The notes under the pieces are model-generated. The model worked only from the letters and a program-made list of their open reading frames with translations, ran no database searches and was not told the origin of the DNA. The translations under genes were made by a program, and so were the position numbers. Shown in pieces: positions 1 through 64,000 of a DNA stretch of 64,000 bases (within the stretch, counting starts at the first letter, position 1; every line of letters begins with the position of its first letter). The DNA is from an uncultured Acidobacteriota bacterium (GTDB lineage Bacteria; Acidobacteriota; Terriglobia; UBA7540). Location: NCBI GenBank assembly GCA_963804995.1, contig CAWDSK010000002.1, forward strand, positions 320,001 through 384,000. Direction: 5' to 3'.

Positions 1-1204
1 CCTCCCGGCTCTCGACGTGGATCGTGCCGCGATGTTGCTCGACAACTTTCCGGGTAACCGCCAATCCAATCCCGGGGCTGCCGGGATAGGTCGTGAACCC
101 CGGCGCAAAGATCTTTTCCAAATTCTCCGTGCTGATGCCCACCCCTTGATCGGCAAAGCTGACGGTGGCAGTGGAGCAGGATTCTTCCTCGCGGCGGCAA
201 ACACTTACCCGCAGCGTCCCGCCCGGTTTCATCGCATGGAAGGCGTTGAGCACCAGATTGAAGAAGGCCTGCTGCAGCCGGGGGGGATCGGCCAGGATGG
301 GAACCGCGCCTTCCGCCACTCGCAGCTCGACGCGCATTCCCCGCTGCCGCGCCAGCGGGCGAAGGAATTCCACCGTCTCCCTGACCACCCGCGCCATGTC
401 CACCGGCTGGAGGTTCGCGGGAGGCTGGCTGTGGAAATGCAAGACATTGTTTACGGTGGCCGCCAGCGACCTGAGACCTGCCTGGACGTGGCTGACCCAG
501 GCTTGCATTTCCGCCTCACCTTCCAAGGCATCCGCCAGGAGCCCGGCGAAAAGTTCCAAACTTCCCAGGGGATTTCGAATCTCATGGGCCAGCAACGTGG
601 CCATCTCCGCCAGCGCTTGCGACCGTTGCCCTGCTTCCCGTTCACGTTCGAGTTGCTTGGCTTCCGTCATGTCACGAAGGATGAGAATGGAATCGGTCCC
701 TGTACCGGGGGCGCCCAGCACAGCGCGTGTCACGCCGAGAGTCCGCTCACCCTCCGGGCCCTGGACGGTCCATTCCTGTTCCAAGTGGAAATCTTCATTA
801 GGAAGCGCAGCGAGCAAGGATCCCAGCATCTGCGGAACTGCCGCCTCCGGTGCCAGCGGTTCCTCGCTGACTGTCAAGAATCGTTGGGCGGCCGGGTTAA
901 TCATGCGCAGGTTGTTGTTGCTTTCAAACACCAGCACCCCGCACGGCAGTCCTTCCAGAATCCTGCCCAAGTAAGACCGCATGCGTTGGTTTGCTTCCAA
1001 GCTTTCCGCCAAGCTGCGGTTCTTGTTTTCGAGTTCGTGGCGTAGCCGGCCGACTTCTGCCTGGAGCTTCGCGTAGGTCGTTTCGAGCGCCCCTGCGGTT
1101 TGATTAAAAGAGGCAAAGGCCGCGGCCAGCGACTTGCGGGTCGCGCGGGCTGAGCTCCCCGGGGGGGGCAGCTTTTTTTGCCGATCAACAGGCAAATTCT
1201 GCAT
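1..1204 (-). CDS. PAS-type sensor histidine kinase (FlrB/FleS-like), runs off the left edge
   Basis: Manual translation from ATG 1204: MQNLPVDRQ...RILEGLPCGVLV...; H-box MATLLAHEIRNPLGSLELF. No stop inside the window, so absent from the ORF track. Confidence 0.85.
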   Translation of the reverse strand, partial: MQNLPVDRQKKLPPPGSSARATRKSLAAAFASFNQTAGALETTYAKLQAEVGRLRHELENKNRSLAESLEANQRMRSYLGRILEGLPCGVLVFESNNNLRMINPAAQRFLTVSEEPLAPEAAVPQMLGSLLAALPNEDFHLEQEWTVQGPEGERTLGVTRAVLGAPGTGTDSILILRDMTEAKQLEREREAGQRSQALAEMATLLAHEIRNPLGSLELFAGLLADALEGEAEMQAWVSHVQAGLRSLAATVNNVLHFHSQPPANLQPVDMARVVRETVEFLRPLARQRGMRVELRVAEGAVPILADPPRLQQAFFNLVLNAFHAMKPGGTLRVSVCRREEESCSTATVSFADQGVGISTENLEKIFAPGFTTYPGSPGIGLAVTRKVVEQHRGTIHVESRE

Positions 1205-1220
1205 GGCGTTGACTCACGGA

Positions 1221-1237
1221 AGCACGGAGCGTGCCAA
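1221..1237 (-). promoter_or_regulatory. Putative sigma-54 (-24/-12) promoter
   Basis: TTGGCACG-CTCC-GTGCT just upstream of the kinase ATG and downstream of a sigma-54 activator gene. Confidence 0.45.
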
Positions 1238-1239
1238 CC

Positions 1240-2478
1240 TCAGGCTATCCTTCTTAGATTTCTCTCAGCTAGGGGCTCCCCCATCCCCAAGGAGAAATGT
1301 TCGGGCCGGAGTTCTAATTGCTCCTCGGCCAAGATGAATGCCCGCTCGATTGCCTGTCGCAATTCGCGAACATTTCCCGGCCAGGAGTAGTGTTCGAGCA
1401 CCCCCGCGGCATGCGGCGAAAAGGTTTTAGCCGGAACATGCGCTTCCTGGCAGAAGAGGTTCAGGAACTGGCTGCAGAGTGGTGCGATATCTTCACGCCG
1501 CAGCCGCAGGGGCTCAATCTCAATGGGGAAAACCGAGAGGCGATAGTAAAGGTCTTCACGGAAACGTCCCTCTCTGACAAGTCGCGGGAGGTTAGCGTTC
1601 GTGGCGGCGACGACCCGGACATCCACACGCAAGGTGTCGGGGCTGCCCAAGCGCTGGACTTCGCCCTCCTGTAAGAAGCGGAGAAATTTGGCCTGCATCG
1701 AAGCCGGAAGGTCGCCGATCTCGTCCAGCAGAACCGTTCCGCCTTGCGCCAGTTGCAGGCGACCCAGGCGAGACTGGAAGGCGCCGGTAAAAGCGCCGCG
1801 GTTATAACCGAACAGCTCGGCTTCCAACAAAGGTTCAGGAATTGCTGCGCAGTTGACCACCACGAAAGGCCGGTCACGGCGGGGGCTCAATTCGTGCAGG
1901 GCGCGGGCTACTAATTCCTTTCCGGTACCGGTTTCGCCGGTGAGTAAGACGGTCGTCTGCCGTGCGGCGACGAGCCGCACCAAGCGATATACGCGGCGGA
2001 GTGAGAGACTGTGACCTATCATGCCGGGCAGGGGATCAGCGCCCTCCACCCCTGCTGTGGAGCTGCGCAGCGAGTCAAAAATCGGCGCGGGCAATTCGCT
2101 TGGGATTCGGGGCTCGCGGGAGTTTTGGAGCAGGTGAAACATCTCGCTTGGAGTGGGAAGCAGGTTGGGGTTATCCCCAAGGGGCGCGGGACTAATCTTG
2201 GACTCGAGCAAAAGGACTTCGACCTGCGGATACCGGGCGCGAATCACGCTGACAAGTTCACTCGCATCCAGGTCCGGCAAGCAGGGGTCGAGCAAAATGG
2301 TTCTGTACGTGCCCGTCTCGAGCAAAGCGAGAGCCTCCGCACCACCGCCAGCCTCCTCTGCGGATCTGCTGCGCGCAGCCAACGTCTTAAGAATTCTCTC
2401 CCGGAAGAGCGGGTCAGGACTTGCCACCAGAGTGGGGAGACGCTCCCTTTGGGCAGCGTTGAAGGTACTGGTCATCAT
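1240..2478 (-). CDS. Sigma-54-dependent transcriptional activator (receiver-like + AAA+)
   Basis: GETGTGKE Walker A, GAFTGA motif, LLDEIG Walker B, WPGNVREL. Confidence 0.92.
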   Translation of the reverse strand: MMTSTFNAAQRERLPTLVASPDPLFRERILKTLAARSRSAEEAGGGAEALALLETGTYRTILLDPCLPDLDASELVSVIRARYPQVEVLLLESKISPAPLGDNPNLLPTPSEMFHLLQNSREPRIPSELPAPIFDSLRSSTAGVEGADPLPGMIGHSLSLRRVYRLVRLVAARQTTVLLTGETGTGKELVARALHELSPRRDRPFVVVNCAAIPEPLLEAELFGYNRGAFTGAFQSRLGRLQLAQGGTVLLDEIGDLPASMQAKFLRFLQEGEVQRLGSPDTLRVDVRVVAATNANLPRLVREGRFREDLYYRLSVFPIEIEPLRLRREDIAPLCSQFLNLFCQEAHVPAKTFSPHAAGVLEHYSWPGNVRELRQAIERAFILAEEQLELRPEHFSLGMGEPLAERNLRRIA

Positions 2479-2648
2479 TATCTCCTCGCCGGGTAAGCTC
2501 CATTTGTGTCACGATTTTCTTAGACGGGGATTAGTTTGGAATTAAAGTTCTCTAGGCCGGAGAGTTTGCCAGGTTGCCATGGCGACTCTGTGGCATAGGC
2601 CATCCCATGCACTGGGTCCAGGGGTTTCATGAGAGGAGGCCTCCAACA

Positions 2649-3470
2649 TCAGGTCGTAGGTGCCAAGGGAAGGCGCATGCGAATGCAGCCCGCGCCTGGA
2701 CCATCGGTGACGATCTCAATCCTACCTCCCAGGCCGTCCACAATTCGTTGGTTAATGGCCCATCCGAGCACGCCGTTTTTGGTTGCATGAGAAAACAGCA
2801 AGCCGGGATTTGCGATATCCTCAAGCATTCTGATCTGCATGTACTGCAAGTCCATGCGAGGAGGAACAAGGGCCACACGAGCCTCTCCCTCGGAAGTGGA
2901 AATCTCCACATCCAGGACGTCCCCTCCGGCGCTGTTCTGGATGACCCAAGCGAACAGATTCTGAAATGCTTCGCGCAAGCGGTCCGGATTCAAGCAAACC
3001 TTCGTTGAACCTTCCGTAGTGACTTGAAATCGAATCTCGCGGGTTTCCGCCACCGCTTGGACCTCCCCCTGGACCTCCCTCACCATCTGCTCCAGAGTGA
3101 CCTCCTGTGGTGAACCAGCGGGGGCACTCGATTCGCCCAGGTCCCGGAGTGAAACGATCAACTGTGCCATGTTGTCAGCGAGTTCGAGTGACTGCTCGAG
3201 GATCGCCCGGTATTCCGCTACCGAGTGTTTCCCCAGCAACCCCAACTCGATCCCACCCCGCAAGGCCGTCGCAGTCTGGGCCAGTCGGTGAGCTGTCGCG
3301 GCCAGACATTCACGGCAACGGGTGGGCGTTGCCTGGTAACTTGCCGGAGGGCCAGCCGGGACCAATGCAGGTGTAGCCGGATTTCCTGCCTCGGGCGTCT
3401 CTGTTCCAGCCAAACCGCAGGTAAGTTCAGCCGGAATTACGTTTTGAACCTGCCTAATGTCATTTGGCAT
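2649..3470 (-). CDS. Degenerate histidine-kinase-like protein
   Basis: HisKA-like AHRLAQTATALRGGIEL and a HATPase-like C-terminus lacking the DxGxG box; start chosen at MPNDIR. Confidence 0.65.
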   Translation of the reverse strand: MPNDIRQVQNVIPAELTCGLAGTETPEAGNPATPALVPAGPPASYQATPTRCRECLAATAHRLAQTATALRGGIELGLLGKHSVAEYRAILEQSLELADNMAQLIVSLRDLGESSAPAGSPQEVTLEQMVREVQGEVQAVAETREIRFQVTTEGSTKVCLNPDRLREAFQNLFAWVIQNSAGGDVLDVEISTSEGEARVALVPPRMDLQYMQIRMLEDIANPGLLFSHATKNGVLGWAINQRIVDGLGGRIEIVTDGPGAGCIRMRLPLAPTT

Positions 3471-3474
3471 GGTA

Positions 3475-4149
3475 TTAAGCCTCATCCCCGATCTGGTATC
3501 CCACACCGCGAACCGTGTGGATCAACTTTTGCTCGTGGCCGCTATCAACCTTCTTGCGCACATAGTTGATGTATACATCCACGACGTTGGTCATGGTGTC
3601 GAAAGAAAGATTCCACACGTGTTCGATAATCATGGCGCGGGTAACGCAACGGCCGGCGTTGCGCATCAGGTACTCGAGCAGAGCGAATTCTTTGGGCGTG
3701 AGCTCGATAGACTGGCCAGCGCGCTTCACGATCCGTTCCACGCGGTTCAATTCCAAGTCGCCCACCCGGAGCACCACCGCCGCAGGTTGCGCGGCCCGCC
3801 GTAACAGGGCGCGAACCCGGGCGGAAAGTTCAGTGAAGGAGAAAGGTTTGGTCAGATAATCGTCGGCGCCCAAATCCAATCCCTTCACGCGGTCTTCGAC
3901 ACGGTTGCGGCCGGTCAGAATCAGGACAGGCAGGGCCGGCTTGGTTTCGCGAATGTGTTTCAAAACGTCCAGCCCGTCCACACGGGGAAGCGATAGATCG
4001 AGCACCGCCACGTCATACTCAACTTGGCTGACCATGAACTGCGCCTCATCTCCATCCTGAGCCACATCCACAGCGTATTGCTCGGCTTCCAACCCCTTTT
4101 GGACAAAACTGGCCACCGGTTTATCGTCTTCAGCTATTAGGACACGCAT
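3475..4149 (-). CDS. OmpR-family response regulator
   Basis: REC domain (AEDD, LDLSLP, DDYLTKPF) plus winged helix (VDVYINYVRKK, TVRGVGY). Confidence 0.95.
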   Translation of the reverse strand: MRVLIAEDDKPVASFVQKGLEAEQYAVDVAQDGDEAQFMVSQVEYDVAVLDLSLPRVDGLDVLKHIRETKPALPVLILTGRNRVEDRVKGLDLGADDYLTKPFSFTELSARVRALLRRAAQPAAVVLRVGDLELNRVERIVKRAGQSIELTPKEFALLEYLMRNAGRCVTRAMIIEHVWNLSFDTMTNVVDVYINYVRKKVDSGHEQKLIHTVRGVGYQIGDEA

Positions 4150-4616
4150 CTTCTCACCCTATTCCCATTTTGAGTGGGAGAGGCAATGCCCGGCTTCTGG
4201 TCCGTTTTTGCCTCTCTCATGAAGGACTCGCCTTCATTAATCACACCTTAATTCGGCGGGAACGGGGCAAAGGTTGAGGAAATCTCACGGAAGGATTTTG
4301 CTCACGTTAGAAACGGGAAGTTTGTCTGCTTCGAAAGTGCGCCAGGCGTGAATCTCATTATGCGCATGCTCGTGCAAGGGTCTGGCTGAGACAGTTATCT
4401 GCGAGGTCGTTTTCCGATGCCATCGTAGAGGAAACCGAAGCGAGGAAGTGTCTTCCTTCCTTGAACCCAACCTCCCATCATCCCACCAGACACAACGTCC
4501 CAAATCCACTTAAGAGACTTCGCCTCAGGCCGATGAAAGTTAACGGAGAGATACTCGTGGCTTAGCTCCAGCCCACGGGTTCTTACTCCGCGCCGAGTCG
4601 GTGGTTTGGGAAGGCC

Positions 4617-5693
4617 ATGATTAACCGCATGCTTCCGAAAGTGTTGATCGTGGACGACGACCCTGCCGTCCGTATGTTCTTCCGCGAGGTCCTGATGCCT
4701 TTGGCGGCGCGTGTGGCTGAGGCCCCTGACGGTCCCTGCGCGCTCGATGCCATCGAAAGCGGCGACTTCGACATCATCGTGTGCGACGTCTGGATGCCCG
4801 GCGCCTCGGGGCTTGACCTCCTATCCATGGCTCACCAGACACGCTGGGACATTGGATTCATTCTGGTGACTGGGGAAGTCCAGGTCGAAACGGTGATCGC
4901 CGCGCTGCGCCTGCAAGCCGCCGATTTTCTGCTCAAGCCCGTGACGCCGGAAGAATTGACGCGAGCCGTGACGCGGACCTATGAACGGCTGGAGACGCTC
5001 CGGCAAAGGCGCGCTTACCAGGGTTCCCTCGAAACCAGCATCCAGCGCCGGACTGGTGAGCTGAAGGCCGCCCTGATTGAACTGGAATCCAATTACCAGA
5101 TGACGCTGGAAGCTTTGGTGGCGGCGCTCGATGCCCGTGAACATGAGACCTTCGCACATTCCATGCGGGTGCGCACCTACACGCGCATTCTGGCCCGGCG
5201 GGCGGGTTACCCACCGGCGCTGCTGACGGCGCTGGAACAAGGCGCTTTGCTGCACGATATCGGCAAAATCGCTGTGTCGGACGCAATCCTGCTGAAGCCT
5301 GCCAAGCTTACTCCCGAGGAATGGGTGGAGATGCGCAAGCATCCCGCGGCCGGAGACGAAATCCTGAAACGCGTTCCCTTCTTGCGGCTCGCCAGTGACG
5401 TGGTTCGCCACCACCACGAGCGCTTCGACGGCACAGGTTATCCCGATGCCCTGAAGGCTGCGCAGATTCCACTCGGCGCACGGTTGTTTGCCATGGCCGA
5501 CACGCTGGACGCCATGACCTCTGACCGCTCCTATCGCAAGGCTCCGGGGTTTGATGCGGCGCGGGCCGAGGTGGAGCGCATGAGTGGCAAACAATTTGAT
5601 CCCCAGATAGTCGAATTGTTCCTCAAGATTTCCCCCACTATCTGGATGGACGTGCGCGCCAAAGCAGGAAGCGCCTCCGTAGTTGGAAGGTGA
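4617..5693 (+). CDS. Response regulator with HD-GYP phosphodiesterase domain
   Basis: REC domain, LLHDIGK, HHERFDGTGYP. Confidence 0.93.
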   Translation: MINRMLPKVLIVDDDPAVRMFFREVLMPLAARVAEAPDGPCALDAIESGDFDIIVCDVWMPGASGLDLLSMAHQTRWDIGFILVTGEVQVETVIAALRLQAADFLLKPVTPEELTRAVTRTYERLETLRQRRAYQGSLETSIQRRTGELKAALIELESNYQMTLEALVAALDAREHETFAHSMRVRTYTRILARRAGYPPALLTALEQGALLHDIGKIAVSDAILLKPAKLTPEEWVEMRKHPAAGDEILKRVPFLRLASDVVRHHHERFDGTGYPDALKAAQIPLGARLFAMADTLDAMTSDRSYRKAPGFDAARAEVERMSGKQFDPQIVELFLKISPTIWMDVRAKAGSASVVGR

Positions 5694-5930
5694 ATCTTCG
5701 CATCTCGGTCGCCCCAGCAAGATTGATTGCACCTTCCACCACTTTCCCCACGAATCTTCCGGCAAGCCTGCCTGTAAGAAATAAACTGGGCGTTCTATAG
5801 TCACCTCAGCAAGCCAAGGGCAAATCAACACCTCAAGTTCCCACAAATTGTTTTGTAGCTTAGAATGGGCAGCGCACGGCCGCGGCGTTGCCTGCCAACC
5901 CTCGCGAGTTCTGCTCCAAGGAGTGCAGCC

Positions 5931-8117
5931 TTGAAACGCGCCACCGGTTTCCTTTTCGGATTCTTCCTTCTCAGCCTGCCATGGCTTGAGGCTCAGTCTG
6001 CGAAGAAACTCCTGACGGTTCAGCAGGTCGTGCAGAGCGGCAGCATCGTCGCGCCCGGCATTTCCGCGCTCGGTTGGCGTCCGGGCGGGAAGCAGTTGAC
6101 CTTCGTGCGTCCCGGGCCGCCAGGCAACGCCAGTGCTTCGACGCTCTGCGCGTATGACTTGGAGCGCCATGCCGAGACGGTGCTCTTCAATTCCTTGGAC
6201 CACAAAGAAAAGCTCAACCTCAGTTCCTACCAATGGTCTCCGCGAGGTGATGCGATTCTGCTGGAAGGAGACAACGATCTGTGGTTGCTGGAGGCTCGAA
6301 CGGGGCAACTGCGGCGACTGACCCACGATGCCGATACGGAGGAAGTCCCCGCCTTTTCTCCGGCAGGTGACCGGATCGCTTTCGTGAAGAAGCACAACCT
6401 CTTTGTGTTGGACCTCGGCACCGGCGCCGCGCGGCGACTGACCCGCGATGGAAACGACACCGTCTACAACGGCCGGCTCAACTGGGTCTACGAGGAGGAG
6501 TTGGCCAATCGCTCCACGGCGCGAGCTTTTGAATGGTCGCCGGACGGCAAGCGCATCGCCTACTTGCGCCTCGACGATGGTCCCGTTCCCGATTACCCCA
6601 TTACCGATTACCTGGCGACGCACGTGCGCCTGGATCACGAGCGTTTTCCGCAAGCAGGCGATCCCAATCCGCGAGCTACGCTGCACATCATCACATTGGA
6701 GGATGCCGCCGCGCAGCCCGCAACCTTTACCCCGAACGCGAAGCTGGTGGAATACCTTGGCCCCTCCTTCACGTGGACTCCGGATTCGACGGCACTCTGC
6801 TTCCTGGCTATCAACCGCGCGCAAACTGAGGTCACCGTGCATCGCTGGGAGCCCGGCACAGGGAAGGATAGCGTTCTGTTCATCGAGCATGACTCTTACT
6901 GGGTGAATTCGCTTGAGCCTCCGCGCTTCTTGAAAGGTGGCCATGAGTTCCTGTGGGTTTCCGAGCGGGACGGATGGCAGCACGTCTATCTGTACACGGC
7001 GGAGGGAAAGCTGGTCCGGCAGATTACCCGCGGGGCGTGGATGCTTGACCGGCCGGTGTTCCTGGATGCTCCCCTTTTCCAGGTGGACGCGCAGGAGCAT
7101 TGGCTTTACTTTGCCGCCACCCACCCCGATCCGCGCGAGAGGCAGCTCTACCGCATTCATCTGGATGGCAGCGGCATGGAGCGCCTTACGACGGAGCCCG
7201 GCTCGCATACGCTCAACCTTTCGCCCGATGGCCGCTTTCTGGTCGATCAATTCTCCACCCCGGATTCGCCGCCGGTCGCGCGCCTGCTGAGTTCCGAGGG
7301 GAAGGACGTGGCCACTCTTGATGCCCCGGCACATCACCTGGACAACTATGCCTTGGGCAAGCGCGAGTTCCTGGAAGTGAAGGCTCCGGATGGCGCCACA
7401 CTTTATGCGCAATTGCTCAAGCCCCCGGACTTCGACCCCACGCGCCGGTATCCGGTGGTGGTCGATGTTTACGGCGGGCCGCATATTCAGCTTGTCCAGA
7501 AGCACTGGGATCCGAACAGCCTCTTCGAGCAACTCCTCGCTGAAAACGGGTTTTTGGTTTGGACGCTCGATAATCGAGGCTCCTGGGGGCGCGGCCACGC
7601 CTGGGAGTCTGTGATCTTCAAAGACTTGGGGAAGCACGAACTGGAAGATCAACTGACCGGCGTCGAATATTTGAAATCGCTCCCTTACGTGGATGGCGCG
7701 CGTATCGGGCTGCGCGGGTGGTCCTACGGCGGCTACATGACGCTCTACGCGCTGACCCATGCGCCGGAAGTGTTTAAGTGCGGCTCGGCGGGAGCGCCAG
7801 TGACGGATTGGAAGTTCTACGACAGCATCTATACCGAGCGCTACATGCGCACGCCCGGCGAAAACCCAGAGGGCTACAAAAGCTCGTCGCCGCTCGAGGC
7901 CGCCGCAAATCTGCGGGCTAAGCTGCTGATCATCCATGGCACGTCCGACAACAATGTGCATCTGCAAAACACCATCAACTTCCTCGATGCGCTGATCCGT
8001 GCCGGCAAGCCTTATGAGATTCATTTGCAGCCGGGACAGAAGCACGGCTTTCAGGGAAACATACCCCGAACCTATGTCGACCAGCGCATCCTGGACTTCC
8101 TTAAGCAAGGTTTGTGA
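5931..8117 (+). CDS. S9B dipeptidyl-peptidase IV family serine peptidase, exported
   Basis: Signal peptide, DPPIV N-terminal WVYEEE, GWSYGG nucleophile, HGTSDNNVH; TTG start with AAGGAG RBS. Confidence 0.93.
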   Translation: MKRATGFLFGFFLLSLPWLEAQSAKKLLTVQQVVQSGSIVAPGISALGWRPGGKQLTFVRPGPPGNASASTLCAYDLERHAETVLFNSLDHKEKLNLSSYQWSPRGDAILLEGDNDLWLLEARTGQLRRLTHDADTEEVPAFSPAGDRIAFVKKHNLFVLDLGTGAARRLTRDGNDTVYNGRLNWVYEEELANRSTARAFEWSPDGKRIAYLRLDDGPVPDYPITDYLATHVRLDHERFPQAGDPNPRATLHIITLEDAAAQPATFTPNAKLVEYLGPSFTWTPDSTALCFLAINRAQTEVTVHRWEPGTGKDSVLFIEHDSYWVNSLEPPRFLKGGHEFLWVSERDGWQHVYLYTAEGKLVRQITRGAWMLDRPVFLDAPLFQVDAQEHWLYFAATHPDPRERQLYRIHLDGSGMERLTTEPGSHTLNLSPDGRFLVDQFSTPDSPPVARLLSSEGKDVATLDAPAHHLDNYALGKREFLEVKAPDGATLYAQLLKPPDFDPTRRYPVVVDVYGGPHIQLVQKHWDPNSLFEQLLAENGFLVWTLDNRGSWGRGHAWESVIFKDLGKHELEDQLTGVEYLKSLPYVDGARIGLRGWSYGGYMTLYALTHAPEVFKCGSAGAPVTDWKFYDSIYTERYMRTPGENPEGYKSSSPLEAAANLRAKLLIIHGTSDNNVHLQNTINFLDALIRAGKPYEIHLQPGQKHGFQGNIPRTYVDQRILDFLKQGL

Positions 8118-8169
8118 GGGGCGAGTTGAAGAAGTTGAAGAATGAAGATCTCCCGGCTTTTTCAATAAG

Positions 8170-8755
8170 TCCTTTTCTTTTCATAAACATCATGGGTTAG
8201 CGACTATAACTAGCTTATTTTTCATAAACATCATGGGTTAGCTCAAAACCGACATTTTTTCTACATGTGTTTTCAACAACATAATGGGTTCATCCTTCAT
8301 TTTTAATTCCCCCTATTTTGCTGCGCCCAAGCCCTTTGGACGATATATCTGATTTAATTTCAAATACTTAGACACGTGGACATTGTTGCCATTTTACCGC
8401 TAAGTACCTTTGTTTTCTGATATATCATGGGTTAGAACGTCCTCTTCGCTCGCTTCCCCCGGTTCCATCCTGCCCCCCCGTCGTTGATTTTCAGGTGCAG
8501 ATTGGTGAGGCGGCTGACTTCCCGGAAGCTGGAATCTCCTTTTAGAGCTCACAGCTCACAGCCGACAGCTTACGGTTAACGGCGCGCAGCGGTCGGAGTT
8601 TTGGAATCAGAAGTCAGCGTATCCCGACTTGTCGGGACTCGCAAAAGGCGCTCGCTGCCTACAGCTTCTCCCAGCCCCCAGTACCCAGATTAACATTTAC
8701 CTTAGGGGTAACTGCAAGTGGAAGATTTACGACTTGGGCTACCGGTAGCCCAAAA
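8170..8755 (-). repeat. Dispersed AT-rich non-coding element, copy 1
   Basis: Four 23-bp repeats and a TTGGGCTACCGGTAGCCCAA palindrome; homologous to the reverse complement of 56905-57477. Confidence 0.9.
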
Positions 8756-8836
8756 ATGAAAGAGATCGGGCAAATCGCCCGTCGCCGAGAAGAAATATGC
8801 GTGGAGAAAACTAAAAGTGCCCCAAGGGCGGGCGCC

Positions 8837-10133
8837 TCAGGCCGCACTTCCACCCGAGGCCCTCGCCCTCGCGTACAAGAGGACCAGCGACAATCCCAGG
8901 AGCGCCCAGATTTGATGCACCATGACGATGGGCTCCCACCAAAACTGGCGGGAAATTACCAGTGGAATAGTTCCTTGGGAACTGAGTATGTGCAGCAATG
9001 CCCCACCCGGGACGAGGAAAACTGCCACCAGGGCGAGACTGATTCGGGCAGCCGCGGCGAATTCGGAATGTAACTTGGCAAAGGCCCACGCCAGCGGAAG
9101 GACCAGAACGGCAGCTTCGTACGACCGGTGGTAAAGGGGGAGCAGACTCAGAACCGCCACCGTGCTCGCTTCAACGAGCTCCGTCGCGGAGTTTCGCTTT
9201 CGCGTGAAATAAAGGAAGGCTGCGACAAGCACTCCCGTGAGCGCATACGCCAATACATTGGCGGCGAGCGTACTGGGGAACATCGCGAAGAGCAGCACTT
9301 GCAAATTAATCATCGTGAATCGCATGGCGTTGGCACCGGTGAAATCTCCGCCTCCCCCAGGCACTTGGAGCCGTTGTAAGTTGGCGCTCAGGTCGGCCCA
9401 CCAGTGATTATCATGCATGCCCATCCAACCCACGGCGACCGCCATCACGACGGCTGTGCCGGCAAAACAGTATGCGCCTAAGCTCTTATCGCGCCGGATG
9501 AGCAGATAGTACAGCAGCAAGGCACATCCCAAGGGCGGTTTCAGGCAAAGGCTTATCGCCAGGAGCAAACCCGCCAGCCGTGGGCGCTGGCGCAGCGACG
9601 CCCACACCGCCAGGCCCGCGAGCGCGACTGAGAAAACCGCCGGATTCGCCAGATATATTCCCGTATGAAAGGGTGCGAGAGCGAGAGCCGCAGCCACGAA
9701 AAGCAACTTCCAATGGTTCGGGAGGGCTAACACAGAAGCCAGCATGAGGACGAGTAACACGACCGAGGCGGCTTCGGCTAGTATCCATGCTGTCATCGCT
9801 AGATGCCACGGTAGCATCGCAAAGGGTGCGATTAGCGGCAAGGTGGTCGGCGGATAGACGGGGTCGAGCGCGCATCACGCGATTAAATGAATCGGAAATG
9901 TCAAAGGGCTCCCCGCCGAGGGAGGTCCAGATGCGAACCAGGTTGGCGGCCTGGTAAGGTGGCGAGCCTTGCACCCAGGCCCGCGCCGCAAGATAAGGAC
10001 TGGCAAAATCATTCCACTCCAACCCAGGGTCGAATCCCCGGACCGGTCCCCGGATGAGAAACTCCGCGACGGCCATAAACAAAATACACAGAGCCAGGAC
10101 TCGGTACTTGTCGACTTCTCGAAAAGCAGACAT
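8837..10133 (-). pseudogene. GT87/DUF2029 membrane glycosyltransferase split by a +1 frameshift near 9856-9874
   Basis: N-part with DFASPYLAA is in one frame; YPPTTLPL...LKPPLG multi-TM part is in another. Could be a sequencing error. Confidence 0.75.
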
Positions 10134-10297
10134 CCCTCTCCTGACCTCCGGCCCTTGCGGGCGAAACGCCAGATGGTCGGCGCTTTAAACACAGATTTCC
10201 TTTTCGGCCGGGAGACTTATTCTCTCGTTAGGCAACAGTATATCTCACAGCGTCGTTCCAGGAAGTCTGTTGCATTGCGCCTTGGCGCCCCGAACGC

Positions 10298-10863
10298 CTA
10301 AAAGCTTTCGTCCAGGCTGATCTCCGTGAGGATCTGGTTGAGTTGGTCAGTGGCCTGCTGATTCTTGCCCTGCAGGTCGGCGAGTTGGCTGCGCAGCGCG
10401 GCGAGGCGGTCTTCCTGCACATCCAACTGGTGCGTGTAGCGTTGCAGCAGGGATTTTTCCTCCGGGCTTCCCTTGAGCGCCTTCATGTTCTCGCGGATGC
10501 GCCCCTGGTCAGCCGTAATCGAGTCCACTTCCTGCTGGCGCGATTTCAACTGCGCGTCGAGCCCCGCGATCACCCCCTTCTGGTCCAGCACGCGCTTGAA
10601 CGCCTGTTCCATGGCCGGCGTCAGACGCTTCTGCTCAGTCAGCACGGCGATGTATTCGCTTGAGACGTTGCTCAGCACGATTTCCGCGGTCTCGGGATGA
10701 AACTCCTCCACCACGAGTTGTGCACCCTTCTTCGCTTCCACCGGCACTCGGAAGCGATAGAGGGATGCTGTCGTCTCGTCCGGCTTCACGCCGTCAGCGA
10801 GCTTCCAATCCTCGCGCGCCGGGTGCTCGATGATGACCACGCGCGCCGTCGTGTCAGAGGAGC
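10298..10863 (-). pseudogene. C-terminal fragment of a DUF4139-like coiled-coil protein, truncated at a REP-like element
   Basis: IIEHP...YRFRVPV...DQGRIRENMKAL; no credible start, upstream sequence is palindromic repeat. Confidence 0.6.
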
Positions 10864-10996
10864 GTAGCGCGGACCTCCGTTTTTGAGGTCCGCGGCCCTT
10901 CCTGCGAAAAATCACAGATGACCATGAGGGGGGCTGCCCGCGGATTCGGTAGCGTGAACTTAAGGAAGAGCCGCAGACCTCAAAAGCGGAGGTCTG
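10864..10996. repeat. GTAG-type REP-like element (left part) interrupted by the intron; continues at 12910-12915
   Basis: 33-bp inverted repeats GTAGCGCGGACCTCCGTTTTTGAGGTCCGCGGC / GCCGCAGACCTCAAAAGCGGAGGTCTG|CGCTAC. Confidence 0.85.
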
Positions 10997-12909
10997 GTGC
11001 GCCGGGATAAACCGGCAGAAAGCAGAGAATGAAAATTTCTCACGAGGAAGGAGCAGCGATCCACTCGGCCCCGAGTTTTGCGCTGGGCGTCGTGAGGCGC
11101 ACGGTGAAGCGTAAACAGGGGAATAGGTGGGCTGGGTATTGAGCTTCGAAAATGTCCAATCAGGACGCCGACGTTTTCAGACTAAACGGAAGGCAACATG
11201 AGGCCGGGACGCCAACGCGAGTTCCGGCACAGTCCTGCGTAGTCGTAGACCCCAGACACGCCTAGACACTTTCTGCACGAGAACCGGGAGACCTCGGAGG
11301 CGCCGGCCGCCGTAGATCGTGGCCGGACGGCGGGAAAAGGCGATGGCCGTACAGCCCGCCTGCACGCTTTCGAGGAGTCGGACAGCGGAACAGTACCGAT
11401 GAATCATTTGAACAAAGACGGGAAGCCGTTGGCGGAGAATGAGGAGGGAAGGCCGCTGATCAAGGAGAACACCCGTTGGCCTAACACGCACCCGACACAG
11501 AGCGGGGCACGCGTGTCCCAGGGACTCGCGGGTGTGCGGAAAGCCGCGAAGGAACACAGGGAGATGAAGTTCACGGCCTTGCTCCACCACTTAACGGTCG
11601 ATCTGCTGCGGGAAAGCTTTTACGCCTTGAAGCGAAAAGCTGCACCGGGAGTAGACGGCATGACGTGGCAGGAGTATGAAAGCGGGCTGGAAGGTCGACT
11701 CGTCGATCTGCACAGCCGGGTCCACCGCGGAGCATTCCGAGCGAAGCCCTCGCGAAGGGCGTATATCCCGAAAGGCGACGGGCGGCAACGTCCGTTGGGG
11801 GTTGCGGCACTGGAGGACAAGATCGTCCAACAGGCCGTGGTCACCATCCTCAATGCGATTTACGAGGAAGACTTTCTGGGCTTCTCGTATGGCTTTCGAC
11901 CGGGATGCAGCCAGCATCAAGCGCTGGACGCGCTCTCGTACGCGCTCACGGTGAAGCACGTGAACTACGTTCTTGACGCGGACATTCGTGGATTTTTCGA
12001 TTCGATATCCCACGAATGGATGCTCAAGTTCGTGCAGCATCGCGTCGCCGACCCCCGGATTCTCCGGCTCATCCAGAAATGGCTGAAAGCCGGGGTGAGG
12101 GAGGAAGGCGAATGGTCGGAGACGGAGATGGGTACGCCACAAGGGGCGGTGGTCTCGCCCCTGCTGGCGAATATCTATCTGCACTACGTCTTTGACCTGT
12201 GGGTGCAGGCGTGGCGCAAGAAGCACGCCCGGGGAGACGTGGTCGTGGTGCGGTATGCCGACGATACGGTCCTTGGATTCCAATCGCAGACGGAAGCCGA
12301 CCGCTTTCTGGAGGATTTCCGGGAGCGGGTGGGGAAGTTTGGATTGGAACGGCATCCTGACAAAACGCGCCGGATCGAGTTCGGGCCGTTTGCCGAACTT
12401 TACCGGAAACGGAGAGGAGAAGGTAAGCCGGAGACGTTCGACTTTCTGGGCTTCACGCATATCAGCGGGAAGAACCGGAGGGGGCAATTTACCGTGAAGC
12501 GGAAGACGATCAGCAAGCGCCTGCGGGGGAAGTTGCAGGAACTCAAGCAACAACTCCGGCAGCGTCGGCACGATCCCATCGCGGATACGGGTAAATGGCT
12601 CCGGTCGGTCGTGCAAGGCTACTTCAACTATCACGCGGTACCGGGAAACCTCGACCGCCTGCGAATCTTTCGGGAACGGTTGACCCGACTGTGGCGAACA
12701 CAACTGCGTCAACGCAGTCAACGCCACCGCCTCAACTGGGACCGACTGGGGAAGCTTGCGGCCTGCTGGTTGCCTGCTCCGCACGTTGTGCATCCTTGGC
12801 CATCCCAACGGTTCGCCGCCACACATCCGAGATAAGAGCCGTATGCGCTAACCAGCGCACGTACGGATCCGTGCGGGGGGTACCGGGTAACCGGTATCCC
12901 TACCGCAAC
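10997..12909 (+). mobile_element. Group II intron, full length (probably bacterial class E)
   Basis: 5' GTGCG; domain V GAGCCGTATGCG...CGCACGTACGGATC at ~12836; domain VI ending in AAC; flanks rejoin into a REP arm. Confidence 0.92.
11399..12835 (+). CDS. ltrA: Group II intron reverse transcriptase/maturase without endonuclease domain
   Basis: APGVDG, RPLG, GTPQG, RYADD, FDFLGF, then maturase X domain. Confidence 0.95.
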   Translation: MNHLNKDGKPLAENEEGRPLIKENTRWPNTHPTQSGARVSQGLAGVRKAAKEHREMKFTALLHHLTVDLLRESFYALKRKAAPGVDGMTWQEYESGLEGRLVDLHSRVHRGAFRAKPSRRAYIPKGDGRQRPLGVAALEDKIVQQAVVTILNAIYEEDFLGFSYGFRPGCSQHQALDALSYALTVKHVNYVLDADIRGFFDSISHEWMLKFVQHRVADPRILRLIQKWLKAGVREEGEWSETEMGTPQGAVVSPLLANIYLHYVFDLWVQAWRKKHARGDVVVVRYADDTVLGFQSQTEADRFLEDFRERVGKFGLERHPDKTRRIEFGPFAELYRKRRGEGKPETFDFLGFTHISGKNRRGQFTVKRKTISKRLRGKLQELKQQLRQRRHDPIADTGKWLRSVVQGYFNYHAVPGNLDRLRIFRERLTRLWRTQLRQRSQRHRLNWDRLGKLAACWLPAPHVVHPWPSQRFAATHPR

Positions 12910-13129
12910 CGCTACACTGGCGCCGTCACTCAGCAATCGAGAGAGATTGTCGTAAGACGTGTCCACACCATTCGGCCGCGTCAGGGAAGTCCGCCGCCCC
13001 GCAAAGCTCGGGGTTAGGGATTCGGGGTTGGCGATTGGGGGGTGGCGCATACGTGGCGTATTTTGACATGTATGCGGTCACTACGTTTGGTTTATGTGTA
13101 GCGGTTGCGAAGAGACCCCTCATTCGTTT

Positions 13130-13235
13130 TTCAGCACCCCACTTTTATCCTTTCAGCACCACCGGCCAATCCCTTGTTCAGCACCACCGCATTATTCCCT
13201 TTTCAGCACCACCCCGGCGCTCTGAGCGCCACCCC
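13130..13235 (+). repeat. Short direct repeats TTCAGCACC(ACC) x4 plus one degenerate copy
   Basis: Copies at ~13130, 13152, 13177, 13202 and 13223. Confidence 0.75.
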
Positions 13236-13244
13236 TCCTCATCT

Positions 13245-13343
13245 GAGGCGGTCTCACAACTAGCAAATTCACGGTTTTTACGACGAATAATCAATAACTT
13301 ACGCTGTGCAAAAGTCAGAAATACCTAGTTTTGAGACAGCCTC
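13245..13343. mobile_element. MITE-like element with imperfect 19-bp terminal inverted repeats
   Basis: GAGGCGGTCTCACAACTAG ... CTAGTTTTGAGACAGCCTC; AT-rich interior without ORF. Confidence 0.6.
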
Positions 13344-13615
13344 ATCTGAGGCGGGGAGTGTTTTTAAGAACTCCCCTCCTGATTTCCGTGGCGGTCCGAC
13401 CGCCGGGGTGGTTACGGTGGGTGGCACCTTGGGCGCCGGCGAGGTTATCCGCGTTGCGGCGCACTTCCGCAATATAGGGAATTGATTTGACAATCGATAC
13501 AGGGTTACCTATCCTGAATTGCTTCGGCTCAGACAGCTCGAAACTCTCGGCGAACCCCGCAAGGTCCACTTAGGTTTTTCCGAGGCCGCATACCACCCAT
13601 AAAGGACAACCCTTC

Positions 13616-14776
13616 ATGCCTGGCATTATTAAAGAGAGACTCTTCACTCCCGGTCCTACTCCTCTGCTAATGGAGGCGCAGGCACGTACCCTGACGGCGG
13701 CCAACGTTCACCATCGCACCGAAGCGTTTCGCAAAATCATGACGGAGACGCTCGGTTTGCTGAAGTACTACTACGGCACCCAGAACGACGTGCTGATTTT
13801 CGCGAGTTCCGGGACGGGGGCCATGGAAGGCTCGCTGACGAACCTCCTCTCCCCGGGCGAGCGTGTGCTGGTGGGCACGGCCGGCAAGTTCGGCGAACGC
13901 TGGTTGGGACTCGCCCAGGCCTACGGGATCGAAGCGGTGAAGGTGGAATCGCCTTACGGGCAGCCTGTGAACATCGACGCCATGAAGCAGAAGCTGGCCA
14001 CGGACGGTCCCTTCCGCGCCGTGTTCATCCAGGCCACGGAAACTTCCACGGCGGTGATGAACGATGTGCGCGCGCTAGGTGAGGCGGTGAAGAATTATCC
14101 CGAAACCGCATTGGTGGTTGACGCCATCACCGGCCTTGGAACCTCCGATCTGCGCATCGAGGAGTGGGGGCTTGACATTGTGATTGGCGGCTCGCAAAAG
14201 GCGGTGATGATTCCCCCCGGCCTGGCGTTTGTGAGTGTCAGTGAAAAGGCCTGGGGGCTGATTGCGAAGTCCAAGCTGCCGCGCTTCTATTTCGATTTCT
14301 CCAAGGAACGCAAGAACCAGGCGAAGGGTGAGACGGCTTACACGCCAGCCACCACGCTCATCATCAGCCTGCACGCGGCGCTCGAGTATATTCAGAAGCT
14401 GGGTCGCGAGAATCTGATTGCCAACGCGGCGCTGCTGGCGGAAGCTTCACGCGCCGCGGCGCAGGCGCTGGGGCTGAAGCTGTTTGCATCCAGTTCGCCC
14501 GCCAACGCCGCCACGGCTGTTTGCGCGCCCGCGGGCCTCGATTCCGGCTCCATCGTCAAGGAATTGCGCACGCGCTTTGGCGCCGTGATTGCCAACGGCC
14601 AGGGCAGCATGAAAGGCCTGATTTTCCGCCTGGCGCATCTGGGCTACTACGACATCACTGATCTGTTCGCGATCTTCGCGGCGCTCGAAATCGTGCTGTT
14701 GAAGCTGGGGCAGAAAGTGGAACTCGGTTCCGGCGTGCGCGCCGTGGAAGAGGTTTATCTGCGGCACGAGGCGTAA
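13616..14776 (+). CDS. Class V PLP aminotransferase (serine-pyruvate/alanine-glyoxylate type), probably supplying phosphoserine aminotransferase function with serA
   Basis: LFTPGPT, SGTGAME, VDAIT, GSQKA PLP lysine. Confidence 0.9.
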   Translation: MPGIIKERLFTPGPTPLLMEAQARTLTAANVHHRTEAFRKIMTETLGLLKYYYGTQNDVLIFASSGTGAMEGSLTNLLSPGERVLVGTAGKFGERWLGLAQAYGIEAVKVESPYGQPVNIDAMKQKLATDGPFRAVFIQATETSTAVMNDVRALGEAVKNYPETALVVDAITGLGTSDLRIEEWGLDIVIGGSQKAVMIPPGLAFVSVSEKAWGLIAKSKLPRFYFDFSKERKNQAKGETAYTPATTLIISLHAALEYIQKLGRENLIANAALLAEASRAAAQALGLKLFASSSPANAATAVCAPAGLDSGSIVKELRTRFGAVIANGQGSMKGLIFRLAHLGYYDITDLFAIFAALEIVLLKLGQKVELGSGVRAVEEVYLRHEA

Positions 14777-14953
14777 AAGCTGTCCGTGGTCCGTTGTCTG
14801 TTGCCAGCAGTCAATTGTCAGTTTTCCGTTCGGCCCTGCCCCCCTTGTAAGTATGGATGGGTACTTGAAGGGGGGTGCTAAGACAACTGACAACGGACTA
14901 CGGACAGCTGACACCAAACAGAAACACACCAATCTATTGTGGGAATCAAAATC

Positions 14954-16534
14954 ATGAAAATTCTCATTGCTGACAATGTCTCGGAGCGTGCCGTTGAAAT
15001 CCTTAAAGCGGAGGAATCCTGGAACGTCGTCTTCCTCCCCAAGAAGCCGGGGGCGACCGCTGCCGAGGAGGTGCGCGACGCCGATGCGTTGATCGTGCGC
15101 AGCGCCACCAAGGTGACTGCCCAGTTGCTTCAAAATGCTGAGCGGCTGCGCGTGATCGGCCGCGCCGGGGTGGGCGTGGACAACGTGGACCTGGACGCCG
15201 CTACGCAGAAAGGCGTGGTGGTGATGAACACGCCGGGCGGCAACGCTGTGAGCGTGGCCGAACACACGCTGGCGCTGCTGCTGGCGCTGGCCCGGCGCAT
15301 CCCGCAGGCTGACGCCTCCATGAAGCGGGGCCAATGGGAAAAGAAGAAACTCCAGGGGACGGAATTGCGCGGCAAGACGTTGGGGCTGGTCGGCGTAGGG
15401 CGGATCGGCTCCGAGGTGGCACGCCTGGCGAAAGCCTTGGAGATGGAACTGATCGCCTACGATCCCTACGTCTCATCGCTTCTGGCAGGTGAGTTGGAAC
15501 TCAAGCTGGCCACGCTCGAGGAGGTGCTGAAGACAGCCGATTTTATCAGCCTGCACGCCTCCTCGACGCCGGAGACCCACCATCTGATCAATGCCCGGAC
15601 GCTGGCGCTCGCCTCACCCGGGGTGCGCATTGTGAACTGCGCGCGCGGCGAACTGATCGATGAAGCTGCTTTGCTCGCGGCGCTGGAATGTGGACTGGTG
15701 GCCGGCGCGGCGCTCGATGTTTTTGAATCCGAGCCTCCCAAGGATTCCAAGCTCGTCGCCCATCCCAATGTTATCTCAACGCCACACATCGCCGGGTCGA
15801 CCGAGGAGGCCCAGGAAATCGTGGGCATCCGCATCGCCGAGCAGGTGCGAGATTTCCTGCTGCTGGGTGTGGCGCGCAACGCCGTCAACATGCCGGCAAT
15901 CTCCCCTGAGGAATTTAAGAAGCTCGAACCCTACATCCAGCTCGGGGAAAAGCTGGGGGCGTTTGCGGCGCAGATTGCGGGCGAAAGAATCCGTGAGGTG
16001 CAGATCAGTTACGACGGCGGGCTGGTGGAGCTCAATACCCACCTGGTGAAGAACGCGGTGCTGAAGGGAGTCCTCTCGCACGCGCTCTCCGAACCGGTAA
16101 ACCTGGTTAACGCCGGGGCGCTCGCGCAACAGCGGGGGGTGGAAGTGGCGGAACGGCGCAGCGGGCGGCGCGCGGCATTCTCTAACTCGCTCGGTATCGC
16201 GCTTACGACGGAGGGGGAATCCGCCACAGTGCTGGGGATGGTGGGGCTGCGCGGCGTCCTGCGCATTCTGGGCATCAACGACATCGATATCGAAGCACCC
16301 CTGCGCGGCGTGCTCCTCTACATTCGCAACCAGGATGTGCCGGGGGTCATTGGACGCGTGGGCACGATTCTGGGCGACCGCAAAATCAATATCGCCAACT
16401 TTGCCTTGGGACGAAACCCCCAAACCCAGCAGGCGCTCGGCCTGGTCAACGTGGATAATCACGTGCCTGACGAGGTGCTGAACGAAATCCGGGCCATCCC
16501 CGCCGTGCGCACGGCTCGGGTGGTGGAAGTCTAG
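14954..16534 (+). CDS. serA: D-3-phosphoglycerate dehydrogenase
   Basis: RAGVGVDNVD, GVGRIG, NCARG, TPHIAGST, C-terminal ACT domain. Confidence 0.96.
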   Translation: MKILIADNVSERAVEILKAEESWNVVFLPKKPGATAAEEVRDADALIVRSATKVTAQLLQNAERLRVIGRAGVGVDNVDLDAATQKGVVVMNTPGGNAVSVAEHTLALLLALARRIPQADASMKRGQWEKKKLQGTELRGKTLGLVGVGRIGSEVARLAKALEMELIAYDPYVSSLLAGELELKLATLEEVLKTADFISLHASSTPETHHLINARTLALASPGVRIVNCARGELIDEAALLAALECGLVAGAALDVFESEPPKDSKLVAHPNVISTPHIAGSTEEAQEIVGIRIAEQVRDFLLLGVARNAVNMPAISPEEFKKLEPYIQLGEKLGAFAAQIAGERIREVQISYDGGLVELNTHLVKNAVLKGVLSHALSEPVNLVNAGALAQQRGVEVAERRSGRRAAFSNSLGIALTTEGESATVLGMVGLRGVLRILGINDIDIEAPLRGVLLYIRNQDVPGVIGRVGTILGDRKINIANFALGRNPQTQQALGLVNVDNHVPDEVLNEIRAIPAVRTARVVEV

Positions 16535-16663
16535 CGCTGTGCCGCTTGACAGGAGTAGCGGTTAACGGTAGGGTTTGCGTCAGGGAGCTGAACAGGCGTC
16601 AACCGAACGTCTGAATAGAAAAATGCAGGGGAGGGCCCGTCTCCCGGGTGTCTGGAGGCGTTC

Positions 16664-17848
16664 ATGAGCGCTGTCGCTGAACCTGTTGCCATTCCTGCGG
16701 AGCGAATGCCGGCTCCTCAACCTCCGGTGACCAAGGACCGCCTGCTTTCCCTGGACGTGTTTCGCGGGATCACGCTTGCGGCCATGATCTTCGTGAACGC
16801 TCATGTCGATGGGCTCGGATACCCCCCCATCATGCACGCCCACTGGCATGGGTGGGGGCTTGCCGATCTTTGCTTCCCCTTTTTTCTTTTCATAGTAGGG
16901 GTGGCCATCCCTTATGCCTTTGCCAGTCGGCTGGACCGCGGGGTGAGCCCCAGCAAGCTGTACAACCATATCGTTTCCCGGTCGGCTATTATTTTTGCGT
17001 GCGGGCTCTTCCAGAACTGTATTCCCCTGGACGACGATCCGTGGTTCCATTTCTCCACCTTCCGCATTCTCGGAACCATGCAGCGAATCGCCTTGTGCTA
17101 TCTCATCGTTTCCATCATGTATCTGAAGAACGCAAAAACCAGGGGACTCGCCGTGATTACGGGGTCGCTGCTGGTGTTTTATTTCATCATGCTGAAGTTC
17201 GTGCCAGTGCCCGGCCACGGCGCCGGCATACTGGCGAGAGATGGTAATTGGGTGCAGTTTATCGACATGCATCTGATGCGGGGCCACCTTCAAACCCCCA
17301 ACTTTGAAGGGAAAGGCGTGTTGAGCACGCTGCCCGCTATTGCCAATACGCTGATAGGAGTCATGGTGGGCATGCACCTCCGGTCAGCGCGGTCGGCGCT
17401 CGAAAAAATAGCTCAGTTTTTCTTGATCGGAAACGTGATGATGTTCCTGGGTTTATTTTGGAGTATTTGGTTTCCCATCAACCAAAACCTCTGGAGCAGT
17501 TCCCTGGTGCTTTTCATGTGTGGAATGGCGACGGTCATCCTGGCTGGCTGTTACTATGTGGCGGACGTCCGGAAAGTCACTTGGTGGACCAAGCCCTTTG
17601 TCATTCTGGGGGTCAATTCCCTCGCGGTTTACAATGGAACTTGGATATTCATGTCGGTCCTGGACAAAATCAAGGTGCATCCAGCGGACGGCACCGTCAT
17701 TTCCGTGTGGCACCTGATCTATTACCGTGGCTTTGCTTCCTGGGCGGGCCCGGTGCCGGCTTCGCTGCCCTTTGGCTTTTCCAATGTCCTCTTGTTCCTC
17801 GCCCTTCTAACCTGGATGTATAAAAAACGAATTTTCCTCAAGGCTTGA
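16664..17848 (+). CDS. HGSNAT/NagX-like membrane acyltransferase
   Basis: RLLSLDVFRG, HAHWHG, ADLCFPFFLFIVG, LWSSS; multiple TM segments. Confidence 0.88.
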   Translation: MSAVAEPVAIPAERMPAPQPPVTKDRLLSLDVFRGITLAAMIFVNAHVDGLGYPPIMHAHWHGWGLADLCFPFFLFIVGVAIPYAFASRLDRGVSPSKLYNHIVSRSAIIFACGLFQNCIPLDDDPWFHFSTFRILGTMQRIALCYLIVSIMYLKNAKTRGLAVITGSLLVFYFIMLKFVPVPGHGAGILARDGNWVQFIDMHLMRGHLQTPNFEGKGVLSTLPAIANTLIGVMVGMHLRSARSALEKIAQFFLIGNVMMFLGLFWSIWFPINQNLWSSSLVLFMCGMATVILAGCYYVADVRKVTWWTKPFVILGVNSLAVYNGTWIFMSVLDKIKVHPADGTVISVWHLIYYRGFASWAGPVPASLPFGFSNVLLFLALLTWMYKKRIFLKA

Positions 17849-17865
17849 GGCGGGCCATTGAATCG

Positions 17866-18324
17866 ATGGCGACCTGGGTCTTCAAAATCAACACCAAGCG
17901 GGGCTGGGAATTCGACCAGTATTTTCGCTCCCGCACGCGCGGCGTCTTCGAAATGGGCGATGAAGGCTGGATTCGCAGCGCCTCGAGCCTGCGTTACCTT
18001 CGGGAAGAAGTGAAGCGCGGCGACCTGTTTCTTTGCTATGAGACGGACCGCAAACAGGTGCTGGGAGTGGCCCGCGCCGCTTCTGACGGCCGCGATGTGG
18101 GCCTGGGATCGTTGATCGATTTCTGTCCGCCGCGCCAGGCCGTGCGCCTGCAGAACCCTCTTACGCGGAACCCGGACCTCGATCACATTCTTGCTTTCAG
18201 TCCCCAGCGGGGGCGCGGGACAGTGCAGAGGATCGACGCCGATGAGTTCCGCCGCTTGCGCCGGATCATTCTTAAGAAGAATCCCGGGCAAGCCGAGAAG
18301 TTGCGTGTCTTGCTGGGCGAATGA
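17866..18324 (+). CDS. EVE-domain (PUA-like) protein
   Basis: N-terminal WVFK, VKRGDLFLCYE, C-terminal TVQRIDADEF pattern. Confidence 0.65.
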   Translation: MATWVFKINTKRGWEFDQYFRSRTRGVFEMGDEGWIRSASSLRYLREEVKRGDLFLCYETDRKQVLGVARAASDGRDVGLGSLIDFCPPRQAVRLQNPLTRNPDLDHILAFSPQRGRGTVQRIDADEFRRLRRIILKKNPGQAEKLRVLLGE

Positions 18325-18402
18325 CCCGCCGCCTCTTTGGCGAAGGCGTCTCCGGCCGGCACGGCGCGATATACACAATCTTTAATTGAGGAGGATAATC
18401 TC

Positions 18403-18768
18403 ATGACCAAGTTTTTTTCCGGACTGCTGCTCGGACTTCTGGGGTCCGTGCTGATCCTTACGGCCCAGCAGCGCCCTAGCCAAAAGGTAATTCCACCGCA
18501 GGTGATTCTGGACAACGCCAAAGTTAGAATCGTCCGCTGGGTCTTGAAGCCGGGCGAAGGAACGCCGGTGCACCAGCATGTCCTTGACCACGTCTCGGTG
18601 GTTATTCACGGCTCGACAACGCGCTCCTTCCCCACCGAGGGTGCGCCCAAAGATACAACCCAAACTTCCGGACAGGTCGAGTTCGTCCCGGGGACCGGCA
18701 GCAGCCACTCTTTCACGAACGTCGGCCATGAAACCTGGGAGTCGATTGCCATTGAATTGAAGAAGTGA
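18403..18768 (+). CDS. Exported cupin-domain protein
   Basis: Signal peptide, LKPGEGTPVHQH, HSFTNVG; GAGGAGG RBS. Confidence 0.85.
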   Translation: MTKFFSGLLLGLLGSVLILTAQQRPSQKVIPPQVILDNAKVRIVRWVLKPGEGTPVHQHVLDHVSVVIHGSTTRSFPTEGAPKDTTQTSGQVEFVPGTGSSHSFTNVGHETWESIAIELKK

Positions 18769-18840
18769 ACCGGCTTTGGTTCGCTTCGAATCACGCCGGC
18801 TGCGCAGGGTGGAGGAGCCGCAACCAAACGAGAATCATAG

Positions 18841-18972
18841 CCCTCTCCGAGGGGAGAGGGTGGACCGCAGCCGGCGTACTCATCAGCCGGGGCGGGACGG
18901 GCCTACGCCCACCGAAGGGGCAAATAGGAACAGTAAACAACTTCAGCTTCGGCCCGCAGGCGGGTGAGGGGT
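18841..18972 (+). repeat. CCCTCTCC-type REP-like palindromic repeat
   Basis: Homologous to 22776-22849 and, inverted, to 23106-23178. Confidence 0.75.
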
Positions 18973-19101
18973 CACTTTCGGGAAGTAGCTCAATATTCTT
19001 GCTAAAAAAACGAGGAGTTACGGTATTGCATTGCAGGGTGGAGTTACTCCGCATTCCATAAACGCCTGGAGTCGCACCTTCCAGCGAACGAGAGGCGAGA
19101 C

Positions 19102-20448
19102 GTGAATAGCCGAATCTCGCAATTCTTCCAGATCGAAGCTCACGGCACGACGATTCAGCGCGAGATCCTGGGTGGAGCCACCACCTTCCTCGCCATGTCT
19201 TACATCATCTTCGTGCAGCCGGGCGTGCTGTCGCTCGCGGGCATGAATTTCCAGGCGGTGCTGACCGCCACGTGCCTATCCGCCGCGGCGGCCACGCTGC
19301 TCATGGGCCTGGTGGCAAACTACCCCGTCGCGCTCGCGCCCGGCATGGGCGAAAACTTCTTCTTCGTCTACACGCTCTGCGGAGCCGTGCCCCTGGGCTT
19401 CGGCCTCACCTGGCAGCAGGGGCTGGCCGCCGTGCTTCTGGCGGGAATCTTTTTCATCGCCATCACCCTGACGGGCCTGCGCGCTCAGATCGTGAACTCC
19501 ATTCCCCATTCCTTGAAGTGCAGCATGGCGGCGGGTATCGGGATATTCATCACCCTCATCGGGCTTGAGTACGGCGGCCTGGTGGTGGGATCGCCGGGCA
19601 CGCTGGTGCGCCTGGGCGACCTGCACCAACCCGCCGCCATCGTGACCGTGCTGGGCCTGCTGGTGGTGATCGCGCTGCTGGGATTCCGAGTGCGCGGCGC
19701 CATCCTGATCGGCATCCTTTCGACCACCGTGCTCTCCATGCTTTTCGGCCTGGTCCATTACCAGGGGATCTTTTCGGCGCAACTTCATCTCGCGCCCACG
19801 TTCTGGAAATTCGATCTCCGCGGGCTGCTCGGCGTCTCACCGGCGCGTTTCGGCGCGGCAATATTTGTGCTTTTCTACCTGGCGCTTTTTGATACGGTGG
19901 GTACTCTGGTGGGAGTGGGCCAGCAAGCGGGTCTGGTCCGTGACGGCAAGCTGCCGCGCGTCGATCGCGCCCTCTTCTCGGATGCGGTGGGGACCACGGT
20001 GGGCGCGGCTCTGGGGACTTCCACCGTCACCTGCTACATTGAGTCTGCCGCGGGGGTTTCTGACGGCGCGCGCACGGGCCTGGCAAGCGTCGTCACCGGA
20101 CTACTGCTCGCTGCTTCCCTTTTCTTCAGCCCGCTGGCTGCCATGATTGGGGGCGGGGTCAAGGTGGGGCAGGCGACGCTCTATCCGACGCTTGCGCCCG
20201 CGCTGATTGTGGTGGGCTCGATGATGCTGAAGTCCTTGCGTGAGATTCCCTGGGAAGACCCCACGGAGTACCTGCCGGCGTTTCTCATTATCGTGGGCAT
20301 CCCCTTCACCTTCAGCATCGCGAATGGCATCGCCTTCGGACTCATCGCCTATTCCTTCGCGAAACTCGCCACCGGCCGCTGGCGTGAGTGCCCTACGCTC
20401 ACCTACATCTTCGCCGCCCTCTTCGTGGTCCAGTTCTGGATTCTTTAG
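19102..20448 (+). CDS. NCS2/AzgA-family nucleobase permease
   Basis: TTFLAMSYIIFVQP, LAPGMG, FDTVGTL, IESAAG...GARTG. Confidence 0.93.
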   Translation: MNSRISQFFQIEAHGTTIQREILGGATTFLAMSYIIFVQPGVLSLAGMNFQAVLTATCLSAAAATLLMGLVANYPVALAPGMGENFFFVYTLCGAVPLGFGLTWQQGLAAVLLAGIFFIAITLTGLRAQIVNSIPHSLKCSMAAGIGIFITLIGLEYGGLVVGSPGTLVRLGDLHQPAAIVTVLGLLVVIALLGFRVRGAILIGILSTTVLSMLFGLVHYQGIFSAQLHLAPTFWKFDLRGLLGVSPARFGAAIFVLFYLALFDTVGTLVGVGQQAGLVRDGKLPRVDRALFSDAVGTTVGAALGTSTVTCYIESAAGVSDGARTGLASVVTGLLLAASLFFSPLAAMIGGGVKVGQATLYPTLAPALIVVGSMMLKSLREIPWEDPTEYLPAFLIIVGIPFTFSIANGIAFGLIAYSFAKLATGRWRECPTLTYIFAALFVVQFWIL

Positions 20449-20469
20449 AGGCAGCGCGAAGCCGGAACG

Positions 20470-21516
20470 TTACACCGCCGCCGCGGCGGCATTCATCGTG
20501 GCGCGCGTTCCCTTCCAAATATCGAGATAAGGTTTAAGTTCCTGCATCATGGCTTTGAACTGGGGCAGGCTGAGGGACTGCGCGCCGTCGCTCATGGCCT
20601 TTTCCGGGCAGGGGTGGACTTCCACAATCAAGCCGTCCGCGCCCACCGCCACAGCGGCGCGCGCCAGGGCCGGCACCAGGCTCTGCCGGCCCGCGGCGTG
20701 ACTGGGATCGACGATCACCGGCAGGTGCGTGAGCTCATTCAGCACCGGCACCGCGGAGATATCGCAGGTGTTGCGCGTGGCGGTCTCAAAGGTGCGGATA
20801 CCGCGCTCGCAAAGGATGATGTTGGGATTGCCGTGCGCCGTGATGTACTCCGCCGACATCAACAGCTCCCGGATGGTCGAGCTCATGCCGCGCTTCAGCA
20901 GCACCGGGCGCCGGCATTTACCCAGCGTCTTGAGCAGCGCGAAGTTCTGCATGTTGCGCGCGCCCACCTGCATGATGTCAGCGTACTCGGCGATCAGCGG
21001 AACGTCGGACTCGCTCATCACCTCCGTGACGATGGCGAGACCCGTAGCCGCGCGCGCTTTGGCCAGCAGCCTCAGCCCGGCTTCTTCCATTCCCTGAAAA
21101 TCATAGGGGGAGGTGCGGGGTTTGAACGCGCCTCCGCGCAGAATCTTGCCGCCTACCGAGGCCACGAATTCCGCCGCGGCCATGATTTGCTTCTCACTCT
21201 CCACTGAGCACGGTCCGGCCATGACCACGAACTCGTCACCCCCGATGGAAACTCCGTTAATAGGAATCCGCGTCCGCTCCTGCTTGAACTCCTTGCTCAC
21301 AAACTTATAGGGCGATGAGATTCGCATGGCGCTGGCAACCCCCGGTGCAACTTCGATCGCTTCCAGACACTCGGTCACATCACCCATTCCGATCACGCCA
21401 ATCACCACGCGTTCCTCGCCTTGGATCGAGTGGACCTTGTAACCGAACTCGCGGATGCGTTCGCAAACATGCTCGATCTGTTCCTTGGTGGCATTCGGTT
21501 TCATTGAGATGATCAT
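20470..21516 (-). CDS. aroF: DAHP synthase (class I-beta) with N-terminal regulatory domain
   Basis: [37 protein letters not shown]. Confidence 0.95.
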
Positions 21517-21532
21517 TGCCTTGTCCCCCCTG

Positions 21533-21566
21533 AAAACACAAAAGCCCACTCCATTTCGAGTGGGCT
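21533..21566 (-). terminator. Attenuator terminator upstream of aroF
   Basis: AGCCCACTC-GAAATG-GAGTGGGCT followed by TTTGTGTTTT. Confidence 0.85.
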
Positions 21567-21609
21567 GGCCTTTCTAGAATCCCTTTTTTCTTTTCAGACC
21601 AACGCCACC

Positions 21610-21681
21610 CTACTGGATCGGAGCAAAGCTCCAATACCAGTAGCTAAAGTACCTAAACGAATTGGCGTAGGTCCCGTACAT
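21610..21681 (-). CDS. Aromatic-rich leader peptide MYGTYANSFRYFSYWYWSFAPIQ
   Basis: 10 of 23 residues are Y/F/W; lies between a promoter and the terminator upstream of DAHP synthase. Confidence 0.88.
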   Translation of the reverse strand: MYGTYANSFRYFSYWYWSFAPIQ

Positions 21682-21690
21682 CAGAGGGGC

Positions 21691-21719
21691 AGTATACCGC
21701 AAGCGGTGAGAGGGCGCAA
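21691..21719 (-). promoter_or_regulatory. Sigma-70-type promoter of the aroF leader
   Basis: TTGCGC-17 nt-TATACT, 9 nt before the leader ATG. Confidence 0.7.
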
Positions 21720-21768
21720 GATTTCTGTGGGTTTAGGAGTGACTCATTTTGAGGTGCCACGGGCGTCC

Positions 21769-21897
21769 GAAGGTGTGAAGAAATAGTATTTTTACCGCGG
21801 AGGCGCTGAGACGCAGAGAAAAGGACCTTTATTTTCATTCCTCTGCGCCTCAGCGTCTCTGCGGTAAGGAGGTTTTAGACGATTTTTTCACACCTTC
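21769..21897. mobile_element. MITE (GAAGGTGTGAA...TTCACACCTTC) nested in a palindrome spanning 21751-21915
   Basis: Terminal inverted repeats; second copy at 32331-32450. Confidence 0.8.
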
Positions 21898-21967
21898 GGA
21901 CGCCCGTGGCACCTCGCATTGGGGGGGGTACGGCCAGTACACCTTGGACGTGTTAAAATAGGCGAAC

Positions 21968-22130
21968 CAAAAAAAGAGGGCCTCCACGGAGGAGGCCCTG
22001 CGAGTCAAGTGTATCGACGGTCCGGGTGTGGTGAGCGGGGGAGGGGAGCCCCTCAGCATTACCCTCTTCCCGCTCACTTACATCCCGGAAACTCCCCGGA
22101 AACCCGTTCGGCGGTCCCACCAATCTGTTC
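21968..22130 (-). ncRNA. Candidate structured small RNA ending in an intrinsic terminator
   Basis: Long interrupted hairpin, AGGGCCTCC-TCCGT-GGAGGCCCT followed by a T-run, TGTTATAGA -10-like motif upstream. Confidence 0.4.
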
Positions 22131-22599
22131 ATCGGGTCTCTATAACATCTTGGTCGCTGATGGCCAGCATTTCCGCCTAATTTGTTTCCGTCTTAATCAC
22201 GGCTCCTTCTGATGCTTGAACCACATGCAGAAGCAACCTTGATGTTGGGGGTCTGCACCAGAACCCCAGTTGCGTCCATGATGAATTGGGCAAGGCAGCA
22301 GGTCAAGAGGTTCAGAGGGGAGAGATGAAAATAGTTCGGATGGCTATACAATCCCTAGTAGCTTTTTGCTCTGCGTACCTAGATATTGTATGTCCTTGTG
22401 ATCTACCCTGCCCCTAGTGGTTCGAGCCCCTGGGCCCCGCGCTTCGGCACTCTTTACATCCAGGTCCACTGTTTTTCAAGTCGGCATTATCTCCGACTGT
22501 AGAATCTCCTTCCAGTGGCAGGCGCCTGAACACCCGGAAAGCAAAGTCATCAGAGGGCCGTGCCCGCCCAGGCTCGTCCAAATTACGCCCATAAGGACG

Positions 22600-23180
22600 G
22601 GTGACGATCTGCGGCTCCGCCGCTTGCTGTGCGGAAAGGCTGCGCCTTTCCGTGGCACGCGTGATCTAACCGACCTCCTCCGCGCCGTCTGGAAGGCTCA
22701 GCCTTCCAGACGGCGCGGAGGAGGAGAAAGTGTGTCCTCTGGACCGAAAGGGCAGACCGCTTCTTGGATCTACCGCCCTCGCCCCCTTGGGGGAGAGGGT
22801 GGACCGCCGCCGGCGTTCTCATCAGCCGGGGCGGGACGGGTGAGGGGGTCTAAGCCGTGAATATCGGAGATAGGATGAAGTTCGTATCTCTCCGCCGCAA
22901 GATTCGGTCACCGGCGCACCGCGTAGTGCAAAGTGATCGAGCGCGCCAGTTGCACGTCGCCCCCACCGAAACCGAGCCAGCGGCAAGGTGCTGGCTGCAA
23001 CGTTCGGGAAGCACCGGAGATGTGGGTGGAGAAAGTGCTGCGCGGCGTAGGGTCGGTGCCGGAGGTCTTGGCTGAAGGGGTGCCGGAGAGCGCCTCGAGC
23101 CTCGACCCCCTCACCCGGCCCGCCCCGGCTGGTGAAAGCGCCGGTTGCGGTCCACCCTCTCCCCCAAGGGGGCGAGGGCA
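22600..23180. repeat. Cluster of REP-like palindromes
   Basis: Near-perfect hairpin CTCCTCCGCGCCGTCTGGAAGGCT/AGCCTTCCAGACGGCGCGGAGGAG and an inverted CCCTCTCC-type pair. Confidence 0.75.
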
Positions 23181-23316
23181 GAGATTCTTGATTGGGCACT
23201 TTGAAAATGTGGAAACTCCAGGGAAGGGCAGAGCCCTTGTCGCCGCGGCGACCGAAGCCCATCAAATGCCAGCGTTGCTCGCTAATTTGGACAGCCTTGC
23301 GTGCCCGCAGCCCCCT

Positions 23317-24849
23317 TCACTGGGTTACGCCGCGTTTTTTGGCGACCCAGTCCTCCCACTGGCCAAATCCCTTCATTTGCTCGTCCAGCTTGGTGTCACG
23401 CAAAAGCTTTTCCACTTCCGCGCGCGTCTGGCGCGGCGCCGGACGGCCGGGGCTCTCCGCCAGTCCCCAGATCAGCACGGCGGCAATGGCGGCGTTGGTT
23501 TTGGCCTCACGGGGATTCACCGCGTCATAGACATCCGATTCGGCGTGGTAATTCGGCAGGTAGGGAGCCCACTCCTGGCGCGCCACCAGGTTGGGAACGC
23601 CGGAGATGAGAAAATCGAAGTTGTCCGTGCCGTCGATAGCCTCCAGGGTGTCGTCGGTCGCGTTCAGGCTGGCCACCGCGGCGAGGGCCTGGTCGACGGG
23701 CGGGCGCAGCTCGGCGCGGCCATTCAGATAGAAACCCAGGGTACGGCCGGAGCCGGTGTCGTAGGTGAGCATGGCCACGTGACTGCCCATCTCAGCGGCG
23801 TGCCGCTGGACGTAGGCTTCAGAGCCAAGCAGGCCTTGTTCTTCTCCGGTGAAGAGCACAAATCGCACGGTGCGGCGCGGCTGCAGGTCCAGGGCTTTGA
23901 AGCTGCGCGCGATGTCGATGACCATGGTGGAGTTGACTCCGTTATCCTCGGCGCCCGTGCCCAGGTCCCAGGAGTCCAGGTGCGCGCCGATCAGGACGAT
24001 CTCCTCAGGCTTCTCGCGGCCGCGGATTTCCGCCACCACGTTGCGCGCTTCAAAGGGGCCGCCCACGCGGCTGGGCAGGTCCAAGCGCAGGCGCACCGGC
24101 CCCAGCTCCGCCAGCCGAGCCAGGCGCGCCGCGTGATCACGCCCTACGATGGCGGAGGGAACCGACACCACTTCGCCGCCCAGCCCCATGGGGTGGCGAT
24201 AGAGCAACAGTTTCTGTTGTGATGATTGCACCAGGAGCGCCGCGACGCCCGACGCCCGCGCCGTCGCCAGCAGGTTGCCGTCGCGCGTGTATTCGGCAAA
24301 CAGATCGGCTTCTGTCTTCATTTCCGGCGAAAGCACCAGGGCGATGGCGCCCCGCGCGCGGTCGCCCAAGCGTGCGAACGCTTCCGAACTCCCATCGCCC
24401 GCGTTCACCAGGGGAGCTTCGAGAGCGTGTCCGCCGGGCGTGGGAGCGGTTGAGGGCGCTGAGGCCACGCGGACGGGGAATTCGACGGGCGCCAAGCACT
24501 GTGCCTGGTCATGCCCTCCCTCCCAGGCGCCGGGAATCGTATAAGTCTCAGTCCACACGGAATCCACCCCGGCGGCGCGGAAACGAGCCACAGCCCAATC
24601 CACCGCGCGCTCACAGGCTTTCGAACCCGTGGGACGGCCGCCGATGCCGTCACAGAGTTCGCGCAGATCGTCGAGCATGGGGGTGGGGCCGAGCTCGCGT
24701 CCCGCCAGGAGTTCAGCCGGGCGCGCTTCTGCAGCCTCACGGCCGGCCGGAACCTGTGGCGGTCGGGCGCCCATCTGCGGCAAGAGCCAAACCAGCCCGC
24801 CGACGAGCGCCAGGGCGAACCAGGTCTTTCGTAGAGCATGCACGTGCAT
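23317..24849 (-). CDS. M28 family metallopeptidase with PA domain, exported
   Basis: GAHLDSWD, GAEDNG, FTGEEQGL, YH zinc ligand; signal peptide. Confidence 0.92.
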   Translation of the reverse strand: MHVHALRKTWFALALVGGLVWLLPQMGARPPQVPAGREAAEARPAELLAGRELGPTPMLDDLRELCDGIGGRPTGSKACERAVDWAVARFRAAGVDSVWTETYTIPGAWEGGHDQAQCLAPVEFPVRVASAPSTAPTPGGHALEAPLVNAGDGSSEAFARLGDRARGAIALVLSPEMKTEADLFAEYTRDGNLLATARASGVAALLVQSSQQKLLLYRHPMGLGGEVVSVPSAIVGRDHAARLARLAELGPVRLRLDLPSRVGGPFEARNVVAEIRGREKPEEIVLIGAHLDSWDLGTGAEDNGVNSTMVIDIARSFKALDLQPRRTVRFVLFTGEEQGLLGSEAYVQRHAAEMGSHVAMLTYDTGSGRTLGFYLNGRAELRPPVDQALAAVASLNATDDTLEAIDGTDNFDFLISGVPNLVARQEWAPYLPNYHAESDVYDAVNPREAKTNAAIAAVLIWGLAESPGRPAPRQTRAEVEKLLRDTKLDEQMKGFGQWEDWVAKKRGVTQ

Positions 24850-25020
24850 GGCTTATCCCTTCAGATTACATGAATGCCAATCGCCGCCCTGCTCAGCCGC
24901 CTGACAAGCCGCTGAGAAGACCGAATGGCAACGATATGTGAATCCTCAGGGAAGTCAAGAGTGGCATAGTGGGCCTGAAAGTTGCGGAGCGAGGGATCGA
25001 CAGATGCTGGGCTGAAGAGA

Positions 25021-25257
25021 CTGCGGAAAAACTCGTGGCGCTGTCATTCTGAGCCCGCATTTTGGGCGAAGAACCCCCGTAGTTCGCTCTGCTCACGGCC
25101 TTCAGAACTGCCGAGGTCCTTCGCTGCGCTCAGGATGACAGTATCGGCGGGTTTTTCGGTAGTGTCTCAGTTTGATGATGTAGCGGCGAGTTTACCTCGC
25201 CATATGGCGGCGTAAAGCCGCCTCCATCAAACTGAGACACTACCGGTTTTTCCGCAG
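25021..25257. mobile_element. Nested MITEs: outer CTGCGGAAAAAC...GTTTTTCCGCAG; inner 25158-25244 with an 8-bp target duplication
   Basis: Inner TIR GGTAGTGTCTCAGTTTGATG flanked by GGTTTTTC on both sides; also contains a GTCATTCTGAG...CTCAGGATGAC REP. Confidence 0.8.
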
Positions 25258-25397
25258 CCCGTAAAGCCCGGCGCTAAAATGGCCACGCTGAGGATTTGCC
25301 GCTGTGACGGACATCGACGGCCATTTCGGTCTTTCGCGCCGTTTCCAGCCGGTCCGCCACCTGCCCTGAGTACCCCGTCGGTGGTATGATTTAGATC

Positions 25398-25562
25398 ATG
25401 AGCATCTACGCGACACTTTGGAAGTTGAAGTTCCCCTTTGCGGATTTGTACGAACGAATCTGCTCTGCTTTGCGAGGCAATCGGGCGCCAGTGATTGCTG
25501 AAATCATTCTTCCGGATGGGTCAAACCAAATCATTCGCCACCGACCAAAACCCGCGCAATAA
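25398..25562 (+). CDS. Small hypothetical protein (54 aa, MSIYATLWKLKFP...), possibly a remnant
   Basis: Open frame preceded by a TGGTATGAT extended -10-like motif. Confidence 0.4.
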   Translation: MSIYATLWKLKFPFADLYERICSALRGNRAPVIAEIILPDGSNQIIRHRPKPAQ

Positions 25563-25689
25563 CATTGTAAATCGCCTTGGTTGATCTAAGTGGTGCCGCG
25601 GAGGAGAGCCAGGTACGCCCACCTCCCCGCTCGCTTTTGCGGCCATTGTTCTGTAGAATCCGCGCCACAGGAGAGTTTCACTGGCGCTT

Positions 25690-25848
25690 ATGAAGACCTG
25701 CCCAACTTGCCAGCAGACCTACTCCGATGATGTGGAGTTCTGTCCGCGCGACGGGGCGGAGCACGCTGCTGTAGCGGCGGTCTCCGACCGCCGACGGCGA
25801 TCGGAGATCGCCGCTACAACCGCGCTGAGGATTTACCGCTGTGACTGA
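25690..25848 (+). CDS. 52-aa zinc-ribbon ORF, the detached N-terminus of the kinase, containing a REP insertion
   Basis: MKTCPTCQQTYSDDVEFCPRDG; out of frame with 25841. Confidence 0.6.
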   Translation: MKTCPTCQQTYSDDVEFCPRDGAEHAAVAAVSDRRRRSEIAATTALRIYRCD

Positions 25849-28783
25849 GATCGACGCCCATCTCGCTGCGAGTCTTTCACGCCGTTTCCGGCTTATCCGG
25901 CAATTGGGCGCGGGCGGCATGGGAGCGGTCTTCCTCGCCGACCAGATCGGTGTGGGCAACCGTCCCGTGGCGCTCAAAGTCCTGAACCGCAAGTTGCTGG
26001 ATGACCCTGAGTTCCTGCTGCGCTTTCAGAGTGAAGCGGCTTCCACGGGGCGCATTCATCACCCGAACGTCGTCACCATTTACGAATCCGGCCAGGCCGA
26101 TGACGGCACGCCCTACATCGCCATGGAGTACCTCGAAGGCGAATCCCTCCGTCAGGCCCTCGCGCGGCGGGGCGCGCTTCCCGTTGCGGAAGTTGCGGAT
26201 ATTCTCCGGCAAGCGGCGCGGGGCCTGAACGCCGCGCACAAGCTGGGCATCATTCATCGCGACCTCAAACCCGATAACATTTTCCTGACATATCCCGACG
26301 ACGACGCTGTAGCGCGGGTGTCCCCACCCGCGAACGCGCCGGTGTCCCCACCGGCGAATGTTCAGGTAAAACTCGTCGATTTCGGCATCGCCAAGCTGCG
26401 CGAATCCGGCCCACACACACAGACCGGCATGGTCCTCGGCACGCCTGCGTATATGTCATTCGAGCAGGCATCCGGCATGAGGAGCGATGAACTCAACGCG
26501 CGCTCTGACATCTATTCGCTTGGCGTGGTGACTTACGAAATGCTCACCGGCCGCACGCCGTTTCATTCCGGCACGCCGGTCGGGTACCTGCGCATGCACA
26601 TGCAGGAAGACCCGCCGCCATTCCGCACCGTCAAACCGGATTTCCCCGCGCTGCCCCAACTAGAAAGTGCGGTGATGAAGGCCCTCACCAAGGACCGCAA
26701 CCAGCGCTACAGTTCGGTGTTGGAATTTGCACAGGAGTTCGCACAGGCAGCCGAAGCCGGTTCTCACATTGCTGCACAGCCCGAGGCGCAACGGCAAGCC
26801 ACCAAGACTCAGCCGCAAACCACCGTCACGCCTGTACCCAAGACAATTGTTCCCGCTGCCGTGGACGGCACGGTTGCCGCCAAAGCCATCCCCGAAGCTG
26901 CTCACCCCTCACGACGAAAATGGCTCGTCACCGGGTCCCTTGTCGTTTTGCTTATTGCCGGAGCCGGGGGCTTCTGGTATCGGGCAAGGTTCGGATGGAG
27001 ACCGGCACGAGGACAAGTTGAGTCTGCTTCCGCTGTGCCCTTTAGCCCGTTCGTAATCGAACATACACTTGCGGGCGACAGCGGCGAGGTTATATCCGTC
27101 GCCTTCAGCCCTGACGGGAAATTGCTTGCCTCGGGTGGCAGGGACAAGACGGTCAAGCTCTGGGACGTGGTCTCTGGGACGCTGAGGAAAACGCTGACCG
27201 AGACCACCTGGGGAGGGGTTGGTCCTGTTGCCTTCAGCCCGGATGGCAAGCTCCTGGCCTCTGGAAGTGACGCCGGACCGATTAAGCTCTGGGACGTGGC
27301 CTCTGGGACGCTGAGGAAAACGCTTAGCGGACACAGCGTTGTCTACTCGGTCGCCTTCAGTCCGGATGGCAAGCTCCTGGCCTCTGGAAGTGACAACGTT
27401 AAGCTCTGGGACGTGGCCTCTGGGACGCTGAGGCAGACGGAGAGCGGACACCACGGCCTTGTCAACTCGGTCGCCTTCAGCCCGGATGGCAAACTCCTGG
27501 CCTCCACAATCATTGAGTTTCCCAGTCAGGATGGGAAATGGCTGGCCTCCAGAAGCGTTGACTTTATGCTCTGGGATGTGGCGTCCGGGACGCTGAGGAA
27601 AACGCTGACTGACTCCCACATGGGGTTTTCCCTCGCCTTCAGCCCTGATGGAAAACTCTTGGCTTCGGGAAGCGGTGACAAAACAACAGTCAAGCTCTGG
27701 GACGTGGCCTCCGTGATGCTGAGGAAAACGCTCGCTGGGCACGAAGACTCTGTCGACTCGGTCGCCTTCAGCCCTGATGGAAAACTCTTGGCTTCGGGAA
27801 GCGGTGACAAAACAGTCAAGCTCTGGGACGTGGCCTCTGGGACGCTGAGGCAGACATTGACCGGACATAACTCATGTGTCAATTCCGTCGCCTTCAGCCC
27901 GAACGGGAAACTGTTGGCCTCCGGGAGCGCCGACAAGACCATCAAACTATGGCGGCGTGAGGAAAATATCACTGGTTCAACCGGACGAGAGACCGGGGTC
28001 GAAGCCACAACCTCGCAAATGGTCCGAACCCCAGGAGAAATACGGGAGAATGCGAAAGATGGTCTCAGGTATGTTTGGATTCCACCCGGGACGTTCATGA
28101 TGGGCTGCTCGCGAGGAGACAACGGATGCATGGACGACGAAAAACCATCACACCGGGTGACCATCACCAATGGTTTTTGGATCGGGCAGACGGAGGTTAC
28201 GGTCCGGGCCTATAAGCGCTTCGCGGCGGCCACGAGGCGGCAAATGCCACGTGAACAGATTCGTGACGAGCCACCGCCCAATCCCGGGTGGGGTGATGAG
28301 GCCATGCCCATTTTCAATGTGACATGGGGTGATGCCCAAGCATATTGCAGTTGGGCGGGCGGGAGGTTGCCGACCGAAGCCGAGTGGGAGTATGCGGCGC
28401 GTGGTGGGAGCACCACAACGCTTTATGGACCGCTGGATGAAATTGCATGGTACCGTGGCAACAGTGGCGGCCAGAGCTTAAACGAAAAAGTTTACGGCAT
28501 GCACGAAGTGGGCCAGAAGCGCGCCAACGGATTCGGGTTGTACGACATGCTGGGTAACGTTTGGGAATGGGTGAACGACTGGTACAGCCCGAACTACTAC
28601 CACACCAGTCCGTCTCAGGACCCTGCAGGACCCGAGAGCGGGACAGAGCGAGTTCTTCGCGGCGAGTCCTGGTTCAACAATGCCAGTGACATTGGCGTAT
28701 CTGGCCGCAGCAGGGATGAGCCAAGCGGAAGGGAAAGCGGCTACGCAGGATTTCGTTGTGTCGGAAGAGTGTTTGCTCCCTAA
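25841..28783 (+). CDS. Ser/Thr protein kinase - TM - WD40 propeller - FGE/SUMF1-like domain
   Basis: GAGGMG, HRDLKPDN, DFG; seven VAFSPDGKLLAS repeats; RLPTEAEWEYAARG, DMLGNVWEW, GFRC. Confidence 0.93.
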   Translation: MTEIDAHLAASLSRRFRLIRQLGAGGMGAVFLADQIGVGNRPVALKVLNRKLLDDPEFLLRFQSEAASTGRIHHPNVVTIYESGQADDGTPYIAMEYLEGESLRQALARRGALPVAEVADILRQAARGLNAAHKLGIIHRDLKPDNIFLTYPDDDAVARVSPPANAPVSPPANVQVKLVDFGIAKLRESGPHTQTGMVLGTPAYMSFEQASGMRSDELNARSDIYSLGVVTYEMLTGRTPFHSGTPVGYLRMHMQEDPPPFRTVKPDFPALPQLESAVMKALTKDRNQRYSSVLEFAQEFAQAAEAGSHIAAQPEAQRQATKTQPQTTVTPVPKTIVPAAVDGTVAAKAIPEAAHPSRRKWLVTGSLVVLLIAGAGGFWYRARFGWRPARGQVESASAVPFSPFVIEHTLAGDSGEVISVAFSPDGKLLASGGRDKTVKLWDVVSGTLRKTLTETTWGGVGPVAFSPDGKLLASGSDAGPIKLWDVASGTLRKTLSGHSVVYSVAFSPDGKLLASGSDNVKLWDVASGTLRQTESGHHGLVNSVAFSPDGKLLASTIIEFPSQDGKWLASRSVDFMLWDVASGTLRKTLTDSHMGFSLAFSPDGKLLASGSGDKTTVKLWDVASVMLRKTLAGHEDSVDSVAFSPDGKLLASGSGDKTVKLWDVASGTLRQTLTGHNSCVNSVAFSPNGKLLASGSADKTIKLWRREENITGSTGRETGVEATTSQMVRTPGEIRENAKDGLRYVWIPPGTFMMGCSRGDNGCMDDEKPSHRVTITNGFWIGQTEVTVRAYKRFAAATRRQMPREQIRDEPPPNPGWGDEAMPIFNVTWGDAQAYCSWAGGRLPTEAEWEYAARGGSTTTLYGPLDEIAWYRGNSGGQSLNEKVYGMHEVGQKRANGFGLYDMLGNVWEWVNDWYSPNYYHTSPSQDPAGPESGTERVLRGESWFNNASDIGVSGRSRDEPSGRESGYAGFRCVGRVFAP

Positions 28784-28942
28784 CCCTTTTCCCTTTCCCT
28801 TGACGCCTTGTTGAGCGCATGTGGACCCCTTGCACTCCACTTGTCAATGCCCGAGAATTGAGCCCGGAGGCGGAAAACAAAGGCCACCACGGTGTAGCGT
28901 TTGCGCTTGCATCACGCTCTGGTATACAGCCCGGAGGCAAAA

Positions 28943-29287
28943 GTGGACAAAACCGATGAATTCGTGCGTGCCCGCAGCCGACTGACTGGCCTAAAACAGA
29001 ACATCCCGCCGGAATACGGCTACGTCCAAGAAGATTGCGTTAACGAGTACCATAAGGTTTTGGACAACCTGACCCAACTGGGATGTGATCTGGAGGAGTT
29101 TAAGATTCCTGACCAGTGGATGGAAACTTACACTTGGCAGGTCCCCGATGGCGAGGGCTATGAGACCAGGTATAGCAGCACGCGTCAGGTAATAAGGGAG
29201 AAGTTCCTGATGAAACTTGACTCGGTCCTGTACTACCTTTCGTCCCTGGCTTCATCGAAAAGTCAGGGTCCGATTGGCTTCAGATGA
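28943..29287 (+). CDS. Hypothetical protein
   Basis: GGAGG RBS before GTG; ends in PIGFR; lower GC than flanks. Confidence 0.6.
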   Translation: MDKTDEFVRARSRLTGLKQNIPPEYGYVQEDCVNEYHKVLDNLTQLGCDLEEFKIPDQWMETYTWQVPDGEGYETRYSSTRQVIREKFLMKLDSVLYYLSSLASSKSQGPIGFR

Positions 29288-29390
29288 TGCAGGAAGTATA
29301 TCGAATTTACAGGGATAATGATGTAGGTTTTCAACCTTCGGCTAGATGTCAATGTAGGTAATCTTCTCATTAAATTACGGAGCGAAACAA

Positions 29391-29708
29391 ATGGAGCAAC
29401 CCAAAGAGCGAAGCACCCAGGTAACGGTTACGTTTCAGTATAAGGGGCCAACTGATACAAGGCCGTGGGATGAAGGACAAGTCGCGGATCTTACCTTTAA
29501 GGTCCCGTATGGAACACCGATAGTTACTGTGCCCATACCGGCCGTAGGAGATAGCGTCAGCTTAGAATTGCAAAAAAAAATGAAATCGTACAAAGTCTTA
29601 ACGCGACATTTCTCCTATGATGAAGTTGAGGGCAGCCTGCTTATCGCAATAAACATAGTTGTCACCGATATAAGTAGTAACGAAATGTTGGAACGGTTGA
29701 AAGTGTAG
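29391..29708 (+). CDS. Hypothetical protein
   Basis: 105-aa open frame with GGAG RBS; low GC. Confidence 0.6.
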   Translation: MEQPKERSTQVTVTFQYKGPTDTRPWDEGQVADLTFKVPYGTPIVTVPIPAVGDSVSLELQKKMKSYKVLTRHFSYDEVEGSLLIAINIVVTDISSNEMLERLKV

Positions 29709-29709
29709 C

Positions 29710-29839
29710 TTTTCTCATGCCTGATGCCCTTGGCATCTCACGCCTTGTTCATGAGCGTTCTTTCCACCGCTTTCGGGTTTCGATCAATCACCGTCAAGTA
29801 GGCGCGCACCGCGCTTTCCGGCCGCCTGCGCCCTTGCTC
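29710..29839 (-). pseudogene. HigA/XRE-type HTH antitoxin 3' remnant plus downstream hairpin, copy 1
   Basis: EQGRRRPESAVRAYLTVIDRNPKAVERTLMNKA*. Confidence 0.75.
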
Positions 29840-29902
29840 AAAAGCAGTGACAAGTGACGAGTGGCGAGAATAACAATCCTCGAGTGGGGCCGGAGGCAAC
29901 GC

Positions 29903-29974
29903 GGCGCCCCACGAACACGGGCAACATCTCTGTCACCGCGTCCTATCCGTGGCCGGTTCTGGCTTCTTAACGGT
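29903..29974. repeat. Inter-cassette repeat B, copy 1
   Basis: GGGCAACATCTCTGTCACCGCGTCCTATCCGTGGCCGGTTCTGGCTTCTTAACGGT. Confidence 0.9.
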
Positions 29975-30034
29975 CGACGGCATAAAGGGTGATGGCGTCG
30001 CCACCCCACCAGTTTAGCGCTGCCAATACGTGAG

Positions 30035-30364
30035 TCACGGTTTCGCCGCGGGCAGCCGATCTTTCAGAATCTCTTTCAGGTCCTGATTCCCGTGCAGAAT
30101 GGCGATCACTTGCAGTGGCTTGCTTTGAGGACGGTAGACGATGATGTAATTCGGGTACTTGGGAAGGGTCCAGAAAAGCACCGGCAGAGGTGTAATATCC
30201 CGCCTTTTATGCCCCATGAAGGGATATCCAGCGAGCCTGTGGCAGGTGGCGATAATCTCCGCTTCCACCCGGTCGGCGGCTTGCCCGCTGTCTTCCTCAA
30301 TGAACCACCAGATGGCATCAAGATCTTCGGTTGCCTGAGGGGTGAGTTGGAAGGGCGCACTCAT
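30035..30364 (-). CDS. RelE/ParE family toxin
   Basis: LTPQATEDLDAIW, PFMGHKR, YIIVYR, VIAILHG. Confidence 0.9.
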   Translation of the reverse strand: MSAPFQLTPQATEDLDAIWWFIEEDSGQAADRVEAEIIATCHRLAGYPFMGHKRRDITPLPVLFWTLPKYPNYIIVYRPQSKPLQVIAILHGNQDLKEILKDRLPAAKP

Positions 30365-30636
30365 TCCCGCGTCTTCAAGCGTGCGGCGCGGCGCTGATGC
30401 AGCATCTCAACCGCCGCCTGACCGTCCATGAGTTCGCCGCGCTCCGCTTGCGCAAAGCCGGTGGCAATATGGGCCGCCACTGCTGCACGTTGCTCCGCCA
30501 GCCAATCCTCGCTGTGGAGTTGTGCGCGGATGATCTCGAACGCCTGGTCCAGCACCTCGCCGGAGTCGTGATAAACTCCGGATCGGATGGCCAAGTCGAT
30601 CGTTTGCTGATGTTCCGGCTTCAGTTCAATAGTCAT
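30361..30636 (-). CDS. ParD-like antitoxin
   Basis: MTIELKPE...SGVY...EV; ATGA overlap with the toxin. Confidence 0.8.
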   Translation of the reverse strand: MTIELKPEHQQTIDLAIRSGVYHDSGEVLDQAFEIIRAQLHSEDWLAEQRAAVAAHIATGFAQAERGELMDGQAAVEMLHQRRAARLKTRE

Positions 30637-30820
30637 GGCCGTGCCTCCGTGGGTGTGCCGTCGCCTCCCACCCATTCGGCTTCCCCTTTTCCGGTCAAAT
30701 CTAATAGTACAACATCACATCCTTGATGTCTTGCAGCTCCTCTAATATCCGGTAACCATGGTGTCGCCGCGGCTGAAAGTCCGCCAATCTTGAAGGCGGA
30801 CGACCCTTCCTGACCGTGCG

Positions 30821-30935
30821 TTTTCTCATGCCTGATGCTCTTGGCATCTCACGACTTGTTCCTGAGGGCTTTTTCCACCGCTTCGGGGTTTCTCCCGTCA
30901 AGCAGGCGCGCCCGGCGCTTTCCGGACGCCTGTGC
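30821..30935 (-). pseudogene. HigA-like remnant, copy 2 (internally deleted)
   Basis: Nucleotide homology to 29710-29839. Confidence 0.7.
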
Positions 30936-30947
30936 CAGCCGGTCGTC

Positions 30948-31238
30948 TCAGCGATAGTTGCCGGTATGGAGCAACGCTTTGACCTCATTGTGATTCCCCA
31001 GGAAAGAGACGAACAAGTCCGATGGCCGGTCCTGAAAGATGAAGCGTAACGAAACATTGCCGCGACACTCGAAAATCTTGTCGCCCAATTTACGAATCCC
31101 CAGGCCGCTGTGCACATGCGGGCGGCCAAAGGCCTCCGGCAACTCGCACAGCGCTAACAGGCACTCGGCTCTTTCGTTCTTTGGCAGGTTCTGTAAGCGA
31201 CGTAACACCGTGGGGTCAATCGACAGAAGCTTACTCAA
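30948..31238 (-). CDS. RelE-like toxin
   Basis: Small basic ORF coupled to a Phd-like gene; GIRKLG..IFECR, LRFIF, GNHNEV. Confidence 0.7.
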   Translation of the reverse strand: MSKLLSIDPTVLRRLQNLPKNERAECLLALCELPEAFGRPHVHSGLGIRKLGDKIFECRGNVSLRFIFQDRPSDLFVSFLGNHNEVKALLHTGNYR

Positions 31239-31509
31239 GCAGGTTCCTCAGTTGCTCGGTTGAAATGGTCAGCAATTTCCCTGACCGCTTGAGCCGGCGA
31301 TAGCGTTTATCAGTCGAGTCCGCGAACGCCGCAATCTGCTCTGGCGTCGCCCCGTATTCGCGTTGCGCGTAATCGGTGGGTTCCACCTCAACCCTGCGCA
31401 GAGCAATGATTTCGGCCCCGCGGATAATTCCGATGTCCTCCCCGCGGGCGGCAGCTTCCAGCCAGCGGCTTAGATTCTTTTTGGCGTCCGTAATGGTAAG
31501 AGTCTTCAT
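31231..31509 (-). CDS. Phd/YefM family antitoxin
   Basis: MKTLTITDAKKNLSRWLEAAARGEDI. Confidence 0.85.
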   Translation of the reverse strand: MKTLTITDAKKNLSRWLEAAARGEDIGIIRGAEIIALRRVEVEPTDYAQREYGATPEQIAAFADSTDKRYRRLKRSGKLLTISTEQLRNLLE

Positions 31510-31577
31510 AGAGTCTTTATACAGTCTCTAAAGGGCTTTGTCAATCCCCTCCCGCGGGTGGCGACCTGAGGCATCGG

Positions 31578-31649
31578 GGCGCGCCACGAACCCGGGCAAC
31601 ATCTCTGTCACCGCGTCCAATCCGAGGCTTGTTCCAGGTTCTTAACGGT
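31578..31649. repeat. Inter-cassette repeat B, copy 2
   Basis: Homology to 29903-29974. Confidence 0.88.
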
Positions 31650-31672
31650 GGCACAGGCACTCCTGATGGTTG

Positions 31673-31960
31673 TCATTCGCTGGGCGGAATTTGCTGAGCG
31701 CCGTGGATGACGGCAAGCACGTCGATTTGATCAGGCTTGATGTAGTAGATGATTCGAAAGGGGCCTTCCACTACCTGCCGGATTTGGGGGACGCCGAATT
31801 CCGCGACCTCGCGCCCCGATAGGGGGAACTCAGCGATCTGCTGGGAGCGGCGTGTCAGGCGGTCCACAACGCGCAGAGCGTATTCAGGTGAATTTCGTGC
31901 GACGTAGGCTTGAAGGGCACGCAAATGATCGCGCGCCGTGTCGGTCCAGTGAACTTTCAC
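31673..31960 (-). CDS. RelE/ParE family toxin
   Basis: VHWTDTA, FPLSGR, FRIIY, VLAVIHG. Confidence 0.9.
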   Translation of the reverse strand: MKVHWTDTARDHLRALQAYVARNSPEYALRVVDRLTRRSQQIAEFPLSGREVAEFGVPQIRQVVEGPFRIIYYIKPDQIDVLAVIHGAQQIPPSE

Positions 31961-32145
31961 TTTTCGAGGCCAAACTCTGCGCGGACGGTTTCGACGCTGG
32001 TTGTGCGCCCGGCCTGACTATCAGCGAGCCCCGATTCGATGGCCTGACGCACGTAGATCTTGTGCATCAGGTCGTCCCAGGTGGAGTCGTCCGGCATCTT
32101 TTCGATAATCTTTCGAGCCTCGTCCTTGATGTTGGTCGTTGCCAT
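31957..32145 (-). CDS. Putative antitoxin
   Basis: 62 aa, MPDDSTWDDLM...IESGLAD; GTGA overlap with the toxin. Confidence 0.78.
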   Translation of the reverse strand: MATTNIKDEARKIIEKMPDDSTWDDLMHKIYVRQAIESGLADSQAGRTTSVETVRAEFGLEK

Positions 32146-32247
32146 CGTCAGTTTCCCTTCGCCAAACCCAGCGTGCCTCCAGCAATAGTACGACGGCACG
32201 CATCCACGCGCAACCAGTATCAGGGCTAGTCGGTGCCCCGACGCATC

Positions 32248-32313
32248 GGCGCGCCCCACGAACCCGGGCAACAGCTCTGTCACCGCGTCCTATCCGCGGC
32301 CGGTTCCGGCTTC
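32248..32313. repeat. Inter-cassette repeat B, copy 3
   Basis: Homology to 29903-29974. Confidence 0.88.
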
Positions 32314-32330
32314 GGTAGCACAGGCACTCC

Positions 32331-32450
32331 GAAGGTGTGAAAAAATACCATTTTCACCGCTGAGACGCTGAGAAATGACCCTTTGTTTTCAAGCCTCTGC
32401 GCCTCAGCGTCTCAGCGGTGAAAGGTTTGATGGGATTTTTTCACAGCTTC
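32331..32450. mobile_element. MITE copy 2, nested in a GTAGCACAGGCACTCC REP with TCC duplicated
   Basis: GAAGGTGTGAAAAA...TTTTTCACAGCTTC; homologous to 21769-21897. Confidence 0.8.
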
Positions 32451-32505
32451 TCCTGCCTGTGTCCAAGGTTAATGCAGAGCCCACAGGCAGGAGTGCCTGT
32501 GCTAC

Positions 32506-32620
32506 TTACGACTTGTTCATGAGGGCTTTTTCCACCGCTTCCGGATTCCTATCTATCACCGTCAAGTAGGCGCGCACCGCGCTTTCCGGCCGCCTGCGGC
32601 CTTGCTCCCATTCCTGAAGC
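32506..32620 (-). pseudogene. HigA-like remnant, copy 3
   Basis: LQEWEQGRRRPESAVRAYLTVIDRNPEAVEKALMNKS*. Confidence 0.78.
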
Positions 32621-32776
32621 GAGCGCGGGCTGACAACGTATCGCCCCGATGCATCGGGGCGGGTCTTCCTTAGGTTCACTCTCCCGACCCTGAGGGTACA
32701 CTCCTGTTCTTGAGATTTGTGGTTTTCCCTGCGGAAGAACCGCGGACCCCAAAGACGGGGATGCGCGCTACGCTGG

Positions 32777-33124
32777 CTATGTTTTCTGGCGGGTAAACAT
32801 CTCGACCAGCAAGGTCGAAACTGAGGCTGCTGTTTTTGGGGAAATCCTGCCCAACTTGCGGACCAAGCGTTGCCGGTCTATGGCGCGTAGCTGGTCAAGC
32901 GCCACCTGCCCTTGCTTGCCTTGGAAGGTGAGCGCCACGCGTGTCGGATAAGGTCTCGCCACAGTGGTCATGGGGGCAATAATGACAGTCCGCAGGTGGC
33001 GGTTGCTCTCGTCGGGTGAAACAACCAGGCAAGGACGGGTTTTCTGGATTTCCGCCCCCTGCGTGGGATCCAGAGATACCAACCAGACCTCATCCAAGCG
33101 CGGTAGGTCGACTACCACCGCCAC
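32777..33124 (-). CDS. PemK/MazF family toxin
   Basis: LDPTQGAEIQKTRPCLVVS, DQLRAID..RL. Confidence 0.93.
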   Translation of the reverse strand: MAVVVDLPRLDEVWLVSLDPTQGAEIQKTRPCLVVSPDESNRHLRTVIIAPMTTVARPYPTRVALTFQGKQGQVALDQLRAIDRQRLVRKLGRISPKTAASVSTLLVEMFTRQKT

Positions 33125-33360
33125 TCCTCCCGATCGAACTGACTCGAGGGAGTGTCGAGCAACAGTTCATCGTGGGCGGAAGAGCCGGCGGCGCGGAATG
33201 CTTCCTCCCAGCCCTGGCGCGGCAGACGGGCCGGCGCGATCACGAGATGATCGTTTTCGATCCGAAGTTCAACGGCGTCCTCGAAGCCGCACTGTTCGAT
33301 GATGGGCTTGGGGATTCGGATACCTCGCGAATTTCCAACCCGGACAAGTTCAACCTTCAT
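33112..33360 (-). CDS. AbrB/MazE family antitoxin
   Basis: VRVGNSRGIRIPK. Confidence 0.92.
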   Translation of the reverse strand: MKVELVRVGNSRGIRIPKPIIEQCGFEDAVELRIENDHLVIAPARLPRQGWEEAFRAAGSSAHDELLLDTPSSQFDREEWRW

Positions 33361-33441
33361 GGCGGTCAATGACCTCGTGCTTACATTGTAATCACATAAG
33401 AGCTTTTTGGCAAGCGCGGGTGGCGCCCCGATGCACCGGAC

Positions 33442-33498
33442 CGCCACACACGGGCAACATCTCTGTCACGCGTCCCATCCGTGGCCGGTTTTGGCTTC
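33442..33498. repeat. Inter-cassette repeat B, copy 4
   Basis: Homology to 29903-29974. Confidence 0.85.
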
Positions 33499-33676
33499 AG
33501 TAGCACCCCGATGCATCGGGGTGTGCTCTGCATGGAATGCATCAGCTCGAGCCACAGGCAGGAGTGCCCCTGCTACCCTCGGTCCGAAATCGTGCTTGCA
33601 ATTCTGGGATGAAGAAAAGGGTGCAACAGCCGCCTGGGGAAACACGTCGGGCGAAGTCTGAACCTCAATTCTGCCT

Positions 33677-34243
33677 TTAGAAGCGTCCGCGAAAATCGAA
33701 CAGGTCGTCCAGGGAAAGCTGCCAGCCGGGAAAGAGGTTGGAGGTGAGAAGGTGATGGCCTGCGTACGTGGCTTCGACCATATACTTTGCCCCCTGGAGT
33801 GTCAAAACCTCGACGGTCTTGGCCTGGGGGTCAATAAACCATACCTCGGGCACGCACGCCTCGGCATAAATCGGGAGCTTGGTGGCGCGGTCGTGTCCGG
33901 CCGTGGAAGGGGACAGCACCTCCACGGCAAGGTCCGGAGAACCCGCAATCCAATTCTCCTGAATGATTCCAGCGCGCGCATTGGAAATGAAAATAAGGTC
34001 CGGCTGCAATACCGTTTCTTCACCCAGGCGCACGTCCAAAGGTGCTGGGCAGACTTCGCCCAAGTGGTTCTTATAGACGTACGGCCCTAAGTCTTGCAAG
34101 AGATGCTGAAGGGTGAGTTGGTGCCGCGTGGCAGGAGATGGAGTCACATGCACCTCTCCATGTACGAGCTCATAGCGCTTCCCGTCGCTGGGAAGTTCGC
34201 GGAATTGCTCAAAGGTAAGCTTGGGAATGACTTCTGTGCCCAT
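33677..34243 (-). CDS. Uma2 family endonuclease
   Basis: YELVHG, QPDL, PDLAVEVLSPST..HDR..K..Y. Confidence 0.92.
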   Translation of the reverse strand: MGTEVIPKLTFEQFRELPSDGKRYELVHGEVHVTPSPATRHQLTLQHLLQDLGPYVYKNHLGEVCPAPLDVRLGEETVLQPDLIFISNARAGIIQENWIAGSPDLAVEVLSPSTAGHDRATKLPIYAEACVPEVWFIDPQAKTVEVLTLQGAKYMVEATYAGHHLLTSNLFPGWQLSLDDLFDFRGRF

Positions 34244-34305
34244 GTGCTTATTATACCCCCACGCGGGCGGCGCAGACATTGCCTTTTATGTATGTGCCCG
34301 ACAAA

Positions 34306-34357
34306 GGGCAACATCCCTGTCACCGCGTCCCATCCATGGCCGGTTCTGGCGTCTTAA
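34306..34357. repeat. Inter-cassette repeat B, copy 5, split by IS1634 at TTAA (continues 36373-36380)
   Basis: Homology to 29903-29974; TTAACGGT resumes after the IS. Confidence 0.85.
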
Positions 34358-36372
34358 CCTGCCTTTCGCACTTCCACCCGCTACCGGGCTGATTTTGGCA
34401 GCTTGCGGTGCACAAGGTCTTTGCCTTCAATGGGCGCGGGTTGAAGAGTGCTTGTAGGCCCGACCTACCCTCTTTTCTGGGGCGCGAAGGTCTGGCATTC
34501 TGGGGCGTGCACCTGAAGATTCATCGACGCAAAAAGGACGGCAAGGAACATCGTTATTTCAGCATCGTCGAGAGTCGGCGCGTGTCGCGCTCGAAGGTCG
34601 TGCATCGGACGGTGCTGTATCTGGGCGAAATCAACGACAGCCAACAATCCGCGTGGCGCAAGACGCTGGAGGTTTTTGACGAGGACCGTCGCGTCCTCGC
34701 GTCCCTGAGCCTCTTCCCGGAGGACCGCGAACTTCCTGCGGATGCTGTGGACGGCGTACAAGTGAAGTTGAGTGAAATGCGCGTTGAGCGGCCGCGCACC
34801 TTCGGTGGCTGTTGGTTGGGCTGCGAGCTGTGGCGCCAGTTGAAGCTGGACGAGTTCTGGCAGGCGAGGTTGCCGGAAGGGCGCGAGGGAGTTCCGTGGG
34901 AGAAGGTGCTACGGCTGCTGGTGGTGAACCGGTTGATCGAGCCGGGCAGCGAATTCCGTGTGCATCGGCACTGGTTCGATCAGACCGCCATGGCCGAGTT
35001 GCTGGCAGTGAACTTCGCGGTGGCCGAGAAGGACCGGCTCTATCGTTGTCTGGATCGAATACTGGCGCACAAGGCGGAGTTGTTCCAGCACCTGCGGCTG
35101 CGGTGGCAAGACCTCTTTGCGGCGCGCTTTGATCTGCTCCTCTACGATCTCACCAGCACCTATGTGGAAGGAGAGGCGGAAGCGATTCCCAAAGCCCGCC
35201 ACGGTTACAGCCGGGACGGGCGGTTCGACTGTCGGCAGGTGGTGATCGCCCTGGTGCTGACGCCGGAAGGTTTCCCGCTGGCCTACGAAGTGATGGAGGG
35301 GAATACTTCCGACCGGAACAGCTTGCGCGGTTTTCTGGACAAGATCGAGAGCGTGTACGGCAAGGCACGGCGGGTGTGGATGATGGATCGGGGAGTTCCC
35401 AGTGAAGAACTGCTGGCGGAGATGCGCACCCCGGGGCGGGAGATGTTTTACCTGGTGGGGACGCCACGGGGCAAGATCCGGCAGTACGAAGCGAAGTGGA
35501 CGGAACTGCCGTGGCGGAAGGTGCGCGAGTCGGTAGAGGTGAAACTGTTCGCGGAGGAAGGCGAGTTGTATGTGCTGGCGAAGAGCGCAGGCCGCCAGGC
35601 GAAAGAGATGGCCATCCGTCGACGCAAGCTGGCACGGCTGTTGTGGAGGCTGCGGGCCTTGCGGCGCGTGTGTCCGACGCGTGATGCGTTGCTGATGAAG
35701 ATCGGAGCAGCCAAGAGTGAAGCCGGACGGGCCTTCGGTTTCGTGAAGATCAGCGTGCCCAAGGCCCAGGAAGAAGTGACTCGCCAGACCTTCCAGTTCC
35801 GGCTCGAGCGCAGCAAGTTGGAGGAAGCGGAGCGGCGCGATGGACATTATCTGTTGCGCACCAATCTGACGGGGGAAAATCCCGAGGTGTTGTGGGACCG
35901 CTACATGCAACTGGCGCAGATCGAAGCGGCCTTTAAGTGTTTGAAGAGTGAGCTGGGAATTCGGCCGATTTATCATCAAATAGAACATCGCGTCGAGGCC
36001 CACATCCTCATTGCCTTTCTGGCGTACGGCTTGTGGGTGACGCTGAAACAGCGTCTGCAGGCCCACGCTCCGGGCCTGACGCCGAAAGCGGTGCTGGAGA
36101 AGCTGGCGGGCATGCAGATGCTCGATGTGTCTTTCCCGACCACGGATGGGCGCCGATTAGTGATGCCCCGCTACACCGAGCCGACACCCGAACAAAAGCT
36201 CCTGTTGCACGAACTGCAGCTCGTGCTCCCCACTCAGCCACCGCCCAGGATCACGGTCCAGCCGGAAATCTTTCCTGCTGGAATGCTGCGTTTGTAGGCC
36301 AGACCTTGGCAATGCCTGTACTGAAAAGAAGCGAGTTAACCCAACTCAACACCCTGAAGTGCGAAAGTTCGG
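34358..36372 (+). mobile_element. IS1634-family insertion sequence
   Basis: Ends CCTGCCTTTCGCACTTC / GAAGTGCGAAAGTTCGG; TTAA duplicated at 34354-34357 and 36373-36376. Confidence 0.9.
34507..36297 (+). CDS. IS1634 family DDE transposase
   Basis: LYDLTSTY, GYSRD, MDRG, IEAAFKCLK, RPIYH. Confidence 0.93.
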   Translation: MHLKIHRRKKDGKEHRYFSIVESRRVSRSKVVHRTVLYLGEINDSQQSAWRKTLEVFDEDRRVLASLSLFPEDRELPADAVDGVQVKLSEMRVERPRTFGGCWLGCELWRQLKLDEFWQARLPEGREGVPWEKVLRLLVVNRLIEPGSEFRVHRHWFDQTAMAELLAVNFAVAEKDRLYRCLDRILAHKAELFQHLRLRWQDLFAARFDLLLYDLTSTYVEGEAEAIPKARHGYSRDGRFDCRQVVIALVLTPEGFPLAYEVMEGNTSDRNSLRGFLDKIESVYGKARRVWMMDRGVPSEELLAEMRTPGREMFYLVGTPRGKIRQYEAKWTELPWRKVRESVEVKLFAEEGELYVLAKSAGRQAKEMAIRRRKLARLLWRLRALRRVCPTRDALLMKIGAAKSEAGRAFGFVKISVPKAQEEVTRQTFQFRLERSKLEEAERRDGHYLLRTNLTGENPEVLWDRYMQLAQIEAAFKCLKSELGIRPIYHQIEHRVEAHILIAFLAYGLWVTLKQRLQAHAPGLTPKAVLEKLAGMQMLDVSFPTTDGRRLVMPRYTEPTPEQKLLLHELQLVLPTQPPPRITVQPEIFPAGMLRL

Positions 36373-36427
36373 TTAACGGTGGCAGCCCAGGTTCCCAGCC
36401 TGCCGGGCGGGGAAGACAAAACGCTTG

Positions 36428-36545
36428 TTACTCCCTGGGTGGAATTTGCTGTGCTCCGTGGATGACAGCCAGGACGTCGATCTGGTCAGGCTTGATGTAA
36501 TAGATGATTCGAAAGGGCCCTTCCAGAACTTGCCGAACTTGTGGG
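36428..36545 (-). pseudogene. 3' remnant of a ParE toxin, paralogous to 31673-31960
   Basis: GPFRIIYYIKPDQIDVLAVIHGAQQIPPRE*. Confidence 0.8.
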
Positions 36546-36848
36546 AGCAGGAGGGAGGAAATCTGCAAGTCCGGCCGGGCGAGGGGTCAGGAGGTCGGGC
36601 TCGGCATCACGTACGCGCCTGGTCTGATATTGCAGGCCCACGACTATTTGTCATTGTGGGACATGTCCCATATGTTGCTCTCCGCGGGGCATAGCGAGCG
36701 AGGTCCCACTTAATTCCCCACCTTCATGCGTTTTCTTCCTATGACTTTTCACGTGCGATTCCGCCGTGCGAAGCTGCATTTCTCCCTCGGCGGGCTCATG
36801 CCGCACCGCATAAAACTTGCGCACCTGGGCGCGCGAAACTTTGAGGGT

Positions 36849-37277
36849 CTACGGTTGTTCCTTCGGACCCGGATCGCTGTGGGTTGGGGTGGCAGGCTCG
36901 CGGGTTGGCATGTGGCACTGGCCGTCGAAGAAACCTCCGGGATCGACCAGCAGGCAGGGTGTATAGATATCGCCGAGCACGATGCCGTGTTCCTTGATTT
37001 CCAGACGCTCGGTGGCGTGCAGCGTCCCTTTCACCTTTCCGGTAACGCTCACGACCTTGGCCTGGATGTCGCCTTCGACTTCTCCCTGGTCGTGGACGAC
37101 CACCGCGCCTTCCGAAGTGATCTCGCCCTTGAAGTGGGAGTTCAGGCGGATGAGCCCGGCGGCGACCTTCATCTTGCCTTCCATCTCCACGCCCGGTTCG
37201 AGCCACCCGACCCAGTCGTCGGGCAAATCGGAAAGTTCCTGGCGACGCGTTGTGGGTTTGCCGATGCCGAATGCCAT
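36849..37277 (-). CDS. Bactofilin (polymer-forming cytoskeletal protein)
   Basis: Beta-helix repeats GEVEGDIQA, GKVKGTL, GIVLGDI, GGFFDGQCHM; downstream of parB. Confidence 0.9.
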   Translation of the reverse strand: MAFGIGKPTTRRQELSDLPDDWVGWLEPGVEMEGKMKVAAGLIRLNSHFKGEITSEGAVVVHDQGEVEGDIQAKVVSVTGKVKGTLHATERLEIKEHGIVLGDIYTPCLLVDPGGFFDGQCHMPTREPATPTHSDPGPKEQP

Positions 37278-37470
37278 CTCGCCCTCCCAAGAGCAGTGGT
37301 TATTGATCAGTGTTTAGTGGCCAGCCTGTAGGAACCAGCAACTACCACTATGCACCAACCCCTCTCCACGAACCACTGCTTTTTTACTGTTTCGCGCTGA
37401 ATTCGTGGGTGCGATTCAGAAGCCGGTGGTCAGCGGCTAGCCACTAACCACTCAGCACTAGCCACGGCCC

Positions 37471-38322
37471 TTATTGCCGCTTCACAATAAATTCGTAGAT
37501 GCGATTCAGATCTTCCGCCGAGTAATAACTGATTTCGATCTTACCCCGTTTCTCGTCGCCGTGAATCTTAACGCGGGTACCGAGCGTGCGTTCCATTTCG
37601 AGCAGTGCCGCGCGTACATTGGCGTCGAGTTTGGGCGCTTCGGGCGCGTCCGGCTTCTTCCCTTGCTCCCGCGTGCGCAGGGCCACCAGGTTTTCGACCT
37701 GCCGGACCGACAAGCCCTGCTTCACGATCAGGCGAGCGAGCTGCAGTTGCGCTGAAGCCGATTCCAGTCCCAAGAGTGCCCGCGCGTGGCCGGAGGAGAC
37801 TTCTCCGTTTACGAGCATGTCCTGCACTTCGGGGGGCAGGCGCAGTAGGCGAAGCGTATTGGTTACGGTCGAGCGCTCCAGTCCGAGCTGCTGGGCAATC
37901 TCCTCGTGGCTCAGCCCGTGTTTCTCGTGCAGCACCTCGTAGCCCTGCGCCGCCTCGATGGGGTTCAGGTCAGCGCGCAACAGGTTTTCCGTGAGGGCCA
38001 GCGCCAGCGCGTCGCGGTCGCCGATGTCGCGCACCAAGGCGGGAATCACGGTAAGCCCCGCCAGGCGCGCGGCTCGCCAACGCCGCTCGCCGGCGATCAG
38101 TTGAAAGCGACCGTCAGAGCGCCGCAGCAGAACCGGCTGCACCACACCGCTGGTCGCTATGGAATCCGCCAACTCCTTCAGCTTCTCCGGGGGAAAATTG
38201 CGCCGGGGCTGGAACGGGTTCGGGTCGATTTGGTCGAGGGCCACCTGCTCGAGGCCCGAGGTAGTGGTCTCAACGGTGCGCAGAAGCGCGTTAAGCCCGC
38301 GCCCCAACGCCTTTCTGGTCAT
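37471..38322 (-). CDS. parB: Chromosome partitioning protein ParB
   Basis: ALGRGL, PNPFQPR, GERRWRAA, ENLLR, HTH. Confidence 0.96.
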   Translation of the reverse strand: MTRKALGRGLNALLRTVETTTSGLEQVALDQIDPNPFQPRRNFPPEKLKELADSIATSGVVQPVLLRRSDGRFQLIAGERRWRAARLAGLTVIPALVRDIGDRDALALALTENLLRADLNPIEAAQGYEVLHEKHGLSHEEIAQQLGLERSTVTNTLRLLRLPPEVQDMLVNGEVSSGHARALLGLESASAQLQLARLIVKQGLSVRQVENLVALRTREQGKKPDAPEAPKLDANVRAALLEMERTLGTRVKIHGDEKRGKIEISYYSAEDLNRIYEFIVKRQ

Positions 38323-39076
38323 GACGGATGACCTCCTGCGCTAATTCGAGATAACTGGTTGCGCCCTTACAATCGGGGTCGTAAAGAAAGATCGGCTTGC
38401 CGAAACTGGGCGCCTCGGCCAGCCGGACGTTGCGTGGGATGATCGTCGAAAATACCTGGTCGCCAAAAAAGTCCCGTAAATCATCGCGCACCTGGTGCGA
38501 GAGGTTGGTGCGCTCATCATACATGGTCAGCAGAATGCCCTCGACCGCCAGCCGGGGGTTGTGGGCGCGGCGAATGCGGATGAGCGTGTCAAGCAGTTCC
38601 GAGACGCCTTCCAGCGCAAAGTACTCGCACTGCACCGGAACAATTACCGTGTCTGCCGCCACCAGCGCGTTGAGCGTGAGCAGATCGAGCGCCGGGGGAC
38701 AATCGAGCAGGATGAAATTGAAGCGCTCGCGCAGGCCGTCAATTTTCTTCCGCAGAACGTGCTCGCGCTCGGCCTGGTCCACCAGTTCGACCGTCGCGCC
38801 CACAAGGTTCTTCTCCGAGGGAATCAGGTGCAGCCCTTCGATGCCACAGGTCACGATACAATCCTGCAAGGGCACGTTGTGCATCAGGGCGTGATAAATC
38901 GAGCGTCGCGCCGGGTCGCGGGGAAAGCCCAGACCGCCGGTCGTGTTCGCCTGGGGGTCACAGTCGATGACCAGCGTCCACATGTCTTGCTTTGCCAGCG
39001 CCGCGCCTAAGCTGATGGCCGTGGTGGTCTTACCGACTCCGCCTTTCTGATTTGCAATCGCGATGACTTTACCCAA
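38291..39076 (-). CDS. parA: Chromosome partitioning ATPase ParA/Soj
   Basis: NQKGGVGKTT, DPQAN, DCPP, QCEYFALEG, RLAEAPS. Confidence 0.95.
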   Translation of the reverse strand: MGKVIAIANQKGGVGKTTTAISLGAALAKQDMWTLVIDCDPQANTTGGLGFPRDPARRSIYHALMHNVPLQDCIVTCGIEGLHLIPSEKNLVGATVELVDQAEREHVLRKKIDGLRERFNFILLDCPPALDLLTLNALVAADTVIVPVQCEYFALEGVSELLDTLIRIRRAHNPRLAVEGILLTMYDERTNLSHQVRDDLRDFFGDQVFSTIIPRNVRLAEAPSFGKPIFLYDPDCKGATSYLELAQEVIRHDQKGVGARA

Positions 39077-39301
39077 TTTCTTTCCCGACTCTCTGGATTT
39101 GAGGTGAATCTAACAGAGGCAGAAGTTTTCCGCAAGCTGCCGGGGCCAAGCGGTGGGTCGACCTGAATACTGTTACACCAATTTTACCCTGCCAAATGGC
39201 GGCGTCCCGATAAGATCGGGATAAATTCCCCCGCCTCTGCATTCAATTGACCCACCACAGGGGTTTGACACGCCTGCTCGTGGGGCGTAGCATCAATCAT
39301 T

Positions 39302-39616
39302 ATGTCTCAAGCCCAACGCGGTCCCAAGAAACTCGAAGTGCTTTGCCCCTGCTGCGGAGCGACATTGACTGTGGACACCCAGCTTGGCAAGGTGCTGTTC
39401 CATCAACCGCCGCCCAAGCAGGACAGGGGGCCGGATCTGAACGACGCCGTGCAGCTCTTGCAGAAAGAAGCCGAGCGTCGCGAAGCCATGTTCCGGCAGA
39501 GCGCTGAGGATGAGAAGGTCAAGTCGGATTTGCTGGACCGCAAGTTCAGAGAAGCCTTCGAGAAGACCAAGGACCAGCCCACCGGACCCCCGATCCGGGA
39601 TTTCGATTTGGATTAG
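39302..39616 (+). CDS. Hypothetical protein with N-terminal CPCC motif
   Basis: 104-aa ORF with charged helical C-terminus. Confidence 0.75.
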   Translation: MSQAQRGPKKLEVLCPCCGATLTVDTQLGKVLFHQPPPKQDRGPDLNDAVQLLQKEAERREAMFRQSAEDEKVKSDLLDRKFREAFEKTKDQPTGPPIRDFDLD

Positions 39617-39867
39617 CGCACACAGTGCAATCCCAAGTTGCCAAATCAGCCGATAGGGGAATAACTGAATGACCGGCTAACCCAAGGGCGCAACCCCCAA
39701 TTCACCGATCACGAATTCGATCGATGACCCAATTTTCAACTATCCCATTGCCACTCAGTCACTTCCATCCGTGAAAACGGCTCAACCCCCCTTGCATTTT
39801 GCCCCCGCTTTCCTTGACAAGCCTTGTGTGGAAGCTATAATTATTGTTTTGCGTTTATGAGGGTGGG

Positions 39868-40377
39868 GTGCGCATAACCCTTGCAGAACTTGAGCTTCAC
39901 CGGGTCATTGCCTCTGAGAACTATGCCCCGGGGGCGCTCGATTTTCACGGAGCGGAGTTCCGGCAGGCGGCGCCGCTCAAAATTGACGCGACGGCGGAGC
40001 TCCTGGGAGCGGAAATCCGCATTCGAGGGCATCTCTCAACCAACCTCGAAGCTAGTTGTGATCGTTGCCTGGCCGCGGTTAAGATTCCGGTGAGCAGCGA
40101 TTTCGACCTATTCTATAGGCCGCTCCAGACCATTGCCAAGGAAGAGGAGATCGAAATCCCCCAGGAAGAGCTGGAAATCGGCTTCTACTCCGGGGATGGC
40201 ATCGAACTTGCGGACGTGGCCACGGAGCAGGTAATTCTCTCCGTGCCCATGAAGGTAGTTTGCCGGACAGAGTGCCAGGGTCTGTGCCCGGTATGCGGGG
40301 TTAATAGAAATCTTGTATCATGCGATTGCTCGCCCCCGCAGGAAGACTCACCTTTTGCTTCGCTCAAGGAAGAGTGA
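39868..40377 (+). CDS. yceD: DUF177/YceD family protein
   Basis: CDRCL and C..ECQGLCPVCGVNRN; upstream of rpmF. Confidence 0.9.
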   Translation: MRITLAELELHRVIASENYAPGALDFHGAEFRQAAPLKIDATAELLGAEIRIRGHLSTNLEASCDRCLAAVKIPVSSDFDLFYRPLQTIAKEEEIEIPQEELEIGFYSGDGIELADVATEQVILSVPMKVVCRTECQGLCPVCGVNRNLVSCDCSPPQEDSPFASLKEE

Positions 40378-40513
40378 TTTCGGGGTGGCTCGGAGATACG
40401 ATTCAGGTTCGAGTCGTCCTGGTTAAAAGACAAAATGAGCCGGGTGTCAGACCGGCGGGCAGCAGGTGTTCGTCCCCGCGCTGCAGACCGTAATTGAGGA
40501 AAGAAGAGTAACT

Positions 40514-40699
40514 ATGGCAAATCCGAAACGACAACATTCCAAAGCGCGGCGGGATCGCCGACGGGCTCATGACCATCTGGCAACTCCGGGGATGGCCGAG
40601 TGCCCTCACTGTCACGAAAAAAAGCTGCCTCACCAGGTCTGCCCGCACTGCGGCTACTACCGCAGCCGGGAAGTGGTTCTGGTGGAGGAATCAGCCTAA
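40514..40699 (+). CDS. rpmF: 50S ribosomal protein L32
   Basis: MANPKRQHSKARRDRRRAH with CxxC...CxxC. Confidence 0.97.
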   Translation: MANPKRQHSKARRDRRRAHDHLATPGMAECPHCHEKKLPHQVCPHCGYYRSREVVLVEESA

Positions 40700-40786
40700 C
40701 GTGCCAGGCGATAGGCCTCCGAGATTCGAGCCGGTGCGACCTTCTCTTCCCGCGCCGGCCATATTCCAAAGTTTGAATTGACCACC

Positions 40787-41803
40787 ATGCGACGCATCGC
40801 CGTTGACGCCATGGGCACCGACGCGGCGCCCGGCCCCGAAGTTGAGGGAGCCATCCAAGCCGCGCGGGAAGGATACGCGGAGGTTCTGCTGGTCGGGCCG
40901 CAAGACAGCCTTAAGCCCGAACTCAGCCGCCGCGGCGCCCAGGGCCTGCCCATTGAGATCGTGCACGCCAGCGAGGCCGTCACCATGGGGGACAAGGCCA
41001 CCAAGGCCTTCCGCCAGCGGCGCGATTCCTCCCTCCGCGTTTCGGCCCGCCTGGTGCACGAGGGCAAGGCCGACGGCATGATCACCGCCGGCAACACCGG
41101 CGCGGCGATGACCACCGCCAAGATCGTGCTGGGAGCGCTGGAAGGCGTGGACCGGCCGGCGATCGCCCAGGTTTTTCCCACCTCCAAGGGCACTGCGTCC
41201 GTGCTGCTCGATGTGGGCGCGAATGTGGATTGCAAGGCCCACCACCTGGTGGAGTTCGCGGTGATGGGCGAAACCTATTACCGTGTAATCTTCGGCGTGG
41301 AGCGGCCGCGCGTGGGCCTGCTCTCCATCGGCCAGGAGGAGCACAAAGGAAACGAACTGACGCGCGAGGCGCTGGGGCTGCTCAAACTGCTCCCCTTGAA
41401 TTTTATCGGCAACGTAGAAGGCCGCGACCTTTATAATGGCCGCGTAGAAGTAATCGTCTGTGACGGTTTTATCGGCAACGTCGCTTTGAAAATCAGCGAA
41501 GGGGCAATTGAAGCGATCTCCAGCCTCTTAAAGGAAGCTTTTTCAAGTTCACTCTCTTCCAAGGTTGGTTACCTCCTCTCCCGAAAAGCCCTCCGACGAT
41601 TTAAGAAGCGGGTGGATTATTCTGAGTACGGCGGCGCGCCCCTGCTGGGTGTGAAGGGCGTGTGCATCATCTGCCACGGCGGATCGAACGACAATGCCAT
41701 CAAAAACGCCATCCGCGTTGCGGCGGAATTCGCCGAAGGTAAAGTAAACGAGAAGATTGAACGCGAGTTGGCGGCTGCTTCCCTGGGGAATCCCAAAGGG
41801 TAG
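40787..41803 (+). CDS. plsX: Phosphate acyltransferase
   Basis: [34 protein letters not shown]. Confidence 0.96.
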
Positions 41804-41873
41804 TCAAGGGTTCCAGATTCAGTGCCGCGTCCCTCTCTCCCGGAGAAAGCTTCCGGAAACCTGAGGAGTCTCT

Positions 41874-42854
41874 ATGTGTTTAGCGGGTGTTCTAGGAACC
41901 GGCTCAGCCTTGCCGGAAAAGGTCATTACCAACGCGGATCTCGAAAAGATGGTAGAGACCTCCGATCAGTGGATTACCGACCGCACCGGCATCAAAGAGC
42001 GTCGCCAGGCCGCGCCCCACGAAACCACCTCCACTCTATCGGTAGTTGCTTCACGCCTGGCTCTGGAAAAAGCGGGGATCAAAGCCGCGGATCTCGACCT
42101 GATCATTTGTTCGACGATTTCGCCCGACATGCCGCTGCCGGCCACGGCCTCGCTCATCCAGCGCGACCTTGGCGCCCGTGGCTGCTGCGCCTTCGATCTG
42201 GCGGCGGCGTGTTCCGGGTTCCTTTTTGGGATGACCGTGGCCGAGCAGTTCATCCGCAACGGTACGGCAAAATACGTCTTGGTGATCGGCGCTGAACTGC
42301 TCTCGCGTTATCTCGATTATAAAGACCGCGCCACTTGCGTCATTTTCGGGGACGGCGTCGCCGCGGCCGTGTTCGGGCCCGTGGAGCCACCCTCGGGAAT
42401 CTTGGCGCACGAGTTGCACACCGAAGGTCAGTACGCTGACCACCTTTTCATCCCGGCGGGCGGCACCGCTATGCCGACTTCCTGTGAGACCATCGAACAG
42501 GGCGCGCACTACATCAAGATGCGCGGCAATGAGCTTTTCAAAGTGGCCGTGCGCAGCCTGGAAGAGGTCTCGCGCCACGTTATGAAGAAGGCCGGCGTTA
42601 CGGCCGATGATATCGACCTCTTCATCCCCCACCAGGCGAACCAGCGTATTACGGAAGCGGTCCGCGAGCGGTTGGGCGTGGCCCCCGAAAAGCTCTATTC
42701 CAATATCAGCCGCATCGGCAACACCTCCTCGGCCTCCATCCCCATCTGCCTGGATGAGTGTGTGCATGATGGGCGCTTGAAGAAGGGGGACTTGGTGCTC
42801 ATGTCCGCCTTCGGCGCGGGCGTGACGTGGGGGGCGGTTTTAATGAGATGGTAG
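41874..42854 (+). CDS. fabH: 3-oxoacyl-ACP synthase III
   Basis: AACSGF, HQAN, GNTSSAS, FGAG. Confidence 0.96.
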   Translation: MCLAGVLGTGSALPEKVITNADLEKMVETSDQWITDRTGIKERRQAAPHETTSTLSVVASRLALEKAGIKAADLDLIICSTISPDMPLPATASLIQRDLGARGCCAFDLAAACSGFLFGMTVAEQFIRNGTAKYVLVIGAELLSRYLDYKDRATCVIFGDGVAAAVFGPVEPPSGILAHELHTEGQYADHLFIPAGGTAMPTSCETIEQGAHYIKMRGNELFKVAVRSLEEVSRHVMKKAGVTADDIDLFIPHQANQRITEAVRERLGVAPEKLYSNISRIGNTSSASIPICLDECVHDGRLKKGDLVLMSAFGAGVTWGAVLMRW

Positions 42855-42972
42855 TCCGTTGTGCTTTGCGGACGATTTAGGAGAGCCGAAACTCGAAAAT
42901 CGAAACTCGAAACTCGCCGCGATTTTCGAATTTCGGCCTTACGGGCCACAGGTAGGTTCCAGGGTTTCCAAA

Positions 42973-43917
42973 GTGAAGACAGCCTTCATCTTTCCCGGTC
43001 AAGGTTCTCAGTACCCCGGCATGGGCCGAGAGTTGGCGGAGAATTTCGGAGTCGCTCGCCAGGTTTTCGACGCCTCGGACGCGGCGTTAGGGTTCGGCAT
43101 TTCCAAGCTCTGCTTTGAAGGCCCGGCGGAAGAGCTGCAGCTTACTGCGAATACTCAACCGGCCATCCTCACTGCGTCTGTTGCTGCTGCCATGGTGTTG
43201 CGCGAGAAGGGAGTGCATCCGGATTTTGTTGCCGGCCACAGCCTGGGGGAGTACTCGGCGCTAGTGGCGGCGGGCGCACTCAGACTCTCGGACGCCGTGC
43301 GCCTGGTTCGCAAGCGTGGGCAGTACATGCAGGAAGCCGTGCCGGTGGGCCAGGGCGCGATGGCGGCGATCCTGGGCCTGGACGGGGCCGTGCTGGAGGA
43401 AGTTTGCCGGGAAGCCGCGCAGGGAGAAGTAGTCTCGCCGGCGAATTTGAACTCGCCGGGGCAGGTGGTAATCGCCGGAAGCGCCGCTGCGGTGGCCAGA
43501 GCTGTCGAAGGGGCGAAAGCGCGTGGCGCCAAGCGCGCCATCATGCTCAACGTGAGCGCACCCTTCCACAGTGCCCTGATGAAGCCCGCCCAAGACCGGT
43601 TGAGTGTGGATTTGGATGCAACCGAAGTGGCCGACCCGCAAGTGCCCCTGGTGAATAACGCGGACGCACAGGTTGTGAAGTCCGCATCTGTGGTGCGCGA
43701 TGGGTTGAAGCGCCAAGTGACGGCTCCCGTGCGTTGGGAAGAATCGATGCGCCGCCTGCGCGCGGAAGGTGTGGACTTGTTTGTGGAGGTCGGACCGGGT
43801 AAAGTGCTCTCGGGGCTGCTTCGGCAGGTCGACCGCGTGGCCGAGTGCTGGCACGTCGAGGACGTGGCAACGCTGAGCGAGGTTATGGCGCATATGGCGC
43901 CGAAGGTTGACGTTTAG
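42973..43917 (+). CDS. fabD: Malonyl-CoA:ACP transacylase
   Basis: FPGQGSQ, GHSLGEY, SAPFH. Confidence 0.96.
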   Translation: MKTAFIFPGQGSQYPGMGRELAENFGVARQVFDASDAALGFGISKLCFEGPAEELQLTANTQPAILTASVAAAMVLREKGVHPDFVAGHSLGEYSALVAAGALRLSDAVRLVRKRGQYMQEAVPVGQGAMAAILGLDGAVLEEVCREAAQGEVVSPANLNSPGQVVIAGSAAAVARAVEGAKARGAKRAIMLNVSAPFHSALMKPAQDRLSVDLDATEVADPQVPLVNNADAQVVKSASVVRDGLKRQVTAPVRWEESMRRLRAEGVDLFVEVGPGKVLSGLLRQVDRVAECWHVEDVATLSEVMAHMAPKVDV

Positions 43918-44014
43918 GGGCGGTTCCCGATCCGATCGGGACAGTTTGCGCCCTGCCTTCCTTTGCGTCTAAACAATCTTTCGGCCATCCAAACAGATGG
44001 GAGCAGGTGAACGT

Positions 44015-44761
44015 ATGTTGAGCATGGAAGGACGCGTGGCGATTGTGACGGGCGGCGCGCAGGGAATTGGCCGGGCCACGGTGATGGTTCTGGCGGAGCG
44101 GGGCGCCAGCATCGGCTTGACCAACATCCGCTGCGCCAAGCTCGATTCGACGATCAAGGAACTTGAGGACATGGGAAGAAAAGCCCTCAAGTTCTGTGTG
44201 GATGTCACTGATGTGGAGGCAGTTGAGGAGATGGTGGAACAGACCGTGGCCACCTGGGGGAAGATTGACATCCTGGTGAACAACGCGGGCATAACCAAGG
44301 ATAACCTGGTGATGCGCATGAAGACTGACGACTGGCAAGCCGTCCTCAAGACCAATCTGGATGGGACCTTCTACTGCACCCGCGCGGTGCTGCCCCACAT
44401 GGTCCGGCAGCGTTATGGCCGCATCATCAATGTGGCCTCGGTGGTGGCGCAGGCCGGGAATGTGGGCCAGGCGAACTACATCGCCTCCAAGGCGGGAATC
44501 ATCGGCCTCACCAAGGCCGTAGCCGCGGAAGTGGCGCGGCGCAACATTACCGTAAATGCCATCGCGCCAGGTTTCATCGCCACCCCCATGACGGAGGGGT
44601 TGCCGGCCGAGATCAAGCAGAAGATGCTGAGCATGATTCCCATTGGCCGCATGGGAACCGACGCCGAGGTGGCCAACGCTGTGCTTTTCCTCGCCTCTGA
44701 GGAGGCGAGCTACATTACCGGTCACGTCTTGAACATTAACGGCGGAATGTTTATGGCTTAG
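44015..44761 (+). CDS. fabG: 3-oxoacyl-ACP reductase
   Basis: TGGAQGIG, NNAGITKD, YIASK; operon context. Confidence 0.95.
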   Translation: MLSMEGRVAIVTGGAQGIGRATVMVLAERGASIGLTNIRCAKLDSTIKELEDMGRKALKFCVDVTDVEAVEEMVEQTVATWGKIDILVNNAGITKDNLVMRMKTDDWQAVLKTNLDGTFYCTRAVLPHMVRQRYGRIINVASVVAQAGNVGQANYIASKAGIIGLTKAVAAEVARRNITVNAIAPGFIATPMTEGLPAEIKQKMLSMIPIGRMGTDAEVANAVLFLASEEASYITGHVLNINGGMFMA

Positions 44762-44858
44762 TGACTGAGCCCGCCGGGCTGCGCTCGGCCGCGCTTGACG
44801 CTTTCCGGGAGCGCAGATAGAATGAGCGGCCTTATGTAACTTTGAGGAGGATAGACTG

Positions 44859-45107
44859 ATGGCATCGCCCGATGAGAAGGTGAAACAGATAATTGTAGAG
44901 CAGCTTGGAGTGGACGAGTCGGAAGTGACCCCGACGGCGCATTTCGTTGACGACCTCGGCGCCGATTCGCTCGACATCGTGGAACTGGTGATGGCCTTTG
45001 AAGAGGCCTTCGAAATCGAGATTCCTGACGAGGACGCGGAAAAGATCACGACCGTCAAGGACGCGATCGATTACATTCAAGCCCACACCAAGGGCTCGAA
45101 GAACTGA
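44859..45107 (+). CDS. acpP: Acyl carrier protein
   Basis: DLGADSLD. Confidence 0.97.
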
Positions 45108-45143
45108 CCAACCCAGGGCAGGTTTCCAGAGGAGGAGCACAGC

Positions 45144-46385
45144 TTGACGCGTAGAGTTGTCGTGACCGGTGTGGGATTACTCACCGCCGTCGGCCTCGAC
45201 ACGGCGGAGTCGTGGCAGAATCTCCTGGCCGGCAAGAGCGGCGTGGCGCCCATCACACATTTTGACACCACGGGCTTCGCCGTGAGCATCGCGGCGGAAG
45301 TCAAAGGTTTCGACCCTTTTCAGTTCATCGAAAAGAAAGAACTGAAGAAGATGGGGACCTTCATTCAGTTTGCCCTCGCCGCCGCGTCTTACGCGATGCA
45401 GCAGTCTCACCTCCAAATCAACCCTGACTTTGCTGAACGTGTGGGTGTGTACATCGGTTCGGGCATCGGCGGATTCGATGTCATCGAGCGCGAGCACACG
45501 GCGCTCCTGCAGGGTGGGCCCCGCAAGATTTCACCTTTCTTCATTCCTGCCGCCATCGTCAACCTGGCATCCGGCCACGTCTCCATCCGCTACGGCGCCA
45601 AGGGGCCGAACTCCGCCACTTGCACCGCGTGCTCTTCGAGCGCGCACGCCGTGGGTGATTCCTTCAAGCTCATCCAACGCTGTGCCGCTGACGTGATGAT
45701 TTGCGGTGGCACCGAGGCGGCCATCACTCCCATGGGCGTGGGTGGATTTGCGGCCATGCGCGCGCTTTCCACCCGCAATGATGAGCCTGCCAAAGCCAGC
45801 CGCCCCTTCGATAGAGAACGCGACGGCTTCGTGATTGGCGAAGGCGCGGGGATCCTGATCCTGGAAGGATTGGACTTCGCGCTCAAGCGCGGCGCGCCGA
45901 TTCTGGCTGAAATCGTCGGCTATGGCATGTCGGGCGACGCCTTCCATATCACCCAACCCGATGAAAATGCTGACGGCGCGGTGCGCGCCATGCGGGCGAC
46001 GCTCGCGGATGCAGAGATCCTTCCCGAGCAGGTCAGTTACATCAACGCCCACGGCACCTCGACACCTTACAACGACCGCCTGGAAACGCTGGCCATCAAG
46101 AAGGTTTTCGGTCACCACGCTTACAAGCTGCCGGTGAGTTCCACGAAGTCGATGACCGGCCATTTGCTGGGCGGCGCAGGAGGCCTGGAAGCAGGCATCA
46201 CCGCGCTTGCCTTGCACGACCAGGTGCTGCCGCCTACCATCAATCTCGAAAACCCCGACCCCGATTGCGACCTCGACTACGTTCCCAATCAAGCGCGCAA
46301 GGCTGAGGTCGAGTACGCCCTCTCGAATTCCTTCGGCTTTGGCGGTACCAACGCTGCGCTATTGATGAAACGCTACACCGGCTAG
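45144..46385 (+). CDS. fabF: 3-oxoacyl-ACP synthase II
   Basis: TACSS, AHGTST, KSMTGH, SFGFGGTN. Confidence 0.96.
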   Translation: MTRRVVVTGVGLLTAVGLDTAESWQNLLAGKSGVAPITHFDTTGFAVSIAAEVKGFDPFQFIEKKELKKMGTFIQFALAAASYAMQQSHLQINPDFAERVGVYIGSGIGGFDVIEREHTALLQGGPRKISPFFIPAAIVNLASGHVSIRYGAKGPNSATCTACSSSAHAVGDSFKLIQRCAADVMICGGTEAAITPMGVGGFAAMRALSTRNDEPAKASRPFDRERDGFVIGEGAGILILEGLDFALKRGAPILAEIVGYGMSGDAFHITQPDENADGAVRAMRATLADAEILPEQVSYINAHGTSTPYNDRLETLAIKKVFGHHAYKLPVSSTKSMTGHLLGGAGGLEAGITALALHDQVLPPTINLENPDPDCDLDYVPNQARKAEVEYALSNSFGFGGTNAALLMKRYTG

Positions 46386-46478
46386 CAGGCTAGGGTGCAC
46401 GCCTGGGAAATGAAATTCTGGGAAAGTGGGGTTGAAATAAGTTCTCTCTTACGGCTATAATAGCCGTAAGGAGGAACC

Positions 46479-46880
46479 ATGGCTCAGTCTTTTGAAGTTC
46501 CTGGTCCGGTCCGTGAGCTTGCCGCTCGGTTGGGTCAGTCCCAGCCCATGCGGCGCGGCTCCCTATCGGAGCGTTATGTGAAATGCGGCAAGCCGGGTTG
46601 TGGTTGCGCGGAGGATGCCAAGGCGCGGCACGGCCCTTATTACAGTCTGACGCAGGCGGTGGGAGGGCAGACCCGCTCCCGCTTCTTGAACCCCGAGGAA
46701 GCGCAGCGGGCGCGAGAGCAGATCGAGACGGGCCAGCAGTTTCGGCGTCAGGTGGAGGCTTACTGGGCTGCCTGTGAGCAATGGGCGGATGCCCAGCTGG
46801 AAGCCCGGGAGGAAGAAGGGCAAGCCGAGGTTAAAAAAAACCGCACTCGGCGAGGCTCTGGCGCACGACCTCACCGCTGA
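46479..46880 (+). CDS. IS accessory ORF (DUF6788-like)
   Basis: MRRGSL...CGKPGCGC...HGPY; A8 tract near its end. Confidence 0.75.
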   Translation: MAQSFEVPGPVRELAARLGQSQPMRRGSLSERYVKCGKPGCGCAEDAKARHGPYYSLTQAVGGQTRSRFLNPEEAQRAREQIETGQQFRRQVEAYWAACEQWADAQLEAREEEGQAEVKKNRTRRGSGARPHR

Positions 46881-48187
46881 GATTGAGCGCCTGGTGGGTC
46901 GGGAAGCCACGGCGGCTCTGGACTTCGAGGCGGTGGAAACGGCCGTACGCCGTCAGGCTTTGCGCTTCGCCGCGCGGGTGGTGGAGCAGCGGCTGAATGC
47001 CGACCACTCCGACTTTACCGGAGCCCGTCGGCCGTGTTCCTGCGGTCAGCCCGCGCGCTATGTAGACCGGCGGGCCAAGCCTTTCCAGACCGTGCTGGGC
47101 GAATTACGGCTGGAGCGCGCCTACTATTATTGTGCTGCCTGCCAGCGCGGGTTCTGTCCTCGTGACCAGCAGTGGGGAATGGAGGACACTTCTCTGTCCC
47201 CGGCGGTGACACGCATGGTGGGCACGGTGGGAGCCTTGGTGAGCTTTCAAGAAGGGCGTGAACTCCTCGGGGAATTGGCGGGCGTGGAAGTAAGTGCCAA
47301 GCAGGTGGAGCGTACGGCGGAGGCGCTGGGAGCGGAAGTCGCCGAGGATGAACGCCAACCGGTGGAGGCGGTGAGGGAAGGACCCTTGCCGCCCACCCTC
47401 TATCTCGGCCTGGATGGTACCGGCATTCCCATGCGCAAGGAGGAACTCACGGGGCGAGCGGGCAAGCAGCCGGATGGCTCCGCCCAAACCCGCGAGGTCA
47501 AGGTCTGCGCCATCTGGAGCGCGGAAGCGCGCGATGCCGAAGGCCGGCCCCGGCGTGATGCTGGCTCGGTCAGCTACTCGGCGGCCATCGAGACGGCGGC
47601 CTGCCGCGACACCGACTCCCAGATCGCAGCATTTACCCAGCGCGTTCGAGCGTGAGGCGAAGCGTTGAGACTTCGGGCAAGCCTCTCGCCAAGTGGTGAT
47701 CGGCGACGGGGCTCCCTGGATCTGGAACATCGCCGCGGAGGTGTTCCCGCAAGCCCTGCAAATCGTGGATCGTTACCACGTGAAGGAGCATTTGAGCCAA
47801 GTGGCCAAGGCCCTCTATGGGCAAGCGGAGGCATCCCATCGCTGGGCGCAACGTCGGCACCAAGAATTGGATGGCGGGCGTTGGCGGAGTCTGACGACGG
47901 CGCTGGCCCGCCATGCGGCCCGCTCACCGGAAGCCCGCAACTGCCTTCAGTACTTGCAGCGCAACCGGCACCGCATGCGCTACGCGGAATTTCATGCCCA
48001 GCACCTGTGTACTTCCTCAGGGGTTCTGGAGGCGGGTTGCAGGGTTGTCGTGGGGTCGCGCCTAAAACGTTCGGGCATGCATTGGACCGTGCGCGGCTCC
48101 AATGCCATCATCGCTCTGCGGTGTTACAAACTCAGCGGTCGCTTCGAAGACTTCTGGGAACGCCGGGCGCACAGGGTGGGGGCGTGA
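46774..48187 (+). pseudogene. ISKra4-like transposase with a +1 frameshift (~47646) and an in-frame TGA (~47666)
   Basis: LDGTG, GDGAPWIW, DRYH, SGVLEAGC, RLKRSGMHW split over two frames. Confidence 0.85.
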
Positions 48188-48357
48188 GCCCGCTCACTCC
48201 TTCGTCGTGCACCCAGCAGGCTAAGTAACGTTGACACCCTCTGGACCGTCCGTTATAGTGAACCACGGGTGCCGGAGCCTCCCTCCTTTGGCACTGGTAT
48301 TTTCGGCGGCCGGGCTCGAATGATTCCTCCCCTGGTAAGGGCTGGGTTCGAAGGCTC

Positions 48358-48975
48358 ATGAATCTCCCTATCTCGTTAACCCTCCTCCGAATCTTCTTTG
48401 TGCCCATCGTGGTTGTTCTGCTTCTCACTAAAGGCGAGAACATGGACCTGTGGGCGGTGGGGGTCTTTCTGCTCGCCGCCGCCACCGACCTGCTGGATGG
48501 TTACCTGGCGCGGAAACGTGGCCAGATCACTACCTTGGGCATCTTGCTGGATCCCATTGCCGACAAGTTGCTGACGTCCGCCGCTTTTATCTCTTTGGTG
48601 GAACTCCACTTCGTGCCAGCCTGGATGGTGGTCATTATCGTGGGCAGGGAGTTCGCTGTCTCCGGCCTGCGATCGATTGCCAGCGCGGAAGGCTACGTCC
48701 TGGAACCTTCGGAGCTGGGCAAGACCAAGATGGTGTTCCAGGTGGTGGCGATTACCGTCATCGTTCTGGAAGGCAGCCGGTATCCTGGAGTGCGTCCTCT
48801 TGGTGAAGTCTTGTTATGGATGGTCGTGCTCTTCGCCGTTGCCTCAGCGGTGCAATACTTCTGGAATTTCTGGAAACGCCTGGACGAGCGCGTGAAACGT
48901 CACTCCTCCCGCCGCCTGATGGTGATCCGGGCCGGCGAGAAGGAACCGGAGGAGAAAGATGTTGCCGCTCAGTGA
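48358..48975 (+). CDS. pgsA: CDP-diacylglycerol--glycerol-3-phosphate phosphatidyltransferase
   Basis: TDLLDGYLARK...GILLDPIADK. Confidence 0.93.
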   Translation: MNLPISLTLLRIFFVPIVVVLLLTKGENMDLWAVGVFLLAAATDLLDGYLARKRGQITTLGILLDPIADKLLTSAAFISLVELHFVPAWMVVIIVGREFAVSGLRSIASAEGYVLEPSELGKTKMVFQVVAITVIVLEGSRYPGVRPLGEVLLWMVVLFAVASAVQYFWNFWKRLDERVKRHSSRRLMVIRAGEKEPEEKDVAAQ

Positions 48976-49531
48976 AACCGATCAGCAAACCCTGCTGAGG
49001 ATGGCGCGCGAAGCCATCGAAGGCTACCTCAACTCAGCTCAAATCCCCAATATCCCGGAGCCCCCAGAAACGCTGCGGCAGCCCTGCGGGGCCTTCGTAA
49101 CTTTGCGCAAAGGCAAACACTTGCGAGGATGCATCGGCTATGTGGAGGCGCGCAGGCCCCTCTACGTTACGGTCCGCGAATGTGCGGTGAGCGCGGCGCT
49201 GCACGACCCACGCTTCCCTCCCGTCACGAAGAAGGAGATGCCGGGATTGAATATGGAAATCTCCGTCCTCTCTCCCCTGGTTGAGATTGCCCCCGAGAAA
49301 ATCGAGATCGGACGGCACGGGCTGCTGATCTCTCGCGGAGCTCAGCGAGGCCTCTTGTTACCCCAAGTTGCAGTGGAATGGAATTGGGGGCGGGAACGAT
49401 TCTTGGACGAAACCTGCTTGAAAGCGGGGTTGCCATCCGACGCCTGGCAGCACGGCGCAAGGATTCAAGCCTTCACGGCGCAAGTCTTCCCAGAGCCTGA
49501 CCCTACGCGTTCTTCTCAGCCCGCGGCCTGA
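48959..49531 (+). CDS. AMMECR1-family protein (AmmeMemoRadiSam protein A)
   Basis: GAFVTL, LRGCIG, DPRF, EISVLS, LLPQV. Confidence 0.92.
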   Translation: MLPLSETDQQTLLRMAREAIEGYLNSAQIPNIPEPPETLRQPCGAFVTLRKGKHLRGCIGYVEARRPLYVTVRECAVSAALHDPRFPPVTKKEMPGLNMEISVLSPLVEIAPEKIEIGRHGLLISRGAQRGLLLPQVAVEWNWGRERFLDETCLKAGLPSDAWQHGARIQAFTAQVFPEPDPTRSSQPAA

Positions 49532-49722
49532 ACTCTTTCACGGCCTTGCCCCGCTCGATTGCGAAGCCACTAGGTCTTGCCGCGCTCTAGTGCCGCTTTC
49601 CGCATTTCAAGCGACACAACCCGAGTGCACCGGCAGCGCCGGCGCCATTGCCGGCGCAGCCCATGTGCCTGGAAGGACCTGGCGTTAGTTATCCACCGAA
49701 CAGGTTTTTTCCCCCGGCGGGA

Positions 49723-50541
49723 TTATTCTGCCTCGATGCTATCCCCAGCGGCGATTTCGCGAAAACTGTCGATGATAATCGCCACAGAAGACCTCTCGTG
49801 CACGGAAAGCACGACCGCCTCGCCCACCGTCTCGGGCGGCAAGAGCCTACCTCCCCAAGTGATGTGCTTGTAAATGCGAAATCGCTGGCCTGTCTTGACC
49901 TGACCATCGTCACCCATGCTCAGATACACAATGCTTCGTGTTCCGAGAACGCCATAGTTATTGAGAGCTGCGGCGATGAATCCGTGTGCTTTCTTGTCAT
50001 CGGTAGGCGTGAACTTGTCGATGCGCGGGGTTACCGTGTATTCTGGAATGGGGCGGACTACGTAGGGCACCAAAATATCTCCGGTGTTGATCGGGCCACA
50101 AGCGAAAGTGACTGCCGCCACGGTTCCTTCGGAACTCACGTGGGTCACCTTCACCTTGCCGATATCCTCGTAGGGCCGGCCCAGTCGGTTGATATCCCGA
50201 TCCTGACCTGAATAACGGGAGGTAAGGTAGATATCTTTACCCGGACGTATCACGGAGTATTCCGAGCCGATGGCGAATTCCACCTTGCCGCGACTGCCGA
50301 TGTAAACCGAATGGCCGGGTTTAAATCCCCGGAGCGGCGCTTGGGTATCATCATCCTCTCCACCGGCCACAAACATGTCGTTGGAAACTGAAGAGCCGGC
50401 GATGAAGCCTGTACAGTCCGCTTCTGAACGCGTGGCGGCGGGCTTAGAGGCCAGTGTGGTTGGTTGAGTTTCTTGGGCTAGAGCGGCAACCGCTGAGGCC
50501 GCGAGGAACACTAGGGCTATACCGAGAGTTATTCGACGCAC
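49723..50541 (-). CDS. Exported beta-rich hypothetical protein
   Basis: GGAGG RBS before GTG; signal peptide; duplicated beta-barrel-like pattern. Confidence 0.75.
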   Translation of the reverse strand: MRRITLGIALVFLAASAVAALAQETQPTTLASKPAATRSEADCTGFIAGSSVSNDMFVAGGEDDDTQAPLRGFKPGHSVYIGSRGKVEFAIGSEYSVIRPGKDIYLTSRYSGQDRDINRLGRPYEDIGKVKVTHVSSEGTVAAVTFACGPINTGDILVPYVVRPIPEYTVTPRIDKFTPTDDKKAHGFIAAALNNYGVLGTRSIVYLSMGDDGQVKTGQRFRIYKHITWGGRLLPPETVGEAVVLSVHERSSVAIIIDSFREIAAGDSIEAE

Positions 50542-50674
50542 AGGTTTCCTCCTTAGATTACCAACGACTGGCGCAGGCGGATCATCCCCCAATGAAGCCG
50601 CCGACGAGCAAACCCCTACTACAGCGCAAGTGTAAGCAATAAAGATACCTTGTGTCAAGCAAGGTTATACGGGG

Positions 50675-51857
50675 TCAAGCACCCCGGTAGAAGGTGACAG
50701 GGTCATCCAAGTCCCACTCGGTCGTGGCGCGAAGTCGCTTCAGGAGATCGCGCTGTCCATTTTCGTCCAGGTACGGATCTTTCATGACCGCTCCCATAAG
50801 CGCGATGGAACCCGGCATTTTGGGGGTCAGCCGGGTGGTGGGAGGCTCCTTCTCATGGCCTTTCCATTCTGTTCCGGCGAAATACCGCCAGTCATAGGAA
50901 TAGGCCTTCTTCCCGCGGTCGGCGGCGAGCCGCGCCCAGCGGTAGGCATGGGCCGTCCTCTGTTCGATAGAGAGCGGGGAAGGTTTTCCATCAGGAAACA
51001 AAATCGTCCGCGAGAGATGCGTGAAGGGTTGAAAGCGCGGGTCTGCGTCCAACCATGCCGTGAATGACGCTTCATCGTCGGTGTTCCAACCGAAGATGTA
51101 ATGAATCGGTTTGGCCAAACCTTCGAGACCGGCCGCCATGGCTTCGGAGGTTGCCTTGCCCCCCGTGTCATTCATGTGCAGCATGACCTCGACATCAGGC
51201 TTGATCTTTTTAAGCTGCTCGGTCACGAAATTCACCATGAAGGTATCCAACTGGAAGCGGTTGAGGGCCCGGCACTGATCGCAGATGCAGTTCTGGGAAG
51301 TCTCCGGGGGCGGCTCGAACACGATTCCATCCATCTGGGGCTTCGAGCCTTTTGGCCAGCGTCTTGGCCACCCAGGCTCGTGTCTCGGGATCGTGCGGGC
51401 AAAGCGCCACCTTCGTTCCTTGGGCGCTCATCCGCAGCAAATGAGCAGGTGCGTTGGGCTCTGCCATTTTGGTTTCGGGTTCCCCGCTGGCGAAGACATA
51501 ACAGGCTCTCGCCACTCGGAACCCAAGGGAATGCGCGTAGGTGGAGGCTTTTGCCCAGGCGTCCTCAAATTCCGGAGCGTTCGTCCAAAATACAATAAGC
51601 CAGTTCAAACCCGCTTCGTGTACGTGGTCAAGATAGCGGTAGTTGACTGAAATGTCCTGGGGGCGAGTGGACCAGCCCTGGCGCTTGAAAATGTTCCAAC
51701 CGGTATCCTGCGAGGTCCGAACCTCAAATCCTCCTGTAATCTTCTCCGCGCCAGACAAATTCCCGAGCCCCACCAAAGTGGAACCTGCCAAAACCTTCAG
51801 CAGGTTTCTTCGGGACAGCGGAGCCTTGGGTGCCTCGGCTGATAGCTTGGGTTTCAT
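50675..51857 (-). pseudogene. Tat-exported hypothetical protein (possible glycoside-hydrolase-like barrel) split by a +1 frameshift near 51345
   Basis: SRRNLLK twin-arginine signal; CPHDP in one frame, DGIVFE...CICDQC in another. Confidence 0.65.
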
Positions 51858-52094
51858 CGCGCGAGCTCCTTCCGTTTGAGGACTGAACCACAAATGCCGT
51901 GCGGCCTGACGGCGAGATCATCGTAAACCGAGGGCTCGTTACCCGCCAGTTAAAAAAGCTCCGAGGTGGCATCGCCTGGAATGAGCAGTGTTTAAATGCA
52001 AGCGGAGGGGGATGGTGGTCAGGGAAGGGAGCCATCGAGCAGCAGCCGGTCGTCGTCGACCAGCAGAACCCGGGGGCGATCGAGTTCGGCCAAG

Positions 52095-53306
52095 TCAGGC
52101 CTCCGCCAAAAGTACATGCACACTTGCCGCCATGACCCGCCAGTCCGAGAGTTGCTGTTCGACACCAAAAGCTACCAACTCCTCCAGGAGGGGGTCGGGG
52201 TGCTTTTCCAAAGGAACGTTGAGGGGTGGCGCTTCCTGTTCGTGCGCCAGGACGTTGGCGGCATAGACGGCTGAAACCGCGTCGAAATTCTGATGCGGCA
52301 CGCGGTTGGGGCCATGGTGAAGGGCTACAGCCTCCACCACAGAGTAAGGTAGTCCCCACAACCCCAGAAGATAGGCCCCAATCTCCGCGTGACCGAACCC
52401 GTACTCACGCTCTTCCACCGTGTAAAGGGGGCAATTTTCCTCTGCAGCTTCACGGAGCTGCTTCGCGAATCGGTCGGGCAGCTTCCAGGCCAGGATGAGC
52501 TTCCCCACGTCATGAAGCATGCCCGCCACCAGGGCAACATCGACCAGGTGTTTGGGAATCGGCAGGCGTGCCGCGACATTGGCGGTGAAGCGCGCATGGC
52601 GTTGCAGTTCCTCCAGGCAGAAACCCGGCACAGGCTTCTTGGGCTTGAATATCCGAAAGATTTCCACGGAAAGGATCAGGCTCTTGAGCGTGTTGATGCC
52701 GACGTAGCTGACGGCACTTTGAATATTGGTGATGGAGCGCGAGACGCCGAAGAATGCGGAGTTGACCAACTGGAGAATCTTGGCGGAGATCCCCACATCC
52801 TGCTCGACGATTTTGGCCACCTTTAGGAGAGAGGTGTCCGGGTCCTCCAAACACTGCGTCAACGCCTCATAGGTGCGGGGGAGGGACGGCAGATCTCCCA
52901 GAGCGCCGACGGTGCTGCGGATGGACTCATCGTGGAGCAGCGCCTTCAGATGGCAGGCCCTCTCGACGGCAACGCGCAGCATTTCAGCGTCACACGGCTT
53001 GGCTAGGAATTGGTGGGCGACGGGAACCACGCGCAAGGCCGTGGAAAGCTCCGTGTGACCGGAAAGTACAATGCGCACCACATGGGGAAACTTCTCGCGC
53101 ACCTGGCAGAGCAAGGCCGCTCCATCCATTCCGGGCATGCGCATATCCGAGATAATTACGTCAAAGGAGGAGGCTTCCATCAAGGCCAGCGCAGCGTCCC
53201 CGTTGGGGGCGAAAGCCATCTCCCAGTCGTGGCGTTGGGGACGCAGCATACGCCGCATGCCCTCCAGATTCCTGGGCTCGTCATCTACAAAAATTAATCG
53301 TCTCAT
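52095..53306 (-). CDS. Response regulator with HDOD domain
   Basis: REC (VDDE, SDMRMP) plus LPSLP, KILQLVNSAFF, LHDVGKL, HAEIGAYLL..WGLP. Confidence 0.93.
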   Translation of the reverse strand: MRRLIFVDDEPRNLEGMRRMLRPQRHDWEMAFAPNGDAALALMEASSFDVIISDMRMPGMDGAALLCQVREKFPHVVRIVLSGHTELSTALRVVPVAHQFLAKPCDAEMLRVAVERACHLKALLHDESIRSTVGALGDLPSLPRTYEALTQCLEDPDTSLLKVAKIVEQDVGISAKILQLVNSAFFGVSRSITNIQSAVSYVGINTLKSLILSVEIFRIFKPKKPVPGFCLEELQRHARFTANVAARLPIPKHLVDVALVAGMLHDVGKLILAWKLPDRFAKQLREAAEENCPLYTVEEREYGFGHAEIGAYLLGLWGLPYSVVEAVALHHGPNRVPHQNFDAVSAVYAANVLAHEQEAPPLNVPLEKHPDPLLEELVAFGVEQQLSDWRVMAASVHVLLAEA

Positions 53307-53614
53307 GCCGTCTTCGCCTCCATAGAGCATCCCACCAGGGAGGCCAGAAAGGCCTGCGCTTTCTCCGCCGGAATACGATCTGTCACGTCCTGGCCTGTAT
53401 CCATAACTCAATACGCTGGTTACAAGGTCTTATAGACAATATGGCCTTCCAGTTCGGTCCCGGAGTTCCCGCCTGCGCGGGAGCACAGACCCTTTTCAAG
53501 CTATCTTTCCTTACTATCGGTGTCTTGAGCGAATTCTTGAGGAGAAACTGAGGAAGCAAGCAATGCGTCTTGCCGGCTGCGCCAGCCGCGAGGGTTGTGG
53601 TATGCTCTGCGGAA

Positions 53615-53818
53615 ATGGACGGGAAGAATAAGCTCTACTTTGGCGATAACCTGAAAATTCACCGCGACCACGTCACGGTCTCAAGCGACAACTACAACGT
53701 GCTCTTCAAAAGGAATGTAGCGCAGGGCCCGCACTCCCACCCTGCGTTTTTTCAACTGTTTCCCGCCGCGCAGATCACGGCCTTTGATGCCACAAGAGAG
53801 TCGGACGCGAATTCGTGA
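53615..53818 (+). pseudogene. 5' remnant of a DNA methyltransferase
   Basis: NKLYFGDNL...YNVLFK...AQITAFD; catalytic DPP motif absent. Confidence 0.7.
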
Positions 53819-53851
53819 TAACATCCCTGGAATGCAGATTCGAGGCAAGCA

Positions 53852-54784
53852 GTGACGCGCTACACTCTATATCTCGGCGATTGCCTCTCCTGGATGGAGA
53901 AAAGGGATAGGAACTCCATTCACGCTATTGTCACCGATCCCCCCTACGGACTGAAGGAATACACAACCGTGGAGAAGGAAAAACTTCGAAACGGGAACGG
54001 GGGGGTGTGGCGGATTCCTCCGTCATTTGATGGCTGTAAGCGCGCCCCTTTGCCGCGTTTTACGGTCCTTACCGAGAGTGATCGTGCCAAGCTACAAAGC
54101 TTTTTCTCGGAATTTGCCCGCCGGGCGGTTCGCGTGCTGGTACCGGGCGGGCATTTGTTTGTGGCGACAAATCCCCTGCTGTCACACCTTGTTTATGTGC
54201 CGTTCGTTGAGGCGGGCTTCGAAAAGCGTGGCGAGATCATCCGCCTCGTCAAGACCCTGCGAGGGGGGGACCGCCCGAAGAACGCCCACGGGGAGTTTGC
54301 TCACGTCACGGTGATGCCACGGTCGGGCTGGGAGCCGTGGGGTCTATTCCGCAAGCCGTGTGAAGGTCGAGTTCAGGACAATCTACGCAAATGGAAAACG
54401 GGTGGGCTTCGGCGGGTTTCACCGGAGAGACCCTTCGAGGATATCATTCGCTCAGCGCCCACCCGCGCCGCCGAACGAGCCATTGCTCCGCATCCCTCAT
54501 TGAAACCCCAAGCCTTCATGCGGCAGGTCGTGCGCGCCTCGCTTCCGCTCGGCGTCGGGGTTGTGCTTGACCCGTTCATGGGGGGCGGATCAACCGTCGC
54601 TGCCGCGATGGCAGTGGGCTACGATAGCATCGGAATTGAAAGTGATCCGGTATTTTACCGCATGGCCGAACGGGCCATACCCGATCTCGCGAAACTGAGT
54701 GCCGAAGGTAAGCCTTCCCCTGCTACGTCGGTTCGTCGCGTGCCGCACGATGACCGAGTGCTTTCGTTGCCCTTCCAGGTGTGA
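53852..54784 (+). CDS. N4/N6 DNA methyltransferase, beta class
   Basis: VTDPPY, HPSLKP, VLDPFMGGGST. Confidence 0.92.
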   Translation: MTRYTLYLGDCLSWMEKRDRNSIHAIVTDPPYGLKEYTTVEKEKLRNGNGGVWRIPPSFDGCKRAPLPRFTVLTESDRAKLQSFFSEFARRAVRVLVPGGHLFVATNPLLSHLVYVPFVEAGFEKRGEIIRLVKTLRGGDRPKNAHGEFAHVTVMPRSGWEPWGLFRKPCEGRVQDNLRKWKTGGLRRVSPERPFEDIIRSAPTRAAERAIAPHPSLKPQAFMRQVVRASLPLGVGVVLDPFMGGGSTVAAAMAVGYDSIGIESDPVFYRMAERAIPDLAKLSAEGKPSPATSVRRVPHDDRVLSLPFQV

Positions 54785-55416
54785 GCAGGGGTTAGGAGGA
54801 ACGTTTGGGCTTTGATGCAGAAGGGTTCGACAGAGACGTACCGCTTCCCCCTGACTTTAAGGTATCGCACATCCGGAAGGCTATCGAATACATTGAAAGA
54901 GAAGCCACTGAGCTTATTGAGGTCTACTACGAGCAAGCGAATGTGTTTAGTGGCTTGGTGGGAATCTTCGGTGTGCGAGCATTGCATTCGCTGAGCCCTT
55001 ACAAAAAGCATAAACACCCGGATGTGGCGCAGCAACGATTCCCGGATATGTCCCTGGGTGGCAAGCTGAATCCCCCTCCCGAGCAGGCCTTGGAGTCAAA
55101 GGGAACCACCCGTCCCTGGACCTTGCAGTCGCATTATAACCATGCGGGCTGGTATATCGTATGGCGGTATTTGGTCGATCCCGCCAAGATTATCAAGGCC
55201 GGAAAATCAGTGGTTATCTGGAGGGTCGACGTTGCCTTCCTTCATGAGGACGACTGGAAATACGAGGGGAGCAAAGCCGGCGAGGGTTGAGGCGGGCGAA
55301 CCCATACTTTTGGCATTAAACTCCCCGCGAGTCGCTTCGCAGGCGCCATTGTTTACCGCCATCCCAAGATTGTGCTGCGTCAAAGCAAACCAACCCTTGC
55401 CAATGGCGAGGCGTAA
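54781..55416 (+). pseudogene. Putative restriction endonuclease with two in-frame stops
   Basis: GTGA overlap with the MTase stop; FPD...LESK PD-(D/E)xK-like motif; TAG at 54793 and TGA at 55288; frame stays open to 55416. Confidence 0.6.
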
Positions 55417-55473
55417 CCGGCTGCAACCCCAATTGGATTTGACCACCGACGACCCGCACCAAAGAAGATGGTC

Positions 55474-55702
55474 CATCGGCGCTCCTATGACCCTGCGCCA
55501 AGCCACCAAGCCGATGCTCACGGAAGCCGCCGCCACAGGCTTCTACGAGTCAAAAGACTTTCCGGGCCGCTATCCCCGCCTCCAAATCCTCACCATCGCC
55601 GAATTACTGGCGGGAAAGGAACTCGAATACCCAACCCACCGCGTCGAAACGTTCGCCAAAGCGGAGAGGAAGACGAAACACGAGCAGGAAGACTTGTTCT
55701 GA
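55474..55702 (+). pseudogene. 3' remnant of a methyltransferase(-endonuclease) gene
   Basis: TKPMLTEAAATGFY...YPRLQILTIAELLAG...TFAKA. Confidence 0.65.
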
Positions 55703-55784
55703 CACAACCCAGTGCCGGGCTATAATTCACGACGGTCTTAAACGTAAAATCTGACCTCCGGGTGAGGACCCAGTCAGGACAAGC

Positions 55785-56729
55785 ATGATGCCGGCGAGGG
55801 ACATCCCGAACCCCAAAGAATCGCGTCCACCTCAACTCGCCATGCAGCTTTCCCTGGTGGTCGGCTTCTTCATGCTCGGCGCAAAAGCACTTGCCTATTG
55901 GATGACCGGATCCGCGGCTATCCTTGCCGACGCTGCCGAATCGGTTGTCCACGTGGTGGCGGTTTCCTTTGCCGCCTATAGCCTCGGGTTGAGCCGCAAG
56001 CCTCCTGACCCCACCCATCATTACGGTCATGAAAAGATTGCATTCTTTTCGGCTGGGTTCGAGGGCGCCATGATTGCGCTTGCGGCGTTTTATATCGTCT
56101 ATGAGTCAATTCACAGGTTGGTTGCGGGCCCCAAACTGGAGAACCTGGGGGCAGGCACTTTACTCGTTCTGGTCGCCGGTCTAATCAACGGAGCTCTGGG
56201 CGGCTATGTCGTGTGGGTTGGAAAGAAGCATGGGTCGTTGATCTTAGTGGCCGATGGTAGACACGTTCTCACCGACTGCTTGACCAGTCTCGGTGTCATC
56301 GTGGGACTTGCTTTGACCATCCTTACTGGCTGGCTGCGCTTTGATCCTATCGTTGCGATCCTTGTCGCCCTGAACATCCTTTGGATAGGGAGCAAGTTGA
56401 TTCGCCAATCGATCGGTGGGTTGATGGACGAAGTCGATCCGACGACCCAGGCTCAAATCCAGCGACTGCTCATCGAGATGACATCCGAAGGCGGGGTTGA
56501 GTTTCATGGGTTGCGGCTTCGTAATGCTGGCAATACAACTTGGGTAGAATTCCACCTACTCTTTCCCAAAGACACTTCTTTGGAATCTGCTCATTCGCTG
56601 GCCACGAAAATTGAAGAGAGGATTCAACAAGGTTCGACCATGAGAACCGAAGTGATCAGCCATTTGGAAACACTGGAGGACCACCATGAGGTCCACAGTC
56701 GTGGTCACTTTGAAAAGTTCGACGTATAA
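55785..56729 (+). CDS. Cation diffusion facilitator transporter
   Basis: TGSAAILADA, HHYGHEK, ADGRHVLTD. Confidence 0.93.
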   Translation: MMPARDIPNPKESRPPQLAMQLSLVVGFFMLGAKALAYWMTGSAAILADAAESVVHVVAVSFAAYSLGLSRKPPDPTHHYGHEKIAFFSAGFEGAMIALAAFYIVYESIHRLVAGPKLENLGAGTLLVLVAGLINGALGGYVVWVGKKHGSLILVADGRHVLTDCLTSLGVIVGLALTILTGWLRFDPIVAILVALNILWIGSKLIRQSIGGLMDEVDPTTQAQIQRLLIEMTSEGGVEFHGLRLRNAGNTTWVEFHLLFPKDTSLESAHSLATKIEERIQQGSTMRTEVISHLETLEDHHEVHSRGHFEKFDV

Positions 56730-56904
56730 GGTCTGCCGAAATCCAAATCTCCGCGGGCCGGCGCTTGCGTCGGCCTTGGCCGGGGCGAGCCTCGGCCCTA
56801 CAAATCCACGGGACATCCGCCTTGCATGTTAAGTTGAGGTCCTGCCGCGCTACACCCCTGCGTGCAGGGACAATTTCGGACAATCAGTCTCCCCTCCTGT
56901 ACGA

Positions 56905-57477
56905 TTTGGGCTACCGGTAGCCCACGCGTACATCTTCCGCTTGCAATTACCCCTACGATAAATGTTAATCTATATATTAAGCGCTCGAAGGTGCGCGCCA
57001 GGTGCTGGGGGCTGAGGAGAAACAGCAGGCAGAAGGCAGTAGGCAGAAGGCAGCCAGCGCCCTTTGCGAGTCCCGAGTCCCGGATCCCGAACCCCGCCCC
57101 TTGGAGGGTCCCATGTCGCTCGCCAAGAAAGCCATCTTTCACCAATCTGCTGCTGAAAATCAAACACCGAGAGGGCAAAATGGAACCCGTGGAAGCGGGC
57201 GAAGAGGACCTTCTAACCCAATATATACTAGAAAACAAAGGAACTTAAGGGTGGGATGGCAGAAATGTCCAAACGCCTATGCATTTGAAATAACACAACT
57301 TAGTTAGATCCGACGGAGTGGGTGCAGGGAAAAAGGGGGAATTAAAAATGAAGGTTGAACCCATTATGTTATTGAAAACACATGTAGAAAAAATTTCAGT
57401 CTCCATTGAACCCATTATATTATTGAAAAATAAGCTAGTTAGTGTTGCTAACCCATTATGTTGATGAAAAGAAAGGG
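56905..57477 (+). repeat. Dispersed AT-rich non-coding element, copy 2
   Basis: Reverse-complement homolog of 8170-8755. Confidence 0.9.
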
Positions 57478-57573
57478 GGTTACGTAAAGAGCAGAGGAAT
57501 CCGCACTCTTTGCCCTTATCGTCGGGCAGGCGCTTGGCGGTCGTGATAGATTGGGTGAGGGGAAATTGGTGAC

Positions 57574-58833
57574 ATGGAGCAACGACACAGTTTCGCATGG
57601 ATGGACCTGCTGTGGCTGGCATTCCTGGCTGGGTTGGCCGTGCTCACGCCCGGTCTGGATATAATCCACAAACAGCTCATCCTGCTCGCCATTGGGGTGT
57701 TCCAAATCTTCGAGTACCGCTTCCTGGGGTGGTTTCCCCAGCGCGGGCGCACTTACAGCGTGATCCTGAAAATCCTGCTGGCGTCAATGCTGGTGGATCA
57801 CACCAATAAAATCAATAGTAGCTACTGGCCGATCTACTTCGTACCTGTGGTCACGGCGGCGATGTACTTCGATCTGTGGGCCACGCTGGCATGGACAGCG
57901 TTGACGTCGGCGGCTTACTGGTCCTTCGTGCTCTGGGAGTTGAGTGCATACGAATTGACGGGGGAAGGCGCCGCCGAACTAGCCCTCCGCAACCTGTTTT
58001 TCTTTCTTGCTGCCATTATCGTCAATCGTTTCGTGACGGAGAATCGCCAGCAAGCGAGGCGCTACCGGGAGCTCGCTGAGACCCTGGCGGAGACCAATCG
58101 CCGGTTGGAACAGGCACAAGACGAGGCGCGGCGCTCCGAGCGGCTGGCGGCGCTGGGTCAGCTTTCGGCGGGTCTGGCGCACGAATTAAGGAATCCGCTG
58201 GCGGTAATCAAAGGCTCGGCGGAAACGCTGACTCGCAAGCTGGCGGCGGCGGACCCAGTGACCATTGAAGTCGCGGGCTATATTTCCAGTGAAGTGAACC
58301 GCATGAACGTCATCGTGACACGCTTTCTGGATTTTGCGCGGCCCCTCAAACTCGACCGGCAACGCGAGCTAATTCCGGCTCTTATCGAGCAGGCGCTTAA
58401 AGCTGCGCACGATCGCTGGCCGGACGCCAAGGTGCAAGTGGAGCGGGGATTCGCGGGCACCCTGCCGGAAATCTCTGTGGACCGCGAATTGATGGAGCAG
58501 GCGTTCACGAACCTGGTGCTCAATGCCTACGAAGCCATGGGCGCCGAGGGCGGCAAGCTGCGGGTGGCCATCAAACCGGCGGAGTCCGAGGGGCGGCGGG
58601 GAGTGGAAATCACTTTCAAAGACACGGGGCCGGGTATCCCTGCCGAACTGTGCGAGCAGATTTTCAATCCCTTCTTTACGACCAAGGAGAGCGGCGTAGG
58701 GTTGGGGCTCTCGATTGTTTCCAAGATCGTAGACGACCACCGCGGGCTGCTTCGCGTTGAGAGCGAGCCCGGTAATGGCGCGTGCTTCACGGTCTTCCTG
58801 CCCGAGGACGAACCTCCAGCGGCGGCCTCGTAA
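57574..58833 (+). CDS. Membrane sensor histidine kinase (NtrB-like)
   Basis: TM helices, AHELRNPL, NLVLNA, DTGPG, GVGLGL. Confidence 0.94.
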   Translation: MEQRHSFAWMDLLWLAFLAGLAVLTPGLDIIHKQLILLAIGVFQIFEYRFLGWFPQRGRTYSVILKILLASMLVDHTNKINSSYWPIYFVPVVTAAMYFDLWATLAWTALTSAAYWSFVLWELSAYELTGEGAAELALRNLFFFLAAIIVNRFVTENRQQARRYRELAETLAETNRRLEQAQDEARRSERLAALGQLSAGLAHELRNPLAVIKGSAETLTRKLAAADPVTIEVAGYISSEVNRMNVIVTRFLDFARPLKLDRQRELIPALIEQALKAAHDRWPDAKVQVERGFAGTLPEISVDRELMEQAFTNLVLNAYEAMGAEGGKLRVAIKPAESEGRRGVEITFKDTGPGIPAELCEQIFNPFFTTKESGVGLGLSIVSKIVDDHRGLLRVESEPGNGACFTVFLPEDEPPAAAS

Positions 58834-58872
58834 ATGTGCAGCGATCAAGCGCGGGACCGAAATCCCGACCGT

Positions 58873-59580
58873 CTATTTGGGATGGAATGCCTCGCCACCA
58901 TGGGGCGAGATCTTGGTCAGTTCCGTGATCAGCGGAAGAGCCGCCGTCGGCACCTTCACCGCGCCCTTGAAGAGGATATCTTCAGGGGCCACCTTGCGGC
59001 CGTAAAGCTTCGCGTTGGCGTCGTCATCCTGCTTGAGAATCTGCCCATCCAGAGAGACGCCGGCAAAGGCGCCCCGCGAACGCGAGTAGGTGAGGATCTC
59101 CGCATGAAGTTGCAGGTCCGTAGAACCTTCTGCGCTGCGGCCCACGGGACCACCGGCGGCAGAAGCGTCCGCGCCCAGTTTGGTCTTATCGTGCAGGAGT
59201 TTTTCCGCGCCCCGGGCATTCATGACGAGCAGGACAAAGTCCGTGGCTTGGCCCCCGATCTGGAAACCGACGTTGGCGCCGCCCACCGTGAACATGGAGG
59301 GCGCATCCCAGGGCCCGTTGCCATTGCGCCGGCAGATCAGCGCACCGCGCCCGTAGCTGCCGCCCAGGCCCAGAGCGAGTTTCTTTTCCGAGGGGATGAT
59401 GCCTACGCACACCGACTTTGCAAGCAGGTCTTGCGGAATACCCTTTTCGGGAGTCCTCATGATGTCGGTAAGGACTTCCGCCGAGTTTTCCAGCCGCTCC
59501 GATTCCTTGTCAGCGGCCAGGGCAACGCACAGTGCACCACACCACAGGAGTGAAAAACTTACCGTCAGCACATATCGCAT
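58873..59580 (-). CDS. Ysc84/SYLF lipid-binding domain protein
   Basis: Signal peptide, GFQIG, AAGGPVGR, YSRSRGAFAG. Confidence 0.92.
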   Translation of the reverse strand: MRYVLTVSFSLLWCGALCVALAADKESERLENSAEVLTDIMRTPEKGIPQDLLAKSVCVGIIPSEKKLALGLGGSYGRGALICRRNGNGPWDAPSMFTVGGANVGFQIGGQATDFVLLVMNARGAEKLLHDKTKLGADASAAGGPVGRSAEGSTDLQLHAEILTYSRSRGAFAGVSLDGQILKQDDDANAKLYGRKVAPEDILFKGAVKVPTAALPLITELTKISPHGGEAFHPK

Positions 59581-60033
59581 CGCGAACTCCTCCAGCGAGA
59601 AATGTGGTTGCGCAAGCCCGCAACCAGGGTTTGAGAATTTGAGACCGTGAACACCCTTGAACTTTCTTATTCTGCCACAGACTGGCGCGAGAGAGAAAAA
59701 ATTTGGTCCCTTAAGGGTGGAGGTTCAATTTGATGTAGAGACGGCGGAACGTTTCCCGATCTCATCGGGATGCCGCCATGTGGCGAGATGGACTCGCCCG
59801 TACAGCATCAAGAATACAACACCAGTCGAGCGCCTGAATTCTGACCCATCGCGGAGAGGCTCGTGTGCTAATCTATTAAAGGCTGGCGTAATTCTTGGTC
59901 CGAAATTCCCGTGGCGCGAAGTGGGGTACGGCGCGAAGGACCTGCAGCCCCGGTAACCCGCGCGGCACAGCAGATTGGAAAGGGGATACTTGCTTCGGCT
60001 CTTCCCAGCCAGCTCCAATCAGTTTCTAGGTAC

Positions 60034-60110
<77 letters not shown>

Positions 60111-60293
60111 TCCTTAACCGTGTGAAATCCACATTCCCACCGCTGAATTTCGTTGCGACGAATTCGGGACTCGCGGAAGGCGGAAGAGAGTCGATCGGAT
60201 CATTCTGGAGGGAGAGAAAGGACCGCCAGGGGTTGGTAGTGACAATCGGGTGTATACTTTCGATCGCCCTAAAGCGAATTCTGGTTGGAATAG

Positions 60294-62012
60294 GTGGCTG
60301 CCAAACGATGGCAGCGTGGCGACCGCCTTCGGTCTTTGATAAATTTGTTAATTCGTGCTCTGTTGGTCATCCTCGAATCTCCTTTCACCCTGTTCGCTCC
60401 GGGCTTTTTCCTGGTGCGGCGTCTCCCCTTCGATCCCGCTGAGAAGGCCGCATGTTCAATCGGCGCTTCGATCTTTATTCTCTACCTGTACTCCTTTCTG
60501 GTTTTTGGTCTAGGACTGCCCGCGGTTTGCCACGTGTTGTTCAGCGCAGGCAGCCTTATGGTCGCTTGGCGCTGCCGAAGGGACTTGCGCACTCTTTTCT
60601 CCTCGCCGGAAGTGCAACGTCTCTTCCTCAGCTTCCTTGTCCTGCTGATTTGGACAGCCGCGGCCCTGGAACTGGTTCGGAACTATTCCGGCGGCGATTG
60701 GGGGGGCGACTGGTACGAGCACTACCATCGGGCCCTGTTTTTTGCGCAGCCCCTTCCGCTCAACACCATCTTTCTTGACGGGTACCTGCTCCCGGCCCGC
60801 CCCCCCATCTTCAACCTGGTAAGCGCGCACTTTATGGTCGAGCTGGGCAACGAGTACCCGATTTACCAAGTCGCCGCGATGCTGCTGAATCTGACTGTGT
60901 TCTTCCCTGCCAGCCTTTTCTTCCGCAGGCTGGCGCCCCAAGCCGCGACTGGACCGCTTCCGCTCGCCATCGTGATGGGTCTCAATCCCTCGGTAATGCA
61001 GAACGCGACCTATACCTGGAGCAAGCTGCTGACCGTCTTCTTCGTGTTGCTGGGGGTTTGGCTTTATTGCCGTTTCCTTGAGAAAGGTGAAACGCTCACA
61101 CTCTACCTCGCCTTTGCCGCCCTCTCCATCGGGCTCCTCACGCACTACTCGGCGGGGCCTTACATGATTCTTGTGGGGACTCATTATCTCTGGCGCCACC
61201 TTCGCCAACCCCGCTGGAAAGAGATGGCCGGGCTCCTCACGTTGAATGTGCTCATCCTCTCCACGTGGTTCGGCTGGTCAATCGCTCATTATGGTACTCA
61301 GGTTAATTTGGACTCGAACGCTTCCGTGGCAAAGGAAGCGCGACGCAGCCCGGCTGAGACCTTACCGATGATCGCGGGGAACCTCCGCGACACGCTGCTG
61401 CCACCCTTCACGCGCGCCAATGACCCGGGGAGGGGCCTAAAATTCTCAGTGCCGGCCCTGCGTGATTATTCCTTCATGCTTTACCAAAGCAATTTCTTTC
61501 TCGCGCTGGGATCGGCCGGGTGGCTGATTGCGATCCTACAGGTATTCAAGCTGGCACGGCGCGCCGTCGACAAGACCTTGCTCCACTTCTGGGCCTGGTT
61601 TGTGCCCGGGGCGGTGGTCCTTGGAATCGGCGTGGTGGGGGAGCGGCATACCTGGGGCCTTGTGCACTTGGACCTCCAGCCGGTGATCCTGCTGGGCCTG
61701 GTTGTGATCGCCGCCGCTTGGCCGACGATTTCGAAACCACTCCGCGTCTTGATGATCCTGGGGCTCGGTTGCGATTTTGCACTGGGCGTGGCTCTCCATT
61801 TTGCCTACGAGCACTGGTTGTTGCCCTTGCTGTTTGTTAACACGGTCGGTAATTTCAACTGGGGATTTAAACAAGAGCACCAACTGGCTTTTGTCGGCGA
61901 CTACTGGCCATCCCCTCTGTTCGTGGCTGAAGCCCTCCTGTTGTGCCTCGTCTTCTACCGGCTTTACCACGACCGCCGGGACTTGGATTCCACTGAAGAA
62001 TCAGCCGGTTAG
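60294..62012 (+). CDS. Multi-TM GT-C-type (ArnT/GT39-like) glycosyltransferase
   Basis: Many TM segments, DWYEH...RPP loop motifs; start uncertain. Confidence 0.6.
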   Translation: MAAKRWQRGDRLRSLINLLIRALLVILESPFTLFAPGFFLVRRLPFDPAEKAACSIGASIFILYLYSFLVFGLGLPAVCHVLFSAGSLMVAWRCRRDLRTLFSSPEVQRLFLSFLVLLIWTAAALELVRNYSGGDWGGDWYEHYHRALFFAQPLPLNTIFLDGYLLPARPPIFNLVSAHFMVELGNEYPIYQVAAMLLNLTVFFPASLFFRRLAPQAATGPLPLAIVMGLNPSVMQNATYTWSKLLTVFFVLLGVWLYCRFLEKGETLTLYLAFAALSIGLLTHYSAGPYMILVGTHYLWRHLRQPRWKEMAGLLTLNVLILSTWFGWSIAHYGTQVNLDSNASVAKEARRSPAETLPMIAGNLRDTLLPPFTRANDPGRGLKFSVPALRDYSFMLYQSNFFLALGSAGWLIAILQVFKLARRAVDKTLLHFWAWFVPGAVVLGIGVVGERHTWGLVHLDLQPVILLGLVVIAAAWPTISKPLRVLMILGLGCDFALGVALHFAYEHWLLPLLFVNTVGNFNWGFKQEHQLAFVGDYWPSPLFVAEALLLCLVFYRLYHDRRDLDSTEESAG

Positions 62013-62232
62013 GAAACCTGCTCTGCAGGGATGTGAGAAAACTCACCGTGGTTCGAGGTTGGTGATCTGACCTAACGTTCTCACTCATTTAAGCCGATAA
62101 AGGATAAGGGTGGAACTGGGTTGATTGAAGTTGGATCCAGCAGAAGCACCCAAGTGCCTTGAAGGGGCACAACACCATGGTGAGCACCACGGAACCGGTG
62201 TGGAAATTGTGCCTGCGGATGAGGCTGAGCTG

Positions 62233-64000
62233 ATGCCTCTAGCGCGCCTATTAACCGATCGCCAGCGGCGTTGGTTCGCCCTGCTTGGGCTGCTGCTCGT
62301 CTGCCCACTTTCCATAGCCTTAGGCGGGGATAGCTCCAGCCGTGACTTAAGCCCTCCGCCCCTGACAAGAATTGAGCAACTCCGGGAACTCACCCGGCAG
62401 CAGGCCGCTTTAGCGCCTGAAGTTTGCTTCCACGGCGTCGTGACTTATTACGACCCGGGCAACCTCGATCTCTTTGTCCAGGATTCGACGGCGGGGACTT
62501 GGGTGAGTATCGAGGGGGTGCCGAAGTTTGACTTGAAGGTGGGTGACTGGGTGGAGCTGCGGGGCGTAGGTCAGTGGCTCGACTTCGCTCCAGAGGTTGG
62601 AAAGCCCCGCATCCGAGTCCTAGGCCGGGCCCTATTGCCCCCCGCACCGCCGACCTCCTTCAACCAGCTTACTTCGACCAGCACCAACAGTCGGCGCGTC
62701 CAGGTGGAAGGGACCGTACTCGATGTGATCAAGCAAGGGGACCTGCTGCGGCTGACTCTCGAGGTGGACGGCGGGACTGTCAACGTTCCGATTTCCTTTG
62801 CTCCAGGTCCGATTCCCGCCAATCTTGTCGATGCCAAGGTGCGCATTCAAGGGGTGTGCGGGGCGACGTCCAACAAGAAGAATCAGTTAATTGCGGTACG
62901 AGTATGTCTCCCCAGCCTGGCGGACCTGCAGGTGATTGAGGAAGGCCCCGGAGACCCCTTCGCAGGGCCGGTCCATAGCATATCCAGCATTCTCTGCTTC
63001 GTTCCCAAAAAGGAGCCGGGCCGTACCAAGGTGCGAGGTGTCGTGACGCTTCAGCAAGTCGGGCGGGGCCTCTTTATTCAGAACGGAAACGATGGACTTT
63101 ATGTTGAAAGCAAGCAGAGAACCCCTCTCCAAGTCGGGGACTACGTTGAAGTCGCGGGATTCCCGAGCGTGAGGCAGGGGCTATCACCCATCTTGCGACA
63201 CGCCATCTTTCGTAGTTTGGGAAGTCGTGCCCAAATATCTCCTCGCCCCATCGTCGCCCTGCAAGCGCTCCAAGGAGAGCATGATTCCGAACTGGTGCGA
63301 ATCAACGGTCGCTTGCTGCACGAAGCGGAGTTTCATGGCGAACGGGTTCTTACTTTGGAGGCCGACTCCTCGACCTTCGAAGTTGATCTCAGGGCCCAGG
63401 GTCGGAGCCCAGGTTTACCGCCTCCGGAAATCGGCAGTCTCCTCGAAGTAACAGGCGTCTGCTCTATCCAGGCCAATGAGCAAGCGGACCCCCTTGGCTT
63501 CCGGATTACTCTCCGCTCCGCGCAGGACATCGTGGTCCTCCGCACCCCGTCCTGGTGGACCACCGAGCGAACCTTGAGCGTCCTGGGCCTGACGATCCTA
63601 GCCGGCTTGTTGTCCCTAGTTTGGGTCTACGTCTTGCGGCGCCGCGTGCATCAACAAACGGAGATCATTCGGCTCCGGCTGGAGAGCGAAGCCGCCCTGG
63701 AACAGCGTTTGCAGTATGTCGTCCGCGCCACCAACGACGCCATCTGGGAAGTAGATCTCTTCACCGACCAGGTCTGGTTCGGCGAGCAATTTTATACGAT
63801 TTTTGGATACTTGCCGGGAGAGGTCGAACTCACCACCGCCTGGTGGTACGGCCAGATCCATGCCGAGGATCGCGCCAGAGTCCAGGCCAGCGTACGGTCA
63901 GTCGTCGAAGGCGGCGAGAGTCTCTGGTCAAGCGAATACCGTCACCGCCGGGGGGATGGCTCTTACGCCTACGTGTACGACCGGGGTTATGTAGTGCGTG
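62233..64000 (+). CDS. Sensor protein with repeated extracytoplasmic OB-like domains, TM and PAS; runs off the right edge
   Basis: Manual translation: signal peptide, GVVTYYD, RTPSWWT-TM, ATNDAIWEVD PAS; output domain lies beyond the window. Confidence 0.85.
   Translation, partial: MPLARLLTDRQRRWFALLGLLLVCPLSIALGGDSSSRDLSPPPLTRIEQLRELTRQQAALAPEVCFHGVVTYYDPGNLDLFVQDSTAGTWVSIEGVPKFDLKVGDWVELRGVGQWLDFAPEVGKPRIRVLGRALLPPAPPTSFNQLTSTSTNSRRVQVEGTVLDVIKQGDLLRLTLEVDGGTVNVPISFAPGPIPANLVDAKVRIQGVCGATSNKKNQLIAVRVCLPSLADLQVIEEGPGDPFAGPVHSISSILCFVPKKEPGRTKVRGVVTLQQVGRGLFIQNGNDGLYVESKQRTPLQVGDYVEVAGFPSVRQGLSPILRHAIFRSLGSRAQISPRPIVALQALQGEHDSELVRINGRLLHEAEFHGERVLTLEADSSTFEVDLRAQGRSPGLPPPEIGSLLEVTGVCSIQANEQADPLGFRITLRSAQDIVVLRTPSWWTTERTLSVLGLTILAGLLSLVWVYVLRRRVHQQTEIIRLRLESEAALEQRLQYVVRATNDAIWEVDLFTDQVWFGEQFYTIFGYLPGEVELTTAWWYGQIHAEDRARVQASVRSVVEGGESLWSSEYRHRRGDGSYAYVYDRGYVVR

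Follow-up and report, generated by a model that had tools for sequence, protein, structure and literature searches.

The 64,000-nucleotide stretch of genomic DNA analysed here (the window) comes from an uncultured bacterium of the class Terriglobia and carries, on its minus strand, a DAHP synthase gene (aroF) preceded by a short ORF rich in codons for Phe, Tyr and Trp. This arrangement raises the question of whether ribosomes translating the short ORF decide the fate of transcripts that approach aroF and, if so, which of the three amino acids they report on.

Organisation of the aroF locus

A check of the sequence found all of the elements proposed in an initial annotation of the region where they had been placed, on the minus strand of the window (Table 1). 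The downstream gene had been taken for a DAHP synthase, and this was confirmed: its product scores well above the cut-off of profile NF006421 (496 bits; cut-off, 335), also matches TIGR01361, and contains the Pfam domains PF18152 and PF00793, with a ferredoxin-like regulatory domain at the N-terminus. The gene forms a single-gene unit, and the next gene converges on it.

Table 1. Features of the aroF leader region, in the order of transcription.
Feature	Coordinates	Strand	Basis or remark
Putative -35 hexamer TTGCGC	21714–21719	-	Matches consensus at 3/6 positions; TTGC-type conserved in the genus
Putative -10 hexamer TATACT	21691–21696	-	17 nt from the -35 hexamer; 9 nt before the leader ATG
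Leader ORF, 23 codons + TAG	21610–21681	-	ATG at 21681, stop ends at 21610; 5 Tyr, 3 Phe, 2 Trp
Region 1, outer protector (anti-antiterminator) strand	21659–21674	-	Codons 3–8; predicted pairing with 21609–21596
Inner leader hairpin, candidate pause hairpin	21610–21643	-	Codons 14–23 + stop; arms 21643–21637 and 21616–21610
Region 2, antiterminator 5' strand	21596–21610	-	Starts on the final base of the leader TAG
Region 3, shared strand (antiterminator 3' arm and terminator 5' arm)	21558–21571	-	Pairing
Predicted intrinsic terminator	21535–21566	-	Terminator search; 9-bp stem 21566–21543 and T-rich tail
aroF, type I-beta DAHP synthase, 348 aa	20470–21516	-	ATG at 21516; profile matches, domain content

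The regulatory domain of the aroF product has an Ile at the position of Ser31 of the Thermotoga maritima enzyme (1rzm). In an alignment, residue 31 is Ile in 132 of 133 members of the aroF clade, and Ser or Met in all 21 paralogues. Because this Ile replaces a residue that matters for inhibition of the T. maritima enzyme by Tyr, the aroF isozyme may differ from its paralogue in feedback ligand. The second DAHP synthase of the genome (54% identity) has no leader directly before it and is apparently the last in a run of ORFs (G000:C5:195027-200045, plus strand) that, named from their translations, resemble trpC, trpF, trpB, trpA and a short chorismate mutase.

The promoter proposed for the leader was upheld in part: hexamers of its type, 17–18 nt apart, recur at all 24 loci of the genus, but it fails a promoter consensus scan, which returned 0 sites and left TTGCGC/TATACT below threshold. 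At the genus loci, which were found via aroF homology alone and not through leader content, a TTGC-type -35 hexamer is spaced 17 nt (22/24) or 18 nt (2/24) from the -10 hexamer, which in turn lies 9 nt (23/24) or 8 nt (1/24) before the leader ATG, and it is on this conservation that the putative promoter rests. Nine nucleotides between hexamer and ATG leave no room for a Shine-Dalgarno sequence and, with a -10-like hexamer 8–9 nt ahead of the ATG at every genus locus (24 of 24), translation of the leader probably does without one. Genome-wide, a rough test for leaderless genes returned a spacing histogram that was almost flat. Two other start codons were rejected, a longer start (TTG, 21702) that lies inside the promoter and a GTG (21549) inside the terminator.

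Just upstream of the putative promoter lies a palindromic element (21745–21920) that is a dispersed, REP- or MITE-like repeat, of which blastn gave 192 segments across the genome when matches in either orientation were included; it is not shared with the genus aroF loci that were compared. A GC-rich palindromic intergenic repeat has more copies at 22760–22850, 23100–23180 and near 18800–19050. On the plus strand, the window also carries a 980-aa ORF (25841–28783) that reads, from its translation, as a Ser/Thr kinase with WD40-like repeats and a formylglycine-generating-enzyme-like domain.

Distribution of the leader among Terriglobia

Homologue searches covered 41 relatives and 301 genomes of the class, 152 of which had a match at E ≤ 1e-120. 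The orthologous loci examined numbered 135 (55 returned by the searches and 80 picked down the class ranking); L030, whose gene begins past the end of its contig, was removed, leaving 134 including the window. Leaders were called by a fixed rule, namely an ORF of 7–45 aa with at least four F/Y/W residues in 10 codons and a terminator within 120 nt. Leader and terminator were called together at 100 of the 134 loci, so that the conservation of the leader ORF and its aromatic codons, which the initial annotation had proposed to look for by aligning the aroF upstream regions of relatives, is borne out. Calls were made at 24/24 loci of the genus (23/23 when the window is set aside), 31/35 in the rest of the family and 45/75 in other families (f4, 11/17; f6, 19/30; f7, 5/8; f8, 7/7; f9, 2/3; f12, 1/4; f13, 0/2; f3, 0/4), and the 34 loci left uncalled include several near misses. 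Of 80 named loci in a second set, 67 were called, but this set overlaps the first and is not independent of it.

The same rule called 1 of 670 dinucleotide shuffles and none of 20 paralogue loci, the latter being a weak control in that at least this genome's paralogue sits inside a gene run. None of the 20 best phylum-level matches, 17 of them from outside the class, was called. The aroF tree leaves out one genus locus, which had a frame offset. In it, a clade of 138 tips (support 0.97) unites the leader-bearing genes; it contains none of the paralogues, and five of the 20 phylum-level loci fall within it.

Phe is present in all 100 called leaders, Tyr in 96 and Trp in 95; 92 hold all three and one lacks both Trp and Tyr. 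Two loci (L048 in genome G172 and L059 in G284) have a leader shortened by an early stop with the terminator kept, and may be natural regulatory variants or sequencing errors. Five loci of family f4 (L028, L029, L125, L130 and L135) have longer leaders of 35–55 codons, in which the antiterminator strand is made by the last codons and not by the sequence after the stop.

Coding character of the leader

The nearly leaderless, 23-codon ORF described in the initial annotation is present with the composition claimed for it, and specifies the peptide MYGTYANSFRYFSYWYWSFAPIQ. The 7.55-Mb genome holds 82,795 ATG ORFs of 7–40 aa, and no other one has eight or more aromatic residues that make up at least 35% of the peptide, a threshold picked after the leader was known. 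A rough search of the genome for further leader attenuators brought up five more candidates, none of them convincing.

Within the genus the leader has 23 codons at 23 loci and 21 at one, with 5–10 aromatic codons of all three kinds in each. Across the 23 leaders of equal length, the ATG, the TAG and residues A6, S8, F12, W17 and P21 are invariant; Y14 is kept in 22, position 16 is Tyr or Phe in all, and at position 15 Arg occurs in 16 leaders and Trp in seven. Because W17 and Y16 both sit in the inner hairpin and codon 15 specifies Arg in 16 of 23 leaders, part of the conservation of these two residues may be structural. Outside the genus, length and residue order vary, while 33% of the 1,581 leader residues are Phe, Tyr or Trp, with Trp at 7.3% in the 76 leaders.

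That the ORF is translated is suggested by how its length changes. In an alignment of 41 family sequences (13 of the 24 genus loci and 28 of the 31 called loci of other genera, with L044, L050 and L052 left out) all 41 sequences show a net length change in the ORF that is divisible by three, against nine of 41 for the spacer behind it. Codons for Trp occur 148 times in frame against 17 and 16 times in the other two frames, and those for Tyr 204 times against 1 and 41, although these counts are partly circular as the leaders were called on their in-frame F/Y/W content. Phe codons are TTT:TTC 235:59 in the leaders and 304:732 in the aroF genes.

Mutually exclusive RNA pairings

Sequence and comparison together indicate three mutually exclusive pairings, a protector (regions 1:2), an antiterminator (2:3) and a terminator (3:4). 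The pairing of regions 2 and 3, put forward in the initial annotation as an antiterminator exclusive with the terminator, is backed by covariation at the family level. The hairpin over the aromatic codons and stop also has its arms as had been described, with a folding energy of -22.7 kcal/mol, but the switch anatomy had been drawn without the outer protector helix, which was missed. Since the inner hairpin shares only 1 nt with the antiterminator strand, it cannot alone be the anti-antiterminator. The protector helix forms in a model of the nascent RNA at 90–115 nt, and codons 6 (GCC) and 8 (TCG) do not vary, even synonymously, in any of 23 genus leaders.

The covarying stems that had been anticipated are found across the family, in the form of compensatory changes, but not within the genus, where all stems are 97–100% paired, hardly vary, and have values reached by 78–500 of 500 shuffles. 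In the 41 family sequences the antiterminator is 95.5% paired and has 11 cells changed on both sides (shuffle mean 2.9), protector and terminator together have 12 (shuffle mean 2.7) and the inner hairpin has 38 (shuffle mean 17.2), each reached by 0 of 500 shuffles and exceeding all slid controls; the counts are of cells and not of independent changes, and the shuffling takes no account of kinship. For the protector strand 90.5% of cells are paired, and for the terminator 99.5%, with two pairs showing changes on both sides. A strand complementary to the terminator 5' arm gives a duplex of ≤ -10 kcal/mol at 93 of 99 anchored loci, a figure that comes without a shuffle comparison.

The fold was modelled with the ribosome at successive codons, either at an early checkpoint, with the RNA ending before the terminator 3' arm, or at equilibrium in the full-length RNA. 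At the early checkpoint, a ribosome on codons 2–12 leaves the antiterminator in 23 of 23 genus loci, one on codons 13–22 in 15–20 of 23 with the 5' part free and in 23 of 23 with it blocked, and one on codon 23 or the stop in none; untranslated RNA is antiterminated in 15 of 23. In the full-length RNA with the 5' part held unpaired, antitermination concentrates at codons 3–4 and 12–17. The latter hold the conserved F12, Y14, Y16 and W17, and stalls there antiterminate 12–18 of 23 loci; with the 5' part free to re-pair, only 2–6 of 23 antiterminate at codons 13–17. Dependence of the fold on ribosome position is backed by the early-checkpoint and 5'-blocked models and not by the full-length model in which the 5' part is free. 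When it is not translated, the full-length RNA favours the terminator at 22 of 24 genus loci, while that of the window favours the antiterminator (terminator probability 0.02). The models firmly support termination with the ribosome at the stop, and support the other ribosome states only under assumptions. A default-off state would need kinetics, because untranslated RNA favours the antiterminator in the window and, at the early checkpoint, in 15 of 23 loci.

Interpretation and alternatives

The locus has an upstream ORF rich in the end products of the pathway and conserved in frame, an intrinsic terminator, and an antiterminator that excludes it and is conserved in the family. Its conservation, its frame-keeping length changes and its covariation give good support to the reading first made of it, as ribosome-mediated attenuation of aroF, and the element is very probably a classical transcription attenuator that responds to shortage of aromatic tRNA. 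Searches for other kinds of control gave no match for TrpR in the 92% complete genome, and none for the T-box riboswitch (RF00230) in either the window stretch or that genome. An Rfam scan of the leader stretch returned 16 matches at E ≤ 5, none of which reached its gathering score; they are only weak hairpin matches, and no leader family (Trp_leader, Phe_leader or others) or riboswitch family is among them.

Under this attenuation reading, transcription would start 0–3 nt before the ATG and ribosomes would translate the leader with no Shine-Dalgarno sequence to guide them. A shortage of charged Phe-, Tyr- or Trp-tRNA would make the ribosome stall on the aromatic-rich leader; stalled early, it would free region 2 and hold region 1 away, so that the antiterminator forms and transcription continues into aroF. 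A ribosome that reaches codon 23 or the stop would mask region 2 and the terminator would form. In untranslated RNA the protector would fold first, which would also lead to termination.

Which amino acids act as inputs is judged from codon content. Integration of all three is plausible, given that Phe, Tyr and Trp occur together in 92 of 100 leaders, and we lean slightly towards each of the three being effective. A fuller proposal, that the leaderless uORF, conserved through much of Terriglobia, is a three-input gate (opened when any of Phe, Tyr or Trp is short) for a dedicated second DAHP synthase with possibly different feedback specificity from the housekeeping copy, has in our estimate an even chance of being correct. 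Nested within attenuation is the narrower, less probable option that Phe, or Phe and Tyr, alone set the switch, the Trp codons being kept for the hairpin or too few to matter. Most genus leaders have a single Trp codon, paired inside the inner hairpin, and Phe is the one residue found in every called leader. The Corynebacterium glutamicum leader aroR contains Phe-Tyr-Phe yet senses Phe and not Tyr, according to PMC11802643. Against this narrower option, the Trp share noted above persists beyond the genus, in 76 leaders with different downstream sequences and hairpins, and both Trp and Tyr codons are concentrated in frame, with the partial circularity already stated.

More distant explanations change the trigger or remove the switch. 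TnaC acts by nascent-peptide arrest that senses a free amino acid, and a comparable arrest sensing a free amino acid or pathway metabolite, a ligand-binding RNA or an RNA-binding protein would each dispense with tRNA shortage. The length and structure of the leader RNA, and the invariance of A6, S8, W17 and P21 within the genus, speak for such a trigger; we nevertheless consider it improbable, as peptide length, order and C-terminus vary across families with aromatic richness alone persisting, the invariant non-aromatic codons are those that pair, and the Rfam result above is negative for families at the gathering score and for leader and riboswitch families at E ≤ 5. Still less credible is a constitutive or merely damping terminator behind an ORF that encodes an independent small peptide or is a by-product of T-rich sequence. 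T-rich RNA does readily give Phe and Tyr codons, but the conserved strand complementary to the terminator 5' arm with its compensatory changes, the length changes that keep the frame, and leader codons that match the end products of the pathway of the downstream enzyme all count against this reading.

As a tRNA-responsive attenuator, the leader would show one way in which Terriglobia regulate entry into the shikimate pathway. These are abundant soil bacteria, whose attenuators are described in PMC2965389 as nearly all without assigned function. The roughly 100 natural variants can be used for building an Rfam family, and for asking what number of codons of each type is required in an attenuator with several inputs. 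Should all three amino acids prove effective, the element would be a compact counterpart, made of RNA only, to TyrR/TrpR control in Escherichia coli, as well as a ready-made pan-aromatic biosensor.

Comparison with known systems

The enterobacterial trpL, pheL, thr and ilvGMEDA leaders share with the Terriglobia leader an ORF with cognate codons and the protector/antiterminator/terminator layout. The Terriglobia leader differs in having no Rfam leader match, in controlling the entry enzyme of the common pathway, in being apparently leaderless, and in its mixed Phe, Tyr and Trp codons in place of runs. Response to more than one amino acid has precedent, in that the thr and ilv leaders sense several. 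Both of these operons are listed as attenuated in PMC1183508.

Nearer in function is the aroR leader of C. glutamicum, a Phe-Tyr-Phe peptide before aroF detected by RNA-seq (Mentz et al. 2013, PMC4046766), which attenuates aroF and responds to Phe, not Tyr (PMC11802643 and PMC11525245, summarising Neshat et al. 2014). In both systems an aromatic leader peptide lies directly upstream of a DAHP synthase gene, and stalling raises transcription, or would do so in Terriglobia. The two differ in that aroR belongs to another phylum, has Phe-Tyr-Phe with no Trp reported, and responds to Phe only; the comparison is by motif, not by sequence. Attenuation of a DAHP synthase gene through an aromatic leader was therefore already published, and the novelty attached to the element in the initial annotation was overstated.

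Other DAHP synthase genes have predicted leaders. In Acholeplasma, the uORFC-13-1 motif is a predicted uORF with an intrinsic terminator found solely upstream of aroF (Brewer et al. 2021, PMC8632094); unlike the Terriglobia leader it has an RBS and a U-run coding for at least one Phe, and counts 24 representatives. The string 'Acidobacteri' is absent from the main text of that paper. Putative attenuators precede aroA(I-beta) in Thermus thermophilus and others (Table 7, PMC1173090), and are alike in placing a predicted terminator/antiterminator ahead of type I-beta DAHP synthase operons, but a leader peptide is not described there, and the portion of Table 7 considered contains no Acidobacteria. 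Shewanella aroF and aroH leaders are listed as predictions in PMC2659441. The Terriglobia aroF leader is not described in the portions covered of PMC2965389, PMC4833913 and PMC1183508. More generally, searches of the open-access literature returned no description of this leader in Acidobacteria; comparative surveys of attenuation such as those of the Gelfand and Lyubetsky groups are subscription papers and lie outside that scope. Set beside these systems, the mechanism is a textbook one and the element is apparently unrelated to known members: the Terriglobia aroF leader is a real, well-conserved and apparently uncatalogued family of probable attenuators of known mechanism.
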